In this document: in pieces, positions 1 to 24,649 of the stretch
Layout of the letters: each line of letters opens with the position of its first letter
Position numbering within the stretch: position 1 is the stretch's first letter
IMG/VR virus record: IMGVR_UViG_3300028025_000093
Span: 1-24,649 of that record
Length of the DNA stretch: 24,649 nucleotides
Direction: 5' to 3' (one strand)
From: a virus
Taxonomy: Duplodnaviria > Heunggongvirae > Uroviricota > Caudoviricetes
The notes under the pieces: generated by a model
What the model saw: the letters and a program-made list of their open reading frames with translations, nothing else
Databases searched by the model: none
What the model was told of the DNA's origin: nothing
Position numbers and translations under genes: made by a program

Positions 1-2
1 GT

Positions 3-200
3 AACACAAACACTAAAGACAACTCAAAGAACATTTCAATAATGGGAATCATTATTGGTGGTGAAGAACTTCACAATAATCATCATGCTGAACCAGCGAA
101 TCCTAAATTAAGCAGACGTTGGTTTGAGTTTGATATTGGTTGGATGTGGTTTAAGATACTAGAAAAATTAAAATTAGCAAGGGTTAAAAATGACAACTAA
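3..200 (+). CDS. Fatty-acid (delta-9 acyl-CoA type) desaturase, C-terminal fragment truncated by window start
   Basis: Manual translation from 3: ...GIIIGGEELHNNHHAEPANPKLSRRWFEFDIGWMWFKILEKLKLARV; third His box GEELHNNHH and W-x-E-F-D-I-G-W typical of bacterial DesA/Ole1-like desaturases. Confidence 0.9.
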   Translation, partial: NTNTKDNSKNISIMGIIIGGEELHNNHHAEPANPKLSRRWFEFDIGWMWFKILEKLKLARVKNDN

Positions 201-339
201 ACATTTCGAATGCGAGGAATGTGGAGCTAACGGCAAGATACTTTTAAAGGGTACTGATCATCAATTAGAAGATATTGTTTATTGCCCAGTTTGCTCTGCT
301 GACATTTATGAAGAAGAGGACTTAGACTTAGAAGACTAA
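190..339 (+). CDS. Small zinc-ribbon protein (49 aa) with acidic tail
   Basis: Not in ORF track; MTTKHFECEECGANGKILLKGTDHQLEDIVYCPVCSADIYEEEDLDLED; CxxC...CPxC; overlaps desaturase stop. Confidence 0.75.
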   Translation: MTTKHFECEECGANGKILLKGTDHQLEDIVYCPVCSADIYEEEDLDLED

Positions 340-342
340 ATA
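336..342 (+). promoter_or_regulatory. Candidate T4-like late promoter CTAAATA
   Basis: Variant of T4 TATAAATA; the same heptamer recurs at gene boundaries 2340, 20081, 21132. Confidence 0.45.
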
Positions 343-368
343 GATGTTTACATCTATGAATTTTTCTA

Positions 369-794
369 ATGTGGTTATACAATAACGAACAACTTAATGA
401 GTTACCAGAAGATTGCGTTGGATTTGTCTATCTAATAACAAATCTAACAAACGATCGTAAGTATATCGGTAAGAAACTTGCTAAGTTTTCAAGAACCAGT
501 ACCAAAACAGTTACACTTAAAAATGGTACTAAAAAGAAGAAAAAGATTCGCAGTAAAATTGATTCAGACTGGTTAGAATACTACGGATCAAGCATTGAAT
601 TAAATAAAGATATTGAAACTTTAGGCAGAGAAAACTTCTCCAGAGAAATTTTATATTTCTGTAAATCAAAAGCTGAGTGTTCTTACGTTGAAGCAAGAGA
701 ACAGTTTAGCCGTAGAGTTTTAGAATCAACTGAATATTATAATGGACAAATCTCAGTACGAGTACACGGATCACACATCATAGGTAAGGTATGA
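369..794 (+). CDS. GIY-YIG family endonuclease
   Basis: GFVYLITN...KYIGKK motif, YYGSS and downstream conserved Glu/Asn (YVEA...YYN). Confidence 0.85.
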   Translation: MWLYNNEQLNELPEDCVGFVYLITNLTNDRKYIGKKLAKFSRTSTKTVTLKNGTKKKKKIRSKIDSDWLEYYGSSIELNKDIETLGRENFSREILYFCKSKAECSYVEAREQFSRRVLESTEYYNGQISVRVHGSHIIGKV

Positions 795-1795
795 CGAAAA
801 TACTTTTTATAACAGCAATAGCATTATCAGCTTGTGCAGCTTATTACTCTGTAATGGGTTTACTGGCTATTTTCGCTGCAGCTGTTATTCCAATTTTTAT
901 TATGGGTACACTACTAGAAGCCGCAAAACTTGTAGTAGCTTCTTGGCTTTATCGTTCTTGGAAAGAAATTCCAATATTGATGAAGTCTTATTTTACTTCA
1001 GCATTAGTTATTTTGATGATACTAACTTCGATGGGTATCTTTGGTTATCTATCGAAAGCCCACTTGGACCAAGCAGTTCCAACAGGGGATGTTGCGTCAA
1101 AGGTATCAATACTTGATGAGAAAATAAAAACAGAAAAAGAAAACATAGATGTTGCAAGAAAACAAATCAAACAACTTGATGAACAAGTTGACCAAACGAT
1201 CGGAAGAAGTGCTGACTCGCAAGGAGTGGAGAGATCTCTACAGATTAGACGAGGACAGCAAAAGGAAAGAGCCACACTTCTTGCTGAAATTGGATCAGCT
1301 CAAACCAGAATCGCCAGATTAAATGAAGAGCGAGCACCAATTGCTGCTGACTTAAGAAAAGTTGAAGCTGAGGTTGGTCCGATTAAGTATATTGCTGCGT
1401 TAATCTACGATGATGCTGCTGGCGAAGATGTACTGGAAAAAGCAGTACGTTGGGTTATTATTATGATTGTGTTGGTATTTGACCCACTGGCTGTTTTATT
1501 ATTGGTGGCAGCAAACTGGCAAATGCGTAAAGATTCTGAGAATTTCGTGAAGTCTGAAGAAGTGCCTACCCCAGAACCACAACCAGAACCACAACAACCA
1601 GAGCCATTGCCAGAAGAAAGTAAGAGTATAATCTCTAACTTCTTTCGTAAGCCTAAAGAAGATACATCAACCCTAGAAGTCTTTGAACACGCCACAACTA
1701 AGAAAGTTATAAACTTAGAAAGTGAAGCTGTGGTGAACGATCAGATTCAAATAGAAATCACGCAAGAAAAACCACCTAGACTACCCCTAAGGTAA
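791..1795 (+). CDS. Membrane protein with coiled-coil domain, function unknown
   Basis: Three N-terminal hydrophobic helices, long coiled coil, C-terminal TM (IIMIVLVFDPLAVLLLVAA), Pro/Glu/Gln-rich tail. Confidence 0.75.
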   Translation: MTKILFITAIALSACAAYYSVMGLLAIFAAAVIPIFIMGTLLEAAKLVVASWLYRSWKEIPILMKSYFTSALVILMILTSMGIFGYLSKAHLDQAVPTGDVASKVSILDEKIKTEKENIDVARKQIKQLDEQVDQTIGRSADSQGVERSLQIRRGQQKERATLLAEIGSAQTRIARLNEERAPIAADLRKVEAEVGPIKYIAALIYDDAAGEDVLEKAVRWVIIMIVLVFDPLAVLLLVAANWQMRKDSENFVKSEEVPTPEPQPEPQQPEPLPEESKSIISNFFRKPKEDTSTLEVFEHATTKKVINLESEAVVNDQIQIEITQEKPPRLPLR

Positions 1796-2337
1796 TGCAA
1801 GTTTTTGATAATATATACAGTGAAGAAGAAACCAAGGATATAGAAAATACGTTTTTATCTATACCTTGGTTTTTGTCATCTGCTGAAAACCACGCCAGTG
1901 TAACTGCAAACGTCAGACAAAAATACTCAGACGCCAACACAATAGAAGGTATTCAATTAACCAACTTTCTATTCATAGATAAACCAAATTCTCCATTTTA
2001 CTCACATGCTGAAAAGATCTTAGAGAAATTCTCCACTAGAACAAGAACATCTATTAGAAAACTAATTAGAATAAAGGCTAATCTACAACTACCCGAACTT
2101 AGAAAAGATACCCAGTATAATACACCACATGTAGACAGCTATTCTCAACATATGGTAGCTATTTACTATGTTAATGACTCGGACGGATCTACGTTCTTTT
2201 TTGATAAAAATATGAAGGTAGTTGAAAAAGTCGAATCTAAACGAGGTAGAATGATAGTATTTCCAGGGAATACCTATCACGCTGGGCAACCTCCCACAAA
2301 AAATGCAAGAATAATTATCAATTTCAACTTCATTTAA
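1795..2337 (+). CDS. 2OG-Fe(II) oxygenase superfamily protein
   Basis: PHVD...AIYYVNDSDG...FPGNTYHAG...RIIINFN: HxD...H triad plus 2OG-binding Arg. Confidence 0.85.
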   Translation: MQVFDNIYSEEETKDIENTFLSIPWFLSSAENHASVTANVRQKYSDANTIEGIQLTNFLFIDKPNSPFYSHAEKILEKFSTRTRTSIRKLIRIKANLQLPELRKDTQYNTPHVDSYSQHMVAIYYVNDSDGSTFFFDKNMKVVEKVESKRGRMIVFPGNTYHAGQPPTKNARIIINFNFI

Positions 2338-2339
2338 GC

Positions 2340-2346
2340 CTAAATA
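2340..2346 (+). promoter_or_regulatory. Candidate late promoter CTAAATA
   Basis: Intergenic, 50 nt upstream of the secreted-protein module. Confidence 0.5.
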
Positions 2347-2395
2347 ATTATAACGGGACACTTTATATGTCTCGCAATAACAACTAGGAAATAAA

Positions 2396-2869
2396 ATGAT
2401 TAAAAAGATCGCTACAGCGGTGCTTTTTGTCATGACTACATCTATTGCAATGGCACAACCAATTGTAACTGATTCGACAAGTAGATCTACAACAGATTCA
2501 ACTTCAAATAGCACAACAACAGTAAAATCTCCTCCACCAACAGCAGTTGCTCCTGCAGTCACAATTATCAACAGTGATGTTTGCGCAGTTGCCATGTCAG
2601 GTGCAGCTCAAACACAAATTCTTGGTATCTCTTTTGGTGCAACAGTTACAGATAAAAACTGCGAGCGATTAAAGCTAGCACGTTCAGTCTATGATATGGG
2701 CATGAAAGTTGCTGCAGTTTCTATCATGTGTCAAGACGAGCGTGTATTTACAGCAATGTCAAATGCAGGTACACCTTGCCCAGTAGACGGCAAAATCGGT
2801 GAGCAAGCAAAAGCAATCTGGGAAGCTGAACCACAACGTCAACCACAAAAAGTCAAGAGTAAAGACTAA
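2396..2869 (+). CDS. Secreted protein with signal peptide, Ser/Thr-rich linker and 4-Cys domain
   Basis: MIKKIATAVLFVMTTSIAMA signal; four Cys in the C-terminal domain; RBS AGGA. Confidence 0.8.
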   Translation: MIKKIATAVLFVMTTSIAMAQPIVTDSTSRSTTDSTSNSTTTVKSPPPTAVAPAVTIINSDVCAVAMSGAAQTQILGISFGATVTDKNCERLKLARSVYDMGMKVAAVSIMCQDERVFTAMSNAGTPCPVDGKIGEQAKAIWEAEPQRQPQKVKSKD

Positions 2870-4977
2870 TGAAGTTGTTGTGGAGTTTATTGCTTGGTGT
2901 TACACTGAGTGTTTCAGTGGCACACGCACAAATACAAATTCCAGGAACAGACTTCACTTTGTCGCCAGTTAATGGTGGAACAGGTGGTTTAGTATCAGTG
3001 CCAATTCCAGGTGGTTCTGGATTGTCAGTAACAGTTGGTACTGGCTCAGCTGCATTACCACTTCAGGAAATTAAGAATAATCCAAATGCAGTAAATATTA
3101 CAACATGGGATGATTCTTATAATAACGTACCATTGGGTTTTGACTTTCCGTTTTACGGCAGAGTATTCAATAACTCTTGGGCAATGACCAATGGTTTAGT
3201 AACATTTGTAGATCCCAATCAGTCTGGACTTGGTGGTGCTTGCTGTGAAGGTGTAGATTTACGCACAACAAGAGATTCAAGATATAACTATACCATTTAT
3301 GGTATGCATACTGATTTATATTCTTGGAATGGACAAAATCAATATTATCTCCGTGGCACAAACGAGATGACTTATGGTTGGTATGGAATTAGCCAATGCT
3401 GTGGTTCACAAGGTGGTAATAGTTTTGAAATTAAAATTAACTCTTCTGGATTAGTTGATACACGTATTGCTGGCGCAATGATATCTGGCAATAGAGTAAC
3501 ATCTGGTATGGCAGGGGACTTATCAAAAGGTGAATTCTTTCAAGCATATCATGGAAGTGGTATAAACATAGCTCCAGGTAGTTCTAACATTTTTAGCTGG
3601 CAAGCATTGGGTGGAACTGGTGCTGTTGACATGTGTACCATCAATCCACTATCGTCACCATCATGCCCTGGATATCAAGCAGCGTACACAATTCAACAGT
3701 GTACCATAAGTGCGTTGTACGATCCGACATGTCCTGGATATCAATCTGCATATCAAACTCAACAATGTTCTGCTAATCCACTATTTTCTAGTGCATGTCC
3801 TGGATATCAATCCGCATATCTAGAACAGCAGTGCTCATTGAATCCACTGTATTCAACAACCTGTTCTGGATATGCTCAAGCATATGAAAATCAACAGTGT
3901 TCATTAAATTCGTTATATTCTACTAACTGTCCAGGATATGCTGCAGCTTACCTTGATCAACAGTGTAGTATTAATCCTCTGTACTCAACAACTTGTCGTG
4001 GATATGCTGCTGCGTATCACGACCAGCAGTGCTCATTAAATCCATTATACTCGACAACGTGCAGTGGTTACGCTGCAGCTTATAAAGCACAACAGTGTAC
4101 GATAAGTGCATTGTATGCAACAGACTGTCCAGGATATGCGCAAGCATACTTTAGTCAACAATGTTCGTTGGATGGATTATACGATAGAACATGCCCAAAC
4201 TATTCAACTGCTTATGCAACTAAGATGGTGCTTGAACAACAAGGCACAGCATCAATAGTAGCAACTGCAGGTACAGTGGCACGAAACGATCCTGCCAATC
4301 AACCTGTTTCTACAACAACTGCTTCAACCACAGTTGGTTCAGATGGTGCGGTTGCTGTTGGTGTTTCAAAAACAGGTGATAGTAATGTGGATAAAGCAAT
4401 TGCTCCTCCAGCACCATCAGCAAACTCATCAACTGCTCCTGCTGGCGCAGTTCAGTTAGCACCACCTCCACCTCCACCACAACAGATGGCTCAAAACGAA
4501 CCAAAGGGTGGCGGTGATAGACCTGAACCAAGAGATGGTAATAAACAAGAGGATAAAAAAGATGATGCTCCGAAAGGCACTGGAGGCAGTTCTCCGTCAC
4601 AGAATACTAATACTACTCAAGCGTCATCTGATAAACCAGCAGCACCAACTGCTCGACAAGAGATTCAAGCAAAGCGACAAGAAGCTGCGCGAGCCAAAGC
4701 AGTCGAATCTGGAAAACAACTAGCAAATGAAATGGGTAAAGCAGCAGACATGGAATCTCAAAAGCAAGTACAGAATGTAGTTATACAAGCAATGGGATTT
4801 ACTCCAGGATTTGATGCGTATGGCAAAACAGTTATTCCAGATACTGTTGGTTATAAACCATATACAGTTTATAACAATCAAAAGAATATCGACAATCGTG
4901 CCAATTTAAGAATGTGGACTGGTACGGATAAGTTACATAATGATATGGTTGATTCACAATACAATAGGGAGAAGTGA
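2869..4977 (+). CDS. Large secreted protein: nidogen(NIDO)-like beta domain, 9 Cys-rich 22-aa repeats, low-complexity linker, helical C-terminus
   Basis: Signal peptide ending AHA; DD...VPLGFDFPFYG...TNGLVTF resembles NIDO-like N-termini; tandem repeats. Confidence 0.8.
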   Translation: MKLLWSLLLGVTLSVSVAHAQIQIPGTDFTLSPVNGGTGGLVSVPIPGGSGLSVTVGTGSAALPLQEIKNNPNAVNITTWDDSYNNVPLGFDFPFYGRVFNNSWAMTNGLVTFVDPNQSGLGGACCEGVDLRTTRDSRYNYTIYGMHTDLYSWNGQNQYYLRGTNEMTYGWYGISQCCGSQGGNSFEIKINSSGLVDTRIAGAMISGNRVTSGMAGDLSKGEFFQAYHGSGINIAPGSSNIFSWQALGGTGAVDMCTINPLSSPSCPGYQAAYTIQQCTISALYDPTCPGYQSAYQTQQCSANPLFSSACPGYQSAYLEQQCSLNPLYSTTCSGYAQAYENQQCSLNSLYSTNCPGYAAAYLDQQCSINPLYSTTCRGYAAAYHDQQCSLNPLYSTTCSGYAAAYKAQQCTISALYATDCPGYAQAYFSQQCSLDGLYDRTCPNYSTAYATKMVLEQQGTASIVATAGTVARNDPANQPVSTTTASTTVGSDGAVAVGVSKTGDSNVDKAIAPPAPSANSSTAPAGAVQLAPPPPPPQQMAQNEPKGGGDRPEPRDGNKQEDKKDDAPKGTGGSSPSQNTNTTQASSDKPAAPTARQEIQAKRQEAARAKAVESGKQLANEMGKAADMESQKQVQNVVIQAMGFTPGFDAYGKTVIPDTVGYKPYTVYNNQKNIDNRANLRMWTGTDKLHNDMVDSQYNREK
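3631..4224 (+). repeat. 9 tandem 66-bp / 22-aa repeats, consensus QCSxNPLYSxxCPGYAxAYxxQ
   Basis: Read directly from the translation; two invariant Cys per unit (C-x9-C), DNA diverged at synonymous sites. Confidence 0.95.
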
Positions 4978-4978
4978 G

Positions 4979-5140
4979 ATGGCAGTTATTGTTGCTCCGA
5001 TATGTAAAGTTCCCAACTGTAAGAATGATGCGCAAATATCATCTAAACAAGGTGATCAAGTTCGTTATATGCATACATGTTCAAGACACTGGATTGAGTT
5101 AATTCCAACAGAAATACAACTATTATTAAAAGGGATTTAA
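4979..5140 (+). CDS. Small putative Zn-binding protein (C-x4-C...C-x2-H)
   Basis: MAVIVAPICKVPNCKND...HTCSRHW; ATG 4979 directly after the upstream stop with GGGAG RBS. Confidence 0.6.
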   Translation: MAVIVAPICKVPNCKNDAQISSKQGDQVRYMHTCSRHWIELIPTEIQLLLKGI

Positions 5141-5141
5141 G

Positions 5142-5642
5142 ATGGCAGAAGAAATCAAAGACGTCAATAAAAAGATTGACGAAGCAGAAGCAGCAGTAAA
5201 GAAATATGCAAGCAAGGATACAGTTATTAGTATTGGTGGGTATGAATTTACACCTGCAAAACTAATGGTAGCTGCAACATTAGTCTCATCTATCCTTGGT
5301 GGACTTTATGGTACTTTTGAAGTTTATAAAGACTATCAAGGTATGAAGAAAAAGATCGCTGAGTATGTGTCACCAGATTTGGCAGAAGTTTATAAAAAGT
5401 TAGATGTTATTCAAGTAGAGTCTAGCAAAACTGCAGATTATACACGTGATATTAAAAACGATCTTAAGAATGACATCCGTCGTTTAGAAGGTGTTGTTGA
5501 ACAAGTAGAGCGTTCAGCTAAGCAGTCTGCACGTGAAGCAAGCGATTCGCAAAAAGAACAAGAGCGTGAACTACGTCAAGTACGCAAAGAAATTGATAGT
5601 AAGATCCAAAAAGCGTTAGACAATCCGCTAGCGAACAAATAA
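5142..5642 (+). CDS. Single-TM coiled-coil protein
   Basis: TM segment LMVAATLVSSILGGLYG followed by long coiled coil. Confidence 0.8.
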   Translation: MAEEIKDVNKKIDEAEAAVKKYASKDTVISIGGYEFTPAKLMVAATLVSSILGGLYGTFEVYKDYQGMKKKIAEYVSPDLAEVYKKLDVIQVESSKTADYTRDIKNDLKNDIRRLEGVVEQVERSAKQSAREASDSQKEQERELRQVRKEIDSKIQKALDNPLANK

Positions 5643-5652
5643 AACCTTTCTA

Positions 5653-5665
5653 AATCAATGACTTA
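5653..5665 (+). promoter_or_regulatory. IHF-type binding site
   Basis: AATCAATGACTTA matches WATCAANNNNTTR exactly; 40 nt upstream of a promoter -35. Confidence 0.55.
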
Positions 5666-5667
5666 CG

Positions 5668-5693
5668 AAAGCCCTACTGCAAGTAGGGTTTTT
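5668..5693 (+). terminator. Hairpin plus T-run (terminator and/or palindromic operator)
   Basis: GCCCTACT-GCA-AGTAGGGT followed by TTTT, downstream of ORF 5142..5642. Confidence 0.6.
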
Positions 5694-5704
5694 CAACATT
5701 TCGC

Positions 5705-5733
5705 TTTACTTTTATTTGACTTTAGCGTATAAT
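5705..5733 (+). promoter_or_regulatory. Sigma70-type early promoter
   Basis: TTTACT-17 bp-TATAAT, followed by RBS AAGGAG and ATG 5763. Confidence 0.85.
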
Positions 5734-5762
5734 AACTGTGTTAGGGTTGAAAAGGAGATATT

Positions 5763-5927
5763 ATGTTTAAGGTGACTACCCCTGAAGGTGACGTTGAATA
5801 CTTTGAGACTTTTGCTGAAATCGCTACTTATTTCGGTGACTGCTGTTGGGCTGTCGGTGCTGATGAAGCTGAGATTACTGTGACTATGGTTGATCGTTTA
5901 GATTATGAAAGTGGGTTATGTTTATGA
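5763..5927 (+). CDS. Small acidic hypothetical early protein (54 aa)
   Basis: Not in ORF track; strong RBS AAAGGAG; MFKVTTPEGDVEYFETFAEIATYFGDCCWAVGADEAEITVTMVDRLDYESGLCL. Confidence 0.75.
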   Translation: MFKVTTPEGDVEYFETFAEIATYFGDCCWAVGADEAEITVTMVDRLDYESGLCL

Positions 5928-6076
5928 TACGTTTTATGTTTGGTTTATTGCTTTGTTTTGGTGCTGTTGGTGGTCTTGATACCGACCCAGATGCACCAGT
6001 ATTGGTATTGACTTTGATTGCCATAATTGGCTTGGGGTTGATGCATTCTGGTGTTCACGCTATTGGGAGAAAATAA
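5924..6076 (+). CDS. Small two-helix membrane protein (50 aa)
   Basis: Not in ORF track; ATGA overlap upstream, TAATG overlap downstream; MIRFMFGLLLCFGAVGGLDTDPDAPVLVLTLIAIIGLGLMHSGVHAIGRK. Confidence 0.75.
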   Translation: MIRFMFGLLLCFGAVGGLDTDPDAPVLVLTLIAIIGLGLMHSGVHAIGRK

Positions 6077-6288
6077 TGAGTAAGATGGCAGAGTTGGCAT
6101 TGGATATTGAAGAGTTGTTGGCAGAAGGTATGTCACCAAAGTTTATTGCAGTGACACTGAATGTTCCACTTGAAATGATTTATGACACCATCGAACAAAT
6201 TCAGTGTTTGGAATTGGAAAAGCAGTATGAAATGTTGTCGTATGTCGATGAGATGGCAAATGATGACGCACAATATTATGGAGCTTGA
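6076..6288 (+). CDS. Hypothetical protein, possible HTH
   Basis: GGAG RBS; LLAEGMSPKFIAVTLNVPLEMIY resembles an HTH segment. Confidence 0.65.
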   Translation: MSKMAELALDIEELLAEGMSPKFIAVTLNVPLEMIYDTIEQIQCLELEKQYEMLSYVDEMANDDAQYYGA

Positions 6289-6289
6289 T

Positions 6290-6529
6290 ATGATTACTAA
6301 TTACAAAGAAGCACAATTGGCAACTGAACAATATGATAAATCTCATGGATCGTTTTTCGATCGTGGTTCAGCTGATAGCTACTATGGTCGTCCACGTGAT
6401 CCACATCGTGGTGGTGTTGGTGGTATGTCTGGTGAAAGAATCGATGCATGGCGTGAAGCAGACTTGCAAGCGTACCATGCTGGATATGATTATAACGAAC
6501 AATTTGGTGATAAGAAAAGCTGGGATTGA
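6290..6529 (+). CDS. Conserved phage hypothetical protein
   Basis: ATG 6290 after GGAG; HGSFFDRGSADSYYGR...AYHAGY motif. Confidence 0.7.
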   Translation: MITNYKEAQLATEQYDKSHGSFFDRGSADSYYGRPRDPHRGGVGGMSGERIDAWREADLQAYHAGYDYNEQFGDKKSWD

Positions 6530-6530
6530 T

Positions 6531-7034
6531 ATGGCACAAAGATTTATCGAAAATGTGAGTAAGAGCGATGTGTTTAATGGACACCACTATGATGTTGGTC
6601 CAAACGCAATGCTTATCCGCATTCAGGATCCAGCCACAGAGTTCGGTAAAATCAAGTATCCCTTCAAAGAGGTTTATGAGTTTGAATTCTTAGATGCTGA
6701 GGATGAAGACGGATTTGAAGATGAGTGCAAGATTCAAGATGAGCAAGCTGTAGAGATCGTTCGTTTGCTACAACGTGCCAAAGACAATGCAATGAACGTA
6801 GTGGTTCACTGCCACGCTGGTATCTGTCGTAGTGGTGCTGTGGTTGAAGTTGCAACGATGATGGGGTTTACTCCATCTGATCGTTATCGTCAACCTAATT
6901 TACGAGTCAAGCACAAGATGATGAAAGTCTTGGGTTGGACTTATGATGAAAATGAGAAAACCAGTTCCAGTGGTGGATGGGTTTCAGATGGTGGCATTAT
7001 GTTACCGTTCAGTGGTTACAATGAGGAAAATTGA
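6531..7034 (+). CDS. Cys-dependent (CX5R) protein tyrosine/dual-specificity phosphatase-like
   Basis: VVHCHAGICRSGAV P-loop; start reset to ATG 6531. Confidence 0.85.
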   Translation: MAQRFIENVSKSDVFNGHHYDVGPNAMLIRIQDPATEFGKIKYPFKEVYEFEFLDAEDEDGFEDECKIQDEQAVEIVRLLQRAKDNAMNVVVHCHAGICRSGAVVEVATMMGFTPSDRYRQPNLRVKHKMMKVLGWTYDENEKTSSSGGWVSDGGIMLPFSGYNEEN

Positions 7035-7036
7035 AT

Positions 7037-7387
7037 ATGAGTTTATATAATATGTTGTTTGGTGAGGGTGATTCAACTGATTTTCTTTTGAAGTTGCTTG
7101 ATGCAGAGCGTGATGACTTTGGTCGTTTCCGCTCTACCTATGTGACTGAAGAATACATTGTTGTTCACACTCGTTGTGGTGGTGGTAATCGTGAAGACTA
7201 TTTCCCTGATTGGGTTGAAGATCATCCGTTGTACTCGCATGATGCAGATGACGACTTTGATTGCACTTATGCGGATATCTACTTTAAACATCCAGTTGGA
7301 TATGAAGAAGTTCTAAAGGAAATGGCTGAGGGTACTATCACTCCAGCTGAAAAGTGGAAATTGTTATTTGAATCGTTGGAGAAATAA
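7037..7387 (+). CDS. Conserved acidic phage hypothetical protein
   Basis: VHTRCGGGNREDY...DDDFDCTYADIYF; RBS GAGG. Confidence 0.7.
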   Translation: MSLYNMLFGEGDSTDFLLKLLDAERDDFGRFRSTYVTEEYIVVHTRCGGGNREDYFPDWVEDHPLYSHDADDDFDCTYADIYFKHPVGYEEVLKEMAEGTITPAEKWKLLFESLEK

Positions 7388-7388
7388 A

Positions 7389-8396
7389 ATGCGTAAATTG
7401 GCTACTATTCGTAAGATTGATGCACTGACACCTATCGAGGGTGCAGATGCGATCGAGTGTGCCACTGTTGGTGGTTGGAAAGTTGTTGCACAGAAAGGTC
7501 TCTACAAAGAAGGAGATCTTGCTGTGTACTTTGAAATCGATTCTTGGATTCCATTTGAGTTGGCACCATTCCTGTGTAAAGGTAAAGAGCCACGTGAGTT
7601 CGAAGGCATCAAAGGTGAGCGTCTGCGCACTATCAAGTTGCGTGGTCAGATCTCTCAAGGTTTGCTGATGCCACTGGCTGAAGCATGCAAGAATATTGAT
7701 TCTGAATTGTTTGAAGGTTTGGATGTTTCGTTTCCACTGAATATTGTTAAGTGGGAGAAACCTATCAATGCTCAGCTTGCTGGCGTTTGCAAAGGCAACT
7801 TCCCTACGCAAATCCCCAAGACTGATCAAGAACGATGCCAGAACTTAAAGAAAGAGATTGCTGCAGCACGTGATTTTGTATTTGAAGTTACTGAAAAACT
7901 TGAAGGTTCTTCAATGACTGTGTACCAGATCAAAGGTGAGTTTGGTGTATGTTCACGTAACATGGATCTAAAAGAAACCGAAGGTAACTCTTTCTGGGCT
8001 ACTGCTCGCAAGGATGGTATTCAAGAAAAGATGATGGTTGTTGATGAGTTCTGGGATTTTGCTATCCAAGGCGAATTGATTGGTCCAGGAATTCAAGGTA
8101 ACATCTACGGTTTGAAAGAACCAGAATTCCGTGTCTTTGATGTGTATAACATTCAAGCAGGTGAGTACTTGAAGCCAGATGCTCGTCGTGCTCTAATCGA
8201 ACGTATGGGGTTAAAGCACACTCCAATACTGGATGATATGTTTGTTTTGAATGATGGAATTGAAGAACTACTAACTCTTGCTGAGGGTAAGTCTAGGATT
8301 GCTGATGTTGAACGTGAAGGTATCGTGTTTAAACAAACCGAAGGTGGAATGTCATTCAAATCTATTTCGAATAAATATTTGCTTGGCGAAAAATAA
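7389..8396 (+). CDS. ATP-dependent RNA ligase, DRB0094/Rnl2-like family with N-terminal OB domain
   Basis: MRKLATIRKI..PIEGADAIE N-terminus; motifs I TEKLEGSS, III QGELIG, IIIa FRVFDV, IV REGIVFK, V SFKSISNKYL. Confidence 0.9.
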   Translation: MRKLATIRKIDALTPIEGADAIECATVGGWKVVAQKGLYKEGDLAVYFEIDSWIPFELAPFLCKGKEPREFEGIKGERLRTIKLRGQISQGLLMPLAEACKNIDSELFEGLDVSFPLNIVKWEKPINAQLAGVCKGNFPTQIPKTDQERCQNLKKEIAAARDFVFEVTEKLEGSSMTVYQIKGEFGVCSRNMDLKETEGNSFWATARKDGIQEKMMVVDEFWDFAIQGELIGPGIQGNIYGLKEPEFRVFDVYNIQAGEYLKPDARRALIERMGLKHTPILDDMFVLNDGIEELLTLAEGKSRIADVEREGIVFKQTEGGMSFKSISNKYLLGEK

Positions 8397-8417
8397 CTTG
8401 CAAAGCAATATTACTAT

Positions 8418-8446
8418 TTTACTTTAAATTAAAAACAATGTATAAT
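8418..8446 (+). promoter_or_regulatory. Sigma70-type early promoter
   Basis: TTTACT-17 bp-TATAAT. Confidence 0.8.
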
Positions 8447-8578
8447 AAACTTAAACCTAGAGATCCAATAGCAAAGGATCTACGAACTCCCAAATACCGA
8501 ATGCGTGTAGTTGAGAGTAAGGTTAAGTACACACGCAAATCTAAACACACAAAGGACAATTATGGACAATACCTATGA
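8438..8578 (+). CDS. Small basic protein resembling alternative ribosome-rescue factor ArfA (46 aa)
   Basis: Not in ORF track; MYNKLKPRDPIAKDLRTPKYRMRVVESKVKYTRKSKHTKDNYGQYL; L-x-x-P-x-[YF]-R-x-R-V...Y-x-R-K-x-K-H pattern. Confidence 0.6.
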   Translation: MYNKLKPRDPIAKDLRTPKYRMRVVESKVKYTRKSKHTKDNYGQYL

Positions 8579-8810
8579 AATAGGCAGAGGTGGTGCTCTT
8601 ACTACAATTAAGATCAAAGACCACTCATACGATGTTGTTGAATTTACAATTACCAAGTATCTTGCTGATGAACGTGGTAATGAGATTGTCAACAGCGGAT
8701 ATACCACATTCTTTTCCAATAAAGAATTTGCAGATTTTTTCACACCAATTGTAAATGACTTGAAAGCGAGATTTGATAATGCAAACGATGCAAGCAACCC
8801 AAACACCTGA
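8562..8810 (+). CDS. Hypothetical protein
   Basis: ATG 8562 with AAGGA RBS. Confidence 0.7.
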   Translation: MDNTYEIGRGGALTTIKIKDHSYDVVEFTITKYLADERGNEIVNSGYTTFFSNKEFADFFTPIVNDLKARFDNANDASNPNT

Positions 8811-9078
8811 ATTTAAAACTTGGCTTAAAGGACTACTAGTCGATGAACATACAAAAGATCTGTGCGTTGTGTTTACCAAGAAAGATGGTTCCGAGCGAGA
8901 ACTTTTCTGCACACTTAATGAAAGTAGAATCCCCTCAGCCAAACTTCCGAAAGTCCAAGAAGAAGGCTCGACTGTTAGAAACTTCAGCGATGAGTCAGCC
9001 AGAGTGTTTGACACAGAAAAGCAAGAGTGGCGATCTTTCCGTTGGGATTCAGTAAAACAAGTAAGGTTTGAACTATGA
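8779..9078 (+). CDS. WYL-like / SH3-Sm fold protein of T4-like phages
   Basis: VVFTKKDGSER...CTL...VFDTEKQEWRSFRWDSV; start uncertain (8779 or 8788). Confidence 0.75.
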   Translation: MQTMQATQTPEFKTWLKGLLVDEHTKDLCVVFTKKDGSERELFCTLNESRIPSAKLPKVQEEGSTVRNFSDESARVFDTEKQEWRSFRWDSVKQVRFEL

Positions 9079-9266
9079 AATATCTAATTATTTTTGCAAT
9101 TGCACTGGCATTTATTATTTTGATTCCATGTGCCACTATTTGGTCGCTGAACGCATTATTCCCTGCGTTGGCAATTCCATTGACATTTGACACATGGTGT
9201 GCTGCACTAGTTCTTGGTGGAGTTGTTGGTGGTAGTACTGGCTTTTCATTTAGAAAGAAAGATTAA
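9075..9266 (+). CDS. Small membrane protein
   Basis: Two hydrophobic helices with basic C-terminus. Confidence 0.7.
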   Translation: MKYLIIFAIALAFIILIPCATIWSLNALFPALAIPLTFDTWCAALVLGGVVGGSTGFSFRKKD

Positions 9267-9268
9267 TT

Positions 9269-9541
9269 ATGAGCATTTCCTCAATTGAAGATCGTAAAAA
9301 GATTTTTGGTGCCATCCGTGAAATTAGTAATTCCATGGTTCGTATTGAAGCAGAACGTGACCTAATCAAAGACATCGTCAAGGATGTTTCTGATAATTAC
9401 CAACTCTCTCGTAAAGTTGTAAATAAGATGGCAAAGGTTTATCATAAACAATCACTATCTCAAACTGTGGCTGAGCATGAAGAGTTTGTAGAAATGTATG
9501 ACGAAGTAACAAGTGCAAATACACCACAAGCTACCAGCTAA
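9269..9541 (+). CDS. dsbA: T4 DsbA-like double-stranded DNA-binding protein (not the disulfide oxidase)
   Basis: IREISNSMVRIEAERDLIKDI...VVNKMAKVYHKQ pattern of the phage DsbA family. Confidence 0.75.
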   Translation: MSISSIEDRKKIFGAIREISNSMVRIEAERDLIKDIVKDVSDNYQLSRKVVNKMAKVYHKQSLSQTVAEHEEFVEMYDEVTSANTPQATS

Positions 9542-10076
9542 TCCAAAACGCAAACTACTTTACTTCATGGGTCAAACATGGAAGTATAAAACTATGTTTG
9601 CTGAGTTCAGTGATCTACTAATCGACACAGAAATTATTGCTGTTGATTATGATATCACTGATACTCATGAGTCTATATTTAAAGAATCCAAGCAATTAGT
9701 TTCAAAATTTAAACCAGACTATTTGATGGGTTATTGTTATGGTGGATTTGTTTGCATAAATTGTGCTGACCATAATATCAAAGGTATTATTCTTTTGGAT
9801 CCCTCAGCTAAAGTAAAATCTGTAGATCCCACACATGAAGATGTTATTTCAAAGAATACCAATCTATCCAAACCAATACCAAAAACGCCACTAGATAAAG
9901 TTGCTTGTAAAGTTGATATTATTTACACCACTGAAGGTTTAAATGGTAGTGGTATGCAGATACAATATATTAGAAATAAACAAATTCATACTATTGGAGA
10001 TTCGACTCATATGATTATGATTGAGCCGAATAGATATGAGTTGGCAAATAAGATATTGGAGATTATGAATGCTTGA
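9513..10076 (+). CDS. Alpha/beta-hydrolase fold protein with Cys nucleophile elbow
   Basis: GYCYGG, IILLDP, C-terminal STH; GTG start uncertain. Confidence 0.75.
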   Translation: MQIHHKLPANPKRKLLYFMGQTWKYKTMFAEFSDLLIDTEIIAVDYDITDTHESIFKESKQLVSKFKPDYLMGYCYGGFVCINCADHNIKGIILLDPSAKVKSVDPTHEDVISKNTNLSKPIPKTPLDKVACKVDIIYTTEGLNGSGMQIQYIRNKQIHTIGDSTHMIMIEPNRYELANKILEIMNA

Positions 10077-10893
10077 CTACCCAGCTTGGAAAAATGGTAA
10101 GTATTGTAAAGTTAAAGATCTGACAGTATCAGTTCTTGATTTTGGTTTGATTCATTGCGATGCCACATATGATGTGCTTGCAGTGAAGAATGGCGAGATA
10201 CAAAATCTTGACGCACATTTAAGTAGATTCATTAACAGTTCTATGGGGTGGAGAATCCCAATTGAATATTCTGACAATGATATTGAGATTGTTATTCAAA
10301 CGCTAGTGGCGATGGCACCAACCGATGACTTGCTGGTTTGGGTTGGCGTAACACGTGGAACTCCTACATCTGGCAATCCAAGAGATCTAGAGAGTTGTAA
10401 GCCTAATTTGTTTATATACGTTAAACCTTACTATGGGTTTAATAAAGAAAACACGGCAACTGTTTGTCTGGCGAAGCAAAGACGAAACGATTGTATTGAT
10501 CAGACCATGAAGAACTTTGCTTGGAATGACTTTAACCTTGCGCAGTGGGAAGCAATTGATCGTGGTTATGATACTGCCGTATTACTTGATAGACACCATC
10601 ACATAACTGAAGGTCCAGGATTCAATGTTGGATTTATCAGTAAAGACGGATTTGTTTACGCACCAAGATCTAATCGCTTGCAAGGAACATCAATGGAGCT
10701 GGTCAGAAAACTTTGTGAAGAGAATGGTAAACAATTTTTCTATACAGATATTTCCCCACATACTGTTGGTGAAGAAATGGACGCAATGTTTTTAACATCA
10801 ACTGCTGGTAATGTTATTGCAGTGAAGTGTTTTGAAAATAAGTATTTTGACAATAATGAGGTTTTATCTTGGTTACAACAGAAGTTAGTCTAG
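10069..10893 (+). CDS. PLP fold-type IV aminotransferase, (R)-selective amine transaminase-like
   Basis: LDFGLIHCDATYDV, HLSRF, DQTMKNFAWNDF (catalytic Lys), ITEGPGFNV, LQGTS, FLTSTAG. Confidence 0.88.
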   Translation: MLDYPAWKNGKYCKVKDLTVSVLDFGLIHCDATYDVLAVKNGEIQNLDAHLSRFINSSMGWRIPIEYSDNDIEIVIQTLVAMAPTDDLLVWVGVTRGTPTSGNPRDLESCKPNLFIYVKPYYGFNKENTATVCLAKQRRNDCIDQTMKNFAWNDFNLAQWEAIDRGYDTAVLLDRHHHITEGPGFNVGFISKDGFVYAPRSNRLQGTSMELVRKLCEENGKQFFYTDISPHTVGEEMDAMFLTSTAGNVIAVKCFENKYFDNNEVLSWLQQKLV

Positions 10894-11663
10894 AACAAAA
10901 CAAACATCTATTATTCCTGCTACCTGGACAAAGTTTATCTCCACGTGTTTTCTGGGATTTTAAACTACCAGATGGTTACACGCATATAGATTATTTTGTA
11001 GCAGCAGGGATAGATGTAATCTTATTTGATCCATGTGGTTATGGAGAGAGCACTGACTATTATCAATATGATAGAGTTGGGTATGCAGATCAGATTGAAT
11101 CTGCAGTCAAAGAACTTAAGAAAGAATATGTTTCCAAAACTATATTTGGTTTCTCCACATCAACTGCTCCTGCATTGATTGCTGGTGAAAGATTATTTGA
11201 TAAAGTTATTATTCACAGTCCATCTGTTCGTATGGATAAAAGATATTATGTTGAGTTTGACACTGAATACTTTGAGACTGGTATCGAGAAACTTAAAAAA
11301 GAAAGACTTGAAAAGATTAGTGACAAGTTGATTGGTTTACCAAATAGAATTGACGGATGGGAACAAAAAATTCTTGATGTTATTGGCAGCAGTACTTGGA
11401 AAGTTCCATCTCAACCTGTTTATGACATAAACAATTATTGGGTTGATACTGGACAGCTTGGATTCGATCCTGCAAAGGTTCCACCTATTCTAAGCATTAT
11501 TGGTGAGTATGACTATGAATCTACCACAGGTGGTTATGATACATTTAAGGGACTGTTTCCAGAGTCCAAGGAAGTTATTATTCCCCAGTCTACCCACTTC
11601 TCTATGTGGGAGAACTCATCGGCTCTAACTCGTTTAGAGATGATCCAATGGGTCTTGCAATAA
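10869..11663 (+). CDS. Alpha/beta-hydrolase fold protein
   Basis: LLPGQS, FDPCGYGES, GFSTST elbow, GEYD acid, STHF His; TTG start uncertain. Confidence 0.8.
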   Translation: MVTTEVSLEQNKHLLFLLPGQSLSPRVFWDFKLPDGYTHIDYFVAAGIDVILFDPCGYGESTDYYQYDRVGYADQIESAVKELKKEYVSKTIFGFSTSTAPALIAGERLFDKVIIHSPSVRMDKRYYVEFDTEYFETGIEKLKKERLEKISDKLIGLPNRIDGWEQKILDVIGSSTWKVPSQPVYDINNYWVDTGQLGFDPAKVPPILSIIGEYDYESTTGGYDTFKGLFPESKEVIIPQSTHFSMWENSSALTRLEMIQWVLQ

Positions 11664-11697
11664 CCCTCAAATCCGTAAGGGAATGATCAAAAATACC

Positions 11698-11726
11698 TTG
11701 CCTTTAATTCAAAGGTAGGGTATAAT
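11698..11726 (+). promoter_or_regulatory. Sigma70-type early promoter
   Basis: TTGCCT-17 bp-TATAAT; GGAGG RBS downstream. Confidence 0.8.
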
Positions 11727-11754
11727 AGTTATATTAAATGGAGGTTATTGACCT

Positions 11755-12891
11755 ATGGCTGTAAATACTGCAAAACGTAAAGCTGCGATTGAGAAAGCAG
11801 ATCGCATTATGAAGGGTGTTGAGGTTCAACTCAATCCTGAAACATATCAACGTGACTTGATGCGTGGTTTGAATTACTACAACGCAAATCACGATGACAA
11901 AGACAAGAAGAAGTGGTTCATCTCTCACTATGCTCAGATTGACAAGAAATTGGCAGTCGAGATGCTAAAGATCGATGACTATCAATTTAGATACGCAGGT
12001 ATTCTTGCACGTCTTCAAGATGGTGGTTCTGTTCTTCAAGAAAAGGAACTGAACTACTACAATGAACGTGTGGAATTCTTGAAGTCTCAAATTGGTGCTC
12101 GTCAAAAATCCCAAGACAAACAAGATAAGAAAGATGCCGATGCTGCCAAAGAAGCACTGCCATCAAATGTAATTTCAATCCAACAACGTATGGAAGATAA
12201 AGCCCATGACTTGGCTGGTGAGATTGAAGGTGCAATTGATGACTTTGTTCTTGCTGGTTGCAAGTCAGAATTTTCAACAAAGAATTATCTGTTGGCAAAT
12301 CAAGTGGCTGGACCGATTGCTAAACGCATTGGAGAGTTGTTTGAAGGTACTGCCGAAGAACTTAGAGAAGCGATTAAAGGCACTGATGAACAATTGGTAG
12401 AAGGTTACTCACACTTAAACAAACGAGAGCTAAAACGATTCTTAGAGTTTGTTGAAACTATTATTGCTGATTGTCAGCAGATGGTTCAAACAGCCAAAGT
12501 AAATCGTGCTCCACGTAAGCGTAAAGAAATCTCTCCTACCAAGCAAGTTGCTCGTATGAAGTTTATGCGTGAGTTTGCTGAACTTGGTTTGAAGTCAGTA
12601 CCACCTACCAATATTATTGGTTCTGCAGAAGTCTGGGTATATAATACCAAGTACCGTAAACTGCAAAAGTATGCTGCAGAAAGTGGTACTATTGCAGTTA
12701 AGGGAACTACCCTAGTTGGTATTAGTTTGAAAGATTCTGTTTCGTTTACACTACGTAAACCTGAAGAATTCTTTAAGGGATTGTCTATGGGTAAGCGTGC
12801 GTTGAGTAATGCAATCAAAGCATTGAAGACAAAGCCAGCTGTACCAAATGGTCGTGTGAATGAAGAATGTATTATCTTGGGAGCATTTTAA
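11755..12891 (+). CDS. Conserved T4-like phage hypothetical protein preceding RNase H
   Basis: 378-aa ORF with GGAGG RBS; basic C-terminal domain (VYNTKYRKL...TLRKP...NGRVNE). Confidence 0.75.
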   Translation: MAVNTAKRKAAIEKADRIMKGVEVQLNPETYQRDLMRGLNYYNANHDDKDKKKWFISHYAQIDKKLAVEMLKIDDYQFRYAGILARLQDGGSVLQEKELNYYNERVEFLKSQIGARQKSQDKQDKKDADAAKEALPSNVISIQQRMEDKAHDLAGEIEGAIDDFVLAGCKSEFSTKNYLLANQVAGPIAKRIGELFEGTAEELREAIKGTDEQLVEGYSHLNKRELKRFLEFVETIIADCQQMVQTAKVNRAPRKRKEISPTKQVARMKFMREFAELGLKSVPPTNIIGSAEVWVYNTKYRKLQKYAAESGTIAVKGTTLVGISLKDSVSFTLRKPEEFFKGLSMGKRALSNAIKALKTKPAVPNGRVNEECIILGAF

Positions 12892-13781
12892 TGATTTTAG
12901 TTGATTATAGCCAAGTCGCCCTCAGCAACATTCTTTCGTTTCAACGTGAGCTAAAGGGTAGTGAATCTGAAGTAAAGAACTTGATCCGTCACGTTACTCT
13001 TTCTACTCTTAAATCGTACAAGAAAAAGTACGGCAAAGAATATGGTGAGATGGTTATCTGTTGCGATGGACGCAAGTACTGGCGTAGAGAAATCTTCCCA
13101 CACTACAAAGCTGGTCGTAAGAAATCTCGTGAAGCCAGTGAACTAAACTGGACACTGATCTTTGATACACTGACTGAGATGCGTGAAGATATTGCCAAGC
13201 ATTTTCCATATAAAGTTATTCACATCGATCGTGCTGAAGCTGATGACGTTATTGCGGTTCTTGCTAAGTGGACTCAAACCAATGCCCTAGTTCAACAAGG
13301 ATTGGTTGAAGACCCACAAAAGGTTCTGATTCTTTCTTCTGATGGTGACTTTATCCAACTGCAAAAGTTTGATAACGTGACGCAATACTCACCTATGCAA
13401 AAGAAACAGATCAAAGCCAATGCTCGTGAACTGTATGAAAAGAAAATCACGCACATCGTTAAAGCTGGTGATGACGGCATTCCAAATATCTTTAGTAAAG
13501 ATGATGTGTTTGTTATTGGTGAACGACAGAAAGTTTGCTCGGCAAAACGTCTTGCTGAGTTTATTGAGAATGGGTATGATGCATGTAAGAATGATGATGA
13601 GCGTCGCAATTGGCATCGTAACGTACAGTTGATTGACTTTGATTACATTCCAGAAGACGTTTCTACGCAGATCATAGATACATATACAAATTACAAAACA
13701 ACTGGCGACAAGATGTCAATTATGCAATATCTCATTGACAATAAGTGCCGTTTACTTTTAGATGAGTTGGAGGACTTTTAA
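12891..13781 (+). CDS. rnh: T4-type RNase H (5'-3' exonuclease, FEN1-like)
   Basis: MILVD, CCDG..YWRR..PHYKAGRKK, EADDVIA, SSDGDFIQLQ, GDDGIPN, RNVQLIDF. Confidence 0.93.
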   Translation: MILVDYSQVALSNILSFQRELKGSESEVKNLIRHVTLSTLKSYKKKYGKEYGEMVICCDGRKYWRREIFPHYKAGRKKSREASELNWTLIFDTLTEMREDIAKHFPYKVIHIDRAEADDVIAVLAKWTQTNALVQQGLVEDPQKVLILSSDGDFIQLQKFDNVTQYSPMQKKQIKANARELYEKKITHIVKAGDDGIPNIFSKDDVFVIGERQKVCSAKRLAEFIENGYDACKNDDERRNWHRNVQLIDFDYIPEDVSTQIIDTYTNYKTTGDKMSIMQYLIDNKCRLLLDELEDF

Positions 13782-14245
13782 TGGCTACAAAATATATTAC
13801 TGAAATCTTAGAAGATATCAATTCGGATCCTACTAAGATTGTTAATTACAAAGACAATGGAGCATTGCGTTTAGTTCTTGAACACGCATTTGATCCCGCA
13901 AAGAAATTTATCTTACCTGACGGAGATCCTCCATATAAAGAAGATGCAGCACCTCAAGGTATGAGTCCTTCTAATCTTCATATGGAAGCCAAGAAGCTAT
14001 ACGTGTTCTGTCGTGCAGATCTAAATCCTTTACGTAGGGAAAGTCTTTTTATTCAATTACTTGAGGGTAGTCACCCAAGTGAAGCCAAGTTGTTGCTAGC
14101 AATTAAAGATCAAAAGCTAACTAAGATGTATCCCAAAGTTACACATAAGTTAGTCAGTGATACTTGGTCTGTTATTCCTGCTCCAGTTGCAAAGGAGAAA
14201 AAGGTAACAAAAAAAGAACAGGCTCCAGTTGGAGCAAGCAGTTAA
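13781..14245 (+). CDS. Conserved T4-like phage protein (DUF6433-like)
   Basis: LPDGDPPYK...RRESLFIQLLEG.HPSEAKLL..IKD; typical neighbour of rnh. Confidence 0.7.
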   Translation: MATKYITEILEDINSDPTKIVNYKDNGALRLVLEHAFDPAKKFILPDGDPPYKEDAAPQGMSPSNLHMEAKKLYVFCRADLNPLRRESLFIQLLEGSHPSEAKLLLAIKDQKLTKMYPKVTHKLVSDTWSVIPAPVAKEKKVTKKEQAPVGASS

Positions 14246-14279
14246 ATAAAACTACTTTATATAATGGAAGGAAATTGAA

Positions 14280-14780
14280 ATGCCAAACTGGTGCGATAAC
14301 TGTGCAACAATTAGTAATCAAGATAAAACAAAGATTGATGAATTGGAAAAAGTCTTAGCGGATAAAGACAACCAACAAGTATTCCAACACTTACGTCCAC
14401 GTCCAGAATCTGAAGAAGAAAACTGGTATGATTGGAATATTAATAACTGGGGTACAAAGTGGGATATTAATCCTCATCATTGGGAACGAGAAGATGATAA
14501 CACTATCATCTTGAACTTTGATTCTGCATGGAGTCCTCCTACTGCTTTGTATGAGTACCTTGACGAAAATGGTTGGGAAGTTAATGCGTATTACCACGAA
14601 GGTGGTATGGGGTTTTGTGGTAAGTTTGAAAATGGTCAAGACGACTGCTATGACTATGATATGAGTGATCGCTCTAGTATTGAAGAAATTCCCGAAGACA
14701 TTGAAAATTATGCTGGGCTTTTAGATTACCACGATGAATGTAAAGCCAATGGGGACTTTGATGAAGCAGAAGTGGGTTGA
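14280..14780 (+). CDS. YubB/DUF1281-like ferredoxin-fold phage protein
   Basis: MPNWCDN, WYDWNINNWGTKWD, FDSAWSPP motifs. Confidence 0.75.
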   Translation: MPNWCDNCATISNQDKTKIDELEKVLADKDNQQVFQHLRPRPESEEENWYDWNINNWGTKWDINPHHWEREDDNTIILNFDSAWSPPTALYEYLDENGWEVNAYYHEGGMGFCGKFENGQDDCYDYDMSDRSSIEEIPEDIENYAGLLDYHDECKANGDFDEAEVG

Positions 14781-15192
14781 TGCATTTATGGACACAGCTG
14801 AGAGATTCGCTCAGTTGTCCAGTGCTAAAAGATTACAAGTTGGTGCGGTTGTTGTAAAAGATAATCGTATTATCTCAATTGGATATAATGGAATGCCAGC
14901 TGGGTGGACTAATGAATGTGAAGAAGTTATTGAGGTTCACGAAGATGGTGGGGTTATTACCAAAACAAAAGATGAGGTTATTCATGCTGAAGCAAATGCT
15001 ATTATCAAACTTGCACGTGATGGCGAATCAGGCAATGGTGCCAGTTTATTTTGTACTCATGCTCCTTGCGTACAATGTGCTAAACTAATTTATGGCGCAG
15101 GCATAAGTAAGATGTATTATAGAAATACATATAGAGATACTAGTGGTATTGATTTTTTAATTAAATGTAACATTGAAGTGGAGAAAATATGA
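14761..15192 (+). CDS. cd: dCMP deaminase
   Basis: QVGAVVV..IISIGYNG, HAEANAI, APCVQC zinc ligands. Confidence 0.92.
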   Translation: MKQKWVDAFMDTAERFAQLSSAKRLQVGAVVVKDNRIISIGYNGMPAGWTNECEEVIEVHEDGGVITKTKDEVIHAEANAIIKLARDGESGNGASLFCTHAPCVQCAKLIYGAGISKMYYRNTYRDTSGIDFLIKCNIEVEKI

Positions 15193-15785
15193 AAACAGTT
15201 GGAGATAAATTACAACCATTCGTGGTTACTGGGGTTAAGCCAGGACAGCCTAAAGATGCTTTCTTTGAAATTAATGAGAAATCATTTGCAGGTAAGTGGA
15301 AAGTTATTGTGTACTATCCAAAGGACTTTACATTCGTGTGTCCTACAGAGATCGTAGCGTATGATAAGTTGTTCCAAGACTTTGAAGATCGTGATGCAGT
15401 TCTATTGACAGGTAGCACAGACAATGAGTTCTGTAAAGTGGCTTGGCAAAATGCACATGCTGACCTAAAGAAAATCAAACACATTCAGTTTGCCGATACA
15501 GTGCGTCGTGGTTTTCAAACTGGTACACACGCAGATAAACTAGGTGAAGATTGCGACTATCGTTGGAATGAAGGTTTGATTGATCAATTGGGTTGTTTCT
15601 ATGAACCTGCTGGCGCAGCATTACGTGCCACATTTATTGTTGATCCAGATAACGTAATTCAGCACGTTACAGTAAACAATCTTAATGTTGGTCGTTCACC
15701 TGAAGAAACATTACGTGTTCTTGATTCTCTACAAACTGGAGAGTTGTGTGCGTGTAATCGTACTGTTGGTGGGGAGACTCTCTAA
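15189..15785 (+). CDS. ahpC: Peroxiredoxin AhpC
   Basis: YPKDFTFVCPTEI, RATFIVDP, GRSPEE, LCACNR. Confidence 0.95.
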   Translation: MKTVGDKLQPFVVTGVKPGQPKDAFFEINEKSFAGKWKVIVYYPKDFTFVCPTEIVAYDKLFQDFEDRDAVLLTGSTDNEFCKVAWQNAHADLKKIKHIQFADTVRRGFQTGTHADKLGEDCDYRWNEGLIDQLGCFYEPAGAALRATFIVDPDNVIQHVTVNNLNVGRSPEETLRVLDSLQTGELCACNRTVGGETL

Positions 15786-16291
15786 TGTCATTCAGCGACA
15801 CTATCAAAAGTGCGTTGCCAGAATACGCAAAGGACACCAAGTTAAATCTTGACGCAGTCCTTTTGCGCAGTACACTAGATGCTGATGTTGCCATGGGTTG
15901 TGCCGTGGCTGCATTGGCTGCAACTGGCAATGGTAAAGTATTAAGCATTCTATTGGCAGATGGTCCAGTACACGCAGAGTCAGCAATGACTGCTGCTAGT
16001 ATTATGGCACAAAACAATGTATGGTATCCATATGTTGAAATGGCTGATGATGCTTCACTAAAAGGTTTACCTGCACAACTACGTATGAATGCTATTGCTA
16101 GCCATGGCGGAACTACCAAGTCAAACTTTGAAGCATTCAGTTTAGCCGCAAGTATTGTTGGTAAATGTCACTTCTGTGTCAAGGCACATTATGAAACATT
16201 AAAGCAAGAAGGTTACACAGTAGAGAATCTACGTGACATTGGTCGCATTGCCAGTGTTATGAACTCAGTTGCTAAAGTATTAAATAGTTAA
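15785..16291 (+). CDS. ahpD: Alkyl hydroperoxide reductase AhpD
   Basis: LPEYAKDTKLNL, MAQNNVWY, CHFCVKAH; TAATG coupled to ahpC. Confidence 0.93.
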   Translation: MSFSDTIKSALPEYAKDTKLNLDAVLLRSTLDADVAMGCAVAALAATGNGKVLSILLADGPVHAESAMTAASIMAQNNVWYPYVEMADDASLKGLPAQLRMNAIASHGGTTKSNFEAFSLAASIVGKCHFCVKAHYETLKQEGYTVENLRDIGRIASVMNSVAKVLNS

Positions 16292-17451
16292 TGATCAACA
16301 AAAACTTAGGTTATTATGTTTGCGCAGGCATTGAATTTTCTTCTAAAGTCGATGCTTGCCTTTATGGTAAAACTGTAAATAAACCAGTTGAGTGGGTTTT
16401 CCATAATAACGAGTTTTCTAGATTTCCTTGGAGTATTGAACCCCAAGAAACTCTTGATCAATTGTATGATAAGCGAGCCAGAGAACTCAGAGAGAAGTAT
16501 GATTATATCATCTTGAGTTTCTCTGGTGGCTCAGACACAAATAATATTCTTGAGAGTTTCATTCGTCAAGGATTGCATATTGATGAAGTAGTAACTAACC
16601 ATATTACTTCAGCAACAAAATCAACTACAGTCTTAGATCCAACTGTTAAAGATAGTTGGAACTTTGCTGCCGAACACGATCTTCAAGCTGTACCAAGATT
16701 AAAATACATTAGAGAAAAATGTCCAAGAACTAAGATAACAGTTCTCGATGTAAGCCAAGTAGTTCTCAATTCAATGAATGTATTTGATGATGTTGATTGG
16801 GTTCTTCATCGTAATGATCACCTATCTATTGGTCAATTGTTTAGATACAATTACTTTCACTTTGGAGAAATGAAGAAGCAGTTCGATAAGAACTTAAAGA
16901 TTGGATTGATAGTTGGTCTTGATAAACCAAAGTTAGTTATCAAAGGCGATAACAACTTCTATATTTACTTTCCAGACTCAGTTGTAAATATTACAACTAT
17001 CAATGATTTCAATAAAGATTACACAAATCTAACCACTGAGTTATTTTATTGGGGTGTAGAAACTCTACCACTTTTAGCCAAGCAAGCACACACAGTGAAG
17101 AATTGGTTAGAAACAAATCCAAAGTTTCAACAGTACTGGAAGTCTAGTACGTTTGCCACAGTAAGAACTCATCAAGAACAGTTGTTACGTTCGCTAATTT
17201 ATACTACTTGGAATGACGATTGGTTTCAAGTAAACAAGTCTACCAGTTGGTTTAATACTGAATTTGATACTTGGTTTAAAACAAATCCAAATATGCAAAA
17301 TGAGTTGACCATGTGGAAGCGTGGAATTGATTATTTGTCTGAACAACTACCAGAATATATAAGTTATGATTCACAAGGTAGACCTGATGCGTTGAAACAA
17401 TTTAAGCATGAGTATCTAATTGGGCGAATGAAACGAAACTTCTTAATATGA
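16291..17451 (+). CDS. PP-loop (adenine nucleotide alpha-hydrolase) family protein
   Basis: ILSFSGGSDT PP-loop; GLDKP; substrate unknown. Confidence 0.75.
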   Translation: MINKNLGYYVCAGIEFSSKVDACLYGKTVNKPVEWVFHNNEFSRFPWSIEPQETLDQLYDKRARELREKYDYIILSFSGGSDTNNILESFIRQGLHIDEVVTNHITSATKSTTVLDPTVKDSWNFAAEHDLQAVPRLKYIREKCPRTKITVLDVSQVVLNSMNVFDDVDWVLHRNDHLSIGQLFRYNYFHFGEMKKQFDKNLKIGLIVGLDKPKLVIKGDNNFYIYFPDSVVNITTINDFNKDYTNLTTELFYWGVETLPLLAKQAHTVKNWLETNPKFQQYWKSSTFATVRTHQEQLLRSLIYTTWNDDWFQVNKSTSWFNTEFDTWFKTNPNMQNELTMWKRGIDYLSEQLPEYISYDSQGRPDALKQFKHEYLIGRMKRNFLI

Positions 17452-18596
17452 ATATTGCATTACTTTCCCCATCATCTAGTTATCAACATCTTGCCAAAAA
17501 ATTTATTGAGCAGGGGAATAGTGTAGAATTCTTTTTAGAACAACCAGTTAAATTAACCAAGATACCGCAATTCTTTATGGCTTCTGGAATGCCACCATGT
17601 AGAAGTAGAGATATGCATAACTTGATGGTGAACAATAGAATTCCATATTTCTTTGTTAATAATGAGTGCACTTACTATGAGAATGATAAGTTTCTTACCA
17701 AGAAAATGTTTAAGGAACTTGGCATACCAACTGCCGATGGAATATTAGTTTCTGGTGCTGAATTAAAACAAAACTTTAACACATACGTAACACCATTTGT
17801 TATAAAGATAAACTATTCTTATCTTTATGGTAGACAGACAGTTGTAGTTACTGAACACAATAAACAAGAAGTTTATACATCGTTGAGTTCTGAGGGGTTA
17901 TATAATATTAGAGATGATGCCAGTATTGTTATTGAAGAGTACGTGGAACTTCAAAGAGAATATTCATATCACGCATTGTTCAATTCAAACAACTGGCAGT
18001 TTTTTGGTGCTGCCAGAGATTACAAAAAACTTGAAGATGGCGATACAGGGTATAACTCTGTTAGTTGTGGTGCATACTCAACGCAGGATGTTGATCCAAT
18101 AGTTCACGAGTATGCCGATAAAATCTATAATTATTTTAAAGGTATACCAATACGATATCGTGGGTTTATCTTTCTTGGGGTTGGCGTGAGAAAAGATGGT
18201 GTGCCAATTATACTTGAAATTAACACTAGGGCTGGCGATCCCGAATTACAAGTTATGATTGAATGTATTGATAATAATTTAGCCAGTTTGTTTGCACAGG
18301 CAAGTAGCAACTACCGCATACCAGAAATTAAATTTAATGGTAAGCAAGCTGTTACAGTTTCTCTACTGAATAGTAACTATGATTGGACTGTTCGTGCCTA
18401 TGAATTACCAAACCTAACTAATGTCCCAGATAATATTACTTACAGCTTAGACTACCCCAGTGACTATCTTAAACATGGAGTGTTGACTTCAGTTGCAGAT
18501 ACTAGACAAAGTGCAAGTAAACAAATCTATAATTATCTCAATACCCAAAGCGTTGGGCAATATCGTTATCGAAGTGACATTGGAATATTAGAATGA
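17448..18596 (+). CDS. PurD (GAR synthetase)-like ATP-grasp ligase, divergent
   Basis: ENDKFLTK, PFVIK, IVIEEYV..REYS, RDYKKLEDGDTGYN..GAYS, LEINTRAGDPE, YRSDIG. Confidence 0.82.
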   Translation: MNIALLSPSSSYQHLAKKFIEQGNSVEFFLEQPVKLTKIPQFFMASGMPPCRSRDMHNLMVNNRIPYFFVNNECTYYENDKFLTKKMFKELGIPTADGILVSGAELKQNFNTYVTPFVIKINYSYLYGRQTVVVTEHNKQEVYTSLSSEGLYNIRDDASIVIEEYVELQREYSYHALFNSNNWQFFGAARDYKKLEDGDTGYNSVSCGAYSTQDVDPIVHEYADKIYNYFKGIPIRYRGFIFLGVGVRKDGVPIILEINTRAGDPELQVMIECIDNNLASLFAQASSNYRIPEIKFNGKQAVTVSLLNSNYDWTVRAYELPNLTNVPDNITYSLDYPSDYLKHGVLTSVADTRQSASKQIYNYLNTQSVGQYRYRSDIGILE

Positions 18597-19531
18597 TTAT
18601 AAAAACTGATAGTATATTTAAGTTTAGAGGATTTGACATTTTTGTTCGAAACAAAAAGACTGCTTACTCTAAAACTAAAATATTGTATTGTATGGGTTCA
18701 ACGTATCACACAGACGCATATTTTGATATGCCGATAAATGGGTTTAGTGCCATGGATCATTTAGCAAGATCAGGATTTGATGTGTATTGTTATGATATGT
18801 TAGGGTTGGGTCAAAGTGCCAGACCAAAAGAAGAAGATCCTGAAGTTGCAGGATTTGGAACTTTAGATGGAGTTGAACTCATTGAACAAATTTATGATTA
18901 CATATCACAAGATGGAATTGAACCTCATGTAATTGGATATAGTTGGGGAACTATTGGCACTATGGTGCTGGCAAGTCGTAGGAAGATTCCTTCACTAACT
19001 TTACTTGGTGCTAGATATCCAACAGAATCTAGCTTGGCTAGGAAATTGTCAGAAGAACAAATTGCTAGTATTTACCCATATAGTACTTTGCCTGGTTTTT
19101 ATAGAGTTGCTGATTGTAATGAAATTGAAAATGAATGGCTTGGTTCATACTCTCAAGAGCAGCGTGATAAAATAATAAACTCAAAAGTAGTTGATGAGTT
19201 TTTTAAACAAATGCTAAAAACTGAGGTCAATGATGATATACGCAATTCTGGTAAATTTAAAACACCAATTTTTCCAAAAAATGATATAAAGAATTTTATA
19301 TTTGGTAAACTAAAATTCGTAGATGCCAAAGATATAAAATGTCCGTGTCAAGTTATATGTGCGCCAGATGAAATGAAACAATCACAAGAAATATACTCTA
19401 AGTTGGTAACGGATAAAGATTATACGCTTATACCAAACAGTACCCACTGGGGACTCATAGAAAATAATAGATCTATGATGTTAAACAAAATAACCAATTT
19501 TATAAAAACCATAAAACATGACAACACTTAA
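18593..19531 (+). CDS. Alpha/beta-hydrolase fold protein
   Basis: GFDVYCYDMLGLGQSARP, GYSWG nucleophile elbow, NSTHW. Confidence 0.88.
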   Translation: MIIKTDSIFKFRGFDIFVRNKKTAYSKTKILYCMGSTYHTDAYFDMPINGFSAMDHLARSGFDVYCYDMLGLGQSARPKEEDPEVAGFGTLDGVELIEQIYDYISQDGIEPHVIGYSWGTIGTMVLASRRKIPSLTLLGARYPTESSLARKLSEEQIASIYPYSTLPGFYRVADCNEIENEWLGSYSQEQRDKIINSKVVDEFFKQMLKTEVNDDIRNSGKFKTPIFPKNDIKNFIFGKLKFVDAKDIKCPCQVICAPDEMKQSQEIYSKLVTDKDYTLIPNSTHWGLIENNRSMMLNKITNFIKTIKHDNT

Positions 19532-20084
19532 ACATGAGTGGTGGGCAACCCCAGTTTGGGAAATTGAAACTGGGTTTGACTCAACCTTTAATAATGAGTT
19601 GTTGGTAGAAATTGAGAATTGCAAACCACCAACAAATCCGTATATGTTTAACATATGGGATTATAGTACACCAAAAATAACTACGCTAAAAGAAAAGATA
19701 CTTTCTGCAGCAAAAGAAAATGTGTCACCTTATTTTGATCAGTTTTATAAGTTCAATCCTGTACTTTCTCGTGGTTGGGTTAATCGTCAGCATCCAGGAA
19801 AATCTCTTGCACTACATGATCATGGTGGTGTTTTATTGGCATGCACGTATTACATAAAAACAACAAATGATTGTGGCGATCTGCTGATGGTAGATCCACG
19901 TGGTGGTGTTAATTGGGATTTAGCTAGAGAAGGTAATGTGCTGGGAATTAAATACAAACGCATAAAACCAACTGAAGGTAAGCTAGTGATGTTCCCTGCA
20001 TTTTTACTACATATGGTAGAACTTAACAAAAGCACTAGCACTAGGATTAGTTTGGCTACCAACATTTATTCAAATGGCTCCTAA
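19518..20084 (+). CDS. Putative 2OG-Fe(II) oxygenase (TIGR02466-like)
   Basis: WVN...HDH...YY...GDL..DPR...EGKLVMFPAFLLHMV...RISLATN. Confidence 0.85.
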   Translation: MTTLKHEWWATPVWEIETGFDSTFNNELLVEIENCKPPTNPYMFNIWDYSTPKITTLKEKILSAAKENVSPYFDQFYKFNPVLSRGWVNRQHPGKSLALHDHGGVLLACTYYIKTTNDCGDLLMVDPRGGVNWDLAREGNVLGIKYKRIKPTEGKLVMFPAFLLHMVELNKSTSTRISLATNIYSNGS

Positions 20085-20087
20085 ATA
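20081..20087 (+). promoter_or_regulatory. Candidate late promoter CTAAATA
   Basis: Immediately upstream of iscU. Confidence 0.4.
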
Positions 20088-20092
20088 GAGTT

Positions 20093-20482
20093 ATGGCATA
20101 CTCAGATAAAGTAATAGATCACTACGAAAACCCACGCAATGTGGGTTCTTTCTCTAAAGAAGAGGAAGGTGTAGGAACAGGAATGGTTGGTGCACCAGCT
20201 TGTGGTGACGTAATGAAACTACAGATTAAGGTAGATGCAGATGGTATTATTAGAGATGCTCGTTTCAAGACATATGGATGCGGTTCAGCAATCGCCAGTT
20301 CGTCTCTGGTTACAGAGTTGGTTAAGGGTATGCACATTGATGCTGCTACTAACATATCTAACTCTGAGATCGCAGAAGAACTAGCCTTACCTCCAGTTAA
20401 GATTCACTGCTCAATTTTAGCAGAAGATGCAATCAAGGCAGCAGTTGCAGATTATAAAGCAAAGAATGATAACACTAACTGA
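20093..20482 (+). CDS. iscU: Fe-S cluster scaffold IscU
   Basis: MAYSDKVIDHYENPRNVG, APACGDVM, YGCGSAIAS, LPPVKIHCS. Confidence 0.97.
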   Translation: MAYSDKVIDHYENPRNVGSFSKEEEGVGTGMVGAPACGDVMKLQIKVDADGIIRDARFKTYGCGSAIASSSLVTELVKGMHIDAATNISNSEIAEELALPPVKIHCSILAEDAIKAAVADYKAKNDNTN

Positions 20483-20786
20483 GGTTGCTGCATCAAAGAT
20501 TACATCTCATCTAACCAAACGAAAAACTGGAATTGGTATTAGGTTAGGTGTTAGAACAACAGGTTGTTCTGGCTTGGCTTATATTTTAGAATTTGCAGAT
20601 AAGTTAGAAGACACAGATGTTGTGTATGAAGATCGTGGTATCAAATTGATTGTCGATCCAAAAAGTTTAGTTTATCTAACTGGAATGATAGTTGATTATA
20701 CACGAAATGGTCTGAATGAAGGATTTGAATTCAGCAACCCAAATGAACGTGACCGATGTGGTTGCGGAGAAAGTTTCAGGATATGA
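20466..20786 (+). CDS. iscA: A-type Fe-S carrier IscA
   Basis: MITLTE, GVRTTGCSGLAY, GLNEGFEF.NPN, CGCGESF. Confidence 0.95.
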   Translation: MITLTEVAASKITSHLTKRKTGIGIRLGVRTTGCSGLAYILEFADKLEDTDVVYEDRGIKLIVDPKSLVYLTGMIVDYTRNGLNEGFEFSNPNERDRCGCGESFRI

Positions 20787-21085
20787 TAACGATCACAGAA
20801 AACGCTACAGCTAAAATCGCAGACTTGTTGGCTGAACACCAAGAGTCTCATTTACGCATCTCAGTGAGGGGTGGTGGTTGCTCTGGTTTCTCGTATGCGT
20901 TTGAATTTGGCGACAAAGAAGAAGATGACTTTGAACTTGGTACAGTTCTTGTCGATGCCATGAGTATGCAGTACTTGCAAGGTGGTACTGTTGACTACAC
21001 TGATGAACTTATGGGTGCTTCATTCAAAGTTTCCAATCCAAATGCAACTAGCACTTGTGGGTGTGGCTCTAGCTTTGCAGCATAA
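20783..21085 (+). CDS. erpA: A-type Fe-S carrier, ErpA-like
   Basis: GGGCSGFSY, VDAMSMQYL, NPNATSTCGCGSSF. Confidence 0.9.
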   Translation: MITITENATAKIADLLAEHQESHLRISVRGGGCSGFSYAFEFGDKEEDDFELGTVLVDAMSMQYLQGGTVDYTDELMGASFKVSNPNATSTCGCGSSFAA

Positions 21086-21098
21086 AAGTCAAAAATAC

Positions 21099-21127
21099 TT
21101 TACTAAAACTACATACTGACGTATAAT
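21099..21127 (+). promoter_or_regulatory. Sigma70-type promoter P1 of tRNA region
   Basis: TTTACT-17 bp-TATAAT. Confidence 0.75.
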
Positions 21128-21131
21128 TAAG

Positions 21132-21138
21132 CTAAATA
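21132..21138 (+). promoter_or_regulatory. Candidate late promoter CTAAATA
   Basis: Intergenic, upstream of the tRNA leader. Confidence 0.4.
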
Positions 21139-21188
21139 GTAAGTGAACCAAATAACCCTGCGTGTTGCAAGGTTATTAAATTTAGTGC

Positions 21189-21217
21189 TTTACTTTAAAT
21201 CAAAATAGGCGTATAAT
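21189..21217 (+). promoter_or_regulatory. Sigma70-type promoter P2 of tRNA region
   Basis: TTTACT-17 bp-TATAAT; predicted +1 falls on the A of ATG 21224. Confidence 0.85.
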
Positions 21218-21223
21218 TCTTAC

Positions 21224-21343
21224 ATGAACTCGAAAATGATATCCTTAGGCAATAAGCATCTACCACTTAATAGTGGTTGGGTATGCTCACGTCCACAGTA
21301 TACATTTGCGATTGAGTCAGACAGTGAGGGTTTTGTAAAGTAA
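21224..21343 (+). CDS. Putative attenuator leader peptide (39 aa) containing all 20 amino acids
   Basis: MNSKMISLGNKHLPLNSGWVCSRPQYTFAIESDSEGFVK; stop codon lies in the antiterminator 5' arm. Confidence 0.7.
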   Translation: MNSKMISLGNKHLPLNSGWVCSRPQYTFAIESDSEGFVK

Positions 21344-21372
21344 AGTTATTTACCTTATTTTCCAAAACCCTC
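21326..21372 (+). promoter_or_regulatory. Antiterminator hairpin
   Basis: GAGGGTTTTGTAAAGTAA (21326-21343) pairs with TTATTTTCCAAAACCCTC (21355-21372), 17 of 18 positions including one G-U. Confidence 0.75.
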
Positions 21373-21399
21373 TGAGATGAAAGTCCAGAGGGTTTTTTT
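21364..21399 (+). terminator. Intrinsic terminator (attenuator) before the tRNA array
   Basis: AAAACCCTCTG...GAT-GAAA-GTC...CAGAGGG followed by 7 T. Confidence 0.9.
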
Positions 21400-21420
21400 G
21401 TTTTAGGGCATCGTCCCAAT

Positions 21421-21433
21421 TGTTCTTTAAAAA
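21421..21433 (+). promoter_or_regulatory. rrn-type boxA antitermination element
   Basis: TGTTCTTTAAAAA vs E. coli rrn boxA TGCTCTTTAACAA; preceded by a small hairpin at 21403-21419. Confidence 0.7.
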
Positions 21434-21449
21434 TTTGCGTACCAAATGT

Positions 21450-21523
21450 TCCCGAGTAGTGTAGTGGTAACACACCAGACTTTGACTCTGTTATTGTAAG
21501 TTCGATTCTTACCTCGGGTGCCA
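21450..21523 (+). tRNA. tRNA-Gln(TTG)
   Basis: Cloverleaf, loop CT-TTG-AC, TTCGA, encoded CCA. Confidence 0.92.
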
Positions 21524-21596
21524 TAGAGAAGCACATCATTAGCGTGTGGGAGGATGACCGATGCCCACTATGCGTGGTCCAGGTGTGCTTCTCTAT
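21523..21596 (+). ncRNA. Structured RNA spacer, unknown function
   Basis: 15-bp closing stem ATAGAGAAGCACATC/GGTGTGCTTCTCTAT, inner GTGGG/CCCAC stem. Confidence 0.5.
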
Positions 21597-21670
21597 GGGA
21601 GTATAACTTAGTGGTAAAGTAACTGGCTTTTAACCAGTAAACCAGAGTTCAATTCTCTGTGCTCCTACCA
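21597..21670 (+). tRNA. tRNA-Lys(TTT)
   Basis: ACTGG-CT-TTT-AA-CCAGT, CCA end. Confidence 0.93.
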
Positions 21671-21682
21671 GTTTTCTTTGGT

Positions 21683-21756
21683 GTGACTATAGTGTAATGG
21701 TAGCACCCCACACTGTGACTGTGTTAGTATGGGTTCAAATCCCATTAGTCACCCCA
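21683..21756 (+). tRNA. tRNA-His(GTG)
   Basis: Loop CT-GTG-AC, C73, CCA; no genomic G-1. Confidence 0.9.
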
Positions 21757-21767
21757 AAGAGAATTGC

Positions 21768-21843
21768 GCAACTTTAGCTGATGTGGTCATAGCGGTGGTC
21801 TGAAGAGCCATTGAAATAGGTTCGATTCCTATAGGTTGCACCA
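21768..21843 (+). tRNA. tRNA-Phe(GAA)
   Basis: GTGGT-CT-GAA-GA-GCCAT, CCA end. Confidence 0.92.
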
Positions 21844-21848
21844 AATAT

Positions 21849-21922
21849 ACCTAGGTAGCTCAATGGTAGAGCAATCGGCTGATAACCGATAGACAGAAGT
21901 TCAATTCTTCTTCTAGGTACCA
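21849..21922 (+). tRNA. tRNA-Ile(GAT)
   Basis: ATCGG-CT-GAT-AA-CCGAT, CCA end. Confidence 0.93.
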
Positions 21923-21928
21923 AGTTTC

Positions 21929-22003
21929 GCCCTTGTATCCTTAATGGTAGAGGTTCGCTCTTGTAAGGCGAGTGATGCGGTTCGATTCCGTACTGGGGCA
22001 CCA
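21929..22003 (+). tRNA. tRNA-Thr(TGT)
   Basis: TCGCT-CT-TGT-AA-GGCGA, CCA end. Confidence 0.92.
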
Positions 22004-22010
22004 AGTTTTT

Positions 22011-22084
22011 CAGGGAATAGGATAGTGGTAGTCGACGAGTCTTGGATACTCGAGGTGGGAGTTCGATTCTCCCTTCCCTGACCA
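22011..22084 (+). tRNA. tRNA-Pro(TGG)
   Basis: CGAGT-CT-TGG-AT-ACTCG, C1:G72, CCA end. Confidence 0.92.
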
Positions 22085-22090
22085 CGTTTT

Positions 22091-22165
22091 GGGGGCAGTA
22101 GTGGGCTACGGGTAACCCTTGCAAGGTTTCTGTCTAGAAGGGTTCGATTCCCTCGGCTTCCACCA
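22091..22165 (+). tRNA. Atypical tRNA-Ala(TGC)
   Basis: G3:U70, loop CT-TGC-AA, TTCGA, CCA; shrunken D arm. Confidence 0.75.
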
Positions 22166-22173
22166 AATTTTAC

Positions 22174-22248
22174 ACTGCGTTCGACTTCAGGTGAGGTCAT
22201 CACCCTTTCAAGGTGACTAGATGGGATCGTTACCCATACGCAGTACCA
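22174..22248 (+). tRNA. tRNA-Glu(TTC)
   Basis: TCACC-CT-TTC-AA-GGTGA; T-loop ATCGTTA; CCA end. Confidence 0.88.
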
Positions 22249-22253
22249 GTTAT

Positions 22254-22328
22254 GCAGGATTAATTCAGTGGTAGAATGTTTCGTTGCCAACGAAAATGTC
22301 ATCGGTTCAAATCCGATATCCTGCTCCA
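22254..22328 (+). tRNA. tRNA-Gly(GCC)
   Basis: TTTCG-TT-GCC-AA-CGAAA, U73, CCA end. Confidence 0.93.
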
Positions 22329-22336
22329 GTTAGTAT

Positions 22337-22410
22337 GCCTCGTTAGTTTAATGGTAGAACTCTGCTTTTACACAGCAGTCACGGCAGTTCGATTCTGTCA
22401 CGAGGTACCA
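22337..22410 (+). tRNA. tRNA-Val(TAC)
   Basis: CTGCT-TT-TAC-AC-AGCAG, CCA end. Confidence 0.92.
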
Positions 22411-22416
22411 AGTTAT

Positions 22417-22492
22417 GCCCGATTGGTGAAATGGATGATCATACTGTGCTACGAACGCAGAGGTAGAGGTTCAATTCCTCTATTGGGTACCA
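22417..22492 (+). tRNA. tRNA-Arg(ACG)
   Basis: CTGTG-CT-ACG-AA-CGCAG, CCA end. Confidence 0.92.
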
Positions 22493-22498
22493 AGTTAT

Positions 22499-22592
22499 GG
22501 AGAGTAATGCAGCGGGGATGGTCCTGCGACTGGCCTTGAAAACCAGGTTCTGCTTAATCGCGGATGGGGTTCGACTCCTCTGCTCTCCGCCA
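22499..22592 (+). tRNA. tRNA-Ser(TGA), probable 8/4 fold
   Basis: Loop CT-TGA-AA, long variable arm, G73; acceptor GGAGAGTA/TGCTCTCC, T-stem GGGG/CCTC. Confidence 0.88.
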
Positions 22593-22628
22593 ATAACCCT
22601 GTAATTGTAAGGGGATTACAAATATCCC

Positions 22629-22657
22629 TTTACTTTTATAGATGATTGATGTATAAT
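22629..22657 (+). promoter_or_regulatory. Sigma70-type promoter
   Basis: TTTACT-17 bp-TATAAT; AAAGGAG RBS downstream. Confidence 0.85.
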
Positions 22658-22687
22658 AGTGTCTTGATGTTATGAAAGGAGTTGTAT

Positions 22688-23251
22688 ATGCCAAGTGTAT
22701 TTTTAGTAAGCGATACGCACTTTGGTCACGCTGGCGTATGCAGGTTCACGCATGGTGACACTGATGTGAAGATTCGCCCATGGACTGATCCAGATGAGAT
22801 GGATGAAGCAATGGTAAAGATGTGGAACGAAACTGTAAAGCCAACTGATAAAGTTTATCATCTTGGTGACGTAGTTATCAATCGTAAAGCATTGGGAATC
22901 ATGCGTAGGTTAAATGGTGATAAAGTTTTGATTCGTGGTAACCATGACATCTTTCGAGATGATGAGTACCGTGAACATTTTCGTGAGTTACGTGCATACC
23001 ACGTAATGAACGGGATGATCTTAAGCCACATACCGATTCATGAAGAAAGTTTAGGTAGGTTTGGTACTAACATTCATGGGCACTTACACACAAATCGTGT
23101 AATGAAAAATGGTGTTGTTGATCCACGCTACCACTGCGTCTGCGTTGAACAAACAGACTTCAGACCCATCTTGTTTGAAGACGTGATTCAAAGAATCAAA
23201 GACGAAGGTGGTAGCGTGGGTTTCAAGAATGGTAATGGACCTACTATGTAA
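22688..23251 (+). CDS. Calcineurin-like metallophosphoesterase
   Basis: SDTHFGH, HLGDV, GNHD, LSHIP, HGHLH motifs. Confidence 0.92.
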   Translation: MPSVFLVSDTHFGHAGVCRFTHGDTDVKIRPWTDPDEMDEAMVKMWNETVKPTDKVYHLGDVVINRKALGIMRRLNGDKVLIRGNHDIFRDDEYREHFRELRAYHVMNGMILSHIPIHEESLGRFGTNIHGHLHTNRVMKNGVVDPRYHCVCVEQTDFRPILFEDVIQRIKDEGGSVGFKNGNGPTM

Positions 23252-23321
23252 TTCGTTGCAACTGATCTCAGGGAGTCGTCGTTAGCCTGAGTGAGAATGA
23301 CAAAAATCGTGGCCAAATTTT

Positions 23322-23411
23322 GGAGAGTGGGCAGGATGGTAATGCAGCAGATTGCTAATCTGTAGACTACAGTAATGTGGTCACAGGGTTCGACTCCCTG
23401 ACTCTCCGCCA
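23322..23411 (+). tRNA. tRNA-Ser(GCT)
   Basis: GCAGA-TT-GCT-AA-TCTGT, long variable arm, G73, CCA. Confidence 0.93.
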
Positions 23412-23420
23412 GTGTTAGTT

Positions 23421-23504
23421 GCGAGTGTGGTGGAATGGTATACACGACGGACTTAAAATCCGTCGCCTTAGGGATTGAGAGTTCGAGTCTCTCCACTCGC
23501 ACCA
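23421..23504 (+). tRNA. tRNA-Leu(TAA)
   Basis: ACGGA-CT-TAA-AA-TCCGT, variable arm, CCA. Confidence 0.94.
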
Positions 23505-23510
23505 GTTTTT

Positions 23511-23585
23511 GCGGCGATCGTATAACGGATAATACAGTAGGCTTCTACCCTACGAATGAGGGTTCGATTCCTTCTTGCCGCACCA
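23511..23585 (+). tRNA. tRNA-Arg(TCT)
   Basis: GTAGG-CT-TCT-AC-CCTAC, CCA. Confidence 0.92.
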
Positions 23586-23591
23586 GTTGTT

Positions 23592-23666
23592 GGGCTGATA
23601 GCTTAATGGTAAAGCGTTCGACTCATAATCGATTGAGTGAGAGTTCAATTCTCTCTCAGCCCACCA
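23592..23666 (+). tRNA. tRNA(CAT), probably Ile2 (lysidine-type)
   Basis: CGACTCATAATCG anticodon arm as in E. coli ileX; paired G1:C72; elongator Met not excluded. Confidence 0.8.
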
Positions 23667-23673
23667 AGTTTGT

Positions 23674-23751
23674 GTACGAGTGGCAGAGTGGTCAATTGCA
23701 ACGGATTGCAAATCCGTAAAGTCGTGAGTTCAAATCTCACCTCGTACTCCA
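23674..23751 (+). tRNA. tRNA-Cys(GCA)
   Basis: ACGGA-TT-GCA-AA-TCCGT, U73, CCA. Confidence 0.93.
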
Positions 23752-23760
23752 AAATAATGC

Positions 23761-23789
23761 TTTACTTTAATTCATTTTTAAAGTATAAT
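23761..23789 (+). promoter_or_regulatory. Sigma70-type promoter inside tRNA array
   Basis: TTTACT-17 bp-TATAAT. Confidence 0.8.
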
Positions 23790-23808
23790 TGTTTTTATAG
23801 TTAGTTAT

Positions 23809-23883
23809 ACTCTGTTCGTCTATCGGTTAGGACAGCGGGTTTTCAGTCCGCTAAGAGGGGTTCGACTCCCCTACAGAGTACCA
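23809..23883 (+). tRNA. tRNA-Glu(TTC), second copy
   Basis: GCGGG-TT-TTC-AG-TCCGC, CCA. Confidence 0.92.
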
Positions 23884-24030
23884 TTAGTTTAGTGTTATCG
23901 AGGTATCGTTACAGGACGCTGTAACTATGCGGGTCCAACTGTGCGAGGAACGGATCCTAATATAACTGCTAGTCGCTCGCCAGAGGAAGCACCTTTGTTG
24001 GCAAATAGGCAAGATAACACTAAACTAATG
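23882..24030 (+). ncRNA. Structured ncRNA of about 150 nt, unknown function
   Basis: Perfect 18-bp terminal stem CATTAGTTTAGTGTTATC/GATAACACTAAACTAATG with internal hairpins. Confidence 0.6.
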
Positions 24031-24034
24031 TAAT

Positions 24035-24118
24035 GGAGGTGATGTTCCAATGGTGGGACAGGAGACTGTAAATCTCTGGCCTTACGGCAGGTAGGTTCGA
24101 TCCCTACCACCTCCACCA
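24035..24118 (+). tRNA. tRNA-Tyr(GTA)
   Basis: GGAGA-CT-GTA-AA-TCTCT, variable arm, CCA. Confidence 0.92.
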
Positions 24119-24126
24119 AGTTTTTA

Positions 24127-24201
24127 GGCTCGTTCGTATAATGGTCATTACGTCGGATTGTCTATCCGATCACGGGAGTTCGATTCTCCCACGAGTCGCC
24201 A
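24127..24201 (+). tRNA. tRNA-Asp(GTC)
   Basis: TCGGA-TT-GTC-TA-TCCGA, G73, CCA. Confidence 0.9.
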
Positions 24202-24218
24202 GATAATGAAAGGTAAGT

Positions 24219-24578
24219 ATGTATTGGGGTTATCACTTAATGCTTGATTGTTCTGAATGTGATGTTGATTCGATCAAAGATAAGCAAAACATTTATAACT
24301 TTGTCAAGACATTGGTGAAGGAAATTGATATGGTTGCTCATGGTGAGCCGATTATTGAATTTCTTTGTCCTGGAGATCCTGATAAAGAAGGATATAGTTT
24401 GATGCAGTTGATTACTACATCATCTATCACTGGACATTTTATTGACCACGATAGACATATATACCTAGATGTTTTTAGTTGTAAAGAGTTTGATCCGAGT
24501 GTGGTCAAACGTGTAGTAGAAAAGTTTTTTGGTTCTCGTAAGATGCGAATGAATTTTATTACGAGAAATGCAGGTTGA
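24219..24578 (+). CDS. speD: S-adenosylmethionine decarboxylase proenzyme (SpeD/SpeH-like)
   Basis: GYHLMLD, GYSLMQLITTSSITGHF (pyruvoyl self-cleavage region), YLDVFSCKEFD. Confidence 0.85.
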   Translation: MYWGYHLMLDCSECDVDSIKDKQNIYNFVKTLVKEIDMVAHGEPIIEFLCPGDPDKEGYSLMQLITTSSITGHFIDHDRHIYLDVFSCKEFDPSVVKRVVEKFFGSRKMRMNFITRNAG

Positions 24579-24649
24579 TGCGGGAAGTTCAAGTTGAACC
24601 GAATGGTCTCATAAGCCATGTCGAGGGTGGAGCGTTACCATCTCCCGCT
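24579..24649 (+). tRNA. tRNA-Met(CAT), initiator-like, truncated by window end
   Basis: TGCGGGA/TCCCGCT with 1:72 mismatch; ATGGT-CT-CAT-AA-GCCAT; T-loop AGCGTTA. Confidence 0.75.

Follow-up and report, generated by a model that had tools for sequence, protein, structure and literature searches.

The T4-like phage genome described here carries a compact element of approximately 210 nt directly upstream of an array of tRNA genes, in which a short leader ORF containing all 20 amino acids overlaps one arm of an antiterminator helix and is followed by an intrinsic terminator. Comparison of this element with its relatives gives good support to the interpretation that it is a translation-coupled attenuator, the leader of which appears to have been selected for amino-acid completeness. 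In its more specific form, the element is probably a leaderless, ribosome-timed transcription attenuator, raising transcription of the tRNA genes when decoding of a peptide comprised of roughly one of each amino acid is slow.

The leader element and its relatives

The window, meaning the whole stretch of 24,649 nucleotides that was analysed, covers the opening 24.6 kb of a virus record that is complete at 161,882 bp and carries terminal repeats. The phage is T4-like, encoding a Gp23 capsid protein (PF07068, E 1.1e-136), with further T4-type domains in the genome including T4 RNase H (C-terminal domain), SegE, RNA ligase and dCMP deaminase; the combination of T4-type capsid, replication genes and a clustered tRNA array is that of T4-like (Straboviridae-type) tRNA clusters. 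In T4 and T4-like phages the tRNA genes are clustered within the early region and transcribed from sigma-70-type promoters, and the phage described here resembles T4 in having such an array within a T4-like genome. There are 27 tRNAs in the whole genome, which between them cover all 20 amino acids. In the first sub-array, ARAGORN identified 12 tRNAs at 21450-22492 (Gln, Lys, His, Phe, Ile, Thr, Pro, Ala, Glu, Gly, Val and Arg), to which a tRNA-Ser(UGA)-like gene at 22497-22590 can be added, giving the 13 genes that the preliminary description of this DNA had placed directly downstream of the leader. The order along the locus is two IscA-like genes, the promoter-like site P1, a hairpin, the promoter P2, the leader ORF, the terminator and the tRNAs (Table 1), with 107 nt separating the stop of the leader ORF from tRNA-Gln.

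Table 1. Features of the leader region, in coordinates of the window
Feature	Position	Strand	Basis or remark
Upstream promoter-like site P1, TTTACT-17-TATAAT	21099..21127	+	Promoter scan
Hairpin AAUAACCCUGC..GCAAGGUUAUU 3' of P1, without U-tract	21151..21177	+	-10.3 kcal/mol, z -3.45
Promoter P2, TTTACT-17-TATAAT (consensus identical to P1)	21189..21217	+	Predicted +1 is the A of ATG 21224
Leader ORF, 39 codons and TAA, all 20 amino acids, predicted leaderless	21224..21343	+	Coding signature in family
Mini-hairpin CCACU-UAAU-AGUGG in codons 14-18	21263..21276	+	5 bp, conserved
Antiterminator 5' arm, last five codons and stop codon	21326..21343	+	Pairing, covariation, folding
Antiterminator 3' arm	21355..21372	+	21364-21372 common to terminator
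Intrinsic terminator, 11+3 bp stem then U7	21364..21399	+	Folding, covariation
Mini-hairpin GGGCAUCGUCCC between terminator and tRNA-Gln	21406..21417	+	In tails of relatives, loop CATCG kept and stem varies
First tRNA sub-array (putatively gated genes)	21450..22590	+	ARAGORN, Rfam

P2 was found as originally described, with the A of ATG 21224 at the 7th base past the -10 hexamer and no Shine-Dalgarno sequence within the 12 nt 5' of this codon. Promoter-like sites in general are no commoner in the region than in shuffled sequence (11 vs 10.0 +/- 3.4). In the 73 family entries (72 loci plus the window), the gap between a -10-like hexamer and the start codon measures 6-7 nt in 66 cases and 4 nt in two, five entries with weaker -10 hexamers having needed inspection by eye; the start codon is ATG in 72 of the 73. 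Elsewhere in this genome, eight of 27 consensus promoters have an ATG exactly 6 nt past the -10, and four of these eight open ORFs of 113-409 aa. Leaderless starts look to be normal for this phage, judging by this spacing, and the leader ORF is itself likely to be leaderless. Contigs of relatives from RNA sequencing runs span 21192-21317 (run X16) and 21171-21438 (run X19); these are assembled contigs only, showing neither start, end nor strand, and may represent DNA carry-over. In transcripts initiated at P1 the leader AUG would be internal and not preceded by a Shine-Dalgarno sequence, and hairpins resembling that found 3' of P1 are also present in two relatives, L003 and L004. Some relatives harbour extra promoters 3' of the terminator, the transcripts of which would, as would those from P1, bypass the switch.

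Comparison with 50,697 GenBank phage records gave no match to the DNA at 20700-21700, and a tblastn search of the same records with the leader peptide found no relatives, the best hit (E 0.1) lying inside a primase gene; a Pfam search with the peptide likewise returned neither a match nor a known arrest motif. Three contigs with the same arrangement were found via the upstream IscA-like gene, and the resulting four-peptide alignment (A1) was then used as the query for a wider family, which extends to homologous ORFs on 72 viral contigs and 32 metagenome contigs, many being the same records. As these homologues were found via two conserved peptide motifs, this view of the family is biased towards conserved members. 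No tRNAs were present at the more distant loci to which the IscA-like neighbour led (L005-L032), and these were set aside as uninformative. Within the family, a same-strand tRNA array is found downstream in all 63 loci with at least 300 nt of downstream sequence, with tRNA-Gln(UUG) first in 61 of 64 arrays, usually 107-135 nt past the stop; no tRNA was found upstream of the leader in any locus, within the 1.5 kb or less of upstream sequence. The expectation that short ORFs of high amino-acid diversity would recur ahead of tRNA arrays in related phages was borne out, the ORF being kept at the same promoter-proximal position, again lacking a Shine-Dalgarno sequence, with 19-20 amino acids, at peptide identities down to ~47%. 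One lineage (L038/L002) has a GTG start, with the end of the ORF and the terminator lost by deletion, and has decayed; its sister, L105, retains an intact leader without Arg.

Composition and coding potential of the leader

The peptide encoded by 21224-21343 is MNSKMISLGNKHLPLNSGWVCSRPQYTFAIESDSEGFVK. Both compositional properties first noted in it, 20 distinct residues inside codons 5-33 and 29 distinct codons among the 39, were found. The number of codons is unremarkable, as 28.7 would be expected for this peptide under the phage's codon usage, and a family-wide excess of codon diversity (1484 vs 1371 +/- 12.5, applying this genome's codon usage to all members and ignoring relatedness) amounts to a hint only. 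For the amino acids, the chance calculation proposed in the preliminary description gives a probability of 0.002 that 39 residues include all 20 under the phage's own composition, random 39-mers reaching all 20 approximately 0.2% of the time. Among the 39,260 39-residue windows within the phage's long ORFs, 58 hold all 20, and the leader is the only one of the genome's 169 ATG-ORFs of 35-45 aa to do so.

Similar completeness is found in most of the family. Among the 43 unique peptides from viral contigs, 29 contain the full set of 20, 13 are without only Val and one is without only Arg. A metagenome scan adds three unique peptides, one complete, one without Val and one without Arg, such that 30 of the combined 46 have all 20 and the other 16 are without one only (Val in 14, Arg in two). 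These counts were compared with two null models. In the first, the tree, its branches and the columns of the inferred substitutions were fixed and only the new residues were redrawn, the tree having been built from the leader region itself and the reconstruction made by parsimony. With BLOSUM-weighted residues, this model leaves 5.7 of the 43 peptides complete and none of 2000 runs reaches 29; with column-specific residues, 11.9 of 43 are complete and one of 2000 runs reaches 29. No null run holds all 43 tips at 19 or more amino acids. The second null model used one representative for each of 14 clusters at <70% identity, with columns shuffled, and in this thinned set 10.4 of 14 are complete, compared with 1.99 +/- 1.2 following shuffling (maximum of 7 in 6000).

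The manner in which individual residues are retained is informative in the same respect. Amino-acid runs are absent from the leader peptides, and Cys, Asp, His, Gln, Trp and Tyr each occur exactly once in 41-43 of the 43 unique peptides (42-43 in the case of Cys, His, Trp and Tyr). The single Cys, present in 42 of 43, lies near the N-terminus in some leaders and within the core (W-x-C-S-R) in others, and Tyr is spread over five columns, yet with exactly one per peptide. Cys, Asp and Tyr are found in 4-5 different columns and are absent from no peptide; the null model expects 3.7, 2.8 and 9.0 tips, respectively, to be without them, and only 10, 9 and 6 of 1000 runs match the observation. Gln and Glu, similarly, change position but stay present. 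It is this movement of rare residues without their loss that provides the signal for selected completeness, and the comparison of leaders indicates that completeness is selected rather than merely inherited, with rare residues relocated. Two amino acids do not conform: Val, absent from 14 of 46 leaders, and internal (elongator) Met, absent from 15 of 43 unique leaders, are kept no better than under the null (275 and 164 of 1000 runs). No association was found between leaders without Val and arrays without tRNA-Val (17/9 vs 7/3).

Evidence for translation comes from parsimony changes, counted by codon position over 47 unique ORF sequences. At the conserved core positions K, H, L, P and G, the changes at codon positions 1/2/3 are 0/0/8, 0/0/3, 2/0/8, 0/0/7 and 0/0/13, with 0-1 amino-acid changes at each, and no amino-acid change is found in the H, P, G and W of the core; pN/pS is 0.37 across the core KHLPL..GW..SR. 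In the final codons, where the helix arm lies, the changes at the three positions number 16/28/20, without a third-position excess. A third-position excess in the core and none in the arm implies that the front and middle of the ORF evolve as protein and its end as RNA, and these substitution patterns show, as far as such patterns can, that the leader ORF is translated and subject to protein-level selection. The KHLPLxSGW core is far more conserved than a sensor of composition alone would need. Such strong conservation shows that more than composition is under selection, and keeps open a possible role for the nascent peptide.

Terminator, antiterminator and associated hairpins

Of the 18 positions at the end of the leader ORF (21326-21343), 17 pair with 21355-21372, as originally described, 16 of them as Watson-Crick pairs and one as G-U. 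Folded alone, the antiterminator hairpin has an energy of -19.1 kcal/mol (z -6.0) and the terminator at 21364-21399 one of -18.4 kcal/mol (z -5.2), the two therefore being nearly iso-energetic. Both use the same 9 nt, 21364-21372, and hence are mutually exclusive, as had been proposed. A simple terminator scan of the window did not return the 21364-21399 terminator, the stem of which has a bulge. An Rfam scan of 21086-21449 (E up to 1) identified only tRNAs, with no T-box and no other cis-regulatory family; a miRNA-precursor match on the minus strand at 21312-21390 was sub-threshold (30.1 bits against a cut-off of 86), reflecting the long hairpin, and was rejected.

Both helices are conserved through covariation, a second expectation for related phages set out in the preliminary description. 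In an alignment of 44 distinct sequences (A2), from which L038 was left out as its terminator is lost, 91.1% of 734 cells in the antiterminator are paired and five pairs have changed on both sides, compared with 2.0 +/- 0.9 double-changed pairs in shuffles, one of 500 of which is as high, and 40-69% pairing when the arms are slid. For the terminator, 96.4% of 590 cells are paired and seven pairs have changed on both sides, with none of 500 shuffles as high. Hardly any variation is seen in the helix segment common to both structures, which is to be expected of a strand that has to pair with two others. Where the end of the peptide has changed, for instance to ...EGWDG in L063, ...RGLRK in L048 and ...GGSVK in L056, the partner strand has changed too.

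Folding with and without ribosome masking, another check the preliminary description had put forward, did not separate the two states: for the whole leader, equilibrium favours the terminator with or without a mask. The probability of the terminator at equilibrium is about 0.8-0.95, falling to 0.57 when codon 31 occupies the A site. An RNA ending at 21386, just before the 3' arm of the terminator emerges, folds into the antiterminator; the minimum free energy structure of a slightly longer RNA contains the antiterminator, at a frequency of only 0.0018. As equilibrium prefers the terminator under every mask, any switch must be kinetic. The mini-hairpin in codons 14-18, which is maintained by compensatory, even non-synonymous, codon changes, may be relevant to such timing: it is possible, we infer, that it acts as an RNA polymerase pause hairpin.

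Proposed mechanism, alternatives and relation to known attenuators

From these comparisons, the attenuator anatomy can be proposed with high confidence and pan-amino-acid sensing with moderate confidence. In the proposed mechanism, transcription would begin at the A of the AUG and a 70S ribosome would load at the 5' end of the transcript, with RNA polymerase perhaps pausing past the codons 14-18 mini-hairpin until the ribosome catches up. A ribosome keeping pace to the last codons or the stop would cover 21326-21343, permitting the terminator at 21364-21399 to fold and transcription to stop before tRNA-Gln. A ribosome lagging at any codon up to approximately 30-31 would instead leave the end of the ORF free to pair first with 21355-21372, trapping the 5' arm of the terminator, and the polymerase would continue into the tRNA genes. 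The geometry, in which the stop codon falls within the antiterminator arm, fits such control by ribosome position. As nearly all amino acids are represented by approximately one codon, and the phage has tRNAs for all 20, the element would form a negative-feedback gauge of overall aminoacyl-tRNA supply rather than of any single amino acid.

The scope of such sensing was estimated with a steric model in which a stalled ribosome covers the A-site codon plus 12 nt (9 nt with slack); in its rows for L054 and L056 the terminator arm is misplaced, L059 was skipped owing to a weak U-tract and L038 was left out, its terminator being lost. In this model, stalling would release the arm at the positions of only 15-19 amino acids. 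Asp is too near the arm in 45 of the 47 leaders with a terminator arm found, and in the leader of the window Asp33 is out and Glu31 borderline. A ribosome stalled at Asp would mask the arm, and hence Asp would not be sensed. The original proposal that loss of any charged tRNA triggers the switch would thus hold for most amino acids, which are placed to free the arm, but not for Asp, which is too close, nor consistently for Val and internal Met, which are often absent; 'nearly all' would fit the model better than 'any'. An extension of the attenuator to a decoding-capacity homeostat, in which a leaderless test peptide is raced against RNA polymerase and a shortage of any of ~18-19 aminoacyl-tRNA pools switches on the complete phage tRNA set, whether the shortage arises from starvation, shut-off of the host or cleavage of tRNAs by its anticodon-nuclease defences, is put forward tentatively, and the link of the leader to anticodon nucleases is purely inferential.

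The attenuator anatomy is equally consistent with a translation-coupled attenuator that does not sense diversity, the nascent KHLPLxSGW..SR sequence instead acting on the ribosome tunnel or a factor to set or modulate the speed of the ribosome, in the manner of TnaC-, SecM- or Erm-type arrest peptides, or the leader reporting ribosome availability or the capacity for leaderless initiation, with the presence of all 20 amino acids a side effect. The purifying selection on the core, for which a sensor of composition would have no need, speaks for this explanation, as does the poor placement or frequent absence of Asp, Val and internal Met. However, an arrest peptide would not be predicted to replace lost rare residues (Cys, Tyr, Gln, Glu and Asp) elsewhere, the Pfam search found no known arrest motif, and part of the conservation might be explained by the overlap of the core with the conserved RNA mini-hairpin; the explanation is regarded as unlikely. 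It is more doubtful still that the ORF is a conventional gene for a small phage protein, followed by a terminator of its own, the tRNAs being transcribed through leaky readthrough or from other promoters and the pairing serving only to stabilise the 3' end. The peptide is indeed conserved and seemingly translated, and small early genes behind the same type of promoter are common in this genome, but a simple 3' end would not be expected to include a covarying 17-18 bp helix containing the stop codon and sharing 9 nt with the terminator. Nor would such a gene account for C-terminal residues that follow the RNA pairing, as in L063 and in the distribution of changes across the arm, for the invariable association with tRNA arrays or for the completeness statistics.

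Two further explanations were rejected on the family, coding and completeness evidence. The promoter and terminator would define a discrete RNA of ~175 nt, which is structured (z -3.63), as might be anticipated of a non-coding element such as a small RNA or processing signal with a fortuitous ORF. Third-position changes without amino-acid change in the core, a frame that stays open with an ATG start in nearly every entry and the lack of an Rfam family match in the scanned region make this very improbable. A chance ORF with chance diversity in a single window merits hardly any credence: a scan of 24 kb will meet rare coincidences, and the count of distinct codons is ordinary, but the low probability of completeness applies to a single ORF and the property recurs over 14 sequence clusters.

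The attenuator proposed here can be compared with the leader-peptide attenuators of enterobacterial amino-acid operons, trpL, hisL, pheL, leuL, thrL and ilvL. In common with the trpL/hisL type, the phage leader has a short upstream ORF on the same strand, an intrinsic terminator before the regulated genes and an alternative antiterminator that uses the 5' arm of the terminator, as well as a predicted read-out of ribosome position and a possible pause hairpin within the leader. By contrast, trpL/hisL leaders contain a run of codons for one regulatory amino acid, which the phage leader lacks, having instead approximately one codon for nearly every amino acid. It also differs in its absence of a Shine-Dalgarno sequence, its predicted leaderless start, the position of its stop codon in the antiterminator arm and the lack of an evident separate anti-antiterminator segment 1, and the genes regulated would be those for phage tRNAs rather than for biosynthesis. 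The pheL leader-peptide attenuator is treated in PMC3082878. Leaderless polycysteine short ORFs of mycobacteria have been described as cysteine-responsive attenuators (10.1101/834739). As presented there, they resemble the phage leader in being short ORFs at the 5' end, predicted in the present case, the translation of which controls downstream expression, as proposed in the present case. On the same account they differ in having runs of Cys and in preceding cysteine-related bacterial genes, whereas the phage leader has a single Cys in nearly every peptide, tRNA genes downstream and a clear terminator and antiterminator.

T-box riboswitches bind one specific uncharged tRNA directly and contain no ORF. 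They and the phage leader are alike in that readthrough, governed by a terminator and antiterminator, is tied to tRNA charging, as is proposed for the latter; the phage leader differs in that it would read all pools indirectly, via the ribosome, and has no match to the T-box covariance model in the Rfam scan. We know of no leader-peptide attenuator for T4-like tRNA clusters, and in the literature searched neither an attenuator preceding the tRNA genes of a phage nor a leader containing every amino acid was found to have been described. The conserved regulatory element is, on comparative grounds, considered real, and appears to extend leader-peptide attenuation. That extension would be from one amino acid to all pools, from Shine-Dalgarno-led to leaderless leaders and from biosynthetic operons to genes of the translation machinery.

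If the homeostat is true, the element would be the first attenuator to integrate all amino acids and the first regulator known for tRNA genes in phages, serving as an on-demand counter-defence sensor. Owing to its compact size, it could be used to report on translation stress at the global level. Were it responsive to tRNA cleavage, phage tRNA arrays would be linked to the anticodon-nuclease arms race. The finding addresses the open questions of why phages carry tRNA genes and how these are controlled, for which the suggested answer is feedback from decoding speed.

Promoters and leaderless starts

Across the complete genome to which the window belongs (G000), 8 of the 27 consensus early-type promoters have an ATG exactly 6 nt 3' of the -10, including P2, the promoter preceding the 39-codon leader, and four of these eight sites open ORFs of 113-409 aa; hence leaderless early mRNAs seem, from sequence, to be common in this phage. 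P1, the promoter-like site upstream of P2, has an identical consensus; just after it lies a hairpin (AAUAACCCUGC..GCAAGGUUAUU) that lacks a U-tract. In two related contigs, L003 (4620-4660) and L004 (4650-4780), hairpins resembling this one (ACCTTACAGTTTGTAGGGTTATT) adjoin extra promoters. P1 and its hairpin look like a recurring promoter-hairpin module.

Features of the tRNA region and its surroundings. Coordinates are those of the window, except for the promoter list (G000).
Feature	Coordinates	Location or remark
Promoters with ATG 6 nt past the -10	33689, 37619, 39971, 42639, 49168, 49437, 145305, plus P2 at 21189	G000
P1 and hairpin	21099-21186
RNA ligase	6333-7034
Dual-specificity-phosphatase-like protein	7368-8396
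IscU (NifU_N, E 1.5e-53) and two IscA-like Fe-S assembly proteins	20093-21085	directly upstream of tRNA region
Mini-hairpin GGGCATCGTCCC	21406-21417	between terminator and tRNA-Gln
Near-perfect 73-nt hairpin	21524-21596	between tRNA-Gln and tRNA-Lys; -34 kcal/mol, z -4.4
tRNA-Ser(UGA)-like gene	22497-22590	not called by ARAGORN
Metallophosphoesterase gene	22682-23251

Variation in the leader and tRNA array

In the lineage represented by contigs L002 and L038 (4374-4500), the leader has a GTG start, and its end has been deleted along with the terminator. Both are retained in the sister contig L105 (1200-1400), where the leader lacks Arg; the first tRNA sub-array, from tRNA-Gln to the tRNA-Ser(UGA)-like gene, is gone from this lineage and its sister alike. 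In the window, the tRNA-Ser(UGA)-like gene scores 36.5 bits against Rfam tRNA-Sec, under the cut-off, and aligns with a tRNA-Ser(tga) called in L003. One tRNA of L003 (8102-8178), labelled Pyl by ARAGORN, has the anticodon CTA and would thus decode amber, and tRNA-Tyr calls in the arrays of two other relatives (L066 and L097) have the anticodon ATA.

The loop of the mini-hairpin, CATCG, is constant among relatives while its stem varies (GGCCATCGTGCC, AGCCATCGTGCT); the mini-hairpin may be a processing or protein-binding site. The 73-nt hairpin has no Rfam match; a processing element and a stable small RNA are both candidate identities for it.

Neighbouring protein genes

The RNA ligase combines PF09414 with a PHA02142 OB fold, and the metallophosphoesterase gene is situated within the tRNA array. 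Together with the dual-specificity-phosphatase-like protein, these could constitute a tRNA/RNA repair set.
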